A DNA stretch of 64,000 bases from Podarcis pityusensis. Its lineage: Eukaryota. Both the position numbers and the translations under genes were made by a program. The stretch lies in the NCBI GenBank assembly GCA_964106645.2, contig OZ067039.1, one strand, 5' to 3'. The stretch's first letter is position 1; every line of letters begins with the position of its first letter. This document shows positions 1 through 64,000 of the stretch, piece after piece. The notes beneath the pieces were generated by a model that was given only the letters and a program-made list of their open reading frames with translations, did no database searches and had not been told where the DNA came from.

Positions 1-148
1 GGTGTTCTGTTGCGCCAGAAGCGGTTTAGTTATGCTGGCCACATGACCCAGAAAGCTGTCTGTGGACAAACGCCAGCTCCCTTGACCTGAAAGCAAGATG
101 AGTGCTACAACCCCACAGTCAGCTTCGTCCAGGGTTCATTTACCTTTA
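1..148 (+). mobile_element. Sauria SINE, 3' part (truncated by window edge)
   Basis: Matches the 3' half of the copies at 40734 and 55706 (ccagaagcggtttagt...ccacatgacc...gctgtctgtggacaaacgcc) and ends in a tttaccttta tail. Confidence 0.85.
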
Positions 149-152
149 TGTT

Positions 153-156
<4 letters not shown>

Positions 157-198
<42 letters not shown>
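157..198. repeat. (TA)n microsatellite
   Basis: Direct sequence. Confidence 0.95.
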
Positions 199-200
<2 letters not shown>

Positions 201-538
201 TCCACTCATTCATCTCTTGGGTAAATTGCATGCATAATAAAAACACAGCACAGGGGGAAATGAAATGAAGACAGAACAAACTTAAATAAAAAGAGGAAGG
301 TTTCAAAGAGGGTTTGGCCATGGAGAGAGGTACTGGCTGAGTGGCAAAGCAAAGGCTTTGTATACAGTGGATCCTAGGTTCAATCCCTGGCATCCTGAGT
401 TATAGTACATCAGGCCTGGCAGTCCCCTGGGGAGTCACTGTTCATCAGATATGGAACCCGGTGGACCAGTGGTCTGACTCAGTATAAGATAGCATCATCT
501 CTGCCCAAATTCATTCTCATTTTACAGCATGGCATATA

Positions 539-764
539 CAGTGGTACCTCATGTTAAGTACTTGATTCGTTCCAGAGGTCCATTCTTAACCTGAAACAGT
601 TCTTAACCTGAAGCATCACTTTAGATAATGGGGCCTGCTGCTGCTGCTGCCGTGCCACCGGAGCACAATTTCTGTTCTCAACCTGAAGCAAAGTTCTTAA
701 CCCGAGGTAATATTTCTGGGTTAGCGGAGTCTGTAACCTGAAGCGTATGTAACCCGAGGTACCG
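539..764. mobile_element. Tc1/mariner (Tigger-like) non-autonomous MITE
   Basis: TA-CAGTGGTACCTC ... GAGGTACC(act)G-TA terminal inverted repeats; same TIR as the elements at 17711 and 61643. Confidence 0.8.
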
Positions 765-3700
765 TAACAACAGCAGCAGTTGGTGGGGTGGCAAAAAGGC
801 AGCACAGAATTGTGCTCCTGATTTCCTAGGCAGCATCGTTGCTGCTTCCCAAAAGGAACAGAGGTGAAACATGGGAAGATCAGTCTAGTGTAGGTACACT
901 GATAGGCACCACTGATTGGCTCTGCCACTGCACCTGCCCCAAGCTGAGCTCTCTGCACATTGCCATTCCCCCCTTGTAAGCAGCAGCAAAGCTCACTGTT
1001 TGGAAGCCAGATGCACCACACCACGCTGCTTGTGGTGCCACACCAATCACTGCTGCATAACATCATAATGCCAGGGCGGGATGATGACGGATGGGAAAGC
1101 AGAGTGGTGAAGAGGGCACAGAGGAAGAGCTGTGTTGTTACCGACAGCTTCATCTCGTAATCAAAGGGAATGGTTTTACTAGCCCTCTCCAATCCCAGTG
1201 CTTTGAGGGAGGGAACAGCTTTGCAACAGCCAAACTCTAAGCGCTAGGATGAAGAGTTCCTTTATGACTGACGGCTTTAAATTGTAATCAGAGAGAATGA
1301 TTTCACCCAGGAAAACAAATCTTTCAGTTCTTCCCACTCCAAAATCAAATTTAAAGGTTCCCAGAACAAAAATACCTGGGCTTATTTGTCTGCCATTCTT
1401 ACCCAGAAGCAACTCTCTCCTGTCTGCAATTTTCAGACCAATTGCCCATTAAACACCAGGGAAGATGAAGTGATTCCTTTTTTACCCGCTCCCAACTGTA
1501 ATGGCTGCCTTTGCAGGGAAAAAAGTACAGCTATCCTTTTGCATTTTTGCATGATTCTTGCCCTCAGAAGGAGTGACCTTGCCTGCAAATGTCATCCAAT
1601 TGTAGCCTTTTTTTTTTTTTAAGTGAGACTTTATTCCTTTTTGGAAAGAAAACAAGCAGACTTGGACTCCTGAGCTGAACTGGGCAGCCTTCAAATTGGT
1701 TCCAGCCAAATCAGGCTGTTTTATGAAGCACTTTGGGGGTGGGGGGGCGTTCAAATGAAATATTGTGATCAGTGAAACCCCCTGGTGTGTGTGCGTGTAA
1801 ATATGTATATGTGTGTATATGCATCTGTATGTGTGCAAATTAATATCTCTGCAGCTTCCATATGTCTGTCCCCAATTTAATTCTCTTTCAACATCATTTC
1901 ATCCATTTCCCAATAAAAACATGTTGGTTCCCATGAAGAAACTGACATATTTATGGTACATTGTTGCATAGTGTTAAGGTTGAAAAGAGTTCAGCAGATT
2001 TGCTGGAAGGTTCTTTACGATCACACCCCCTCATTCTCTTTTAAGTAAATATGTTAAACAAAAACTATAGTTTTAAAAGCACAATTAAATATAGATTTTT
2101 GTCCAGTCATTCTGGGCACAAACTTTCTATCAAACTGTTGACATTTAGTTCATTTTGCACTGGAGGTTACAGAAAGGGGTAACTCTGAAAAGCGCTCCTC
2201 CCCCACTTCCTGTGTTGAAATTTTGAATGGATTCTTATAAATCATATACACCTCCCCTCAGCAATGCTTCAGGAATGCATGTGTAGGAGTAGCCACTAAT
2301 GATGCAGGTGTATCAATAGGCTAAGTCACAGCCCAGACATTTAAACTGCTATAGGAACCCCAAAACCTGAGACATAACCCCTAGGTACTAGTTCTCTCTT
2401 TTTTTAATGTCACAAATCCTTAAGCACTTAAGTTTGTGCTACATTCTTTCACTGTATCAAATGTGATGCAATGGAACATTTATCTGCTCTAAGCAGCCTA
2501 CCACTATTTTGTAGTAACACACTAACATAACTGCAGTTGCCTGCTGCTAGACTATCTTTCCTCCCATTACAGGACCATTTACTACTAACTGCTCTGCGGA
2601 TACAAATCCAGGACAGAGCAAAAAGGCAGGTGAAGTCAACATCTGGCACTTACTCCAGGGAGACTAATTCTTATTATTTATTTTTTAAAGGTGTGGTGTT
2701 TAATATATGCATTCCATTCTGCAAAGTTGTGAGCAACTACGAGGACTTAGTCAAAAAAGCAGAATATAAATCTATTTAAGAAAATAAAGTGAGTTACTTA
2801 GACATAAAAGAAATGAGAATATGGAACGAGGTTCGAATCAAGCACAACAGCACCTCTCCCTTCTGGGGTTTTTAAGTAAACTTAAAACTTTTTAAGATGT
2901 TATGCTTGTCATCTGTTTCATATAAATTCTCTTAAATCAGTTGGAACATGAAGCGTATTACAGGGCTTAAGAATGGCAAGACGTATGTTGCTGCTATCAT
3001 TTTAAGATCCCAAAGTATACTGGTCATTGCATCAGTAACAAGTTTGTAAGCTACTCCAATTATTTTTATTTTGCATACTGTAACTGCATCCTATGGAGCT
3101 GTTGTTGATATTGAGATGCATTTTTTAAAAAATGTTGTTAGTTCTAGATAATTTGTCTTGAATGACAAAAGTATTGACAGCTTGTTAGAAATTCATTTGA
3201 GTTACTGTGCAAAAGTGAAATGTACCAATAGCCTCATTGTTCTGTTGGTTGAAATTAGTGTACTTAACATCCACACCAGCAGTGTGCTGTGCAATACGTG
3301 TAATGCAGAGAAGTACAGCAATTGCCCCACAGTTATTAAATTCCTTTCCTGGAGTCTTGCCAAATACTAACGGAGCCTCTTTCAGACACACTATGAGACC
3401 TCTTCATTTTGGCTGGCTTTTGGCTTCAAGATTTAAGCTCTCAATTGGGCTGAGGCTTTATGTCTTATTTGGTCTGACATTATCAGGATTTTTCTGTGTA
3501 CTTTTATTATTTTAACCGTTCCCTATTTCTGTGGATGGGGAAGGCTTGTGCTTTAAATATAATCCATAAATAAAAGAATGAATGCATGAACATAAGTAAT
3601 TTCAGCAGCTGGAACCATGAGGAAGAAGAAATTTATCAACATAAATATAATGAAAAAAGACATGTACTTTCAAAGCACATGCTTTTAGTTCTGCAGAACA

Positions 3701-6309
3701 ATTAGCACAGGTCTTAATGTTTAAACCCAAAACAGATTAAGGATTTTACCTTTTTGTGACATTTGTAAACAGCCATATGCCTATCTCCCTTTTTATTCTT
3801 CTTCTTATTATTAACATTTATATCCCACTTTTCTTCCACTGAAAAGGCAGTCTCCCATCAAGGCATGGATAAAACCCAGATTTGTTTCACTTTAGCAAGA
3901 CTACTGACTGCATTATGTTTCATCAGACCATGCCCTGGAACCACTTCTTACAATTCCCCAAATTTCTGAAGCCCAGAATATGTGAGAGGCAGCACAATGG
4001 CACTAATGTCAGAAGTACCCAAATTCAAAGATTGCTTTATCACTGACGATTTTTGTGGTCTTAGACCCTAATCTGCAACATGAGAAGAACTAGAGGCCTA
4101 CAGCAAATGTTTAGACTGTCCATTTCCAACATATACAATTCTTCCATTCCAGCTACCTAATCAGTACCCTAATGGAGAATGTCTCTGTGGGCTACTTTGG
4201 ATATAATTATTTTGGCTTCAAAAACTTTATGCATCCTCTCAATTTCACTAGGACCTCTCTCCCCAACAACAAGACTTTTACCCCGTCTTGCCCACTTCAA
4301 AAGTGCCAAAACGGGCGAATAATATCAAAAATAGTTTTAAAACAAATCACTAAAATAAATGTATATAGCTAACAAAAATTAAACAGGGAAAGGGTGACAG
4401 ATAAAAAAGAAGCTATGCTTTCGTGCTCTTAAGCATAAAGGGATAGTGTCCCTGCAGTCCTCATCTTACAAGAGAGAGTCAACATTTTCTGAGGTTTAAT
4501 CAAGGCTGCCAAATAATCTGGTTTTGGGACTGAAATTATTTGCTTGTTTATGCCATTGTATATACAATTGTTGTTTATGTATGAACGACATAATTCAAGT
4601 GAATAACCTGTTCCTCTTTCTTTTTTCTTTAAAAAAACCCTCAAAGAATTTTTAAAATAATTTTCATTATGGCAGTTGAAGATTAATTGAAAGCCCTGGC
4701 CTGAAGTATCTGTATTTCTGCACACAATTAATGTGACAAATTATGTTCCGACGTACTTCCCTGAGTGAGAAAGGCTGTAATTATGTTATGAGAGCCTATA
4801 ACTGAAATGTATGTTTAAATAATAAATACGTGTTTCCAAAATCATTTTAAATCTACATATTTAACATGCATCTCAATCCTCAAAGTGCTGTGCTAGCAAA
4901 AGTCCTATTTTCTTCAGTGGCACAGACACCAGTGCAGAGTCTCAATAAATGGCTTGATAATCAGCTTCCATTTCATGCCTATAAATACTGCAATTACAAA
5001 GCTTGAATACATGCAAAATACATTAAAATTACAATATTTGCACTGCAAATTGCTTATGGTGTGTGCCTTACAGCAGCAAGACTATTTCAGAATGAACACT
5101 TGAGAGCTCATGTCCTTTGTTTCTCAAATGCACATGTAAAATATTAATTTAGATCTAAAGGGGGAGGTCTAAATAAAGGTGCTTTTAAAATTTATCCCCT
5201 GCAGTTAACTGTATTGGATCAATTCATTTCGGAGTGTAATGTAAACTGGATGAAACTGATTCTTAGCCCTTAAAAATGCTGTACCCCAATGCCAATATTT
5301 TCAATAGAGTTAGAAATATGGAAGGGAAGTATAAAAGAAATTAATCTTTTAAATGAAAGTTCTATACCTCCGAAGAAAGAAACAGATTACTTGTTTTGTT
5401 TGTGGGGGGAGCTCCCTGAATGACCACATTTAAAGGAAAAGATGCAGTATGGTTCAACTTTGCACAGGCGACAAGGTACCTAAGATGGGGCTCACATTGA
5501 AATATGTGCATTCCACGCCTCACAGTACAGCAATGGCACCTTGGAAGAATCTTGTTTATTTAAGCATCATGGTGAAGCATCTCTTGCAACCAATGGCACA
5601 GCTGCCAATGCCTTATTGGTCAACCAAATTTCCATGAAGAAAATAAAGATGAAGTTCACATCTTTATTGGTACCTACTGTAAAATGAACCCTCATACTTT
5701 TCAAGAACCAAAGACCAAACTGCAAAACTGCTGTGGCAACCATAAAAATCAAAGAAATGTTGTCTTCTTGGCTAGACCTTAAGTAACATATGATCAAATG
5801 CTTATTCATTTGAGAGCCAGCTCAAACATACAGGCACTCACATGTTGCAATCATCACTTGGAATGATACCACTTCAGAATGGGGCATTATGAATATAAGA
5901 AGCCTTATATACTGAGTTGCATCATTGGTTCATCTAGCCCAGTGCTATCTATTGTGACTCGAAATGGCGCCCAATGTCTTAAGCATAAATCATTCTCTGC
6001 ACTAATACCTGAGACACTTCAACAGCAGATTCTGGGGAATTAGCCTAGGATGCTTTTCATGCAAAGGATATGCTCTACCACAGAGGTATGGCTTCTCCCC
6101 TAAGTGCATGTCATACATTTCATTGCATTTTTATATATGCTGGAAGCCACCCAGAGTGGCTGGGGAAACCCAGCCAGATGGACGGGGTTTAAATAATAAA
6201 GTTGGTTTTATTAAGCCTTCTTCTCATCTTGGCATAGTTTCTCCATTCACATTGAATTCTCCTTTGTCACAGCAAATGGGTGAATCCATCAATTTCACTT
6301 TCAATTTCT

Positions 6310-6690
6310 TAATTTTCCAATCTTAAATCCAGTAGTCCACATCTCCACATCATTTTGCAATTTTAAAAAAATGCATTTTAGTGAATTTCTCCTAATATTC
6401 ACATTTGTGTTCAGTTTTGCAACAGATACACATTTCTGCAAAGGAATGTCCCCCAAAATAATGCATTTTTGTTATGTTATCTTAACTGACAAATGCATTT
6501 TAATGCACACTCTACCCCAATGTATACACTTTTTATATATCACTTGGCTGAAGAACTGCATTGCAAAATTCAAAGAAGTGTGAATTTTGGAAGATGGTTG
6601 TTTTGATTCTCAGATTGTTGCTGTTGTTTTAAAAAATGCTAATTAGTTACGTTCTCCTTTAAATCCAAACTGAATCTTCCTCATTCCTAG
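6310..6690. repeat. Old interspersed repeat, reverse-complement relative of 18100-18470
   Basis: gcattttagtgaatttctcctaata here vs tattaggagaaatttgtactaaaatgc at ~18320; family not identified, boundaries approximate. Confidence 0.4.
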
Positions 6691-7775
6691 AACAGCTTCG
6701 CTACACTCTCCTGCCATTTGAAGCTTGACAATTTTTTGCAAGACTCAATATGTGTGTGTGTGTGCTGGGGATGTTCTTCTAATAATTTGTTGGCACATGA
6801 AGATCTCCTACATCAGAGATGATTGTAGATTGACAGTAAGCCTTTTCCTTACTAGTTCTCCAGATGTGGAAGATCTTGACATAAGAGGCACTCAAACAAA
6901 TGATCTATTATATCACATGAGCACCTACACATTTCAATTGCCTCTAAAGCTGCCATTTTCAAATCACTTTTTGTGAAGTAGTCCCATTATAGTCCAACAA
7001 CTGCTATTGGATTAAGTAATTTCAACAGCCATGTCACCACTGACATGGCCACAAATTTGCGGCATAAATTGATGGGAAATAGAAAAGGAAGGAAAATGTC
7101 AACAAATGAGTAGAAAAAATGATTAACTAAGGTATGGATATTGCAGCACAAAGAATATAAAGTCAGTGGCCCCATTCACACACCATGCTAAGCCCAACCA
7201 TGTTTTAGCACAAACATACAGGATCTTGAAGAGGAGGTCACAACTAGCTTGCTCCTCCCCAGTTGTTCAGCTGCCGCGTTGAGCTTAGCCATAGTTTAGT
7301 AAGTCATTTGGATGGCTTAGTAAGTCATCTGGAATATGGTTTGGTTCTCTTGGACAAACAACAAGCAATAAATCATAGGACCAACTTTGGCTATAGTTCA
7401 TGGCTAGTCTGGAGAGCGCTAAACCATAAGCCAGGGTTCAGATGACACACTAAATCAAGCTATGGCATAGCATAGCACAATGCAACAGAGGAATGACCAG
7501 GGAGCAGCAAAACAGTTATGAGTTCCTCTCTTGGGGCCTGCATACTTGCACATTCACACTAAACCATGGTTTGCCAAAACGAGTTGTGCAAACCAGTGCC
7601 TGGTTAAAAAGAAGAAGAATTATAATTAAGCGCTGGATTATTTTATTCATGTTCAGGCAAATTAGGGTAACTGAGACTACCAGTGGGGTGTTTTTTTGGG
7701 GGGGGACTGTGACATAGATTATTATATTTTAGACTGTCAATAGACTGACTAGAAATGATAATGTGAACAAGGACA

Positions 7776-7949
7776 AGTAAAAAAATTCCTTCCTGTAGCA
7801 CCTTAAAGACCAACTAAGTTAGTTCTTGGTATAAGCTTTCGTGTGCATGCACACTTCTTCAGATACAAACTAGTTGGTCTTTAAGGTGCTACAGGAAGGA
7901 ATTTTTTTACTTCGACTATGGCAGACCAACACGGCTACCCATCTGTAAC
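7776..7949. mobile_element. Penelope-like element terminal (pseudo-LTR) fragment with inverted arms
   Basis: 12-bp TSD tgaacaaggaca (7764-7775 / 7950-7961); perfect inverted repeat 7775-7816 / 7871-7912; motifs gtagcaccttaaagaccaac and cagaccaacacggctacc typical of squamate PLE ends. Confidence 0.8.
7829..7866 (-). ncRNA. Minimal type I hammerhead ribozyme motif (PLE-associated)
   Basis: Minus strand GUAU-CUGAAGA-A-GUGUG-CAUG-CACAC-GAAA-GC-UU-AUAC: core CUGANGA, stem II, GAAA, minimal palindromic stem III (AGCU), stem I GUAU/AUAC. Confidence 0.72.
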
Positions 7950-8087
7950 TGAACAAGGACAGTGGCACTATATTTGTGCCAAGGATTGCTCTAGTGATTT
8001 TATATAAAATGGGAGGAATAAGGAAATCTTTCTCATTGTTACTGCAATAGAACAGGGCCTAAAAGAAAGAAAGCTGGCTATAAACTA

Positions 8088-8384
<297 letters not shown>

Positions 8385-9814
8385 CTAGAGAGAGAGATCT
8401 CTCTACTTTGTGTGCGAGAGATCCCAAACCAGATCTTTGAAAAGGGAATGTTTGCCATTAAAATTTTATTTTGTTTCCATTGTTTCTCTTGAGAAGATAA
8501 TCGTGTTTGGCAGGCCATAGAAAGAAAATAGCAGCATTGCTGGCTGAAGCCTGACTAGAGAATAGAGCACATTTTTGTAACACTGAATTCAGGTCTCCAC
8601 AAAACATGATCCTGGGCTGTCTTTGAGTTCCATTATAACAAAGCTCAAATTTTATTTGGAGAACTTACTGTGTCTAGAGTGTTCCTTGTGTCGTGGAACC
8701 ATTTTATCCAATTAATAAGTTTTATAAAATCATTTTTTAATTTTGTTAGCATGATATTGCACAGCCAATATGGTGTCATGTATTAGCAGTCGTCTGCTAA
8801 TTCACATTTGTGAAAGAATTAGATGCTTTAAAATGTTCCATTACTTTAATACCATGAAAGAAAGCAGCAGCGCTACACTTATAATAGGTTACCTATGCCT
8901 GTATTTCTCCCCACTGTTATAAAAACAACATGCCCCTTGAGACCATAGTTGTATGTAGTTGATCAATCTTTTAAGGGAAGTAATTCTATGGGGAATTTTT
9001 TTTTTAATGGGCACAAGAGTCCATTGCAAATTCCACCTAAGTTTTCTAGCCTTAACACAACGGACTTGCCCAACCCTTTCTCCAATGGTAAAACTGACTA
9101 GCAAGACCAGCCTCCCATGATATATTCTTTATAATTATTTGTACCAAGCTATGAGGCTGTGGGTGAGTCCACAGGTGGAGGCTGGAAGTGAGCAACCGAC
9201 CATCACTTTTCTAAAGAGCTTGCAAAAAGGCTTGAAATAATGTATCTAAAGAGAGATGGGCCCAGAGGCAACTGACAAATTAGAGAGTTTCCCTCAGTTT
9301 GGCCTTTCTAATCTTGTTCACTGACTGAGCAGATTCCATTGCTTTCCTTGAATCCCAAATTGGGGGAGATTCACAAGACTTGGTCCTTTGGTGGTGGGCT
9401 AACTCAGTGACTGCACAGTTTTGATGTGCCAAGACTCGGAAAAGATTCATGGGTTTGATCCTTTTGAGGTGGATTTAGAACTATGCAGCTCCTGTATGAA
9501 ACAGTGGTTGTTGTTTTAAAAAACATGGATTTTGAACAATTTGTCTATTGAATTGAGTTGACAAAGGTATTTGCCGGGTTGGTAGTTTCTATCACAAAGT
9601 GAAAACTGAAGGTTGTGAAAATCTGGCACATTCCCCTTCACCTCATGCATGAACCTCAGAATAAGAAAATAATAAGAAAATATCGGGGGGGGGGGTGTAA
9701 TTGTGTAAATTTATTTCAAGGGGACTTTGCACACACACTTTTTTGTGTAATGCAAGATAGAAGGGACATTTCTATTTCCACTCGCCTTTTCTGTGCATCT
9801 ATGCTGTGCTTCCT

Positions 9815-9920
9815 CGACTTGGTACCATCTGGAAGTTATGGACTACAACTCCAATCAGATCCAGCCAGTATGGCTGTGCTGGCTGGGGCTGATGGGATTT
9901 GTATTCCAAAGTCATCAGTT
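9815..9920. mobile_element. Degenerate hAT-type MITE (family of 13213)
   Basis: ggactacaactcc...gctgatgggatttgtattcc internal palindrome shared with 13213, 22186 and 30570; boundaries approximate. Confidence 0.5.
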
Positions 9921-12900
9921 TGGCAAAGATTGTTCTATGAAATTCCTGAATTTGTATGTAAAAACCTGGTGCAAAGGGAGCATTCAAACTCTCTGCCTTG
10001 CATGCAATTAATTTGTGCAAGTTCAACTAGCCAGCTCTGAATGGCGGACGGTTGAAATCGCACAAGCTAACTGTGCATAGGATGTGATCTTATTGGATCC
10101 TCCTTGGAAGCTTTCCCCAGCCATTGTAAGGCAGGGTGGCGCTTCCCAAACACATCAGATCAGGGTGGAGAAAACCACCCTTGTTTCCAAGGCTCAGGCG
10201 CTTCCCTCAGTGGTTCCTATGCACTACCTGTCTGAACATCTCTCCAAATATCAGTCCTTTGAAGCTTTTACCAGGCACATTCTGAGCAGCAGTTAGCACC
10301 AGGAGTCAGATAAAAACCAAAAGAAATGCTTTTGATTTCTGACTAATTTTTCAAGCAGTTTAAAGGAAGAGTTTATCTTTTCCAATATGAAACTTTCAAC
10401 AGGAATATGAAGATTCTCAACAATTTACCTCACCCTTAGTTTGATGCATGCATAATTAACATGGCATGAATTTTATCCAAATAAAAATGGTCTCAAGAGA
10501 AACATGCCAGAGGGTCCTGGATTCAAATCCAGGCCATCTTGGGTAGCCTTGAGCAAGTTTCTCCCTCCCAGCCAAAGACCCTTGGTAGAAAAATTAAATA
10601 ATACAGATCCACTACATGGGACTGTCCAGAAGATAGATCACTTTGATTTCAATGCACTTGAGCACACTCAACTATGGGTTGGATGTGTTCAACTCTGTGT
10701 TCACCATCTAGAGGCAACTGGTTGAAAGTCATTTGCAGTTCTCCATCAATATTTTGGGGAGCAGCATGAAATATATTTAGAATTTGAATTTGTACAGATT
10801 GGTAGCATGACAAGGCAGCTAAAACGTATTTGTTTAAAAACAGTGAAAAACATTTTTACCAGTAATGCCATCTGCTAAAGTATAGGAGGACCTTAGATGT
10901 ATACTGTACGAGTGCTACTGTTGTTTCTATTTACGTATTAAGATTATTGCTTTGGCTAAGATTTCATACAAGATTTTGAGGTTTCTAAAAATGTCTGCCT
11001 AGTCACTTGTCTGCCTTCTGGGAAATCTGGTCCTACTGCCTGCTCAAAAAGGGGAGTGAAGAACGGAAAGAAGCCCTTTCCATCCATTACACAGCATCAA
11101 GCTTTGCACCTCAAAAAATGAGCTAACGAAAGGAATCTTACAACACTACAGTCAAGGAATTGCTACATACACACTCAACTAACTTTGATATGTCTACGTT
11201 GGACTTGCATTTCACTCATAAAGCCATGCATGCATTAAAAACTCAAGAAAGCTTCTCACTTTTTTTTTAATAGCTTAACTCATGGTGCTGGGCTTACAGC
11301 TAATAAAAGCAGTTTAAAAATATCGTCCCACGCCCTCCAAGGAATCAAATGCTCTGATTAAATCAGAGCATGGATAAAATTAAAATTGCTTCTCAATTAC
11401 ACACTTCCTGATGGTACATGCACACACCCCACCACATAAGCAAACTTTAACCAATATTCCACATGTCTCGGTGGGAGGGGGATATTTTCTAGAAATTTAC
11501 AAATAATTCATAGTTCAATGAGCACAATGAAACCTGCCATTCTCTCCCTTTCTCCTTGGAGAGGAGATTATTAGCAGCAGGAGGAAAGGAGGTATGTTGA
11601 CTGTTTTCCTCCTTTTTAACAAAAGGGAAGGCATGGATGTAAAAATAAGGTTAACAGGTTCCAGGGTTTTAACTGGAAGTTTCAGGATTTTAGTCCCTTC
11701 TCACATCTGCAGGATAAATGAAATCTCAGGATGAGTTCTGGCTTAACCTCCATTGCATGTCCATTAGTCTCCATGCCAGGCACAACCAGGTCTTCTCCTG
11801 ACCCACCAAGTGCCGTCACCACCCCACCACCCCACTTTTATTAGCTCCTCATTAAACCCATTACTAAAGCACCAATTCAGCACTTTCAACTCCATGCCTC
11901 TGGAGGAATAAAGCCTTCCAGTTGCCTCCATCTTTTTGTTGACAGTGAAGAACTCCAAATGCTATCATGGCAGGCTGCATTATCAACAAGATAATCTATC
12001 CATTCACTCTTCACTCCATGGTGGGCTAGTATCTTCAGGGATAGTTTTAAATTTTAAGTATCACCCTGAAATTTTATCCCCCCCGTATCCAAAACAAAAC
12101 GGTGTCTTCCTTCTTCAATGCAAGCAGGCAACTGATTGGGGGGGGGGGGGAATTCAGTATGAAAATAGAGACGCCTCCTTCCTACCCTCTCTCAGAGCCA
12201 CTTATTAACAAGATTGATGCTGACCAATAAGACAATGCAATAAATAAACGGAGGCAGGAAGAAGCTAGAAATCACTGAAATAAAAATTTGGTACAAAAGA
12301 CATGGTTTTTAACAATGGGTATGAAAATTATATATTTGGTACTGAACTGGGAAAACAGTCAGCGAATTCTGTAGTAAAATAGTAGAATAGGGAGCCCAGA
12401 TGTCTCAATCTGGAAGAAGCTGCAGGGTTTCTTGAAAACCAGGATGACGACAGACAAACTCTCCTCTTTTGCATCCCAACTATGAGCCAATTCACATGGC
12501 CATTTAGGGCAAAACTAGACATGCAGCTATATTTTGTAATAAAATCTAATCTAATCTGCATCTCAGTGAAGTTGGATAATATGTGATGTAATAACATAAA
12601 GCTGTGTTTGTAGAGGACAGCCTTTCAACAAAAGGAAAAATGCTTAGTGAAAGGACTTCTTATCAGCCACTGCTGCAAAAGAGGAATTGTTTGGACATAT
12701 TGTCCACAGAAGATTGTTTAGGAAACCTTTCCCAAGGGCTTGGTGTTAACTGGGACATCTTTGAAAAAGACTTGATGGTCAAAATGGATCTATACCAGTT
12801 GTTTGGTAGTTTTATGATTCATTGTCCTATTTTTGTTCTTTGAAGGACTCTTTGAAGCATTTGTGGGTCTTATTCTTGACTGTGTCTAAGGGAGACTTTA

Positions 12901-13212
12901 AGCCTTTCCTCTTCACCTTTGTGGTGACCCCAACAAAAATGACCTCCCAGCTGCTACTCGCATAACCAAATGAAGGCTTTCCTTCTTTTGCATATTGCAG
13001 CTTCAGGAAGAACAGGGCAGGGTGGAGGGCACAGCAAGACGGAAACCTACAATCCCACTGAGGGCCCTCCTGCAGCTGCTATTCAATGTGCAAATTACTT
13101 GCATTCAGATAATTAACACCATGTCTAATTTGACCCTAGTTAACATTTTTGACATGGTTATTGGTCTTGGGATAGCAGCTCAAAACATCCTGATCCGACA
13201 CACCATCTAGAG

Positions 13213-13348
13213 CAGTGATGGCCAAACTCGGCCCTCCAGCTATTTTGGGACTGCAATTCCCACCATCCCTGACCACTGGTCCTGTTAGCTAGGGATGGTG
13301 GGAGTTGTAGTCCAACAACAGCTGGAGGTCTGAGTTTGGCCATTACTG
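13213..13348. mobile_element. hAT-superfamily MITE
   Basis: TIRs CAGTGATGGCCAAACT / AGTTTGGCCATTACTG; perfect 8-bp TSD atctagag (13205-13212 / 13349-13356). Confidence 0.88.
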
Positions 13349-13356
13349 ATCTAGAG

Positions 13357-13592
13357 CAGTGGTTCATAACCCCTACCATATGCAACCCATGGGTCCACAT
13401 TTACTTGGCATGGTGACTTGTCAGTTTATTTTCACATGATTTTTGGACCTTTAGGTCCTTGGTGGCCATTGGTTTTGTGCATTTTAGCTGCAAGTTTGTC
13501 TATTAGTTACTTGAGATATTCAAGCAAAAATGAAAAAGCTTTGGATACCCACCCCGCTTGTGGGCCATGAACGACAAGTTGGGGAAATACTG
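13357..13592. mobile_element. Older hAT-type non-autonomous element
   Basis: CAGTGGTTCATAACC ... AGTTGGGGAAATACTG ends; flanked by atctagag / ctctagat. Confidence 0.6.
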
Positions 13593-14219
13593 CTCTAGAT
13601 GAGACCCTAGAGGACTCTCTCTTCTCAGAAGTATGTCCACATCACATCAAAATTTATTTATTTATTATATTTATCAGCAGCTCTGCAACACAATGTTCTT
13701 TGAGCGGTGAACAAATAAGGCAACAGCTTAACAAGATCATAGGATCCAATCAAATAAACACTAAAAGCCAATAACCTAGGCAGTGCAGAGCAACTCTAAA
13801 CTTTCACACTGACAGAAAAATGCAAGAGCAATCTCTTAAGCAGAGATGGTTCTACCATCTGGCAGAATGAGGCAGGCAGCTCAGTCAGTAGGTTTCGGAG
13901 GGCAGCCGAGGCAGCCTCTGCACCCAGCTGTTCTTCCTGAGCTCCCAGCTATTCCCTCCTGCTGAAAAGCAGAGCTGTGTGCCAAAAGGTACAACTCCTA
14001 TACAGTCCAAAGTTACTGGTGGCTGAATCTCCATTGATGCTAGCCAGCAAAACCTCTTAAAGCAGGGTATTTGGGGAGGGGGTAAGATGGGGACAAAACT
14101 GAGCTATCCAAGGATCCACTGGGTTTTTAAGTCAGTCTAGCTACTGGCAAGTTGTTTGTTTGTTTGTTTGTTATTGCTGCTGCTACTGCTACTATTAATT
14201 TATTATTGACCTTCTAAAC

Positions 14220-14472
14220 CATGGGTAGGAAAACTAAGGCCTGGGGGCCGGATCCAGCCCAATCGCCTTCTAAATCCGGTCTGCGGATGGTCTGGGAATC
14301 AGCATGTTTTTACATGAGTAGAATGTGTCCTTTTATTTAAAATGTATCTCTGGGTTATTTGTGGGGCATAGGAATTCGTTCATTCCCACCCCCTTCAAAA
14401 TACAGTCCAGCCCCCCACAAGGTCTGAGGGAGAGTGGACCGGCCCCCTGCTGAAAAAGTTTGCTAACCCCTG
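14220..14472. mobile_element. hAT (Charlie-like) MITE
   Basis: CATGGGTAGGAAAACT ... AGTTTGCTAACCCCTG TIRs; 8-bp TSD ttctaaac / tcctaaac. Confidence 0.8.
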
Positions 14473-14707
14473 TCCTAAACACCCACCTCAAGGAAATCTA
14501 CACATAAAATAATTAAAAAACACGAAAACAACGAACAAGAAAACAAGATTTAAACCCTAGCAAGTGGGCATTTGTAATCAAAACCCATTTATCATCTGGG
14601 AAAGCCTGTTGGAACAAAAATGTCTTCAACTCTTTCTAAAAAGTGCAGATTATGGGCCCTTGTCATAGCTCAACAGGAATGATGCTCCACTGATGTGGAA
14701 GTTGTGC

Positions 14708-15306
14708 AGGGGTGTCTTACCCATAGACGTTAGTGGCGCGGGGCACCAGATTTTGGAGGGCGCCACAGGCTGAGTATCCGGGAAGGAGAGTCAGGGCATG
14801 CTCCCTTCCCCACTCTGGGGCAGCCCGCCCCTCTCCTCTCAGCCACCCATTGGGGTGCACTGAATCCGGCTCAGGGAAGCCCCTTTGCCCCCCCCCCGGG
14901 CTGTCTGGATGCCTGACGGGTGCGATCGGGGACGGGCACGGGGGGGGCCCGTCTCTGGTCTCGTCACTGCCTGCGTGCCTCCCTGCAGAGTCTGCGAGCG
15001 GAGCAGGGACGCGCCCTGTGTGATCCTGGCACTGAGCGAAGATGGCACAGCCAGCAACCACCTGATCTGCTTGCTGGCCCTCCTGTGGCGCAGACTTCCC
15101 CAGACGGGGGTAGGTAAGGGGCTCCGGGCACTTAGAGGGAGGCTTCGCAGGAAGCCATCTGGGCTACGATCCAGGCACCTCTTACTTAAACAAGCCGGAC
15201 TGAAGTCCCCCCCCCCCACTTAAAAAAGGTCAACAACTCTGGGAAACGGGGGGGGGGGGCAGAGAGATATTTGCACCATGGCACTGGATATGCTTAAGAT
15301 GGCCCT
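14708..15306. mobile_element. GC-rich non-autonomous DNA transposon
   Basis: Imperfect TIRs AGGGGTGTCTTA / TAAGATGGCCCT; abrupt GC/CpG-rich interior relative to flanks. Confidence 0.5.
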
Positions 15307-15311
15307 CAAGT

Positions 15312-15349
<38 letters not shown>
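15312..15349. repeat. (TG)n microsatellite
   Basis: Direct sequence. Confidence 0.95.
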
Positions 15350-15729
15350 CGCAGGGGTGGGGTAGGGCTGATCCAGTTCTGTTCGCTGCACCAGCCTGGA
15401 ATTGGCACAGCAAAAACTGCAGACTTTTAACGTCCCCCTCTCTCACTGGAAACAGTGTTGGGGCTCCAGACACAGCAGTTTTGCAGCAGCTGTTCTAAGT
15501 CTTGTTGCTGCCTGCTTGGGATTAGGACTGCACCATTACTCCCAGTTCACAAATCAAACAATGAAGTAAAATAGCATCTGTAAGAATGAAACTATTTGTC
15601 ACACACGAGATCAACAGAAACAAAAGCAAATAACGTAATTTTTTTCCTATAGAATGCCAACGAGGTTTCCCCTATGCTTCTGAATGCAAAGCATTCTATA
15701 CCATATAAAGTATGTGAAGAGACAAAAAA

Positions 15730-15776
15730 GTTGTTGTTGTTGTTGTTGTTGTTACTACTACTACTACTACTACTAC
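15730..15776. repeat. Compound (GTT)n(ACT)n microsatellite
   Basis: Direct sequence. Confidence 0.9.
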
Positions 15777-17710
15777 AATGTTGTGTTTGTGGTTTGGTTT
15801 TCTCTCATTTCTCCAGCCACTAAAGGTAGAGGGGAATTTCCTCCCTTCAAATGGTGACAATAAAATGATTACCCGGGCCTCAGTTTAGCATAATGGTTCA
15901 GAAATGCTCATAGCATATTGCAGACTTAAAGTGGAAATTATTAGGTAGCTGTTCTTTGTTATAATAATGATCACTCCACAAATAAAAGCTCTTCTCCCAA
16001 AGGTACTGCAAGGCACAAAATGCTAATTCTGAAGATTATGTGCTCGCTTTTATTAAATATTACTATGCCCTGTTCTGTTTGAGGGCTTCACTGCTCTGAT
16101 TGTTTTATGAGTGCCATGTTAATGTCATCCCCATCTCGCTAGCAGCAGGCACACATTTTAGCTTTTGCAGGAGAATTGATCAAAGGCCACGTGCTGTGGG
16201 AATTGCTGAGAAAACACGGACAAGCGGTAAAAATCTAACTGATTAATTGGTTTAAATTTCATTTCAGGGTGTTGAACTTTGGCTTGGGACTCTAATACTA
16301 CACTAAGAGTCAGGGCCTAATTACCAGATTTCCAATTTGCCTCAGCACAATGGCGCAGACAGAGGAAAATGAATACTAAAAATAATTATAATGGGGAGGG
16401 GGGAACCTTTTCTGCTCTGCACTTATTTAACCGCTAATGCTCTGTGTGGGCAAACAGTTTTACTGGGGAAGCCTCCAGCAGCGCCTGCTGGGCCACCAGG
16501 GTATCTAATCACACAAATAAATTAAGAAGCTAGTGGCAGCGTCAAAGATTCTGATTTGCCAGATCGAAGGGACAGTGATGCACATGCCCACCAACACGCA
16601 GTGGCCCCATCACCCCCATTCATTAGTAGCTAGAATTCATATAAGCAATGTGCCTGGCTTCCACTCTCAAAGAGAAACAATCTATTACATTGATAAAACA
16701 CACATACACACAGGGAGCGGAATACTGTGCTTACTTTGGAGTTTATGGGTGGGCCTTGAGAATAAGGGTTAATTGAACTCAGAAGTTCAGGCTTACTGAG
16801 GCGAATTAGTGCCATGTACAGCTATCAGCAAGGTCCTGCCGTTGGTCTTGTAATCTATTTGTGCTGTGATTAATACACAGTCCGTGCTGGACTCAGGAAG
16901 AAAGACCCAACCCCTAGCCCTCTTCTCTAATATTCATCATGAAACATTGGCTTAGCTTCCATATTCCATAAGGGGAGGCTCCAGCAACGATAGACATCGT
17001 CAGAATTGAGCTATGAGCATATATGCATTTGATAACGTCTGAAAAGTGCAAATGCAATCTAACTGCACAGAATCAGTTCAACGAATTAAAGCAAGACGCA
17101 GCCGAGAAGCAACATCTTTAAAATGTAAAGCAACAATTACGGGAGAGACAAACAATTCTGATTAAATAAATTTGGACTGGGTTTAAAATGGTCCTAGGGG
17201 AAAATATTTGTCCAAAGATCTTCAAGCAAACCAATTAACAGACTACATCAAACAGTCCTTAGAGCAATGGAAATGGAAATTCACAATCAGGTTAGCTCTC
17301 TGTACAACTGGGCCTCAGGGCTTAATACAGCCTATAGTCAATATAGTATTGAGTCTACAGTGATTATCCTTGAGAAGGGTGGCTAGATGCTATGGCAATA
17401 GAACCAAGGGCTCACTCACCCAGTTTTGAAGATCAAGTTCTCTTGTTGCCTAGCCACCCGTCCATTCCTACTGCACTCACAAAAAAATCTCTTTAAAATA
17501 AAGTTCATGCAGCTAGGTTCCTGTCCCCTGTGCAAGAACAACGGTTCACATCCCACAGGAACAAAAAGACAGCATATTCCAGTAATGCTAAATAAGCATG
17601 AGGGCTGCACTTTCAGCAAAACACTAAACACTTTGAGAGGTCAAAACAAATACATAAAACAAAGCTGTTTTAAATCAAATCAAGTCATTGGTCCATCAAG
17701 ATTAATACTA

Positions 17711-17951
17711 TAGTGGTACCTCGGTTTATGAACTTAATCTGTTCTGGAAGTCTGTTCTTAAATCAAATCCGTTCTTAAACCAAGGCACGCTTTCCCTAAT
17801 GAGGCCTCCCGCCGCCGCTGCCCTTCCACCATTCGGCTTCCGTTCATAGACTGAGGTAAAGTTCTCAAACCGGGACACTACTTCCGGTTTTGTGGAGTTT
17901 GTAAACCGAATCATTCATAAACAGGACTGTTCTTAAACCGAGGTACCACTG
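17711..17951. mobile_element. Tc1/mariner (Tigger-like) MITE
   Basis: TA-(T)AGTGGTACCTCGGTTTA ... TAAACCGAGGTACCACTG-TA; TA target duplication. Confidence 0.88.
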
Positions 17952-18099
17952 TATATATCCTAACTGTCTGCAACTTTCTAGGACTCCTGGTATTGCCTAG
18001 TTGTAGCCCTGGGATTCTTCCTCTAAATCTCCCAGAATGTGTAACTCTCCTTGAAAATAATTGTGATTTATATATACATCATCATCATCATCATCATGA

Positions 18100-18470
18100 T
18101 TGGATGAGAAATTCAATTTAATTTAAATCAAATTTAAATCTGAGTCTATCACATTCCAAAATATGTGAATCAAAACACAGCTATCCTTTTAAATTCATAT
18201 TTATCCAAATTTAGCAATGTAGTTCTCCAACAAAACAAGGTTTACAAAAATCCATATATTCGGGCAAATCACTTGCAAAAGTGTGTACATTAGTCAAAAT
18301 GGCATATAAAAATGTGTTTATTAGGAGAAATTTGTACTAAAATGCTGATGAATTTCTATGAAGAAAGAAAGAAAAAAATCAATCATTAATTGCTGCAAAA
18401 TGTAGAGAATGGAAATTAAGATTGGAAAAATTAGAAACTGAGAGAACTGAAGTTGACAGTTCTTTTCAAC
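18100..18470. repeat. Old interspersed repeat (relative of 6310-6690, opposite orientation)
   Basis: Shared blocks in reverse complement; boundaries approximate. Confidence 0.4.
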
Positions 18471-20386
18471 CCTTATAATAGCAATAATAGTGGGGTGTTT
18501 CCCCCAGGTGGCCCAATGAGGTCACCTTTATCTCTGCTTCATTTTCTAGTTTCTAGTCATTGCTAATATTATATTCATGTGAAAACCCACTCCTAATGAA
18601 TCAAGTAAGCAGAATGCTGCTTAGATGTGAAATATGACATTTTAGAGAAACGTACCTCAAAGTGGTAACTTTTTTTTCTAAATAGTGTGAAAATAAATTA
18701 TATGGCTTTACTGTAGAATTTTATTTGTCCATTTATGGTCGTCAATTTAACTGCCAAATAATATTTTTTTAAGTTCTGTATTTGTAAACAGCACAAGGGG
18801 GGAAACTGCTTTGTGTCATCCCCTAGTTAAGTGCTTAAATATATACTTATTGATTTTGTTTTCGTCTTCAGCCAGTCACTATGCCTAGAAGAAACAAGGG
18901 CAGAGATTTTGTAACAGTGCTTCTGCTTGACACTTACTGAGGCACAGAGTATCATTTGCTGTATTTTGAAGAAGGTATGCTATGTGCAGATACCATGGGA
19001 GCCTAAAATGGTAACAGTGCAGGACTGGCTGTTGATTGATGCTGGAGACCACGTGTCCTTGCAGACAAACAGGGGTGTGCTGCCGCCCTTATGTCCTGCA
19101 AGAGATGTTTCATTAGATGGGCCTGATCCAGCAGGAATTTTCTTATGTTCTGGTGGTAAACTTCCAACTGGCTGGCCAGAAGTTTGGCTGTTGCTTGCTT
19201 TCATTTAGTCTAGCAAAAGACCCTTCAATATTTCTGAAACATTTTTTGGGTGTGGGGGGAAGAAGAGATAGCAAGCTCAAATTCATTTCACCCTGAAGTC
19301 ACAGACTGTGGAAGAGCTTGAGTTCAGCTGCCCTCTTAACCCAGTTCCAACAAAAATTATCCTTTTGTGGCAAACAGGGATGGGAATCTGGTATTCTTGT
19401 TGTTGCTGAGCTACAGTTCCCCTCCTGGTGGACACAAAAGTCCACCTATATCTGGAGGGCCACAAGCTTTCTATCTCTGCCTTAAAGGAATGTGAGGAGG
19501 GGACTTGAGGAGGTGCATCCTTGAAGCACAGTTCTTTCCTTTCCCTTGTCCTGAGGGTTCAAAAATGGAATTCTTTCCTATCACCCACACAGCTAAAAGT
19601 TGGTTACATATATACTCCAAGGAACCCCAATTACTAGACTTCTGAAAATGGGAAAGTTGTGTACTTCTCCCTCTTAAAAGAAAAAGCAAACTGAAAGGGT
19701 TGCATTCAACGCATCAGTGTAGAGTTCCACTTCTTCTCCGCCCACAAAAAAGTCTGCTTTAGAAGACACCCCCCTCAATCTTCTGGAGCGGATTTTGAGG
19801 GGACAGGGGAGGGAGTTCTGTTGTGCACGCAGAAGTCTGTTACATGAGCAGAGCCAGAGTATCCTCAAATAATTAAGGCCTTTCTGCATTTTCCACAAAG
19901 TTGACAGTTGGTATACATGTAGTATGAGACATCCCTATTTCTACAGGAATGTGAGAACATGTTTTTACTAGAGGTTTGCCAAAATGGGATTTTAAACTTC
20001 ATTTTTTAAACTTTCATATGTGGTTGAAAAGCACCTCCATTTTTCAGGATGCCTTCACGTGCCTCTTCAACAATTTGTCCTTTCCACTCCACCCAACAAA
20101 GCCCAGGGCATTAAAAGGAACTGTGAAAAAGACCTCACTGTGTTGAAGACCCCCAGGAGCCTGTCCCTGAGGCACAGATCAGGGAAACTCATCACACTGG
20201 AAAGCAAAATAGCTTGTGTAATGCAGGAGGTTCTGAAGTTCCCACCTGCCTGAACTAAAATGTAAGCAGAGACACTTTACATACTCTCTGTAAGCTTAGA
20301 GAAACCCAGGGAGCATATGAAGATTTAATGCCCAAACCTTTGTTTGGTTTGATTGAAGAATACACTCACTTCGCACATACACATTT

Positions 20387-20645
20387 TGTTGTTGTTGTTT
20401 AGTCATCTTAGTCGTGTTCGACTCTCCGTGACCCCATGAACCAGAGCATGCCTTGGAAACTCTCACTTTCTTCTCAAAGCTTCTCCTTTTTAATGTCCAT
20501 GGAGTTTTCTTGGCAAAATACTGGAGTGGGTTGCCAGTTCCTTCTCCAGGTGGATCACGTTTAGTCTAAACTCTCGGCTATGACCTGTCTGTCTTGAGTT
20601 TCTTGGAGTTATTCAAGCCCCTTCACCATGACAAGGCAGTGATCC
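20387..20645 (-). mobile_element. Short BovB-derived element (internally deleted, Bov-A-like)
   Basis: (TTG)n tail and tagtcgtgttcgactc..gtgaccccatg.accagagca are the reverse complement of the BovB 3' end at 24830-24887; joined to ccatggagttttcttggcaaaatactggagtgggttgccagttccttctcc, a BovB 5'-region/Bov-A motif. Confidence 0.7.
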
Positions 20646-22185
20646 ACACATGTCTCTTAGCATTTCTCCATTGGGTTAGCCTCCTAATATGCAATACAGT
20701 ACTATGCAGTGCTTTTCTTCTAAGGAAAAGAGGTGGCGGGACTGTGTACTCTGCAGAAAAACAACAGCACTAGTCCTATTGCAGAATGTATTCAGAAGTT
20801 CCACTGAAATTGGTTATATTTACTCCCAGGTATTACAGCCTAACTGATCTAAATACTAATGTGGCATTAATATATACTCCACTTATCTTCTTGAGAAACC
20901 GTATCTTCTTGAGAAATACTGCTGTTTGATGCATTTCCACTCAAACCAGCTTCCATCTGATTTGAAAATGCAAGCCACTTTCACTTCAGTTAAGCTGAGG
21001 TGTGTCCATTTGAGACAGCTGTTGTGCACATATAGATGGCAGCTTCCAGGAATAGGGGAGGAGGGAGATTTGCAGCCATGGGGAATCCAAACAGGTAATG
21101 TGCATTGGACAAAGACATTCCCACCCCCACTTCCTCTGGTGTGCACAGCAACGTGCAAATGAAACTGGAAACACAGTAGAAAAAGCGAACTCACTGCACG
21201 TTCAGCTGCTAATGTGTACATAGCCCAATATGGACTATAATTCTGCAGAGCAATTAAAAGGCGAACTTTGCGCTACTTATTCCCTACCAGTTCTACTAGA
21301 GTCAATGGAACCACTGCAGAAGAGGAAAACTTTTAATGGATTTCCTATTATTATGCTAGTAATTATGCTTAAATTACTGTTTTAAATTATGTCCATTACT
21401 TATAAAGACAAGACCTAGGGAGAAATCCTCACAGGGGGTCTAGGTTATGGGGAGAGGGGGACTGTGAACTGTTGGTGAAAGGGAGAAAGAAAAGCAAGAG
21501 AAGTAGAAGGCAAGAGAGGCAAAAGGAAATACAGCTTAAATACCCAATAAAACATTTTGCTGCAAGTCTGTAATTTAATTGTTTAATTGTTTACTGAGCT
21601 GGGACAAAGACAGCGAGTGCTTAAGCACTATGGGGGATCCAAAGCCTTTGTCTGTAGACAGATGATTACTGGGATCAGAGATGTGGAGACCACTTCGTTC
21701 CACTGTAGAAAAGCTTCAGTGGAATCTGCCAGAATGTCTGGACAGGATCCAGAATGCAGGAGGTCTTTCCTGGACTGTGAAACAGAGGCTGCAACAGCTA
21801 TTTGCCCCCACTGTCAGAGGCAGAAGTCCTTCTGAATACCTGGTGCTAGAAACCACTGGAGGAAAGTGCTCTTGTGCCCAGGTTCTGCTTGTGGGTTTAC
21901 CACAGTGATCTGGTTGGCCACTGTTAGTCCAACAGGATGCTGGACTAGATGGGTCATTGGCAAGACCCAGCAGGCTCTCCTTATCCTTATAAATCAGGAT
22001 GGGATTTACTGACCTGCACAATGTGCACAAACACTCTCAGCATCTGTAGTGTTAGTGATAGAGACATGCACTTGGTCACATTACTTCAGTGGTCAAAGTG
22101 GGATGCTTTAATAAAATCTATTGGATGGGGTGGGTGAGTGGGATGCTTTTGAAGAGGACTTAAAACCAGTCTACTTATTTTAAAG

Positions 22186-22290
22186 CAGGAATGAGGAAAC
22201 CTGGCCGTTCAGATGTTGTTGGACTAAAGCTCTGACCATCTGGGACTGATGGGATTTTGAATTCAACAGCATCTGGATGGCCAAATGTAC
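22186..22290. mobile_element. Degenerate hAT-type MITE
   Basis: cagatgttgttggact...caacagcatctgga palindrome shared with the 13213/30570 family. Confidence 0.5.
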
Positions 22291-24199
22291 CCAGTTCCCT
22301 TTATTAAATGGATTTTAAACTCTTCTGGGATGCTACATAGATAAACAGTCACTTGACCCAAGCCAGAGCTCTTTGGGGAACTGAGGCAGGCAGATCCTGA
22401 AGATCCAAACCTGGGAGAAGCCCTGGAAGAAGAGAAAACCCTAAGCACTGGAAAAGCCATGGGGAAATAGAAAATTGTCTATCCAGATGCATGACTGCTT
22501 CTGCCATACATTCTTCTTGCCTCTCCCAGCTTCACAAACACATCTGGCCTGGCCAAGGCTGGAAGATGGAAATGGTGCCTATTCCATTGAAAATAAATGG
22601 CATCCCAGCCTACCCTACCCTGAGAACCCCAGGTTTTGACCTCATTTACAGTAACTCTATTCATTTCATGGTAATGATTGATAACAGATTGTAATTATTT
22701 AAAGTATGAATGTACTAATTCAAGCTTGTTAGTAAATTGTTTACGCAGTTATAAATATGGTGAATAGACCGCAGGCTAAATTGAATGTGGCCTAATTTCA
22801 AATGAAACTATCCCACTTCCTCACTCGCCCCACACTGCGTGTTGTGTTAGGCATATTTTCAAAATCATGCTAATGAAATTACATCAGCTGCACAGAGGTT
22901 TTGCATCAGCACTGCAGGAAGAACTGAAACGGAAGTCTATAGGTTAGAACTCCAAACCTTAGACAAGTGTAAAATGGCCAATAAATAAAACTATATAAAT
23001 AAGGAATCATTAATTATTTACAGTTGATTGCTACACTTGTTGTAATCAAGAAATATACTTGCTCTCATACCGTGACAACATTTATCAATTCTCCTACTTT
23101 TGGATAAATTCTGCTTTTTTGGACACTGCAGGAAGATAATAGTCAAATTAAAGAAACCCTTAAAAAATGAGGAAATTGTTGGGAAACAACAGACTGTAAT
23201 TTGGTTTCTACAAATAAAAACTCACGATGTCCTTGTGCTCTTATTCTTGTTTTGATTTCTTTTCTAAAAAAAGAGGATATCATTTAATGCAATTTTCCAG
23301 AGCCTGGGAATCATAAAATCAAACATGAACAAGTCTACTGGAAAATCTGTGACGTTAATCTTGGCCTACGTTGTATTTTTAACAAGCACTGAATTTGTGT
23401 GCTGGATAATCCAGATGGCCATAGAGGAATCATCTTGATAGGATTAAGCCTTTGTGGTGAACTCTGCTCCATCTGTTCTCAGAGGTTTGCCTCTGCCTGT
23501 CGGAATATAAATTTGCAGCCTCTGTGTGTCTTGCAGCATAAGTAACAGTGGCGCTTTGCAAATACACACACACACATGCATGCGTGCGCACACACACAAA
23601 CCCTTGAGCGCTTATTAGTAATGTGCAATAAAGGTAGCTTGGAGTTTACTGCCAAAGAAACATATTGGATTTATTATTCATCTGAAGAACAAAGTGTGCA
23701 GTACCTAAATTTGAACAAAAAAGGATGTTTGTTGTTGTTCAGGGACTTGTTCAATTCATTAAACCATAATACTACCATAAATTCACAGATGAAGGTATGA
23801 CTGCACATGAAGCAGGGAGATGCTTAATCTTTGAAAACTATTATACGTTGCTAGAATGCAGGATACAGTTTTGCTTTGACACGCTGACTGTTAAATATTC
23901 CAAATCTGTAAAACCCAAACAGCAATGGTTGCAGTTATTTCTGTCTCAACCCAGCTACAGATCAGGGTGGGGAAAGATGATTGGAATAACACAGAAAAGG
24001 AACCTGGGTCTGTACTTTCTGGTTCTGTCATGATCTATCTATTGACACCACTGGCTTCTTGCACCGATGGCTGCTGCCTTCCATATGCAGCAAGGATAAA
24101 TGTTCTAGTGCTGTGCCAAAATCTGTCCTCCAATGCAAAATAAAGCTTCCATTTCTCCTGGCTCTTCCACAGGGCACTTTGGAGTTTCTTAAGAATTCT

Positions 24200-24403
24200 G
24201 GTGTGATTTCCAGTGAAGTCATCTTGTTAGCACAAGGACTTCCACCTGCGCAATGTGACTTTGTCTTTGCCCCTACATCCCCAAATCTGTTTTTGAGGCT
24301 GGGGCAGACTCAGGGTGGGCACAGGAAGAGGAGAGGGAGAGGAAGTCCCATTGCACAGGCAGAAGTCCCTGCGCTAATGGGATGACTCCACTGGATACAA
24401 CCC
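24200..24403. mobile_element. Fold-back MITE (long imperfect inverted repeats)
   Basis: tccagtgaagtcatcttgttagcacaaggacttccacctgcgcaatg pairs with cattgcacaggcagaagtccctgcgctaatgggatgactccactgga. Confidence 0.6.
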
Positions 24404-24468
24404 TAGGCATAAAGAAAGTCAAGCTTTCTGTATTGCTTTTATGGTTGTGGGTGGCTACTCTTTCCATT

Positions 24469-24887
24469 GGAAGTGAGAGCTGGACCATAAAGAAGGCTGA
24501 TCGCCAAAGAATTGATGCTTTTGAATTATGGTGCTGGAGGAGACTCTTGAGAGTCCCATGGACTGCAAGAAGATCAAACCTATCCATTCTGAAGGAAATC
24601 AGCCCTGAGTGCTCACTGGAAGGACAGATCCTGAAGCTGAGCCTCCAGTACTTGGGCCACCTCATGAGAAGAGAAGACTCCCTGGAAAAGACCCTGATGT
24701 TGGGAAAGGTGGAGGGCACAAGGAGAAGGGGACGACAGAGGACGAGATGGTTGGGCAGTGTTCTCGAAGCTACCAGCATGAGTCTGACCAAACTGCGGGA
24801 GGCAGTGGAAGACAGGAGTGCCTGGCGTGCTCTGGTCCATGGGGTCACAAAGAGTTGGACACGACTAAATGACTGAACAACAACAAC
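24469..24887 (+). mobile_element. BovB (RTE-clade) LINE, 5'-truncated 3' end
   Basis: Encodes GSESWTIKKADRQRIDAFELWCWRRLLRVPWTARRSNLSIL...WRALVHGVTKSWTRLND; (CAA)n tail; perfect 12-bp TSD actctttccatt (24457-24468 / 24888-24899). Confidence 0.95.
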
Positions 24888-25667
24888 ACTCTTTCCATTA
24901 AACATTTTTTCCATCACTCTGCAGCCTCCCTGGTTGCTTGCACTTCCTAATTTAGAAAAAAATGAGGTAAGAGTTACCCCATGATGTCTTGCCCTGAGCT
25001 ATGTGAAGTAAAGGAAGACAGGGAGGCTGCCTACCAAACACCAGAAATCCGGGCACTCACTTATTTTGGTTTTAAAGGAAGCATTCTCTGCATTCATTTC
25101 TTTTAAAGTAAGAAAAACTCTTCACCTTTTTTTTTTTCCGAAAAAAGGAAAGAAATAAAGCTGTGAGGTCCACAGCAAGACCCCTTCTCATGCTTACAGA
25201 AAAGCCCAGCTGATGACATGAGGATATGGGCACTGAGAAAGTCTGCAGAATTACTGAAATTATAAAACGAAAGAAAAGGCACCCACAAACACAGCTTGAC
25301 CACCCTGAAAGGAAGGCAGCTGCAACAAAAACCATGTACCTTACCTATGAGAATTTTAATACACAAACACAAAACTTCCCTTTGATAATTTTCAAATAAA
25401 ATGTATTTTCCAAGTAAGTGATGGTTAATGGTGTGCAGGGGAAAATGTGGGAAAATTTTTCATATATTCAATGTCCACAATGATTAAAAAAAAACCTTGA
25501 AAGGTTTTGAGCCAATGCAGAGACATACTATGGTGAAATGTCACATAATTCCAGAATCTGTTCCCAAAGACGCATGTAGGAGATCTGACTATTCTTTAAA
25601 ATAATAGTCCTGGTTTGCAATTTCAGTGCAGCCTTGATATTCTAAGTCATATTTCTGAAAGTTTATA

Positions 25668-25857
25668 CAGTAGAGTTGCAACTTACGCACGTTGAACTTG
25701 CGCACATTCAGCTTTATGCGCTGGGCTGCTTAAAAAAATAATAATGGGGTGGAAAGGGAGGAGGCTTTGGCAATTCCACCTGCCACTGAAACCAACTTTG
25801 GCTTTATGTACTATCCCTAGAACACCCCCCCCCCCACCTAAATTGCAGGTCTGGTGT
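25668..25857. mobile_element. Degenerate Tc1/mariner-type MITE
   Basis: TA-CAGTAGAGTTGCAACTTA ... TAAATTGCAGGTCTGGTG-TA imperfect TIRs. Confidence 0.4.
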
Positions 25858-26052
25858 AAAAGGTTTAAGGCAAATGAATCATTATTTCATAGCCTGTTCT
25901 AATAATTAGTATCTATTTCAGAGTCTATTCCAGAACTTGGTGAACACAGGAAATGTTAATGCACAAGTCCAAACAGAGGATAACTTTTGCTGCTGCTGAT
26001 AATCCTCCTCTGTCTCCTAGCCATAGCATTAGTTCATTAAAAAATGGTGTAT

Positions 26053-26283
26053 TGGAACCAGCGTGGTATAGCAGATAGAGTGCTGGACAAGGACCCGGAA
26101 GACCAGTGTTCAAATCTCCACTCAGTCATGAAGCGCACTTGGTAACCTTGGGCCAGCTGCTCATGCTCAGCCTCACAAACCTCACAGGGTTGTTGTATGA
26201 ATAAAATGGGGGAAACAAGATCTATGTATGCCACCCTGAGCTCACTGGAGGAAAGGTGCAATATAAATGTCATAAACAAACAA
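26053..26283 (+). mobile_element. tRNA-derived SINE
   Basis: A-box-like gtggtatagcagatag, B-box-like gttcaaatctc, core/tail ending in A-rich aataT/aaac repeats. Confidence 0.7.
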
Positions 26284-26646
26284 ATATTGTAAATAGGTTC
26301 TTCTGTGAAACTTAACTGATAAAATAAATATATATGGCTTCAACGCATCATATAACTGAACCAAATACCCAATAGTCAGATGTATCCTTGATCCTATTTT
26401 GGTCAGACCCTGGGAATTACATGGGGACATAGGAACATGCCTTATCAGACCATAGGTTCATCTAGCACAGTGCTTTCTACACTGAACGACAGCAGATCTC
26501 CAGGGTTTCCGAAAGAGATCTCGCCAAGCCCTATTGAACCTGGAACCTTCTGCATGCAAATTAGATGCTCTGCCGCTGAGCTAGAGCTTAGGAACAGGAA
26601 AAATGTTCAAAACTTGCAGTATTTAAAATGGACCAATAGAATGGCC

Positions 26647-26974
26647 CAGGGCGGATTTACTATGAAATTAATGAAACTTAAGCGTCAGGGCCCCAATCCC
26701 AGAGAGGCTCCAGAAGTGACTTTAGTTCACATTTTTTCATTTTTTGGGGGGGGTCTATTAGACCCAATTTGAGCCACATGAATCAAAAACTGTAAGGCAT
26801 AGGAAAATTTTATTCACACCAGCAACTTTGACATATGAGATAATCCAGTACAGCAATTTAAATCAAAATCTGAGATGTAATTTTTTTAAAAAATATGGTG
26901 ATCTGTCGTGGAACAATCCCATTGAAGAAGATAACAAACCTCATTACTGGTTGCAAAGGGGTCCCCATAACAGT

Positions 26975-27023
<49 letters not shown>

Positions 27024-27106
27024 TATTATTATTTATTGAATTTATATACCGCCCTATACCCGGAGGCTTCAAGCTTCAGGGCCCCCAAAATGTACTTCCG
27101 CCACTG
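26647..27106. mobile_element. hAT-type non-autonomous DNA transposon containing a (TTA)n tract (26978-27033)
   Basis: CAGGGCGGA ... TCCGCCACTG ends; 8-bp near-TSD gaatggcc / gaatgacg. Confidence 0.65.
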
Positions 27107-29719
27107 GAATGACGCATCTAATTTGCCATACCTGTAAGATGCGTACTTTTACCATATGAAAAATGTACACAGGCCGGCTTGGCTATCCCACCACCCACCA
27201 CCCTACTGCCTTTTTGGCTTCTGCTATTTGTTGAGACTGATATAGAATCAAAGCAGTTGCCAAAGAGATCCAGTAACTGCACAGGGTAGAGGAGGAAAGT
27301 GAGAAGGAAAAAAGCACAGCCCTGGCCCTTAAAAAAAAAAAAGGAAGAGAGAGCCATTTAAACTGCTTGTCAGTTGTCAGCTTGACAAGGCCACTTGAAT
27401 ATATTCGGGAGTATTTGCATAAATGCTCACGGTGAGTTCACCATGGCTGCTAGCGCTAATGGTACATAAAGTAATTTAGTCACTTCTCTTAGGCATCCTG
27501 TCAGAGTGATGAGCACCTCCTCTTTGCCTTGTTGCATATTAGATCATTAGATAATAAAGTGTTAGAGCATGCAAGCCGACAGGGTCCCTAGCACTATAAT
27601 TTTGAGGCTACTGCATTATGCCGTGGAGGGGGAGAAAAAGAGACAAACCAATTGTGCAATTGGCTTTAAATTCAAATAAATACAACCTGCAGGCTGGGAA
27701 ATTACTTTGAAGCGAGGCTATTGAGCTTGCTGATAAAACTTTGCACACGTCTACAGTGAAACCTGGCCCCCACTGAACGAAGCAGGATTTCACCTGAACG
27801 TCACTGCTTTGTTATCTGGTGGAAATGCAAGATTTGAGCTATCTTCTCAACATGTGCTGGAGCAGCACTAACATCTTTATTTTACACTAAGGGAACTGTG
27901 AGCTCACTTATTTTGTGCTTCCTACTGCCACCTTGCCTGCTTTTGCAAATCTGATGCACGGCCCATTTCCTTGTTCTTTCCTTGCCTGACAATTTCCTCC
28001 CAGCTTACTTAGGGCTGATACACGTGTCACAGCCCCAACATGGAGAATGCTTCAAAAGAGCCTCCAGGTGACTATAATATTTGTAGTGTGCTCAGCAGCT
28101 GTGGGTTGCTTTCTTAGCCACTAGAAAGCTTGCCACGAGTCATTGGGCCAGGCTGGAGGAGGTAGTCTGTGATATCTGTTGCCTTTGATAACACAGGGCC
28201 AGTACCACCATTCCTTTGCAATGAGGGATGTTGGAGGATTCCAATGAAAACAGAAGCAGGAGTGGAAATTGTCAGTGGTCAGTTATTTGTCCCCTGTTCA
28301 AAATGGAAATCAATCCAGTGAGTTCTATCCATTTATCCTGTTGGCGTTCCTTTCAATCTGCAAATGATACAGAATGGATTACACACACACACCCAAATTT
28401 GAACTACATTTTCTTTGCATTGAAATTAATGGAGTGGAATAACATAGTGACAATGTAATTACCTAATTTACATTATTAATTGCACAAACTACATCGGCTG
28501 CATAATTTGACCACAGCAGACAGCAAGGCAGAAGACGAACTGCAAAGGAACAGAAACAGAGCTGCAAGTGACCAAATACAAGGTGAAATGGAAAACAATG
28601 TCTGCTTATATCTTGCAGCCATTTGAAAATCCAGGGCGCTGCTTGCCTGATAGCACTGGGGTCTACTATGGGGTCATGAGCTACAGATAATTACCCTCGC
28701 TGTGGTTAAAGATGCCACATGGCAAGCTTTTTAGCAGTGATAACCAGCGGTACCAAGCGCCCATTGAAACTGACAGGGGGAAAGGTAGGAAGACCAACAG
28801 GAGGTGAAGCCAGAGCCAGTGACTGGCAGAGCAGCTCTCTGAACTGGTTGTGAGAAAGAAGGCGGGAAGATGAAGGCTGGTTGAAGGCAGACTAAGGCTG
28901 CCTCCACTGTGTTCCTAACTGTCTTAATTCCACCCAGATGTTTATATTCATCTATATACTCTTCTAGTCAGTGCTTAATTTATATAAAAAGAGAGAGTTA
29001 ATCAGGCTCACGTTTTGCTAAGACATTGCAATCTCATCCCCCTAGTTACAGACGACTGAACTGTGGTTATCAGAGATTCAGACCAAGGGGTGAGATAGTG
29101 GCTACAATGCTGACACCAGCGAAGAGGTTGCAGCTCATTCTTTTCCAGAATTCCTCTGAAGTGTCGCATCATTTTACTGCTGAGGTCCCTCTAGTTCAGG
29201 AAAAGATAAGCCATGATCACGCCTATACTATGTAGTAGTCTATAGCATGTCAGAAGATACGCACACATTTTACGACTGTCAAAACGCAGCCCATGGTGGT
29301 TTTACAACCTCGTTCGCTGCCTTGGCTGTTTGAAGTCAACCTCAGCAATGAGGAAATTAAATTCTGCCTGAACAGATTACGAAGTGAGGATACCCACAGA
29401 AGAATTTCTGGGAGCTGTGAATAGAGCAGCCTAGAGGGATACAGTCAAAGGACAAACTGCATTCTAGCAAGTAATCACTGTAGGTAATAACTGCTTTGGT
29501 GCATAGTTGTCAAAATATTACTCAAAGGAGGTAATAGCACCAGGCTAACAAAGCAACTCCTAACACCACTTCACAGTGCAGCCTTAATATAAAACTGTCA
29601 AATACAAGAGTGGTGGTGCAGCATAAGTGCATTTAAAAAGTTGTTTTATGCATTTTAACTTATCTCATTAATAAGATTTTACTGTAAACTGGCATATAAT
29701 TTTCATAGATAGATTAATA

Positions 29720-29722
<3 letters not shown>

Positions 29723-29754
<32 letters not shown>
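29723..29754. repeat. (TG)n microsatellite
   Basis: Direct sequence. Confidence 0.95.
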
Positions 29755-29759
<5 letters not shown>

Positions 29760-30569
29760 CAGGAAAAGAATCCACCCCTCCCCAGAAAGCAAAAAGATCA
29801 CTCTAGTTAAACTCATATACTTATGGAATTTATTTACAACTGATATGATCTCTTTCACCCTTAAAGAAAAAAAAGTACTACAGTGACTTGTTAATATGGC
29901 ATACAAAACTTCAGTGGCAGGCCTAAGTCTCTACACATTTCACATCCACCTCTGTTGGGGCTGGGTGGGTAGGGTGCTAAAGACATTATTTCATCTGGCA
30001 AATTCTGCATCGTAACCACTTTCCTTCAAATGTCTTTCGGTCTGGGTTTTTTTTGGGGTTTTTTGGTGGGGGGGTTTCCTTATAAAGCTACAACCCTGGA
30101 GGTCAATATTGATTTTGGGTACATTGGTTTCTCTGTAAACATCTTAATGTATCTAAATAAGCTTTGAAATAATCAAGCAGAATTTCTTCCTCTCTCTAAA
30201 AAAAGAAGAAAAAAACCTATTAACTGAGTAAACCATAATAACAATGGCAAGCCACTGATTACTGTGGTTTACCCTGCTTGTACCACACAATGCTGCTTAG
30301 CCTTTGCCAGCTATTACTTTTTAAATATAGAAACATTTAGTTGAGTAACGTATTTATTTATTTATTTATGTTTTATCAAGAACTTGGTGGATGTAAAAGC
30401 ATGATTTTGATTACACTGAGATAAACCACTGAGAGTAACTTTCCTTTTTACTGACTGACAAGTGGACTATAAATGGAAAAAAGGCTGGATAACCCCAAAG
30501 CATACCAGATTTCTGACACATGAAATCGTTGGAACCAAACTGGGAGGGCAAAAAGAGTCCTTTAGGACA

Positions 30570-30693
30570 GCTTTGGGTCTTCAGATGTTGTTGGACTACA
30601 ACTCCAATCATCCCTGACTACTGGTCCTGTTAGCTAGGGATTATGGAAGTTGCAGTCCAACAATATCTTGGAACCAAAGGTTGAGAAAGGCTG
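30570..30693. mobile_element. hAT-type MITE (family of 13213)
   Basis: ggactacaactcc.atcatccctgac.actggtcctgttagctaggga nearly identical to the 13213 interior; ends ggttgagaaaggctg next to ctctaga. Confidence 0.7.
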
Positions 30694-32130
30694 CTCTAGA
30701 AGGTGACACCTTGTATGATTGGCTCAGTACTATATAGGAAACAGTAACAAAGATAGGCCTAATTGTAAAACATGTCTGCCTACTCTTCAAGCTATGTAAT
30801 AATAATAATAAATGTAATAATAAACTAGTAACACACATTGCACCAGAAACACTCTTCTACACAAGACTATATTTGGAAAGAGATCCACAACATCCTGTGG
30901 TTATGAGAACAGGATTCCCTGTCCTGAATCTTAAATCTGTGGACCATTTCTGGATATTAGATTTTGTTGGTGACCTCTCATCATCCATGACCATTGGCCA
31001 TGCTGGCTGCAGCTAATGGGGCTAACAACATATGGAGAGACAAAGGCTTCCCAATGCTGGCATAAAGGCTCTGGGTGAATGGCCAGAGGGGCTGCCACCA
31101 CCCTCCACAACATCTGGTGTCCAGGGCAGCCAGCTCACTTTGCTTAATTGTTGAGCCAGCTCTGAAGTGAGCTACTTCTCCAGCACAATGGTCTCTTAAA
31201 AAGGTGAGCATTCCCCAATGACTTCCAAACTGTTTCAAATAAGTAAATGGGAAACATTTGGAGAGTGGCTCTAGAAACATTAATTCCAGTTTTAGAAGAT
31301 AATAGTAGAACTACAGAATTTGGTGTTGACTGTCATGAGCTGAACTGTCAAGAAAACTGCTATAATAAAGTACGATTTCCTTTGCTTTCCCCAAAACATT
31401 ACCTCATCTCATGGGGTGGAAGTATGGGAAATATTTAGAGCAGATAGTTGTGCTCTAAGTGTGAGAACAGGAATATTTCCAAGCTTGAAGGAATCTAGCG
31501 CTGTCTTAGTAACTGGCAGGTATTCATGTGGCCTCCTTGTAGGGGGAAAATATCTCCTTAAAAAATAAAAAAGCAGGCTTTGAAGGACTATGGTTTATGT
31601 TAGGACACTTCAAGGATGAATGAATAAATATCCTTTGTATAGCTTTGCGTCTTGCTAATTAATAAAATAACAGTTTGCACATTCCAAAGTAAAATCAGGC
31701 AAAAATTATGACAGTGGTTTGTTTATTAAATTAGGTTGTTGGCAGGGATGGAAAAAATCTATAGTATGAGTTATAGCCTAAAAAGTTAAAGCTAAATAAA
31801 TACAGATGTAAGTTATGTTTACATAATAAGAAACACTGCAGAGCTAAGAATTTTAGGTTAGAAAGTGCAAACTTGTGGACCTGATTCATTATGCATTTTC
31901 TGCATAACTACATTTACTCACGTAAGTTGTTCCAGTAATTCTGAATGTATGCAAAGGAAAATGGTAGGGTGTGATGATATCACACTCAAATATTGAGGTG
32001 AGAGAATTTCTGTTGAGTATTGATTTATCTAATGATGGGAAAACACATTTTCACTCTGCAGCTTTTTCCATGGTATTTAGCTTCCTTGACCGTCCATGAA
32101 AACTGGATTAGATATAAGGCATGAGAAGAC

Positions 32131-32132
<2 letters not shown>

Positions 32133-32162
<30 letters not shown>
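32133..32162. repeat. (CA)n microsatellite
   Basis: Direct sequence. Confidence 0.95.
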
Positions 32163-32166
<4 letters not shown>

Positions 32167-32832
32167 CTGAATGGGAATTGTGAGGAATCAGCCCCCTAGA
32201 CACATACCAAAATCTGGCTGAACCTTCCCCTGTGGCTTCACTAACACCACAATCCTATGCACGTTTTGTCAGAATGAAGCCAACTATATACAGTGGGGTT
32301 TACTCCAAGGCAGGTGTACACAGAATCACAGCCTACCTATGTGAAGTTAGGAATGAGATAGTGAAGTAAGCCACACACAAGTAGGCAGATTCCGATATAC
32401 CTTGTTTGTGCCCACTACCAGCTCTTATAATTACAGTTTACACACTTTGTTTTATGACTAAGGTGGCAACAACTCACAATGATTAATTAATTTGCAATGA
32501 TTAATATATATAGCAGGGATGGGGATGTTGAAGCACGTCCAGATGTTGACATGCTGCAACACCTGGAGGACCACAGTTTCCCCAGGCATCATACATTGTA
32601 TAGTTGCTTTTAGTTTTTCGGTTCTAACTATTTTTAAATGATTGGTTTTTTTCATTGCTTATTTTATTTATTCTCAGCAGCCCAGGGAAGTTAGTTAACT
32701 ACCAGCAACAGACATCCCTAGACCTTCAGTGACTGGAAGAACAACTTGCTCCCATAAGAGACTGCATGTCTCATCATTTGAGCCTCTTGCTAGCATCCCA
32801 CTTCTGTCAGGGACTAGGGCTTTTGTTTTGTT

Positions 32833-32836
<4 letters not shown>

Positions 32837-32863
<27 letters not shown>
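32837..32863. repeat. (TG)n microsatellite
   Basis: Direct sequence. Confidence 0.95.
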
Positions 32864-32867
<4 letters not shown>

Positions 32868-34477
32868 AAAAAAAAGGTTTATTATATATTTCAAAATGAA
32901 ATAAAAAATCAAGAACAGTTGCAAACAACTTGACTGCATTTGCGTTATTCATCCATACGAGCATTCAGGATATTATGAATGAAAGGAAAATACATTGTCA
33001 CGCCATACATACAAATAGCATACAAGAATATACTCTAATCAAGGAGCTTTCTCCAAAGACCACCATGAGAATCCTTGCCTGCTGCTCCTGTCTCATGTAA
33101 GATATAAACAGTTGCCGTGCCATGTTAAAAATCGAGGGGCTTGTCCTTCCTTTAGCCATGTAGATTTGGCATGTTAGCTTTTCTGCCAGTGCCACTGACC
33201 AAACCCAAACGTTTCAATTGTTAGGCCTTTAGCCATTTGTAGCATCTGGCATCTTCCAGGTGAGCCACTACAAGCAAAGACTAGATTCGAGGTCACTATG
33301 GACAGGTGGCCCAAGGCTATGGATTGGCTTCCCAGTAAAGAACATCTGCCACACACACCCATGTCTTTTTCAAGGGACAGGTATAACATTTCTGTTTCAG
33401 GGCTCTTGAGGTGTGCAGGTGATGAGTACTTTATGTTTATTGACTTATGTGGTTTTGACACGCTGGTAAGAATTTATTGGCCATGTTTTGCATTTTTTTA
33501 AGGTCTTGCCTTATGGATTGTTAGCTATGTTGGTTTCCTTTTAAGGAAGAATGACAGGACAGATGTGTTTCAAATAAATAAATAAAATTTTATTTTCTCA
33601 TTTTATAGATGCCAGAATCAGGGTGATAAATGGTCATTTGACCAAGGCTATGATGAAAGTCTGAATTTTTAGATTCAGTTTTAAATGAATATCCAGGTAG
33701 CTACAAGAAAGTACTCTATGTCCTAATCTGGCTCTCAGTTATAGGAGGGATGTGTAGATATAGTAACATATGATTTTGTTCTGAAGATTGGTTTACTGAA
33801 ACCGGACCTTGGCTCTTTTTTGAGTCTGGCAACATAATCCTCAAACAAATCAAGTGAGGGCTTCTGTGGGTGTCTGGAAACAACCTAAGACTCTGTCCAT
33901 GGGACAAAGAGGAGAAAACTACCCCATCTCTTAATCTTGCCCTAAATCACAGTATGTAAAATATAACGCAAGGAAACCAATTTTGGATTATGCTCCAATT
34001 TTTTATTTTAAAAAAGCAGACCATTTTGTTCAGTTCTGCTTCTTGAAACACAAGACCCGATTCATACAACCATGTGACCATTGTAACTGTCATGTGATAG
34101 CTACAATGTGCCACAGTAAGCGAATCAGTTATTTAAGAATTTGCAAAGAGTGCACCGGTCTCCCATGTGCCTCACAGCTGGGAAACTCCAAGAGCCTAAA
34201 GAGCTTCCTCTGCATCAAAGAAGAGAATTGGGCTTTCTTGGGCATATAGAACACTCTGTGCACAATTTAATTCTCTACATATCCTGCCCATGGCCTTTTC
34301 AAACGCACTAACAATATCCATACATTTGATGGGAAGAGCTTGCCCACAGTAAGCATTTGAGCCAAAACTCACTGCATGAACTGATTTTGCTGGAATTACC
34401 CAAATGCTTAAAAACTATGCACCAGTATTGAGCAAAGTATTCCTTGGGGAAAAAGAGAGAAGACACTGACCCTCTCA

Positions 34478-34771
<294 letters not shown>

Positions 34772-35420
34772 TTAAAATGAGATGAGCGCAGAGTATAATA
34801 AACCCAGAATCTTAAATAACAGCTGGGAGCTGCAGAAAATTGCACAGCTATTTCACATAATAACTAGTGCTTAGACTGTACGACTCTAACAAGAGGTGCT
34901 ATTGATGAGTGGGTCTTTGGCATCATAGGCTTTTGATGTCGCTTTAAGTCAAATTGCACAGCTTGTAGCTGTATGGCGAAACGTACACTGTTAACCATCA
35001 TTCTAACAAGAGCACTTTATTAACTTTTTTTTTTTTAAAGAGCTGACTGAATTTTACCCCACACCATTCTTCAGCATATATGCCAGAAGAGATAAAGCTG
35101 CTGTCATTGCAAATGAAAATGTATTTTAAAAAAGAAAAGCAAGTGTGGTCTGCAAAAGTTGGGATGAGAGCAACTGTATTCATTATGCTGTTACATTTGT
35201 AGCTGCCAGGGGTGTTTGCGCTCCAAAATTCTCCGGAACAGGGTATGTGTGTCAAAGGCATTTCAGAGCTGAAATGAATAGTGCTTTTCAAATCCAAGTA
35301 GACCTTTTCCTTAGCAAATAATCAAGTTTGAATTCACACACTTGGCAAACTTTGACTTGTCTCAATTCACTTAAACAACTAAAAATGGAGATACCATGTT
35401 GCTGTAATGTGCAGGGCACT

Positions 35421-35795
35421 TAGAATCATAGAATCATAGAATCATAGAGTTGGAAGAGACCACAAGGGCCATCGAGTCCAACCCCCTGCCAAGCAGGAAA
35501 CACCATCAGAGCACTCCTGACATATGGTTGTCAAGCCTCTGCTTAAAGACCTCCAAAGAAGGAGACTCCACCACACTCCTTGGCAGCAAATTCCACTGTC
35601 GAACAGCTCTTACTGTCAGGAAGTTCTTCCTAATGTTTAGGTGGAATCTTCTTTCTTGTAGTTTGGATCCATTGCTCCGTGTCCGCTTCTCTGGAGCAGC
35701 AGAAAACAACCTTTCTCCCTCCTCTATGTGACATCCTTTTATATATTTGAACATGGCTATCATATCACCCCTTAACCTCCTCTTCTCCAGGCTAA
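35421..35795 (-). mobile_element. CR1 LINE 3' end
   Basis: Encodes SLEKRRLRGDMIAMFKYIKG...RTRSNGSKL...FLTVRAVRQWNLLPRSVVESPSLEVFKQRLD (CR1 ORF2 C-terminus); (ATTCTATG)n octamer tail. Confidence 0.93.
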
Positions 35796-37724
35796 CTATT
35801 AAGTCACAGATTCTAGTGAATTCAAAAGGATGGCTTGCAAGCACACAGCTGCTCAACTGACATACTTCTCAACAAATTTAAAACACGTTTCCAGTTTTCA
35901 TCAGAACCCATTAAACAACATAAGTAAGTGAGATTCTTTATGGAGACTCATTATGAAGGTTCAGTCTCCTATCAAAATGACCTCAGCTTACCCAATAAGA
36001 AGTTCAGATAAAGAATGCTACGTTCTAATGAGATGACTACTGCTGCAAGGGATTGCTGAGATTTTGGTTATTGATGATGACAAAGTTTGTTGCCCGGGAT
36101 GCCCATTTCTATCCTTGGTTGTACCTGAGCTCAGGCGACATCTTGTATAATAAGGTAAAACTTGACCATTTTGCCTTTGCTGAAACCTAAAAGTACGGAG
36201 AAGCCTCGTGGTCAGCCCCAGGATGTGCTAGCATTAGGATCTGAAGGACAGCATGGTGTCCTTCAATATGAGAGCGCCTCTTCTTTGATAATGATACACT
36301 GCACATCAGCAGCAGCTCCAGGATTAATTTCTTGAGCTTGGTTGCCCTGATCACCTCTTAGCCCATATTAATCACCCATACAAACAAAATGGCAACGTCC
36401 CTCTCTCCGCTACCGCCTACCAAGTATTCTACCCAAGAACATGTGCTGCCTTCCAGAACTTTGGCTAAAACAATAAGAAGAAATGACCTACACTTCTCCT
36501 TATATTAAACAAGGAAGGGGGATTAAAAATTGAAACCCACTGAGATATGTTTATTCATGCGACCTCTTACAACCAAATATAATAATTGTCTGTTAATTGC
36601 AGTTTCAGCTCCCACCTCATGCTTCAACATGTGAAACAGCAATCAGCCGGCTCCTGTTTAATCCACCTATTATGTTGACTAATTAACTTTGCTCGACAGT
36701 TTATTTCTTCCTCCATTATCAGGCCCTGTCAGCCGCAAGCACACTGCCGCAAAGGGGGACCTCGGCCCCTTTGATTGATCACCGATAGATTGACATGCAG
36801 ATTAATTTAATTAGAATCACCTCACTTGAGAAATGAAAGACAATGGCAAGGGGGCTAATAGATCTGCTCTTATAATGAGGCAACCCTCCAGAGCCAAGGC
36901 AGAGGATTTCTGATTTATTTTGCTGAATTCCCCAGTCGTTCCAAAAGGCTCTTGCTTTAATTGTTCTTGGTATTGAGAGGCTTTAGCCTCTGAAGAGGTG
37001 AAATGCTTTACAAGGATTGGCAAACATTGCTTCAACTCTCCAAGGAAGCTGCTACCCTCTCAAAGTTGCCTGAGCAGGGAGATTTGCTTGCAAAGAATTG
37101 CCTTACATTGCTTGAACTGGGTAGAAAGGGGAAGGCAATCGAAACAAAACTCTCCAAATAACACTTTATTAACTCTAATAAAATTCTTAAAAACATGTTT
37201 TGTCAGATCTTGACCTACAACATTGCTTAGTCGAGCAGTTCCAGCAAAGCAATCCTTCCCCACCCCCTATCAAACTTAATAAGGCCTTTAAGATTGTGAA
37301 CATAAAATGATTTGTGCCCAAAAACAGTCTGTCAGAATCTTGTTAGCTCATTTCACAGTGTGGTTTGAAAAGGAAAAACCCGTTGGGTTAAAACAGGGTC
37401 AAAATTATTTGACAAGATTTGGAAACTTGAATTCCGAAGGAAAGGCACTAGATACGTGAGAAGGACTTTTGATATTCCTATGTTATATTCCATTTCACTG
37501 TTTAAATCAGTTTCAATCTTCCCTATAACCACAATCCATAGAAACAGTTTTCCAGTGTGAGAAAAGTCTACATGGGCAAGATTACATGCATACTCCAAAA
37601 GGGCATTTGTCCATAACTTGTTTTGCATAACAATAGCTGGTGAACATTTAATGGTGTGTGTATAATACTGAATTGCTTTAATAGGGTAGCTTTAAATGAT
37701 AGCTCCTACATAATGTATCACATG

Positions 37725-38085
37725 CCCATTGTTGGCACCTGTCTGTCTTGGGAAACAATGGAGGAGTGTACCTTTTGGGGGTGAAGTAAAATTGTTTGAA
37801 GGTTACAGTGCTTGCTGTGGCCATAGAGACCAATATGGGAGAGACATGTTTTGTTGCAGCTGGGGCAGATGAAGGCGTCAGGTTGTGCTGCTGCAGAAGT
37901 AGGCACTGCGGTTGCCTACAAGGAATTCCCAAACGGTGGGGTTGATGATACTTGCCTTCATGTCATGTTTGCAGACATCTTTGGTCTGCCAATGGGCTGA
38001 ATGCCTGAAACCAGTTCCCCATAGTGCACATCCTTGGGGATCCTGCCATCTTCCATTCTGTGGACATGACCAAGCCAGCGCAGAC
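37725..38085 (-). mobile_element. RTE-clade LINE 3' fragment, degenerate
   Basis: Frameshifted pieces WLGHVHRMEDGRIPKDVxYGEL, KDVCKHDMKA and C-terminal zinc finger FICPSCNKTCLSHIGLYGHSKHC. Confidence 0.8.
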
Positions 38086-38235
38086 AATGCTGAGACAGGA
38101 ATGCAAACATAGTGGGGATGGGGGCTTGGGAGAGGGCATCTTTGTTTGAAAGAAGTGGTGTCCAACATCTTCCTGACGCAGCACATATGGAAGGTGTGAA
38201 GGCATTGCTCCTAATGGCTGCAAGTTGCCCACAAC

Positions 38236-38835
38236 TGTCATGGACTGGTTGGATGCAGAGGAGTGGGAGGGGGGCACCAGTTGGAGAACCAACAAGGGAA
38301 CCCTCAGCAGAAGGCGGCTCAGAGCTAGGGGACTGGTGGTGGGATGATGATGATGATGAGTGGTCAGAGGGAAGCAGACTGGGATGAGGTGTCGGAAGCT
38401 GAAGAGGTAACAGGGTTTAGTGAGTGGGAAGAGTCTGTAGCATAGAGCAGTCCAGAATCTGAGGCAGAAGCAGAGTGTGGTCAAGAAGCAGAGTGGAGGT
38501 AGGCAGCTGAAAAAGCAGGGAATCTCCCGCTCCTGCTCCAGCTTCCCTTCTGCCCAGTCTCCCAGAACACATAGAGAAATGAAGAGGGTAGAGGAAAGAG
38601 AGACAAGGCGAAGGAGCCTTTGGCTGCTGGGGAAGGAACTGGGGGAGGAGCCTTAAAGAGCAATGGGAAGATGGGCATCTTCAGTCTTTGCAACTGCCTC
38701 AATGGGGCAAGACCTGCTGGGAAGAGCTGCTGTGATCACTAGGCCTGCACCGTTTTAGTTTCTTTGAATAAAGAGTTAACTTCACTGACACTGGATGTTT
38801 TATTGCTGACCTGCCTCTGACTCCGGCTTCTGATA
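38236..38835 (+). mobile_element. Solo LTR (Gypsy-like), ~600 bp
   Basis: Starts TGTCA, ends TGATA (decayed TGACA); AATAAA at ~38767; 5-bp flanks acaac / atgac. Confidence 0.65.
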
Positions 38836-39624
38836 ATGACTCACTTCCATAAAGCAGACGGCTCAGCACATGGCAGTCCTTTCAAACCTTTTCTCCCCAC
38901 CTCTATTCCATGCTTTACAAGTGCAAAAAGGAAGGTAGGGATGGGGGAAATGTGCTATTTCATTTGTTACCAAACAATCCTTATCCCTGACCCTGTTGCT
39001 GGAAGGGGTTAGGATGAGGCAGAGGTGTCCCTCCGGTGGGCTCTGCCAGCAACAGAGCTGCACTACCACAAAGGCTACTGCTGCATGCTCTGAAAGCACA
39101 AGAATAGCGGTTGTAAATCTCCAAAGCAGGGAAACAGAGAGGTGGAGCAGGAGCAGAACAGGGCCAACACTAGATTGGCTGTCTCCAAAGCTGGCCTGTT
39201 TCCCATTGAGGGACCCAATTTGGCCATCTAAACTGCATCAGCCTGGAGCTGGCACAGGAAAAAAGTTACACAACTGCTTTCTCCTAATACTCTAGCCGAC
39301 GTGAGTGGCAGGGCTTCAGATGCAGTGGTGCATCCACTGATTCATTACATCCCAATGGCCTAAATCAGAGCTTCAAATTGCTCTGCCCAGCTCACTTATG
39401 TGCTCATGGAGACTATTTTGAGAACTAACCAAACAGAAATGAAGCGCTTTGCTTCAGAGAGCCCAGTTTCTCATGTAGCAATCCAGTGATCCCTTTTTCC
39501 AATACCAGGAAGAGCGAAGAAGTCACTTTCATTCCCACAGACAGAGGCCAGCAACATTTCCAGCTAGCTGATGCGAGAACAGCAACATGTACATATTGCT
39601 ACGCCACCATAATCCCCACAGCAC

Positions 39625-40201
39625 TGTGAGATTCCGGGGGTTCCAGGCGCTTATCCAGGGTTTGGAAATGAAGCACAGTGGAGACTGTGGTGTCTTTATA
39701 ATATATATAGTTTATTTCCACATATATACAACCTGAGCCTAGGATGGGGGAGCTCTCAAGATTACATTCCAAGAGGGCCCTGTTTCTCACAAGGCTGCCA
39801 CCTTGGATTCAAACTGCCAGCCCACACTGCTGCGACCCTCCCGTTCTGCAGCCTGCAAGCTGCTTGCCAAATGCAACTATTTCTCCTCTTGCTTACATCA
39901 GGCAAACTGCAATCCTGAAACTTTATTAATGGCCTTTGTTCTTCTACCCAACTCGGACCTCAGGGAGGGGCTTCACCCATTTCCCAGCTGGCACACTCTT
40001 AGCTTTGCTGATGGCTTTCTTAATAGGTCTTCACCCTTCACCTTCTGCTCTTCTGATGGCCCATCTCTCCAGGCGATTGCTTCATCAGTGAGCCAGCCTG
40101 GCTTATATTTTAACAAGCTAAATTCAACACCTGGCACTGGGGCTGGGGTTGGGGTTCCATATATTAGAAGGGGAGACCAGGCACCCTAAAATTTTGTAAC
40201 A
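39625..40201 (-). mobile_element. Probable solo LTR
   Basis: TG...CA ends (minus strand TGTTACAAAAT ... AATCTCACA); minus-strand AATAAA near 39712; TSD unclear. Confidence 0.5.
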
Positions 40202-40601
40202 ATACTTTCAATAACAGCTGCCAAGTTAGAACGTGATGCCTAGGAAAGCACTTAGTCAACTTTTCTTTTTTAAAAAATTATAGACGTATCAAGCAGAAAC
40301 ACCAAGAAAAAAATATAACTGTGTACCAGAAAAAGGTCCATAAACTACAACAATTATGCTAGCCGAATATTATTCTCATTATAGGTCAACTTTTTGCATA
40401 TTGAGCTGGAAGTATCCCTTCCTTCCAATACTGAACTATACAGAATCCTATTCCTTCAGACCCCACATCTTTATAGTAGAAGCTCGCATAATGAACTTGT
40501 TGCAAGGACCATGGCAACCAGGAAGTAAGAACTGGCTAGTCACATGCTGTTATGAGGATAGGTAGTGATTTCCTGTCCTAGTGCCTTTAACTTTCTTGAC
40601 A

Positions 40602-40720
40602 CATAGAATCAAAGAACTGTAGAGTTGGAAGGGATCCTGAGGGTCATCTAGTCCAACTCCCTGCAATGTAGGAATCTCAAGTAAAGTATCCATGACAGAT
40701 GCCCATCCAGCCTCTGCTAA
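40602..40720 (-). mobile_element. CR1-type 3' fragment
   Basis: catagaatc...agagttggaagggatcc...tctagtccaactccctgc...ccagcctctgct, similar to the 35421 copy. Confidence 0.7.
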
Positions 40721-40733
40721 AGAGTCAAGCACA

Positions 40734-41104
40734 GGGACGCAGGTGGTGCTGTGGCCTAAACCACTGAGCCTCTTGGGCTTGCTGATCGTAAGGTTGGCAC
40801 TGAATTCCTGTGATGGGGTAAGCTCCCGCTGCTCTGTCCCAGCTCCTGCCAACCCAGCAGTGCGAAAGCATGCCAGTACAAGTAGATAAATAGGTACCGC
40901 TGTGGCAGGAAGGTAAACGGCGTTTCCATGCGCTCTGGCTTCCGTCACAGTGTTCCGTTGCACCAGAAGCAGTTTAGTCATGCAGTCCACATGACCCGGA
41001 AAGCTGTCTGTGGACAAACGCCGGCTCCCTCGGCCTGATGTGAGATGAGCGCTGCACCCCATAGTCGCCTTTGACTGGACTTAACCAAACTTTTACCTTA
41101 CTTT
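40734..41104 (+). mobile_element. Sauria SINE, full length
   Basis: GGGACGCAGGTGGTGCTGTGG head, tRNA-related boxes, tttaccttacttt tail; near-TSD taaagagtcaagc / taaatagtcaagc. Confidence 0.92.
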
Positions 41105-42960
41105 AAATAGTCAAGCTAAAGACACAAGCTTAAAGAATCTCACAGACTATGACACTGTCCTACTGCTGTCCCAGAGCATAGGGCTATTAGAAAGGAATAC
41201 CCTCAGGACATTTTCTCCAGTGTCTAGCCTACCTATTATTTTTATTACTAAATTTACTAACTTTATTCATAGATCTCAGGGAGGTTCACAACATAAAATT
41301 ACAACATAAAATATACAATAAAATTAAGAACAAAAACAAGCCAATAATCCCCCCTCCCATAACACATTTAAAAGGGCATCAGATGTCCATAAGCCAAAGG
41401 CCTGGTGGAAGCAGAGTGTTTTCACCTGGCACCTACCTCATGGATGGAGGCCACAGCAAGCTACAGGATTTCTCAGATGGGGAAAACTTCCACTGAAAAA
41501 AGCAAACACAAAAAGGCAGCTTCAAGGATTGTTAAGTTCCCAGCACATTTTGAGTATGGCTTCATCAAAGGAAAATTATCATTTTTGCTCCTTCATAAAA
41601 AAAACTGCTCCATAAAAGCTACATGCTACCACTGCTTTAAGAAGGCTGATTAAGGAACAAATATGAGCATTTTACCCCCGATAAAAGACATACTCAAAAT
41701 GCATTGAGAATTCAGCAAACTTTCAGCTGTCCTTTTATATTTCCTTTTTTCCCCTGTGGATTTTAAAAGCCACTTTCAATAACCCTTCTTCTTGTTAAGA
41801 CCTTAACCACCTGAAAATGGTATCTAAATACAAAGTATAAGAGACAGAAAAAAAGGAACAGAAAAGTGTGTTTTGGGGACCCAAGTCCAAGAAAGGTTTT
41901 AAAAACATAACCACTTAAGAAATATTTTGTTTAAAAGAAATAAAATACAACGTCAAACAATTCTATGACAAGGGCCCCGGACCTTCAGTGCAAACTATTT
42001 TGTTCATAGGAGTGCATGAACAGTGAGCAACTTTAGTTACCAGCGTAATCTCTCTGAGATCAGTTACTTAACTTTCCCTGCCCACAACATCTGCAACATC
42101 AGGCACTCAACCTAAGCCATTCATCTTTAAAATATGTTTTGAATTGCAGTAACAGACTGTTGCTACCTAGTTCCCTTGAATAGAATTTGATTTACTACAA
42201 AGATGCCATGCTGGGGGTGGGCTGGGCTCTTTTGGAGTCATTAAGAGAAAATACTATAAAAGGAATCCCCTAGAGAAACTGTTTCTAGGGTCAGGAAATG
42301 TGAAAAAAATAAAAGTGGTTAAGTGGTGGTCTACTTTAAGAAGTGATTATTCACAGTGCACCTGTAGGAAAAGAAGAAACTCTCTACTGATTCTTCTTAA
42401 GAAGGAGAGACAGACAGAGAGAGGGAGAGAATTCAAAAGTTTGATTACTATAAAGGAAAAAGAAATATTTGGCCTACGTGTTATTTAAATATTAATGTCC
42501 TCTGCCTAAGCAAAAAGTAATATCTAATACGCACTGAATACTTTCCAAACAGCCTTCACAGGTTTATGGCTAAAATCCACAAATCCATTTACTTTAGAAT
42601 AATCTTACTAAAGTCAACAGGACTTCTCGGGAGCAAGAGTGTTCCAAATATGGTTTGTGTGTATTTCTTGAAAAGGAAACAATTATTTTATTTTTTTAAT
42701 GACTGGGATGCATTTCAATCAAAGCACATGCAAAACTAATTTGTAAAGGAAACAACTTTTGTTTCAGCTTTAAAAAAATGAGAGCAGGAGGTGTAGAGCA
42801 GGCAGTGAAGCAACTTTGAAAAAACAACAAAGCGTGTTCTCCCTAGCAGAGAGCACGTGTTGCGGTTGGGAACAGGCCACCCTCCAGTGACTAGGCAAAT
42901 TTAGTTGAATCCCGACCATTTAAATGGTTAAACTGGGTTGCTGGGGTGTTTTGATTGTTG

Positions 42961-42993
42961 CCAATTCGGAGGAGGGGTCAGAGTCTATATATA
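42961..42993 (+). promoter_or_regulatory. Candidate internal promoter of the YR element (CCAAT + TATATATA)
   Basis: CCAAT 42961-42965 and TATATATA 42986-42993, ~130 bp inside the 5' end; motif match only. Confidence 0.35.
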
Positions 42994-43494
42994 CAGGGGC
43001 CAGACGTTGGCACGGCCTCTTGGCCGTTTTGCATCGGATCACATGGAGCACTTGGACAATCTTCTCATTGTCTGGTTACATTTCTTTATTTCTTTATTTT
43101 CCCCTTCTTTTTAATCCTCTCTAGTCCCTTAAATAATTTAATTCCCCCCTTTTCCTGTTCAATTTCCCACCCCACCCCTTACCCTACCCCGTAGGAAGAT
43201 TCTCCCTGTATCTGTGGCTTGCCTTTCCCAATAGGGAGAGAGCCCCCGTTAGGGGCTTTCTTTCGCAAAAAGGTTTCCCCCATTTCTCTTGTTGAAATTG
43301 TGGGGCTAGTCAGGGCTGTTCCCAGCTTAGCTGGTATCACTTTCGTTTATAGTATCCCCGAAGGTTGGCTTTATGGCTCCCTGTGCCTCCAAGGACTATG
43401 AGCACTCTGTATATGCTCTTGAACTATGCTGTTTCTGAACAAGTTTATTTTCTTTAAGTTTGTTTTGCCCTGATAGTGGCGACTGCCATTTTAG

Positions 43495-43575
43495 AGATGA
43501 GCCATTGTGGCTTAGTGGCTAAAGTGTAGGACTAGGACCTGGGAGACAGGGTTCATATACCCCTCTTAGCCATTG
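43495..43575 (+). mobile_element. tRNA-derived SINE head nested in the YR element
   Basis: gtggcttagtggctaaagtg..ggactaggacctgggagacagggttca, similar to the head of the 26053 SINE. Confidence 0.55.
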
Positions 43576-44059
43576 TTATAACAAAACAAAACAAACTGCT
43601 CCTTTTGGGCTATTCTGTTGCTGGGTAGTTCGGCCCATTTGTGATAAAAGAACTTTGGGTTTCTTGAAGGGGTGCTTCCCTCTAAAAGGGCAAGCAGGGG
43701 TACCTGGACAAGCTGTGGGCTACCTCAACTCTGCTATTTCACTGGAAACATTTATGCCTGGCCTAGCAGGTGACCATAGGGCTTTGCCCTAGAATTCGAT
43801 GGCCTGGAAGCGTTTCCGGCCTCAATAGTGTCCCCATGTGGTCCATGAAGCATTGGTTTCACTGGGTCAGCGGATAGTGCCGGTAATGCCTAGGTTGCAG
43901 GATTGGTCCCTGTATGGGACAGCTGCATGCTCCCCCATTGCTCTACCTGGACACTTAAGTCCTTTTGGTGGTTACCTCACTGCGAGGGATGTAACGGGCG
44001 CCATGTTTGCAATATGCAACTGGGAGAAAGCACCTTTGCGTGCGTTGCAGAGCACGGCG

Positions 44060-44650
44060 CTGCACGGGCTGCAATTGCATTGCATTGCTAGGAGATTTGC
44101 AGTTGCATTGCACGGAGTGTGTAGTTGCATTGCACGGAGGGTGTAGTTGCATTGCACGGAGTTTGTTGTCTCATTGAACAGAGGGTGTGCAGTGCACGGA
44201 GTGTGTAGTTGCATTGCATGGAGTGTAGTTGCATTGCATGAAGGGTGTGTGCATTGCAGGGAGTGTGTAGCTGCATTGCATGGAGGGTGTAGTTGTATTG
44301 CACAGAGTGTGTTGTTTTGTTTTGTTTTTGCATTGCACGGAGTGTGTGTGCATTGCACAGAATATGTAGTTGCATTGAACAGAGGGTGTGCAGTGCACGG
44401 AGTGTGTAGTTGCATTGCATGGAGTGTAGTTGCATTGCACGAAGGGTGTGTGCATTGCAGGGAGTGTGTTTTGCATTGCACGGGGTGTGTAGTTGCATTG
44501 CACGGAGGGTTTGTGTGTGCATTGCACGGAGTGTGTAGTTGCATTGCACAGAGCGTGCTTTTTTGCATTGCACGGAGTGTGTAGTTGCATTGCATGGAGA
44601 GTGTGTGCACTGCACGGAGTGTGTTTTTTGCATTGCACAGAGTGTGTGTC
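44060..44650. repeat. Minisatellite, ~20-22 bp unit GTGTGTAGTTGCATTGCACGGA
   Basis: Roughly 25-30 degenerate units; higher-order ~95-bp block duplicated at 44172 and 44373. Confidence 0.92.
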
Positions 44651-44898
44651 TGAAAAGGAAGCTGGCTTGGCGGCAGCTTGGTTGGGACTTCTTTAGGGGT
44701 TCTGGCCAGCATCGGCCCTGTAAATTTACATATGATGGCAGCACAAGATGCCCCCTGCCCAAGCGGGGGCTGGAAGCTGGCAAGCAATAGCTCAATACCT
44801 TTTGCCCATATTCCCATTTTTAGGGATCCAGTTGGATATCGTTGCTAAAACATACCACTTGGCTATGGAGAAGCTGTCTGCCTTGAAGGAAGTTAATT

Positions 44899-45403
44899 TG
44901 TAATACTTCCTCTGTAGCAAGTGATGCTTCACCAGATCCGATCTTGCTGGGTCACTTAACTAATCTTCCCACTAGGCCAGGCTGCCTAGATTTCACCCCT
45001 CCCATATCCAAGAATCTCCTGAGGAGTCTGCTGATTCTCCAGAGAGGAGGAGGCGTGTTCTGGTCTCTACTTATTCTGCTCCAGCACCAAGTCAGTCACT
45101 CAGTCAGTGTCGGAGAGGGAGAGAGACTGAGTGTTAGAGATCATGTGTAGAGATAAGGTTGCTGCTAAGGGCAGCTGCAGACACTCAGTGCAGTGCAGCA
45201 TTTATTTATACTTAGACCTATTAAGCTCTGTATATAGTTTGTATAGTTGTAGATAGAATAAAGAAGATATTCTACAGAGCTGCTCTCCGAGTTGTTTATA
45301 TACTCTGCTAGACTCTGCTGTACTCTGCTGTGCGACGACTGTCCTTTTGTTGGAGTGAATCCGGTGCTCACAACTCTAAGCTGTGAGTCCACAGTACTTT
45401 GAC
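44899..45403 (+). mobile_element. LTR-like insertion interrupting the RT-RNase H region
   Basis: Interrupts the pol-like sequence between ...EKLSALKE and downstream pol remnants; starts TGTAATAC, AATAAA at ~45257; no clear TSD, boundaries approximate. Confidence 0.4.
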
Positions 45404-45539
45404 CTGTTCCTGTGCAGAAGGTGGTCTCTGGAAGTGCTACCCAGCTCGCCTAGCCCAGTTGGGGCTGAAGTGGATGAGTCCAGTTGGTGGCACTGGCTCA
45501 AGGGCGATGCTGACAGAGGTCCCCTTACCTTTGTGTATG

Positions 45540-46030
45540 CCTACCAAGTGTGGTGAAGGCAGATATCAGGCGATGGTAGCAATTCCTGAATGTATGCAAT
45601 AGTAGTTCGCCATGGCAGGATACCTTGAACCCGCTCAGGGATTTTCAGGTTCATGCTGGTGCTGCTGGATCTTTGCCCTTTGGTTTTATTTCAAGGGCTG
45701 CTGGTGTGCAAAGCTATGGCCTCAAGCCTGGTGTGGTGAGGCAATCATGTGACATAACTTTTCTTGAGTTTTCCCCATTGTAGTAGCAGTTCACGTGGCC
45801 CGAGGAGTTCAGTGACCATCGGATCTGCTTTTGGTCTGATAACCAGGTAGTGGTGAGCGTCTTGGCAAAACAGTCCTCATGCTGTAGCACAGTCTCTGCC
45901 CCTCCGCTCATGCTTTCGAGCTGCGCCACTTAAGGTTTAATATTGTGCTTTCTACTCTCCAAATTACGCTGACACTATTCGATTTTCAGATGAAGCGCTT
46001 CAGATCCTGGGCTCCAGACTCAGCTATTGC
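45540..46030 (+). pseudogene. RNase H domain remnant of the YR retroelement
   Basis: Frameshifted KADIRRW*QFLN, DFQVHAGAAGS..FGxYFKGCWCAKLWPQAW, DITFLEFxPIVVAVH.WPEEFSDHRICFWSDNQVVVSVLAKQSS, FQMKRFRSWAPD: the DIRS/Ngaro RNase H signature. Confidence 0.85.
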
Positions 46031-46039
46031 CAGACTTTT

Positions 46040-46945
46040 CCAGACCTGTGGCATTTTGACAACAATTAGTAATTTCAGAGAGCGGCAGCTTCCATTTCCC
46101 CTTCTGCTTTTACCTCTTATGGGAAGGCCTGGATGGATTTCTTAGCCTTAAGCTGGCAGTTCTCGGCCATTCAGAAGAATTGGCCCCCATCCTCTGAGCA
46201 GATCCTGCAGTATTTGGTCCACCTGCTGCAGATTGGGCATGCGGTTATAACTATCCGAATTCAGTCCGCTGCAATGTCTGTTACATTGAAGCTTTATTTT
46301 TCAGAGACCCTTGTATAAAGTTTGCAGTGCGCAGGGCCTTGGAAGGTTGGAATAGGCTCCAACCTCATAGGACAGTGGGCAGGAAGTCGGTCAATTTTTA
46401 CCTATGCAGTATCTGCAACAAGTTAAAACTTGTCTGCGGGTTAAAGATCAAGGTGAGACTACTTTCAGGAGTCCATTGCATTTTCGCACTGAGGGTTGGG
46501 GAAATGGTTGTTGGAGCCAGCACGGGGCTGAAAGTCTGGAGGCTTATTGCTTCAGGACTTTTCCTTATCCTTTGGAGCTTGTCATTAGAGTTGGTAACTC
46601 TAAAACAGACTTAGTGGGCAGGAGTGCCACAATCAGGCTTCCCGCCACAGGTGAGGAGGGCCCTTGCCCGGTTATGGATAACAGAATATTTGGCTTTTTA
46701 TTCCCTGGGGGCTGGCCCGCTCCAGTGCATGAAAATGGGTTCCTGTTAGCCCGGCATCAATGTGCTTACGTCGTGCACCAGTTATTACAGCCTGCGGCTT
46801 GCTTACCGCTGTACACTCCTCATTCCTTACGATTAGGTGCTGCTGCAAAGGCTGCACACTGGGGGCCTGTCAGTAGACAGGATTGTGAATACGGGTCATT
46901 GGAAGTCTGACGCTGACAAGGGTTATATCAGGAAGTGTCACAATG
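46040..46945 (+). pseudogene. Tyrosine recombinase (YR) remnant
   Basis: FALRVGEMV (box I Arg), SKTDLVGR, PCPV, HSLRLGAA (HxxR), GHWKS...GYIR (Trp/Tyr); several frameshifts. Start approximate. Confidence 0.9.
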
Positions 46946-46987
46946 ATGTCTGTGCTGATGCTTGTCTGTTATTTCCTTTTTTCATAG

Positions 46988-47298
46988 GAGCAGCTGTGCA
47001 CATTTGAGCCACAGCATTGTACACTAGGCTGGCAAGCATGTTGACGAGTTTGGACTGGGGCGCCATCTCAGTCTTCCTGCCCATGTGAACATATACTGGA
47101 TGTCCAGATGGGGAATGCTTTGGGAGGAGATCCTTCCTTTGGTGCGGTCGAGTGTGACCTGTGCAGGTCCTCCCGCAGTGCTGGTGGTACAGCTGGGCGA
47201 GAATGTTTGCTGTCTTCCTCCAGCATAAGTTTGCATTCCTGCATGCAAGAGGGCTTGGATTGAGTTGATGGCAGCTCTCCCTGGACTCAAAATAATTT
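46988..47298 (+). pseudogene. SGNH/GDSL hydrolase copy 1, N-terminal half, disrupted
   Basis: VHIx(G)HSIVH*AG...LGRHLSLPAHVNIYWMSRWGMLWEEILP...GPPAVLVVQLGEN...LPGLKII; clear paralog of 48071-48645. Confidence 0.85.
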
Positions 47299-47299
47299 A

Positions 47300-47581
47300 A
47301 GGCATTGGTTCAAGGTGGTCTGGAGGGGGGGTTGGAGCACCTGTCCCCTCCAATGCGCAAAGATGTTCCATTAAGGGAATCCAAGGATTCGCCATGCTTT
47401 TGTCGATCCCTTTTGAGGGGTAAGGCCATGCAAGAGTCCCTGGGAGCATTTGGGGTGAGCTTGAGTCTGATCCTGGTTCATTGCTCCCCCATGCTGTTTA
47501 CTGGAACTGACGATATGGTGGGGCCCAGTCGTCAGTGCTGCCCTGCTGAGGTCAGGTGCAGCTAGTCGGGAACCAATGCCT
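47300..47581 (+). ncRNA. Candidate structured cis-RNA element, diverged copy A
   Basis: aggcattggtt/aaccaatgcct closing stem; tggagggg/cccctcca; ttcc-attaag-ggaa; ggattc/gagtcc; ggggtgagc/gctccccc; actgacga/tcgtcagt; gctgc-cctg/cagg-t-gcagc, then tagtc. Same order as copy C. Confidence 0.55.
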
Positions 47582-47971
47582 AGACAAACTACCACCGAGC
47601 AGGCCTGAAAGCATGTTAATAAGGCGGTGGATAATAGAATAAAATAAATAAAGTAAATAAAATAACAAATAAAATAAAATAGGTCTTTGCTTTAGGTGGT
47701 TCTGTAATATTGCACCCTCCTAATTTTCTTCAAGGCTATTGCCCTCTTTAGGGCAGATGGGGTGCATCTTTCCCCTATGGGGAACGACACCTGGCGGGAT
47801 GCGATTGCCTTGGGATTCATTGCTCCCCCACAATGTTTGCTGGTACTGACGATATGGTGGGGCCCAGTCGTCAGTGCTGCCCTGCTGAGGTCAGGTGCAG
47901 CTAGTCGGGAACCAATGCCTAGACAAACGTACCACCAAGAAGGCCGGAAAGCATGTTAATAAGGCAGTGGA
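47477..47971 (+). repeat. ~155-bp direct repeat pair (47477-47631 and 47816-47971)
   Basis: Both read ttcattgctccccc...actgacgatatggtggggcccagtcgtcagtgctgccctgctgaggtcaggtgcagctagtcgggaaccaatgcctagacaaac...gaaagcatgttaataaggc.gtgga, with a long identical core. Confidence 0.93.
47681..47815 (+). pseudogene. SGNH hydrolase copy 1, displaced C-terminal fragment
   Basis: VFALGGSVILHP..ALFRADGVHLSPMGNDTW, containing the DxxH block V. Confidence 0.8.
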
Positions 47972-47997
47972 AATAAAATACAGGTCGTTGAAATCGA

Positions 47998-48645
47998 ATG
48001 CATTCAAAGATTATGTTCGTTAACATTATTGGTGTCTTACAATTTTTGCTTGTTTTATCTTATTTATCAGGTTTAGCGGTGACCCGTGTTTGGATTGTGG
48101 GGCACAGTATCGTCCATTGGGCTGGCGTCGCAGCACGGCAATCTGGATTGGGTCCAGATTTTGGCTTTCCTCCACATATTCGCTTGTCTTGGCTGTCCAG
48201 ACGTGGGATGCGCTGGTCGGAGTTCCTGCCAAGTATCCGGAGGCAGTTGCTCTTGGAGGGGCCGCCACCTGCTATTGTGGTGCAGCTTGGTGAGAACGAC
48301 CTGGTGCCCATGGACTGTTTGTCACTACGTGCTGCAATTTTGGGTGACCTGGAGACGCTGCGTGCAATGGTGCCGACAGCGAAAATTTTTTGGTCAAAGC
48401 TTTTGCAACGCTGCGTTTGGAAGGGCAGTCGTTGCCCGGCTGCCACTGAAAGGGCCAGAAAACGCATCAATTCTGCTGTGGTCAAAAAAGTTTTGGAGCT
48501 GGGTGGCGATGCAATTTCCCACCCCGAGATTCTTTTTGAGAGGCCATCCTTTTTCCGAGCTGATGGCATGCACCTTTCCGCTTCAGGGAATGAGGCTTGG
48601 ATTGGTGCGGTGGTGACCAAGCTGAGGTCTTGGTTGGGGCTGTGA
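47998..48645 (+). CDS. Intact SGNH/GDSL-family hydrolase (esterase) ORF, copy 2; domain-coding part starts after the acceptor-like site at 48071
   Basis: 215-aa open frame; block I VWIVGHS (Ser), block II RRGMRW (Gly), block III QLGENDL (Asn), block V ADGMHLS (Asp/His) all intact. Confidence 0.85.
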   Translation: MHSKIMFVNIIGVLQFLLVLSYLSGLAVTRVWIVGHSIVHWAGVAARQSGLGPDFGFPPHIRLSWLSRRGMRWSEFLPSIRRQLLLEGPPPAIVVQLGENDLVPMDCLSLRAAILGDLETLRAMVPTAKIFWSKLLQRCVWKGSRCPAATERARKRINSAVVKKVLELGGDAISHPEILFERPSFFRADGMHLSASGNEAWIGAVVTKLRSWLGL

Positions 48646-48982
48646 GTGGTTTGGCGGTGAGCTGAGGGCTCCATGGCGGTTAGGCATTGGTTTAATTGGT
48701 GCTTGGAGGGGTAAGTGCCTACCCCTCCAAATGATGCGAATGGGAATTCCGTTAAAGGAAATCCAGGGGCTTGCCATTCTTTCGTCCTTGTCCCCGGAGT
48801 CGGACTTGGGCCGTGCAAGCCCCACAGGAACATGAGGGTGAGAAGTAATGGTCTGGTGCCCAGCTTTATTTCTCACCCAATACTTGTTTCCCACGCTGGC
48901 TTCCGCTGGTGTCCGGAAGGCCAGCTCTGTCCCTGAGGGCAAGGACAGATAGTCATAACCAATGCCTAAGCAACCACTCACA
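48641..48982 (+). ncRNA. Candidate structured cis-RNA element (multi-hairpin, closed by long-range stems), copy C
   Basis: Stems 48641-51/48972-82 (11 bp), 48680-92/48957-69 (13 bp), 48703-13/48720-30, 48766-74/48815-23, 48836-48/48866-78, 48895-905/48914-25, 48926-32/48943-49. Confidence 0.6.
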
Positions 48983-51513
48983 TTTTTGTATTTGAATAAA
49001 GTTGTGGCCAAAATTATGCCAAAAACCTTAAACAAAAATTGATGTGTGAAGTGTGAATTATTGGGGGGCTACTGTGACTCAACACGCAACAGGCCAACAC
49101 ATGAGGGGGGAAGCATATTGCAGTTTAAAAATTGATTAATGAGGTGCTGACAAACTCATATAAACATGGGGACAGGCAGGCCTGCCAAATCTCAAACCTA
49201 TCCAAATGTTGTGAAGAAAATGCAGTTTTTAATTTGGGACAGGCAAACATAGAGGGGAGGAAAATCAGCTTTAGCATCAAATCTTCATAGATTGTTAGTT
49301 TTCAAATGTATGTGCAGCACTGGAGGTTAGCAGACTGCTAATAAAAATATCAGATGGGGGGGTGTTGGTTAAATTTGTGTATCCTAAATTTACTGTTATT
49401 TGCATTCCTCTGTGTACATCCTTCTTTTGCATTATTAAATAGCTCAATGGCAAATGTTCTGGAAGCTAACAAATCTTCTGGAAATGAAAACTAGAGGTTA
49501 AGAAATCAATCTGTTTATCTGAGTTGGTTAACAGAGCCTATTTATTTGTTAGGGTGCACCACCCAATATTTCAAGATTAGGAATCACATTACTCCTCATT
49601 TTTAACCACAGCCCATTAGGTTTCGCTAGCCAATTAGTTTATGACACATTCCTGGTATTTTCAGTAATCTCCATTTTCACTGGAAGCAAATTTCTACTTT
49701 TGTTTACACTTCTAAACACTGTGTGGAAGAGGCTGGAATGACTTATGGGCAGACTACTCCTCGCAGTACACATCTATTATTATTTTGACTCAAGTCCCAG
49801 CTTTAGCAGGATATTAAAGGCCCAGCCTAAATTTAGGTAGATGCTTTGAGGCCACTAACATGCAGTCTCCTCTTGCTGTTCTTTAAAATTAGATATATAA
49901 AAAGCCATTTGTGTATCTTGTAAAGCAGTGAAACAGCAACAAACGCTACTCAAATCAGAGGAATAGCACTATCTGAGGCTCTCTCTGGGTTTGGATGTAC
50001 CATCCAGGAAAATCCACCTTTTGTTTCTCAGAACTAAGATACAGGCACAAGCTTGTGGGGGAAGGAGGCAGATTTGCAATGGAACAGCAGAAGCTGGCTG
50101 TGCACAGTGCTGACTGGCTGGTGCCCGTGCAGTAATGAACCCCCCCCCCAACTTTGAAACTCTATCAAAATTGGCCATTGTTTTTAAAAAGAGTCTTCAG
50201 GCGTTTTTAGAGGATGTTCAGAAAAATGAGCTCATTCTGAACCAGCCCATTAGTACTTTTAATTACACACTTCAGCATACTCTTACAAATTCATAGAAAA
50301 CACAGGTGCCTGTTTTCCAGCAATATCATTCCTGTATTGTCAGTTGTCTGCCTGACTGATAGGCAAAATTCTAACCATACATTTGCCAGTAATAAATTGT
50401 AGCAAACCCAGGGAAGGAGCAAACCAATAATCTTTTCAGTTGTCGTTTTGTGATGATGCAACAGGTATTTTCCCCCAGTAACGACATAATTCACCCAGTA
50501 ATTTATTCCTGAGAATCCAAGGTGTTGTTTTAAAATTACTCATTTTTAGCACGATATCACCAACAGTAGTGCAGTTATTTCCCGTGTGAACAGACACAGT
50601 GCTATGGTCTCACCTCCATTGGATGGAGTGGTTTTTGATAGGGTTGATGACCCCAGCTGCCTCCGTTACCTGGCTAGCAACACTATGCAACCCCACCTTT
50701 CTTCATTATCTCTCCAAAGTTATATTGGTCCCTAATTAACAACTTAAGATGGCTACATACAAGCCTCCCGGTTTGTTCGTTTCTTACTCTCTCTTTAAAA
50801 ATAAAAATGAATGAATATACACACTGCTTTCCCCCCCTAGCACTGGTGAGGTATACTATTCATGAGGGGCTGGTCACGACTCGTTTCCTGGAAAAGCAGC
50901 AGCAATAACACTTGCAAATTTTGCAGGGAAAGTAATGAGTGCAAGTTTCCCCAGCAGCTGCCAGTGAAAGGACAGGTGGAAGATTTTGCAGGGGAAAGTT
51001 TCTCCAGCACCCAAAACCTGGCAGGAGCTCTAGTTAAAAGGCAAAGGCTTTTTCTTGAAATATATATGTTCTCAAAATATATATTGCAAATTTCAATGCT
51101 GGTGTGCACACTTGTAGCCTTTTTTTATTATTTTGGAGGGGGGAGTGCCTCCCTTTCCCCAGGGTAGCAGCAATGACCGCAGCAACTTTTTACAGGGAAA
51201 GGGGTGGACAGGTGATGTCCCGTCAGTAGGAGGAGGAAGCACAGGAGGCTATCCTTACATCGGGGATTAATCAGCTCTTAATAGGGATAATACTAATAGA
51301 ATGTTAGCATAAATAAACAAGCAAACCTTTTTGTTGGTGCCTCGAAGGACCTTGGAAGACCATGGATTAATTTAATTGTGGTACCACGTCTTACAAAATA
51401 TCACAGGGCAGTGACCCATATCCATCAACTGCTTCTGACATACCTTCTTGCCCCGGCTTTCCATGACCTATAAGACTGGATCTGATCTTACCTGTTTTCC
51501 TGTTTTCATAATA

Positions 51514-51755
51514 CAGTCATACCTTGGCTCCCAAATACCCTGGAACTCGGACGTTTTGGCTCCCGAACGCTGCAAACCCGGAAGTGATTGTTCCAGTTTG
51601 CGAACATTGTTTTGGAACCCGAATGTCCGACGGGGCTTCTGATTGGCTGCAGGAGCTTCCTGCAGCCAATCAGAAGCTGTGATTTGGTTTTTGAACGTTT
51701 TAGAAGTCGAACGGACTTCTGGAATGGATTTCATTCGACTTCCAAGGTATGACTG
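51514..51755. mobile_element. Tc1/mariner (Tigger-like) MITE
   Basis: Perfect 14-bp TIR CAGTCATACCTTGG / CCAAGGTATGACTG with TA flanks. Confidence 0.88.
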
Positions 51756-53815
51756 TACTGTTTTACAGGTTTTTTTAAAAAAAGTTCTATCTCTGCTTTA
51801 TATGCATTTCTGTATACTGCTTAGAGATTTTAAAATATTAATCTGGTTAGAAAGGATTTTGATTAACTTATTGATCGATTGAAATGAATTAACTAATGAA
51901 TTAATTGAAATATTCAATTTCTTTTCTTAGGTAGTCAAAGATATAAAAAATAAGCCCAGGATGTAATACATCATCCTGCTGTATGACAGAGGATATATGC
52001 CATCTAATTCCATTTGGCACCCTGGTTCTTTCTACTTCCTCACCTCTGCAACCAACTCTTTAATTAGAAATGCTGAGTCATGCTGGAGTTTACTTGAAAG
52101 GAGCTGTTTGCTAAATGCTTGCTTCTAAATATGGACTGAGGTGAACGAAGTTAACCTGAAATGTCCAAAGTGGGGAGGGCAAGCAGGTGCTGAGATGGAA
52201 GACAGGAGGAACTTGATGCGTCACAAAAAGGAAGCCATGACTTAGCCAGGTGGGAGCAGCTAATCCCATGCAAGAAGCCTCCAATAAGAAAAGAAGCGCC
52301 TACCCTATTATACTGGTTGTATTTGGTGTGAGATGTAGGAGGGACACTGTGGGACACTGTGAAGGACGTCAGCAAGCTTATCCTCCCCGCCCAAACCCAT
52401 TTTTTTCCAGGTGCACTTCTTGCTAGACCAAAATACATATACAGCATCAACAGGCATACATATTTTGTTTGCTGTAATGTTCAAGCAAGAAGTCCAAAGA
52501 GAAGGCAGGGGGTTGGGGTGGGACCGACGATTAAACTGAACCATTATTCATAAAAATAGGAATGCTCTGTCACTGAATGCATTTCTGCACACTTTACCAC
52601 CACGCTGAATATTAAAGTATGAGGAGTGATTTGCTCTGCCGAAAGTGATTAATTTCTTTAAAATGCGAAGGTCACACTAATTGACATGACCTGTGTAATT
52701 AAGCAGTCTCTGTTTACACACGGAAAGCTCGACTGCTGTGAGGCTGGGCTTGCCTGACAGAATGTCTTTACGAGTCAAGAGATCAACAACCCCTCTTATG
52801 TCCTACCTAGTCACCTACACAAGCTCCTGATTGCTCTTCTGACAGAACATGCAAGAGCATTACCATATGAAAATCAGCTCACATCTTGGGGGAGTTGCAA
52901 ACTGGCAGCACGTAGGTAAGCACAAACTGTTGCTTTGACAGACTGCGGTCCTGGCTGTTCACGCTAGATTGCCCTGTTTGCGAGAGCATGTCTGACTGGA
53001 GGATATTCTTACAGAATAACCGATGTTTAATAAATACGAGGCAACAGTGGCAGAGACGGAAGGGAAACAGATGGAAGGCCCTTAAGAATGCTGTGTAGAA
53101 ATCTGCAAATTCCATGTGGAAATAGCAGAAATTATATGGCCTGGAAAACAAAAGCTAGTCAAACAAAACTGTTCCGCTTCCAGGTAACATGACATTAACT
53201 GTGAGGGAAATACAAACTTGCGGTCATAAATATGGCCTTCACTTTATTTATTTATTGCACATTCCTCCAAGGAGCTCAGGAAAGTGTAGGATCTTACCCA
53301 ATCTGAAGTAAGTTAGTCTAGCCCTAAATATTCGAGTCTGCACTGAAGTTCAACACTGCGTCCACTACAAAAACTGCTGGACCACCAAGTCTTCTCCTCA
53401 ATGCTCCTACTCTAAGCATGCAGCAGTGCAGGGTGAGTCAGAAGATGCTGCTTATCAGGCAGTAACATAGACCACCCTGGGGCTTTGCTGGAGCAATTAT
53501 CTTATCAGTCGCTCCCTGCTCCAGGTGGTTCCACCTGCTGGTCCTTTGGGGCTCTTGTGGAAGACCCAACAATTCTCCCTCATCCTGGAGCCAGTCCCCA
53601 TGCCAGAAGTTGGGAACTCTGGAACAGGTCAGAAATGCCCAACTACTGCAAAAACTTAACTTCTCATTTACCCTCAAACTCCTGAGTATGTCCAGCTATT
53701 GGAACCAGAGTGTGCCCAACACTATTTGCTTTACTTGTTTTTGTTTTTGCAAACTGCCTTGAAATCATTGATATAAGGTGGCATATAAAGGTTTTAAATA
53801 AATAAACAGAAAAAT

Positions 53816-54267
53816 ATGCAGAGGGTAAAGCATGTTGTGCAGATGCCTGATTATCGTCTTCCAAAGAAACTACTCTATTCTGAACTTAAAAATGGAAAGT
53901 GTAAAACTGGTGGTCAACAAAAGAGGTTGAAAGACTGTCTCAAGGCAATTTTTAAAAAATGGAGTATAAACACCAACAACTGGGAAACACTTGCCTGCGA
54001 GTGCTCCAATTGGAGAACAGGTTTTACCAAAGGTGTCATGTGCTCTGAAGACACTAGAATTCAGAATGCAAAGTAGAAACGTGCTAAGAGGAAGGCACGC
54101 TTGGCAATCCACACCGTGTTCAATTCCCACCCAGAAACCAATGTCGCCACTGTGGAAGGACTTGTGGGTCCAGAATTGGCCCCCACAGTCACTTACGGAC
54201 TCATTGTTAAAACCGTGTTTATGGAAGAAAATCTTACTTGGCTATGAGTGATCACCAAGGAAGAAGG
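53816..54267 (+). mobile_element. RTE-clade LINE 3' end
   Basis: HVVQMPDYRLPKKLLYSELKNGK..GGQQKRLKDCLK...WETLACECSNWR, then zinc finger CRHCGRTCGSRIGPHSHLRTH; short gaagaagg tail. Confidence 0.88.
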
Positions 54268-54927
54268 ACTACTCTATCCAACCTATGGGCAGTTAGGAAA
54301 TGACCTATGAATAGTTTCCTAATGACTCTCTTTCATATTACAGAAATTGAATATGGGTAAAAGCTTAGCAAAGATTTTGTTCCAACCATACGCTGTAAGA
54401 GTTCTATCAAGCATTTTTTCCAACTTAGCTTCAAATTAAGTCCAGAGTGGTAATTAACGGAACAATTGACAATAAATTTTGGATAATAGTCCTTTAAGAA
54501 TTTCATGGTTATTTACTAGCTTTTCAAAGTCAGTTAAAGCAGTTCTGAATGTTCCATCTTTTACTCCATGTTTAAGTAATCTCTAAACTGAAAATATTGA
54601 AACAATTGGGCTTTTTTTCGCTATTTACATTTTTCTTAATTATATGGCACACTGATAGTCAAAAAGTGCATAATTAACAGGGCTGTCCTATGCATGTTTA
54701 CGCAAAAGTGAGACCCACTGTGTTCAGTGAGGCTTTCTACTTGTGTGTTTCGAATTATAAACCTTATGTACGCCCCATTTAACTATGTGAGATGTACTTT
54801 TGAGTAGGTATGCATAGGGTGCTTATTAGCCTAATAATTCCATTATCTCATATGGAAGATCTAAATATTAAAAATAAGGGAAATCAACACAAATACACAA
54901 ACACTTATGGCTTAAAATAATCCTAGC

Positions 54928-55073
54928 CAGTGCTTTTTTCTTTTAAAAAATGTTTAGGGGTACTCTCATTTTCCTACTTATATTGAAATACTGCCCCTCA
55001 ATGAGGCCAAACTTAGATTCACAAAATGTTTAGGGGTATGCATACCCCTGCGTCCCCCCAGAAAAAAGAACTG
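54928..55073. mobile_element. hAT MITE
   Basis: CAGTGCTTTTTTC / GAAAAAAGAACTG TIRs; 8-bp TSD atcctagc / attctagc. Confidence 0.85.
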
Positions 55074-55705
55074 ATTCTAGCCTACTCCTGCATTTCTAAC
55101 GCTGAAGGTATAAAATCCACATCTTGCTACTATCTAGTTCTCTGTTTTAATGTAGCATATTTCCCATATATTTTATGACCTAGCAGTATAGAAATACTTT
55201 ATAAATAAATTATACCATAAAGGTTGCCCATCAAAAACCACATTTTTTTGTATTTAAGTGATTTATTGTTTTTGATCTTGCGGTGTTACAGTAATAATAA
55301 TAATAAATTGTGCCAGGCTGTTCCACCACTGTCATTTGGCCAAAAAAAAAAAGTTTTTATAGAAGTATGGCCAACTTTATGGACAATTGATATAAAAGAT
55401 ATGAGCAGTTTACTGCAGCAGAAGAGGCTTGTGTCTCTTCTGGTGGGGAAACCTACATATGGGCAGATTAGGGTACTTTTGTTTGTTTCAGAATTGTTTG
55501 TGAACTTCACCTTGTACATTTAGAACAATACCTCCAGTCCATACCTGTTTGGGGAGGTGAAAACATCAGCACACAGTGTGATAGGAGGATCATAACAAAA
55601 TGGATTATTATTAAGGTCTTTTCTGTTGTTCCCCCTTATCACTCTGTCTTCTTTGCCTTATATGGTGTGACACTGTGAGATAGGATAGGCTACCAATCCC
55701 AAGAG

Positions 55706-56052
55706 GGGACGCGGGTGGCGCTGTGGTCTAAACCATTGAGCCTAGGGCTTGCCGATCAGAAGGTCGGTGGTTCGAATCCCCGCAACGGGGTGAGCTCCCG
55801 TTGCTCGGTCCCAGTTCCTGCCAACCTAGCAGTTCAAAAGCATGTCAAAGTGCAAGTAGATAAATAGGTACCGCTCCGGCAGTAAATGGCATTTCCGTGC
55901 GCTGCTCTGGTTCACCAGAAACGGCTTAGTCATGCTGGCCACATGTCTGCGGACAAATGCCAGCTCCCTCAGCCTATAGAGCGAGATGAGCGTGCAACAC
56001 CAGAGTTGTCCATGACTGGACCTAACAGTCAAGGGTACCTTTACCTTTACTT
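55706..56052 (+). mobile_element. Sauria SINE, full length, young
   Basis: GGGACGCGGGTGGCGCTGTGG head, B-box ggttcgaatccc, (ACCTTT)n tail; TSD taccaatcccaa(g/a)agg. Confidence 0.94.
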
Positions 56053-56090
56053 TACCAATCCCAAAAGGCAAAGCTTAAATAACGTTTGTC

Positions 56091-56972
56091 GCTATGATAA
56101 AATGGGCACAAGATATTGGTCATAACATTATGTTTGCTGACTGGGAACAGCTGTGGACCACCGGTACTAAATTTACGGCATGTAATGCCTTAAGAGAAAA
56201 CATTATGAAAATGATGTATAGGTGGTACATGACCCCAGTCAAGCTTGCAAAAATTTATCATCTGCCCAATAACAAATGTTGGAAATGTAATGAGACTGAA
56301 GGTACTTTTTATCACCTTTGGTGGACCTGCCCGAGGATAAAAGCTTTTTGGGAAATGATCTATAATGAAATTAAGAAGGTTCTCAAATGGACCTTCCCTA
56401 AAAAACCTGAGGCTTTTCTCCTGGGCATCGTCGGCCAATTGGTGAGAAGGAAGGACAGGACGTTTTTTATGTATGCGACCACAGCAGCAAGGATTCTTCT
56501 AGCAAAGTATTGGAAGACACAACAACTACCCACACTGGAAGAATGGCAGACGAAGGTGATTGACTACATGGGACTGGCGGAGATGACTGGCAGAATCCGT
56601 GACCAGGGGAAAGAGACAGTGGAAGAAGATTGGAAGAAATTCAAAGTATATCTTAGAACTTGTTGTAAAATTCAGGAATGTTAAAATGTCAAGGGGTTGG
56701 GAAACAGAGAATTGCAGCTGTAATTAACAATATTAGAAGAACTTAAAAGAAATTGAATTGAATAATTAGTTGACTGAGGAGTTGCTGAAGAAATATAAAA
56801 CAAGGATGCAGAAAAGGGGAGGTATGGGGAAGTCCGGAAAGTAAGGTCTATGAAAAAATGGTTATGAAATTATACATGTTTATATGTTTGTATGTCTGTG
56901 TATTGTGTATTGTTTTGTTTTTTTTTATTTTGTGTTTGGAAAATTAATAAAAAATTATTTAAAAAAAAAAAA
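56091..56972 (+). mobile_element. L1-clade LINE, 5'-truncated; ORF2 C-terminal Cys-rich domain (56094-56684), 3' UTR and poly(A)
   Basis: KMMYRWYMTPVKL..CWKCNETEGTFYHLWWTC (CCHC); AATAAA and A-tail; perfect 16-bp TSD ttaaataacgtttgtc (56075-56090 / 56973-56988). Confidence 0.93.
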
Positions 56973-58255
56973 TTAAATAACGTTTGTCTTATCAAGCTAA
57001 ACAGATTCCACTAGCAGCCATGTAGGCATTCTACAGTAGCTCAGTAATAGAGCAATCCAAATCCTGGCCACCAAGGGGTGGAGAGCATCTGTGGATCCAG
57101 CATTGTGTCCAAAACCCTCTCTCCCAGCTGGCCTGGGCAGAAGATGAGGGTGATTCTTTTACACTTTTTTTTTTTTGGCTGTACCAAATTCAGACCAGCA
57201 CAACGCGGGGGATTAGTAGGGGATTGGATCTTGTGGATCCAAAGCCTCTGGCGCACCACACTGCCCCATTTGGGGGGGGGGGGGGGCTTACTACTGGCTT
57301 CTATCGGTGGGAGAACTGGCAGTTGCAAATATCCACAAATTACGGTGAAACTGGGTACTCCACAACAGCAGAGGCTGCCTCACTTCTCCTCATCTCCACC
57401 AATAGAAGCCAGTAGGGAACAACATCTCCCTCCCATCCTAAACCATCCAATACCCCATCAACATGCAAAGGAATGGTGCTAGTGTTGAAGGCAGAATTGT
57501 ACTGGGCCACTAAGAGGCAGTTTTATCAAGCAGCTAGTGTGTTCACATTGGTAGGTCACAGCTTGCACAGACTTGAGAGAACGAATAAAATACTATTTTT
57601 TTTTTCAATTTGGGTTTTAGAACTAGAAAGAGGCAACATTTGTTTAGCTTGTTGATTTACGGAATTAAAATCAGTTGAGAACTAGCATCTGTATTCCTTC
57701 AGGTAATTTTACAGTCCAGAGTTTCCCAGCCTGTGGGCTGTGACCTGCAAGTGGGGTGCAATTCCTGTGGAAGTGGCCTTATTACTAAACACAAATTAAT
57801 TATCGCTTGTAATCCTTCACTGGTATGATGTTACAACTCTTACAGCTTTTTGTTTCATTGGCACATTATGATGCTATGTTCACACTTGTAACCAAATGTC
57901 AGAAAGGCTAGTCTTGTATTCCCATAAACAAAACTGTGAATACTGTCAGTACCATAAATATTTCAATGAATTCCACGTTAATATGGGTGCTAAGTAAATG
58001 GTTATAAAATAGGCAAACTTACACTTCAGGGGAACAAAACAGACAGCTGCCAATGACCTAAGGTCCAAAATTCATATGACAATATTTCAGTGGGTTACCA
58101 TATCAAGCAAATTTGGATTTCTGAGCCACCGTACCAAAAAGGCTGGGAACCACTGCTAAAATCTAGCATCATCTTCCAACTTACCTAGTGACTTTCATGA
58201 CTTATCATGTATTAAATTGTGTTGTTGTTTTTAATGGTAATTCTCTGTTGTCATT

Positions 58256-58551
58256 GGCTGCATCCCCATGGCAGTTTATTCTGCTTTCACGACTGCCAAG
58301 CTCCACATTATATTTGAGCTTTCACACAATGTAAAAGTCACTTATGGAACAATAGTGGAATATGGAGCAGGTTTAGGGCTCCTTCCTGTTTTACTTGTTT
58401 CCAGAAAAACGCCTGTTTGCAAATAATATGAAAACGAGTGCTAAACGAGCTATATTCCACTATAGTTCCGAAAGTGGCTTTAACATTGTATGAAATTTTT
58501 TAAAAGGTGGAAATTAACTGTTAGGGATAGAACTGCCGTGCGAATGCAGTC
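58256..58551. mobile_element. Fold-back MITE
   Basis: ggctgcatccccatggcagtt / aactgccgtgcgaatgcagtc ends and an internal acaatgtaaaagtcactt..ggaa.aatagtggaatat / atattccactatagttccgaaagtggctttaacattgt inverted pair. Confidence 0.65.
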
Positions 58552-58889
58552 ATTGTTAATACCTGGGGCGTCAAACCCTTGCAAATTGCTCCCATGTCTT
58601 GTGGGAAGGGGTTAAAAATATTTGAAAGCCAAAGAACAATAATAGGGGAATGTTCAGATCAGGGCCAACTCACTTGCGAGGCAAGCACCTCGACCAGCAG
58701 AGGTCCATGAGGTGTGGCACCACAGCCAGCGGAGGGGAGCCAGTTTCCAGAAAGATATGATCTCACTTCTGCTCACTTCTCTGGCGGCTTTGGACCACTG
58801 CCACCACTTCTCTGGTGACGGCACAGGCGCCTCCACCCCTGTAGCCATCAGAGAAGCAGCTGCCTCGCAACCGGGGGGGGGGGGGGGAC

Positions 58890-59321
58890 CTGGGCCGGAT
58901 TTAGGTTTGATGAGGCCCTAAACTACTGAAGGTAATGGGGCCCTTTATATGTCCAGCTGTCCTTTGTCAACAACAAATTGTTGCTGTTTTTTGTGTTGAA
59001 TATATGCTACATGGTAATTTATGGACGTAATATGTATCTAAAGCCATTTGCAATGCAGAATGTAGGCACCCTATATATAGAAATGAGCAAACCAGTGATA
59101 TTTTAGGGAGCAGGCTAGCAGGCGAGGCCCATTACTTACATCATAGGAGCCTACACAACACAAAACACTGCTGCTGTATGAAGGTTATATTTTATTTGTT
59201 TTTTATCTTATATTTTGGAAATGTACATACTGGGGGTTTTCTCCTTTAATTTTGTTGGGGGCCCCCAGAGAGTGGGGCCCTAAGTTATAGCTTGTTTAGC
59301 TTATACATAAATCCGGCATTG
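58890..59321. mobile_element. hAT-type non-autonomous DNA transposon
   Basis: CTGGGCCGGATTTA / TAAATCCGGCATTG TIRs; both flanks G-run+ac (TSD-like). Confidence 0.75.
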
Positions 59322-59716
59322 GGGGGGGGGGGGGACCAGGAAGTGGCATCTTGCCATTTGGCCTCAGGTGCTGAAAGGGGAAGGGGCCAACCCTAGTTTA
59401 GATTTGTTGTTTTCGAGCTGGCATTCTGACACTTCTGAGCCCAGAGCAAAGCCTGGTGGCTTACAAAAGGCAAATCCTCGCCATTTCCCCCCATATTCCA
59501 ACTCTTATTTATTTTTTATAATTTATATCGCACCTTTCCCCATTGAAAGGGTGAACCAAAGCGACTCACCGAAAATACATCAAAAGACAATGCCAAGAAC
59601 AATGATAAAATGCAAAACGTAACTTTCCGAAAGAACTATGTAATCATTTTACATAGGTTGACAATCTTCCCAGCCCACATCATTTAAACATTATTTATCT
59701 TAAGGGTGACACTGAC

Positions 59717-59798
59717 CTGAAATCTTCGCATGTCTCGAGGGTTTCCTGCATTTTTTAGGCAGTTCTGGTTACATTTAAGAAAAAATTTCAAGAAGAAC
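59717..59798 (-). CDS. EBF1: EBF1 (COE1) coding exon, 82 nt, C-terminal part of the COE DNA-binding domain (equivalent to human exon 7)
   Basis: Minus strand ttttccaacag|GTTCTTCTTG...AGATTTCAG|gtcagt; translates (R)[27 protein letters not shown], a hallmark COE sequence; ends in phase 0 and joins the next exon (VVVSTT). Not in the ORF track. Confidence 0.96.
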
Positions 59799-61605
59799 CT
59801 GTTGGAAAAGGGATATCATGTTGAGTATACCAGTTGTTGACAAGTTGCCCCAATACACCCCTTGCTCACCCAGCAAACAATTTATATAAAATTGTCTGTC
59901 CACATGTACCACATGGAGAAAGACTGTCTTCTCACAGTTCTAACACACCAGACCAATGAGCCAAAAAAATAGGCATAAACTTAACACAAAATTATTCCGC
60001 CAAAAAAGCAAAGTCATTATCCGTCTTCTAAAACATGCCGCTTGAAACTTTCATCACACAACAAGGGTACAGAGGAGAAAATGAAGCCGCCATTTCCATG
60101 GAGTCTGACGGCTGGCAGTCACAACTGCAGAATTCCGGAAATGATCATATTTCCCTACTACTTGAAACAGTTATGCATTTGGGGACGACAAATTGGCATA
60201 TTTTTCACTGTCACAATTCTGGCTCCCACATACTATAATTTACAGAATTCCAAAATGTGTTTATGATGAAAAACATTCGTGCATGTAATACTGTACAGGG
60301 AGTGCGTGTGATTTCAGCTAAGGCGTTAAACACTAAATGTTCTCTCAAGGTAAGCTTGCAGCTTCATTGCTTCTCTCACCTGTGGCCCTGCATCTTGGGT
60401 TGCAAAACTGCTGCTTCTACCATCATTATGCATTTTACTTAATAGAAAAATGGCCCTAGTAATGATACTAGTGTTGTTAGTATTATTCAATCGTAATATC
60501 CTTTCAGTGCATTTTAAAAGTATGAGGAATATGGAGATGAGATGGCAGTCACTGGCAATAACAATGAAAGATGTCAACTTCCAGGCTTCAACAACTCCTA
60601 AGCACTAAATCCTAAACCCCCAACTCCTATCAGAATTTCTGCCTCCCATTTTGTCTCCTTACTAGTTATCCTGGCTTTATAAACTGTTTTCCTCCCCTCT
60701 GTGGTATGAAGAAGTTGCTGTTGTTCTTGGTTTACTTGTTTTTTCTTGTCGTATGTCTTAGGGGAGATGTTCTCACCCCTGCACTGAAACTATCTGAAAA
60801 CAGACTGGTAGGCAGCTGCAACACACCTGCACAAGTGGGGGGTGGACACACAAAAGTCAGAAAGTACTGTCACTAGAACAATAGCTGTGCTGATCTGTTG
60901 TATTTCTTCTTCTTTTTTAAAGCCTCTGTATATTTGACAGTAACCTCATCAAACCCAGTAGGCTTCACTTCTGGGGACACATGCAAAAATTGGGTATTCT
61001 AATATGTGGTAGCCATTGTGAAAATTGAAGCCGGTGACCTTTATTTATTTTAGTTATTCCAGTATACTGCTGTCTCTGGCTCTGCCTATAGTCATCACTA
61101 GCTCCACCCACTCTCACCCTGCCATGACCTGTGATGGAATGAGCCCACAGCAGAAACAAGATTGTTCACTCACCCTACCTCCATACTACAGAAATGAATG
61201 GAAATTAATACACAACAGGAAAACATACTTAAATAAATGGGGGAGATACCATTATATAGATGCAGTTGGGTGGTCTTTGATGCCTTAAATAGGCGTTCTT
61301 ACTATGGACGCTTGTCAAACAAAAGAAAAAATGTGCTAGCTAGGATGAAGTCCTCTTTCACTAAATTTGCCAGCAATTAGAGCGGTCAACTTATTAAAGG
61401 TTGTAGTCAATCAGCAGCCTTGCATTTAACTGATAAATCAATTGATTCACCATTTAAAAAATATTACAGTATCTCAGTACAGGTTACATTCTAAGGGTCA
61501 TTACTGAAGTTTTTCCCAAACTAGCAGAAAATTATAAAGCATATCAAAAATATTTCAACAGATCTACTAAGTGTTGCTTGTTTGTATTTATTGTTGTTGT
61601 TGTTG

Positions 61606-61609
<4 letters not shown>

Positions 61610-61644
<35 letters not shown>
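61610..61644. repeat. (CA)n microsatellite
   Basis: Direct sequence. Confidence 0.95.
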
Positions 61645-61646
<2 letters not shown>

Positions 61647-61819
61647 GGTACCTCCGGTTGCGGGTGGGATCCGTTCCGGAGCTCCGGCTGGATCCCGAGG
61701 TTTCCACAACTGGAGGGACCGCTTCTGCGCATGCACAAGTGTCGAAACACTTCTGGGTTTGCGGCTTTCGCAACCCAATGTTTATGTTACCGAGGGTAAC
61801 GTAAGCTGAGGTGCTACTG
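61643..61819. mobile_element. Tc1/mariner (Tigger-like) MITE
   Basis: CAGTGGTACCTC ... GAGGTGCTACTG-TA TIRs. Confidence 0.8.
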
Positions 61820-64000
61820 TATACTGTATATATATCGCTATATAAAAAGTACCGAAGTGGTTTACAACAATATCTATATACAGTACAAACCATATACATA
61901 TTTCAAATCAGAGGCCATCAACAAACTTTGATGGTTACTTTATACAGCAATACAATGCTTTGCTCACAGAGCACTCTTTTCAACGTTGTACATCATGCTG
62001 CTTTAAAAGCTAAACTTTAATCTGTAATTAATTCTAACAAAAGAATACAACATGTTGCATAATTCAGTTTATATTTTTGTCTGGGGAGGGAAAGGGATGC
62101 TACTAATATGTATTAAAAAGGTGATTCGGTGAGCTCCAGCCACAAACATTCATGGGTAATTATAAATACCAGCATGAACACAAATATCCCTTTCCTATTA
62201 CTCCCATGAAACATCCTTTTGGCCGAGGCCTATAGAATAACACAGAGGGAGAAGCTAGCTGCCACTCAAAGCAAAGAGAAGGGGGGACCCCACATACTTT
62301 CCTACACTACCTGCCTCAAGTGGGAGGCCCCTCATCTACTTAGTGCCATCTGTAGGGATGAAGCGGTGCCCTAGGAACAACTAAGCCAAACGTATATGGC
62401 CTATAGAGGATCAGCTCAAGGGCTGGGGAAATGAGAGAGACACTTGATTTTGTATGGAGACATGCTTGTTCTGTAATAGAAACTCACTACCCTGGGTATG
62501 GCTCCCTCCATAGCTCAGTGGAAACTAGCTGTAGCCTGTCTTACCTATGTAGCAGCTCTTAGCTGCTCTGCTGAGTTGTTCACAAATAAGTACAGCTTCC
62601 GAAGATCTCCTGACACTCCTGCTGCTTCCTGGTATTAGGACAAACCTGTTGCAAGGTTTCTTCCCAAACCCACAGGATGCCACAGATTTGCCCAACAACT
62701 TCAGTGTCCTAACTCCTTCCCATAAACAAATGAGAAATACCCTAAAGACTCTGGTGCTAATAATGCACACCTCCAATCAGTCTGTAAATTGCTGTCAGCT
62801 GAATCCAATTTCTGATTACAGCTTGGGTGTTGATTAATACACAGTTAGGCAAATTACCTACACCCAGAAAGGAAAAGTGAAGAAGAAATTTAGCTTTGCT
62901 TACAGAAATAGCAGTACACAGAAGGCTTAAATGCAGGATACTTTGAGTTCCTCACTATGCGCAAATCAGCAGAGCAGTCTCATGTCCCTGGCACAGCTTG
63001 CCAAGAAACAATGCTGTGTTTTATAAAGCAAAGAGATAGAAACCGGACGAAAAAATATTTCCCTGTTTTTCACCATTAGAGATTGAGGAACAGCTGGCCA
63101 CAGATTATGGGCTACTTTCTTAATGGGGGGGGGGGGCGGGGGAACACCTCAACTTAAAAAAATTAACCAGGAGGAGGTCTCGACCAAAACACAACCATAA
63201 ATACATGAAATTCTAGCATAACTAGGGAAGACCATGAAATATTTGGGGTAGTTGTTAAATCTTCACATATGGGTTTATTAGTTTAATGATGATAATATAG
63301 CCATACATGTAAATGTGTCTACTCCAGATTGTGTGTTATAAACACATGCAAAGAAGCCCCAGCATAGATGAAAGGAGGGCTGGAAGGGCTCTGTTTGTTT
63401 ACACTAAATTAAAGACAGACATAAGTTACTGCATTGTCCCGTCAAGTGCAGCCTGATATCCAATATCAGTAAACTGGCACTAGCTGGTGTTTGCAGACCG
63501 GGGGGGGGGGGCAGGGGGGAGGGAGAGAAGGGCTTTCTAAGCCTCTAATGGCCAGCTGTGACTTTGAATGTGCAGAAAGAACTGTCAGCACAAATAATGG
63601 CATCTCAAATCCAGACAACTGCTTGCCACCAAGAGGTGGTTTGTATTTGTGCCAAAATGGATTCTGAGAGGCCAGCAAAGAGGACTTTAATTCTACCAAA
63701 GAAAAATGAAATGCGGCCGGGGCTGGGGGGGGGGGGAGAGAAGTTCGGGATCTTACATTTTGTGGATGAGCACTCGATGGCTCTCCTGTCAGCAGCTCAT
63801 CGTTTAGCTCGCCAGCTATGAAGGGCATGGACATTAAATCCCTCTTGCCCTAAGCTGGCCCTGCCGCGTGGAATGCTGGCAGAATCCTGAGCTCGGTCTC
63901 CTGCCTGCTGAAATGAAAAGCCTGGCCATCTGTTGGGAGGCAAAGATTTCCCTGTCAACTGATGCCTGCTCAGAGCCTCCGACAGGCCCTTATGTGGCAA

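What the first reader, a model, noticed from the sequence alone, without database searches (positions are those of the whole stretch)
42858..49091. Tyrosine-recombinase retroelement carrying a tandem array of SGNH-hydrolase cassettes
Seen: RNase H and YR remnants followed by two diverged hydrolase paralogs (46988-47815 broken, 48071-48645 intact), each with the same flanking architecture. Established: some vertebrate Ngaro-type YR retrotransposons encode one extra SGNH hydrolase of unknown role. Inference: a multi-cassette accessory module with its own processing signals looks like an under-described system, for example esterases acting on membranes or particles, or countering host defence.
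Basis: partly seen in the sequence, partly recalled or inferred. Interest (0 to 1): 0.8.

Follow-up and report, generated by a model that had tools for sequence, protein, structure and literature searches.

The report
Chimeric helper-dependent Ngaro retrotransposon copy
This lizard DNA is one copy of a defective, helper-dependent Ngaro-type jumping gene built from stacked tail ends of related elements, so it carries dead esterase fragments plus one intact esterase gene; it is not a purpose-built array of esterase cassettes.

Summary
On the + strand, 42828-49089 is a tyrosine-recombinase (Ngaro-type, DIRS order) retroelement in a lacertid lizard. It has RNase H and recombinase remnants, broken SGNH-hydrolase sequence, and an intact 215-aa SGNH ORF (47998-48645).

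The "multi-cassette module" reading does not hold.
- Three intact-looking relatives in Podarcis muralis (L001, L003, L004) have four ORFs and a single hydrolase.
- The "broken hydrolase" is two fragments: an N-terminal half (46988-47297) and a C-terminal quarter (~47720-47815). A copy of the element's non-coding terminal repeat B lies between them.
- The "same flanking architecture" is that B repeat plus a family-wide 3' splice acceptor.
- The dead core and the intact hydrolase with its ends come from different Ngaro lineages.

It is not a one-off nest either. The same mosaic, with the same junctions and shared disruptions, sits at an unrelated P. muralis locus (L002) with near-identical split direct repeats. 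In the best DNA run, contigs matching the window stand at about 35-50 times the flank depth.

Best reading: a multi-copy, non-autonomous chimeric Ngaro family moved in trans. The scan had already noted canonical and reduced Ngaro elements elsewhere in this genome. Interest is moderate to low: a new variant of a known kind.

The parts
42828..43035 (+). A1, the 5' split direct repeat ('X' lineage)
   Evidence: 85.5% identical to A1 and A2 of canonical L001 and 81% to L002 A1/A2. The 5' terminus AAAGCGTGTTCTC is shared by all copies.
43036..44050 (+). 5' non-coding region of the composite
   Evidence: Matches L002 100160-101170 at 94-97% after 43427. No match in canonical L001.
44051..44650 (+). 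Tandem array of about 22-nt units
   Evidence: the repeat finder families D1/D2, 19-25 copies. Present in L002 with a different unit number.
44651..44986 (+). Remnant of the RT C-terminal (thumb) region; the RT palm and gag are missing
   Evidence: By eye, FLGIQLDIVAKTYHLAMEKL resembles L001 ORF2 YLGILLDTVAQTSSLPGDKL. tblastn finds no gag and no RT residues 1-389.
44987..45508 (+). Nested insertion of an unrelated very high-copy repeat, specific to this copy
   Evidence: Absent from L002 (521-bp gap). Depth is 15,000-40,000 in X1, with loose ends at 44988, 45022 and 45516.
45517..46044 (+). RNase H remnant ('Y' lineage), dead
   Evidence: tblastn to ORF2 residues 390-553 (L001) and 428-591 (L003): 38-40% identity, E about 1e-22, at least 6 stops, frameshift.
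45974..46932 (+). Tyrosine-recombinase remnant ('Y' lineage), dead
   Evidence: tblastn to the L001/L003 recombinase ORF: 31-46% identity across three frames, at least 5 stops. The same frameshifted ORF (MQYLQQVKTCL...) occurs in L002.
46988..47297 (+). Hydrolase fragment H1N (N-terminal half, blocks I-III), preceded by a polypyrimidine tract plus AG
   Evidence: 43-54% aa identity to family members over residues about 32-129. The stop after QLGENVCCLPPA is shared with L002. Acceptor context.
47298..47689 (+). B-type terminal-repeat unit of the 'Y' lineage, followed by an A-rich stretch
   Evidence: Colinear with B at 48662-49089 and with B1 of L001/L003 (alignment A1). Homology is demonstrable only to about 47641; beyond that it is not significant.
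47720..47815 (+). Hydrolase fragment HC (C-terminal quarter, block V DGVH)
   Evidence: IFFKAIALFRADGVHLSPMGNDTWRDAI is 50-72% identical to family C-termini.
47816..47980 (+). Second copy of the 3' half of the B-type unit
   Evidence: 93-96% identical to 47477-47641. Aligns to the 3' half of B. Both copies are also in L002.
47981..48070 (+). 'X'-lineage recombinase tail (last codons ...KSNAFKDYVR, stop at 48021-48023) and polypyrimidine tract plus AG acceptor
   Evidence: DNA homology to L001 resumes at 47990, equal to L001 13846. Frame read. The acceptor is conserved in L001, L002 and L003.
47998..48645 (+). H2, an intact 215-aa SGNH-hydrolase ORF; its ATG region overlaps the recombinase stop, and the hydrolase domain starts at 48071
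   Evidence: ORF list. 87% identical to P0001 and 70-81% to other Podarcis proteins. GHS, G, GxND and DGxH are invariant. AF2 pLDDT 90.7 with SGNH-fold matches.
48662..49089 (+). B, the 3' split direct repeat ('X' lineage); the element ends ...ACTCAACACGCAA. This copy has no A2-B2
   Evidence: 89-91% identical to B1/B2 of L001, L002 and L003. Terminus.

Best explanation
window:42828-49089 (+) is one copy of a non-autonomous, chimeric Ngaro-type (DIRS order) tyrosine-recombinase retrotransposon family of lacertid lizards. It consists of:
- a dead core from one Ngaro lineage ('Y'): no gag, no RT palm, broken RNase H and recombinase, a hydrolase in two fragments, and B-type repeat pieces;
- termini from another lineage ('X'): A1 at the 5' end, and at the 3' end an approximately 1.1-kb module made of the last recombinase codons, the intact hydrolase ORF H2 and repeat B.

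The apparent tandem array of hydrolase cassettes is therefore a stack of 3'-end fragments of related elements. Each hydrolase piece is followed by B because that is the normal order in every Ngaro element: recombinase, hydrolase, B1, A2, B2.

Inferred: the mosaic arose once, by template switching or recombination. Because it keeps the A and B ends that the machinery recognises, it has been copied as a unit by autonomous four-ORF Ngaro elements of the same genomes. H2 is a passenger of the 3' module. It looks intact because that module is younger than the core, has been exchanged with functional lineages, or both.
For: Shown.
1. Canonical relatives have one hydrolase. L001 has A1, ORF1 (515 aa), ORF2 with RVT_1 (583 aa), the recombinase ORF (267 aa), the SGNH ORF (205 aa), then B1, A2, B2. 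L003 and L004 have the same order.
2. Two lineages. The window matches L001 at DNA level only in A (85%) and over 47990-49089 (84%). Its RNase H, recombinase and H1N are only 31-49% aa identical to L001, whereas H2 is 78%.
3. CpG observed/expected is 0.67 in H2, like canonical ORFs (0.67-0.79), against 0.25-0.40 in the dead parts.
4. The same mosaic is at an unrelated locus. L002 99949-106672 is colinear with the window through every junction, at 92-98% identity. It has both B-half copies, the same hydrolase stop and the same recombinase frameshift, and unrelated flanks.
5. L002 is a young, complete insertion: A1 = A2 at 100% over 207 bp, and B1 = B2 at 99.5% over 428 bp.
6. Copy number. In run X1, contigs with 0-1 differences from the window have depth 687-1030, against 20.4 for the flank contig. 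One of them (47899-48126, depth 760) spans the junction into the X module. Twenty runs under seven species labels hold part of the stretch; 14 of them hold half or more of its words.
7. It cannot be autonomous: no gag, no RT palm, and multiple stops and frameshifts.
8. Ngaro elements with a fourth SGNH ORF and A1...B1-A2-B2 repeats are described in the literature (PMC9210276, PMC7192593).
Against: - The window copy has only A1 and a single B, so its own mode of insertion cannot be dated or proven.
- Copy number rests on per-contig k-mer depths from one run of unknown library type. The tool warns that summed depths are not copy numbers.
- Only two full copies were read.
- Divergence between those two copies is uneven: core 2-3%, H2 and B 7-10%, A 19%. 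Simple copy-and-decay does not predict this, and it needs an extra assumption (exchange of ends with other elements).
- H2 shows dN/dS of 0.32-0.35 (p = 0.001), so 'mere passenger' may be too weak a description.
- No helper element with a near-identical hydrolase or near-identical ends was found.
Confidence: 0.78

Rival explanations
1. The hydrolase is retained on purpose. The non-autonomous family must supply its own SGNH esterase in cis (or the host uses it), so H2 is kept by selection while everything else decays.
For: H2 is the only intact ORF in both copies read. dN/dS between them is 0.32-0.35, p = 0.001, against 0.61 (not significant) in the dead parts. All catalytic motifs are invariant. 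CpG content is like that of active elements. The nearest solved relative by sequence is the esterase of a LINE ORF1 protein (4c1b).
Against: H2's synonymous divergence (0.144) is 3.6 times that of the dead core (0.040). This suggests the H2 regions have a deeper, separate history, in which the constraint may have acted inside autonomous elements. Copies in run X1 are nearly identical, so intactness there needs no selection. RNA reads of two runs left 47500-48499 essentially uncovered, and no spliced read (joint) was seen anywhere on the stretch. The composite lacks the gag exon and splice donor that canonical elements appear to use to express the hydrolase.
Confidence: 0.2
2. One reading: a functional tandem array of SGNH cassettes, each with its own processing signals, serves as an accessory module of the element.
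For: There are two or three stretches of hydrolase sequence. Both 46988 and 48071 follow a splice-acceptor-like site, and each piece is followed by a homologous non-coding unit.
Against: Only one ORF is intact. The other sequence lacks its middle and carries stops that are shared between copies. Canonical intact elements have one hydrolase. The repeated unit is the ordinary B terminal repeat.
Confidence: 0.03
3. A private accident of this locus: two unrelated elements nested or adjacent here, never propagated as a unit.
For: The core and the ends belong to different lineages.
Against: The identical mosaic, with identical junctions and complete, near-identical split direct repeats, lies at an unrelated locus in P. 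muralis. The junction-spanning contig has a depth about 37 times that of the flank.
Confidence: 0.02
4. The mosaic spreads by segmental duplication or gene conversion of genomic DNA, not by retrotransposition in trans.
For: No transcript of the composite was seen in the RNA runs. Uneven divergence along the element hints at DNA-level exchange.
Against: Homology between the window and L002 stops exactly at the canonical termini (AAAGCGTGTT... and ...ACACGCAA) and the flanks are unrelated. L002 has regenerated A1 = A2 and B1 = B2, as fresh retro-copies do. There are tens of near-identical copies.
Confidence: 0.07

Closest known systems
Ngaro-like retrotransposons with a fourth SGNH-hydrolase ORF (e.g. 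DIRS-53_XT / DIRS-54_XT of Xenopus; Goodwin & Poulter 2004, as cited in PMC9210276)
   Same: Split direct repeats A1...B1-A2-B2. ORF order gag-like, RT/RNase H, tyrosine recombinase, SGNH hydrolase. No methyltransferase. Hydrolase function unknown. The canonical lizard relatives L001 and L003 fit this exactly.
   Different: The window element lacks gag and the RT palm, has a dead RNase H and recombinase, is a mosaic of two lineages, carries extra hydrolase and B fragments, and in this copy has only A1 and one B.
SIRE, the truncated non-autonomous derivative of the tyrosine-recombinase retrotransposon VIPER in trypanosomes (PMC6681497)
   Same: A multi-copy derivative that keeps the ends of an autonomous tyrosine-recombinase retroelement and depends on it for movement.
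   Different: SIRE is about 0.4 kb and non-coding. This family is about 5.7-6.7 kb, chimeric, and keeps one intact accessory ORF.
Esterase domain of the ORF1 protein of CR1/L2-type LINEs (zebrafish ZfL2-1, PDB 4c1b)
   Same: An SGNH esterase encoded by a vertebrate retrotransposon. It is the best PDB match by sequence profile (E = 0.001) and is also found by fold.
   Different: A different class of retroelement. There the esterase is a domain of ORF1p; here it is a separate last ORF. Identity is only about 22%.
Bacterial GDSL/SGNH esterases such as TesA and the Bacteroides acylhydrolases (4jgg, 4iyj, 4hf7)
   Same: Same fold (TM 0.70-0.76, probability 1.0) and the same four catalytic blocks.
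   Different: 12-20% identity. Block I reads GHS rather than GDS. Pfam GDSL models score below their gathering cut-offs.

Membership tests
Ngaro-type (DIRS order) tyrosine-recombinase retrotransposon | Split direct repeats A1 ... B1-A2-B2 | tested here: met
   The sister copy L002 has A1 = A2 at 100% (207 bp) and B1 = B2 at 99.5% (428 bp), and canonical L001 and L003 are the same. The window copy itself has A1 and one B only.
Ngaro-type (DIRS order) tyrosine-recombinase retrotransposon | Encodes a tyrosine recombinase instead of a DDE integrase | tested here: met
   The remnant at 45974-46932 is homologous to the L001/L003 recombinase ORF (E 1e-25 to 1e-34). That ORF gives a weak Pfam Phage_integrase hit (E 0.0034, below cut-off). 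It is broken in the window.
Ngaro-type (DIRS order) tyrosine-recombinase retrotransposon | Own RT/RNase H | tested here: not met
   Only the RNase H end of ORF2 (residues about 390-553) is detectable, and it carries stops. No RT palm and no gag. The element is therefore a derivative, not an autonomous member.
Ngaro-type (DIRS order) tyrosine-recombinase retrotransposon | No methyltransferase domain (separates Ngaro from DIRS1/PAT); an SGNH ORF after the recombinase in vertebrate members | tested here: met
   L001 ORF2 hits only RVT_1. The last ORF hits GDSL models weakly. Order confirmed.
SGNH/GDSL hydrolase superfamily (H2) | Flavodoxin-like SGNH fold | tested here: met
   AF2 mean pLDDT 90.7, pTM 0.88. 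Foldseek found 164 PDB matches at E <= 0.001; the top ones are GDSL esterases and TesA at TM 0.70-0.76.
SGNH/GDSL hydrolase superfamily (H2) | Catalytic Ser (block I), Gly (II), Asn (III), Asp-x-x-His (V) | tested here: met
   G15-H16-S17, G50, G78-E79-N80-D81 and D169-G170-x-H172 are invariant across 16 family members, including H2 (alignment A2). This is by sequence position only.
SGNH/GDSL hydrolase superfamily (H2) | Pfam Lipase_GDSL_2 above the gathering score | tested here: not met
   19.5 bits against a cut-off of 32.9 (E 0.0015). L001 and L002 homologues score 22-24 bits. Membership is at superfamily/fold level only.
SGNH/GDSL hydrolase superfamily (H2) | Esterase activity | not testable with these tools
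   Needs expression and an enzyme assay.
   One intact ORF. The other hydrolase sequence is an N-half plus a C-quarter with shared stops. Canonical elements have one hydrolase.
Non-autonomous, trans-mobilised derivative family | Several copies at unrelated loci that share inactivating lesions and keep canonical termini | tested here: met
   The window and L002 share junctions, a stop and a frameshift, with unrelated flanks and exact termini. Contig depth is about 35-50 times the flank. Actual mobilisation in trans is inferred, not shown.

The most novel reading that the evidence does not exclude
The SGNH esterase is the one protein an Ngaro RNA has to bring along itself. A helper-dependent family that has lost gag, RT, RNase H and recombinase has kept, or repeatedly re-acquired, an intact and constrained hydrolase ORF (dN/dS about 0.3) at its 3' end. 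Canonical elements, meanwhile, make the enzyme from a spliced message that fuses the first ~178 gag codons to it. That would point to a cis-acting role for the esterase in tyrosine-recombinase retrotransposition, for instance in membranes or particles.
Probability: 0.15. Interest if true: 0.6.

Novelty: new variant of a known kind. Interest (0 to 1): 0.35.

Why it matters
Ngaro elements with an SGNH ORF are known, but the enzyme's role is not, and helper-dependent derivatives of vertebrate tyrosine-recombinase retroelements are hardly described. This family gives a natural contrast: everything is dispensable and decayed except the terminal repeats and the hydrolase ORF. It could therefore be used to ask whether the esterase acts in cis. 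It also shows that the termini of such parasites do not share the history of their core, which bears on how split-direct-repeat elements regenerate their ends. For genome annotation, the practical point is that 'multi-hydrolase' Ngaro loci and some predicted lizard genes (P0001, P0009) are mosaics or splice artefacts of these elements.

Tried and rejected
1. I first read 47477-47641 and 47816-47980 as the missing middle of the hydrolase. This rested on a gappy tblastn alignment (33% identity, 36% gaps) and a 62% DNA match. I rejected it: there is no significant DNA similarity to the H2 middle, but the stretch is clearly colinear with repeat B.
2. I looked for a third, older 'middle plus C-terminus' in 47298-47476. 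That stretch is the 5' part of B instead.
3. I tested whether 47642-47815 is an A2 repeat. It has no similarity to A1.
4. I tested whether the B-type unit runs to its true 3' terminus at about 47722. The alignment is not significant, so the question stays open.
5. A word search with the recombinase remnant, aimed at a canonical 'Y' element, returned only one Logan fragment of the same composite (P0028). No intact 'Y' relative was found. This blank is weak evidence, because the word-based search needs shared 5-mers.
6. The B-like piece downstream in L004 has no hydrolase or recombinase next to it.
7. Rfam found nothing in 42700-49300.
8. RNA reads from two runs (organism G) left 47500-48499 essentially uncovered and showed no spliced reads anywhere on the stretch. 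This is no evidence of silence, because the species, tissue and subfamily may all differ.
9. Pfam on the window's short ORF pieces other than H2 found nothing meaningful.


Full report
**What is in the window**

On the + strand a G+C-richer block (about 0.5 against 0.36-0.39 in the flanks) runs from 42828 to 49089. A six-frame reading and tblastn with the ORFs of intact relatives show the following:
- an RNase H remnant at 45517-46044, with at least 6 stops;
- a tyrosine-recombinase remnant at 45974-46932, spread over three frames with at least 5 stops;
- hydrolase-like sequence at 47004-47297 and 47723-47806;
- one intact ORF of 215 aa at 47998-48645.

No gag and no RT palm domain are detectable. 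A 600-bp array of roughly 22-nt units lies at 44051-44650.

**The intact ORF is an SGNH hydrolase**

- Pfam gives only a sub-threshold GDSL hit (19.5 bits against a cut-off of 32.9).
- In an alignment of 16 family members the motifs GHS, G, GxND and DGxH are invariant (A2).
- An AlphaFold model has mean pLDDT 90.7.
- Foldseek returns GDSL esterases, TesA and similar enzymes at TM 0.70-0.76.
- The best PDB match by sequence profile is the esterase domain of the zebrafish ZfL2-1 LINE ORF1 protein, 4c1b (E = 0.001).

**Who the relatives are**

The ORF finds 27 proteins. All named hits are from lizards, mostly lacertids: Podarcis muralis, P. lilfordi, P. raffonei and Zootoca vivipara, plus the agamid Phrynocephalus more distantly.

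The locus of P0005 (L001, P. muralis) is an intact-looking four-ORF element:
- A1;
- a gag-like ORF1 (515 aa);
- ORF2 with RVT_1 (583 aa);
- a recombinase ORF (267 aa);
- an SGNH ORF (205 aa) whose ATG overlaps the recombinase stop;
- then B1, A2 and B2, with A1 = A2 and B1 = B2 at 100%.

L003 and L004 have the same order. This is the published Ngaro-like architecture with an SGNH fourth ORF of unknown function (PMC9210276, PMC7192593, PMC6681497). These canonical elements have one hydrolase.

**The 'array' resolved**

- The segment 47298 to about 47641 is colinear with the non-coding terminal repeat B at 48662-49089 and with B1 of L001 and L003 (alignment A1). The local score is 47, against 17.9 +/- 2.5 for shuffles.
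- Its 3' 165 bp recur at 47816-47980.
- The order after the recombinase is therefore: hydrolase N-half (46988-47297); a B-type unit with an A-rich end (47298-47689); hydrolase C-quarter (about 47720-47815); a B-type 3' half (47816-47980); the last recombinase codons of another lineage (...KSNAFKDYVR, stop at 48021-48023); H2; B.
- About 36 codons from the middle of the first hydrolase are absent.
- I cannot tell whether the two dead fragments are one gene interrupted by a B-type unit or the remains of two stacked 3' ends.
- The 'same flanking architecture' is real and has a plain explanation. B follows the hydrolase in every Ngaro element. A polypyrimidine tract plus AG precedes the hydrolase in every copy examined: the window at 46987/46988 and 48070/48071, and L001, L002 and L003.

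**Two lineages in one element**

- At DNA level the window matches L001 only in A (85%) and from 47990 to 49089 (84%).
- Its RNase H, recombinase and hydrolase N-half are 31-49% identical in protein to L001, while H2 is 78% identical.
- CpG observed/expected is 0.67 in H2, as in canonical ORFs (0.67-0.79), but 0.25-0.40 in the dead parts.
- So a decayed core ('Y') is framed by younger ends ('X').

**Not a private accident**

- L002, the P. muralis locus of P0001, is colinear with the window through all junctions, at 92-98% identity. It has both B-half copies, the same stop after QLGENVCCLPPA, the same frameshifted recombinase ORF, an intact H2 (216 aa) and unrelated flanks.
- Its A1 = A2 (100%, 207 bp) and B1 = B2 (99.5%, 428 bp) mark a recent, complete insertion.
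- Homology stops at the canonical termini AAAGCGTGTT... and ...ACACGCAA.
- In the best DNA holder (run X1), contigs with 0-1 differences from the window have depths of 687-1030 against 20.4 for the 3' flank contig. One of them, 47899-48126, spans the junction into the X module. That is roughly 35-50 near-identical copies. The caveats are that one run's k-mer depths are a rough measure and that the flank may be hemizygous.
- Twenty runs under seven species labels hold part of the stretch; 14 hold half or more of its words.
- Because the shared lesions predate the copies, the family cannot move by itself. Mobilisation in trans by autonomous Ngaro elements is the inference.

**Uneven history along the element**

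Between the window and L002:
- the dead coding remnants differ by pS 0.040 and pN 0.024;
- H2 differs by pS 0.144 and pN 0.050 (dN/dS 0.32-0.35, binomial p = 0.001);
- B is 90% identical and A is 81% identical.

The A and B of the two composite copies are no closer to each other than to those of canonical L001.

My reading is that the ends have been exchanged with other family members. Template switching onto a helper RNA while the split repeats are regenerated is one possible route. The constraint seen in H2 may therefore have acted inside autonomous elements. Rate heterogeneity from CpG explains only part of the pattern: non-CpG divergence is still 6.7% in H2 against 2.2-3.4% in the core. 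This step is inference.

**Expression**

Raw RNA reads of two runs (organism G, at 90% likeness or more) left 47500-48499 essentially uncovered, and no spliced read (joint) was found anywhere on the stretch. That does not show silence.

Canonical elements carry a GT-AG intron (L001 10536-13911) that joins the first ~178 codons of ORF1 in frame to the hydrolase. The donor G|GTACGT is conserved in L003. Annotated proteins with this join exist in four species: P0005, P0013, P0015, P0017, P0002 and P0021. The composite lacks that donor exon.

**Method notes**

- In one search a local script tried donor and acceptor pairs in L001 and compared the translation with the database protein P0005, to locate the junction. 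The joined sequence was not stored, printed or sent to any search.
- Broken genes were compared only as they stand (tblastn shows stops as *).

**Verdict**

The locus is a copy of a multi-copy, chimeric, helper-dependent Ngaro family that retains one intact SGNH ORF. It is a new variant of a known kind, of moderate to low interest. One open and testable question remains: is the hydrolase kept for a reason?

Noticed in passing
L001:10536-13911 (donor also at L003, about 6670): Canonical lacertid Ngaro elements carry a GT-AG intron (G|GTACGT ... TTTATTTACTTTAG|G) that would fuse the first ~178 codons of the gag-like ORF1 in frame to the SGNH hydrolase. Annotated proteins with this join exist in P. 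muralis, P. raffonei, P. lilfordi and Zootoca. This suggests a spliced subgenomic message for the hydrolase, which I did not find described for Ngaro elements.
   Followed up: partly
L001:14925-14950; L002:105853-105880; window 42828 and 49089: The B1|A2 junction reads ...AACACGCAA|AGCGTGTT..., an inverted repeat (ACACGC / GCGTGT) made from the two element termini. It is a candidate core site for the recombinase. The window copy (A1 ... one B) looks like a circle opened exactly there.
   Followed up: partly
window 44987-45508: A 521-bp insertion absent from the sister copy L002. It belongs to a repeat with depth 15,000-40,000 in run X1 and is the best-covered part in the RNA runs. It contains AATAAAG. 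Its class was not determined.
   Followed up: partly
window 48900-49099: The 3' part of repeat B has a summed depth of about 130,000 in X1, against about 750 for the rest of the element and 20 for the flank. This suggests thousands of B-derived short copies (solo B or a SINE-like family using the Ngaro tail).
   Followed up: no
window 49087-49290: In run X1 the single-copy flank contig (3954 bp, depth 20.4) extends 1474 bp upstream of 49087 without lying on the element. That looks like an empty site: the insertion may be polymorphic or species-specific. The upstream letters could not be inspected.
   Followed up: partly
L002:10001-10084 and 104752-105405: The predicted P. muralis protein P0001 joins a 28-codon exon 95 kb upstream to an AG lying exactly at the junction between the B-type half and the recombinase tail of the composite. 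It is either a host-element chimeric transcript or an annotation artefact. P0009 is likewise a recombinase-hydrolase splice model.
   Followed up: partly
window 44051-44650; L002:101233-101647: The array of roughly 22-nt units (TGCATTGCACGGAGTGTGTAGT-like) in the 5' region differs in unit number between the two copies. It creates long spurious ORFs on both strands (for example 281 aa on the minus strand).
   Followed up: no
L003 and L004 (P. muralis OZ076958.1 at 75.0 Mb and 14.9 Mb): Two canonical four-ORF elements have identical hydrolase genes, matching repeat coordinates and 100% identical split repeats. L004 has an extra B-like fragment downstream that gave no match in L003, so at least that flank differs. 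This points to very recent activity of the autonomous family.
   Followed up: partly

What the first reader, a model, noticed from the sequence alone, without database searches (positions are those of the whole stretch)
47300..48982. Structured ~300-nt RNA-like module after each hydrolase, with pairing kept despite sequence divergence
Seen: copy C (48641-48982) and copy A (47300-47581) share the closing stem aggcattggtt/aaccaatgcct and the same ordered helices: tggagggg/cccctcca; ttcc-N6-ggaa; ggggcttgc/gcaagcccc vs ggattc/gagtcc; gggtgagaagtaa/ttatttctcaccc vs ggggtgagc/gctccccc; gctggcttccg/cggaaggccagc vs actgacga/tcgtcagt; tctgtcc/ggacaga vs gctgccctg/caggtgcagc. They also share short motifs (atgcg, aatcca, gccat, ggccRtgcaag, loop ctgagg, tagtc). 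In copy C an outer 11-bp stem sequesters the hydrolase stop codon. Helices retained with different sequence suggest selection on structure. I do not recognise it as a known family. Inference: a novel cis-acting RNA (ribozyme, export/packaging signal, translation or readthrough element) or an ssDNA structure used in replication.
Basis: partly seen in the sequence, partly recalled or inferred. Interest (0 to 1): 0.85.

Follow-up and report, generated by a model that had tools for sequence, protein, structure and literature searches.

The report
Folded RNA in Ngaro terminal repeat
The 3' terminal repeat of a lizard Ngaro retrotransposon folds into a conserved, apparently undescribed RNA structure, and a small hairpin at its edge marks the repeat's boundary from lizards to distant animals, which gives a testable handle on how these elements export and copy their RNA.

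Summary
The structure is real. Copies C and A fold better than shuffles (z -7.2, -3.3) and, with a Lacerta homolog, independently give one six-branch fold; 15 of 16 two-sided changes keep the pair, and G-U pairs favour plus-strand RNA. It is not a hydrolase cassette signal: module C is the 5' part of the B repeat of a Ngaro tyrosine-recombinase retrotransposon (A1-ORFs-B1-A2-B2); module A is an internal relic from another subfamily. Homologs show three layers: (1) a hairpin ending in TGGC(A/G)G that marks B's 5' boundary in lizards, Xenopus and metagenome loci (29/56 loci versus 10/606 background); (2) a lineage-specific closed domain of 250-300 nt; (3) a helix beside the poly(A) signal that forms only at B2 (5/5, covarying). 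The hydrolase has a phase-conserved splice acceptor, implying spliced and unspliced RNAs. Best reading: a cis-acting export/packaging domain inside a reverse-transcription frame. Function is inferred; no RNA reads were obtainable. No Rfam match, no known ribozyme core, no readthrough frame, no paper found. The scan's first readers noted the same fold on other DNA of this genome.

The parts
42829..43042 (+). A1 repeat of the Ngaro element (left end; TATA-like run at 42986-42993)
   Evidence: matches both A1 and A2 of the P. muralis copy L001
45517..46022 (+). decayed RT/RNase H remnant
   Evidence: tblastn with intact L057/L060 ORFs, which carry RVT_1
45974..46932 (+). decayed tyrosine recombinase remnant (frameshifts, stops)
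46988..47265 (+). hydrolase 1, broken: splice-acceptor-like site before it, in-frame stop, internal deletion after about residue 77
47260..47299 (+). damaged remnant of the stop codon / boundary hairpin in front of module A
   Evidence: DNA alignment to L057; no hit with motif model R1
47300..47581 (+). module A: P1-closed six-branch domain only (P2 47322-47351, P3 47365-47380, P4 47381-47443, P5 47445-47495, P6 47506-47536, P7 47537-47562); internal relic of another subfamily's B1 region
47582..47815 (+). fragment of a hydrolase C-terminal half with an A-rich expansion, joined directly after module A
47816..47921 (+). third, partial module (P6, P7, P1 3' arm), 94-96% identical to the 3' half of A
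47975..48023 (+). last codons of a second recombinase gene
48071..48645 (+). hydrolase 2, intact SGNH/GDSL-like ORF, entered through a pyrimidine tract + AG acceptor at 48069-48070
48641..48651 (+). P0 5' arm (holds the stop codon); exists only in the B1 context
48648..48679 (+). boundary hairpin: TGGCGG (48652-48657), inner hairpin, TGGCGG (48674-48679); B begins within the second motif
48674..49089 (+). B repeat (B1); the window copy ends here and lacks A2-B2
   Evidence: matches B1 and B2 of L001
48681..48968 (+). module C: P1-closed six-branch domain (P2 48705-48728, P3 48747-48760 with GTTAAA loop, P4 48766-48823, P5 48827-48890, P6 48895-48925, P7 48926-48949)
48972..48982 (+). P0 3' arm
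48995..49009 (+). AATAAA followed by the conserved 9-nt motif that pairs with the A2-B2 spacer in the B2 context of intact elements; GU-rich stretch at about 49040-49060

Best explanation
The module is a cis-acting RNA domain of the B terminal repeat of Ngaro retrotransposons, acting on the element's own plus-strand RNA. Shown: it lies between the last stop codon and the poly(A) signal, is closed by stem P1, is kept by compensatory change, is present at B1 and B2, and sits in two different frames (B1: stop-codon stem P0 plus the TGGCRG boundary hairpin; B2: a spacer helix next to AATAAA). Shown at sequence level: the hydrolase is entered by a conserved splice acceptor, so the element should make spliced and unspliced RNAs. 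Inferred: the P1-closed domain is a protein-binding platform for nuclear export and/or packaging of the unspliced genome (works like a CTE/RcRE/psi signal), while its frame serves reverse transcription: minus-strand DNA starts near the 3' end of the RNA at B2, copies spacer, A2, B1 and the ORFs, jumps between the short transcribed ends of A, copies the B|A junction and B1 a second time, and stops or switches to B2 at the TGGCRG hairpin, which is why B begins there. Skipping the last switch, or recombinase excision of A2-B2, would give A1-to-B1-only copies such as this one.
For: Position in B and double occurrence. Fold and covariation. Plus-strand RNA: 7 G-U vs 1 A-C, and an invariant U-G pair in the B2 helix; RNA folds better on + in all ten modules. 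B boundary inside the second TGGCRG in four vertebrate and two metagenome elements; motif enrichment 29/56 vs 10/606. B2-only helix in 5/5, with two-sided changes between lizards and Xenopus. Splice acceptor 19/25, all in one codon phase, controls 0/15, 0/28, 6/49; RefSeq models and database proteins join the ORF1 N-part to the hydrolase. Module A was carried to a second insertion site as the P1 domain alone, without boundary hairpin or poly(A) signal, so the domain is separable. Retroviruses with spliced RNAs use structured elements of about 350-430 nt for export of unspliced RNA (PMC11379458; PMC4488727 abstract).
Against: The inside of the domain is not conserved between lineages: six branches in lacertids, four in Phrynocephalus, about 130 nt in Xenopus, so no universal protein-binding motif was found; the TTAA hexaloop is lacertid-only. 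Covariation rests on 4-5 lineages with hand-set registers. The B2 helix is individually weak in lizards (4.6-13.5% of shuffled spacers do as well). About half of the hydrolase loci lack the boundary motif. Splicing rests on sequence signals and gene models.
Confidence: 0.55

Rival explanations
1. The domain is a geometric spacer: it only has to fold up so that B's 5' boundary lies next to the RNA's 3' end for priming or template switching; its inner helices bind nothing specific.
For: Closing stem and frame are conserved while inner content changes between lineages; P1 brings TGGCRG within about 40 nt of AATAAA.
Against: Within lacertids loops and linkers are conserved too (GTTAAA loop, GCCAT/GCAAG loop, TAGTC); 250-300 nt is more than a spacer needs; module A persisted without its frame.
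Confidence: 0.2
2. The main job is a poly(A) switch: the same AATAAA is read differently at B1 and B2, letting some transcripts run through B1 to make full-length genomes.
For: P0 covers the AAT of AATAAA at B1 in L058 and L061, and the spacer helix clamps the bases after AATAAA at B2 in 5/5; GU-rich downstream stretches are present.
Against: Predicted accessibility of AATAAA shows no consistent direction between B1 and B2; this explains the frame but not the six inner branches.
Confidence: 0.1
3. A new self-cleaving ribozyme, most plausibly the boundary hairpin, cuts the RNA at TGGCRG and so creates B's 5' end.
For: An invariant G-rich internal loop beside a variable hairpin coincides with a sharp repeat boundary across distant animals.
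Against: No Rfam hit; no hammerhead or HDV-like descriptor match on either strand; only 6-10 conserved bases; boundary position varies by up to 5 nt.
Confidence: 0.06
4. A folded single-stranded DNA site for the tyrosine recombinase, like an integron attC, making hydrolase+module units into cassettes.
For: Tandem hydrolase+module units downstream of a recombinase gene; DIRS-1 cDNA is single-stranded (PMC7192593).
Against: Element-host junctions map to the B|A junction 107 nt beyond the module, a short palindrome in L001 and L057; unit joints fall inside coding fragments, not at the module; G-U bias points to RNA; DNA energies favour neither strand.
Confidence: 0.04
5. A stop-codon readthrough or translation element for the hydrolase.
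For: P0 contains or adjoins the stop codon in four lizard elements.
Against: In-frame extensions are 4, 4, 131, 25, 37, 1, 15, 13 and 10 codons, with all three stop types; B2 has no ORF before it.
Confidence: 0.03

Closest known systems
Ngaro-like tyrosine-recombinase retrotransposons with SGNH hydrolase (e.g. Xenopus DIRS-53_XT; PMC9210276)
   Same: ORF order gag, RT/RH, YR, hydrolase; split direct repeats A1, B1, A2, B2. The window element is a decayed, rearranged member.
   Different: The papers found describe the repeats only as identical sequence blocks; none mentions RNA structure, a boundary motif, a B2-only helix or a spliced hydrolase.
Retroviral and LTR-retrotransposon RNA export elements (MPMV CTE, HERV-K RcRE, HIV RRE, MusD MTE)
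   Same: Structured, 250-430 nt, near the 3' end or in a terminal repeat of an element with spliced and unspliced RNAs (PMC11379458).
   Different: No sequence match tested or found; host is a YR element, not an LTR element; activity untested.
Retroviral R/U5 poly(A) hairpin and packaging signals
   Same: One repeat read in two contexts, with structure around AATAAA (own knowledge).
   Different: Here both copies lie in the 3' part of the element and the partner strand comes from outside the repeat.
Hepadnavirus epsilon and LTR primer-binding sites
   Same: A stem with an invariant internal loop at the point where reverse transcription is inferred to start or switch (own knowledge). (G)TGGCRG resembles the start of a tRNA-Leu primer site as seen in ta-TRIM (PMC4558846).
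   Different: The two bases that would pair with the tRNA's terminal CA are not conserved; no terminal-protein domain was looked for; mechanism untested.

Membership tests
Ngaro-like YR retrotransposon | gag, RT/RH, tyrosine recombinase ORFs in that order | tested here: met
   remnants in the window at 45517-46932; intact in homologs L057, L060
Ngaro-like YR retrotransposon | split direct repeats A1, B1, A2, B2 | tested here: met
   complete in L001 (93.6% identical family member), L057, L058, L060; the window copy keeps A1 and B1 only
Ngaro-like YR retrotransposon | SGNH hydrolase ORF after the recombinase | tested here: met
Any Rfam family | covariance-model hit at gathering score | tested here: not met
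Hammerhead ribozyme | CUGANGA - stem II - GAAA core | tested here: not met
   ten regions, both strands
HDV-like ribozyme | nested double pseudoknot with catalytic C in J4/2 | tested here: not met
   simple descriptor; Rfam
CTE/RcRE-type export element | host element makes spliced and intron-retaining RNAs | tested here: inconclusive
   phase-conserved acceptor and spliced gene models; no RNA reads
CTE/RcRE-type export element | promotes export of unspliced RNA in a reporter; binds NXF1 or an element-encoded adaptor | not testable with these tools
   needs experiment
tRNA primer-binding site | 8-18 nt complementary to a tRNA 3' end including CCA | tested here: inconclusive
   only (G)TGGCRG is conserved; positions -2 and -3 vary; no host tRNA set available
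Integron attC-like ssDNA site | recombination crossover lies in the folded site | tested here: not met
   junctions at B|A, outside the module
Programmed readthrough signal | conserved in-frame extension after the stop | tested here: not met

The most novel reading that the evidence does not exclude
Ngaro elements run a retrovirus-like RNA programme without tRNA primer sites or LTRs: a spliced Gag-hydrolase mRNA, a CTE-like domain for the unspliced genome, self-priming from the RNA's own 3' end folded onto the A2-B2 spacer, and an ancient TGGCRG hairpin that stops or switches reverse transcriptase and so defines the B repeat.
Probability: 0.2. Interest if true: 0.85.

Novelty: new variant of a known kind. 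Interest (0 to 1): 0.62.

Why it matters
I found no experimental account of how split-direct-repeat elements (Ngaro, PAT, VIPER) prime reverse transcription and rebuild their ends; among YR retrotransposons I found such a study only for DIRS-1, which has inverted repeats (PMC7192593). The three structural layers give exact positions to test: RNA ends and cDNA ends at TGGCRG and at the B2 helix, export activity of the P1 domain, and a spliced Gag-hydrolase product for an ORF that the literature lists as without proven function. The motif is also a marker for annotating B repeats in animal genomes.

Tried and rejected
Rfam on the window and six homolog loci: nothing at the module. ARAGORN: no tRNA/tmRNA. 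Viral contigs: no relatives. Three contig look-ups returned nothing. Structural MAFFT modes not installed; RNAalifold on the plain alignment of the boundary hairpin gave no structure because hairpin lengths differ, so a descriptor search was used. One search had register slips in P7 and P0; only the corrected one search is quoted. G-quadruplex folding of the boundary hairpin is not favoured. A pseudoknot from the TTAA loop is not conserved (inspection). My first reading of module A's tail as a poly(A) relic was wrong: it is hydrolase coding sequence.

Full report
Setting. The window is lizard DNA: the intact hydrolase at 48071-48645 is 89% identical to a Podarcis muralis protein, and the element is 93.6% identical over 3 kb to a P. 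muralis copy, L001, which sits at a different insertion site (flanks do not match). Remnants of RT/RNase H (45517-46022) and tyrosine recombinase (45974-46932) precede the hydrolases. This is a Ngaro-like element with SGNH hydrolase and split direct repeats, as described for Xenopus (PMC9210276).

Observation. Copy C folds at z -7.15 and copy A at z -3.32 against dinucleotide shuffles; a sliding scan finds the lowest z-scores of the scanned part of the element at these places and at B1 of a Lacerta element. Folded one by one, window A, window C and L001 C give the same closing stem P1 with six branches, and Lacerta L057 contains the same helices. After alignment, 25 pairs are predicted in all of A, C and L057; hydrolase coding controls give 0, and neutral divergence of C gives a mean of 3, maximum 16. 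RNAalifold finds 74 pairs, 21 with a two-sided change. In hand-registered ungapped helices 15 of 16 two-sided and 7 of 10 one-sided changes keep pairing, with 7 G-U and 1 A-C; these counts come from 4-5 lineages and from helices chosen because they were predicted, so they are support, not a formal test. Rfam gives nothing.

What it is. In L001 the stretch matching window 48674-49089 occurs twice, as B1 and B2 around A2. Young elements with 99-100% identical repeats show the same in Lacerta (L057), a second Podarcis family (L058) and Xenopus (L060). Module C is therefore the 5' 300 nt of the B repeat, between the last stop codon and AATAAA; it follows a hydrolase only at B1. The window copy ends at the B|A junction and lacks A2-B2; L061 also ends after its first B. 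Module A is 73-75% identical to C and L057. It is the P1 domain alone: the hairpin before it is damaged, and it is joined just after P1 to a hydrolase fragment, followed by a 3'-half duplicate, the last codons of a second recombinase and hydrolase 2. L001 has the same patchwork, so it moved as one non-autonomous unit.

Layer 1, boundary hairpin. Just after the stop lies a G-rich strand, a hairpin of variable sequence and length, and TGGC(A/G)G. A descriptor finds it in 29 of 56 hydrolase loci (27 in the expected register; some loci are near-duplicates) against 10 of 606 background windows. The loci include lacertid, agamid, skink and Xenopus elements and many metagenome contigs that carry the same ORF set; I did not identify their hosts, though similar proteins are named from molluscs. 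B begins inside this second motif in L001, L057, L058, L060 and in metagenome loci L006 and L009. About half of the loci lack the motif, partly in clusters on the hydrolase tree.

Layer 2, closed domain. P1 with the core GCAYTGG/CCARTGC is shared by lacertid and most agamid modules. The inside is lineage-specific: six branches in the window's clade, with an invariant-looking TTAA hexaloop hairpin in seven lacertid modules; a different four-branch fold, itself covarying, in two Phrynocephalus elements; about 130 nt in Xenopus.

Layer 3, two frames. At B1 the outer stem P0 pairs the stop-codon region with sequence before AATAAA, reaching into AAT in L058 and L061. At B2 the end of the A2-B2 spacer pairs, with probability near 1 in 5 of 5 cases, with the conserved bases right after AATAAA; lizards and Xenopus differ by two-sided changes and a U-G pair is invariant. 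Per element this helix is modest in lizards (46-135 of 1000 shuffled spacers as good; 0 for Xenopus) and AATAAA accessibility shows no consistent direction. The spacer is itself a conserved fold.

Splicing. 19 of 25 hydrolase ORFs have a pyrimidine tract and YAG just upstream, all 19 in one codon phase; controls give 0/15, 0/28 and 6/49. RefSeq models for L057 and L059 splice the ORF1 N-part to this acceptor, and several database proteins are ORF1-N plus SGNH. This implies spliced and intron-retaining RNAs; it rests on signals and gene models, not on reads.

Mechanism (inferred). An element with an intron-retaining genome needs export and packaging signals; retroviruses use structured elements of similar size and position (PMC11379458). 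I assign that role to the P1 domain, which is separable (module A) and has conserved loops within its clade. The frame fits reverse transcription: the 3' end of the RNA at B2 is held against the spacer; minus-strand synthesis through spacer, A2, B1 and ORFs, a jump between the transcribed ends of A, and a second pass over B1 would rebuild both ends; a stop or switch at TGGCRG explains why B1 equals B2 exactly from there. A tRNA-Leu primer site is possible (PMC4558846) but the bases facing the tRNA's end are not conserved. Confidence 0.55 for this combined reading; a purely geometric spacer 0.2; poly(A) switch as main role 0.1; ribozyme 0.06; ssDNA recombination site 0.04; readthrough 0.03.

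Novelty. The element family is known. Ten paper searches found no description of RNA structure in Ngaro repeats or of a spliced hydrolase; subscription papers and Repbase notes, including the original Goodwin and Poulter reports, are not in the library, so prior mention cannot be excluded. First readers of this scan noted the same fold on other pieces of this genome; these are unchecked notes and I do not count them as support.

Noticed in passing
window 48045-48071 and 46960-46988; L057 10102 and 13502-13508; L059 10159: Phase-conserved 3' splice acceptor before Ngaro hydrolase ORFs, with gene models joining the ORF1 N-part to the SGNH domain, like a retroviral env-type subgenomic mRNA.
   Followed up: partly
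L001 106071-106244; L057 14764-14928; L058 11446-11620: The A2-B2 spacer is a conserved, covarying fold, and A2 with its TATA-like box could drive a short structured non-coding RNA (spacer + B2).
   Followed up: partly
L001 106071, L057 14764, L058 11446, L060 11116, L006 about 1441, L009 about 1861: A C-rich tract (CCCACCC-like) follows A2 in vertebrate elements and occurs in metagenome loci; it reads as a polypurine tract on the minus strand and can pair with a G-rich tract near the 3' end of B in lizards.
   Followed up: partly
L058 9642-11988: A 2.3-kb element with perfect repeats that keeps only the 3' half of the recombinase and an intact hydrolase.
   Followed up: partly
window 42829-49089; L061 up to about 17700: Copies that end at the first B|A junction (no A2-B2), suggesting recombinase excision of A2-B2 or a shorter circle.
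   Followed up: partly
window 44060-44650: Array of about 25 copies of a 20-22-nt unit inside the element, also in L001, where ORF1 would be.
   Followed up: no
proteins P0021, P0026, P0031, P0038, P0145: Gecko and herring gene models with four to six SGNH domains; may be domesticated or chained Ngaro hydrolase exons. Contigs for two of them were not on record; the others were not looked up.
   Followed up: partly
window 48683-48689 / 48960-48966: The P1 core has the same letters as the tRNA-Gly acceptor stem as I recall it; from memory only, probably chance.
   Followed up: no
L056 (hydrolases at 8052-8642 +, 1059-541 -, 10979-10698 -): Three different Ngaro elements clustered within 17 kb in Phrynocephalus, each with its own B-region fold.
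   Followed up: partly
window 2-90, 40735-41085, 55706-56054; 24468-24889: Common lizard repeats (SINE-like copies and a high-copy 420-nt repeat also frequent in L001).
   Followed up: no
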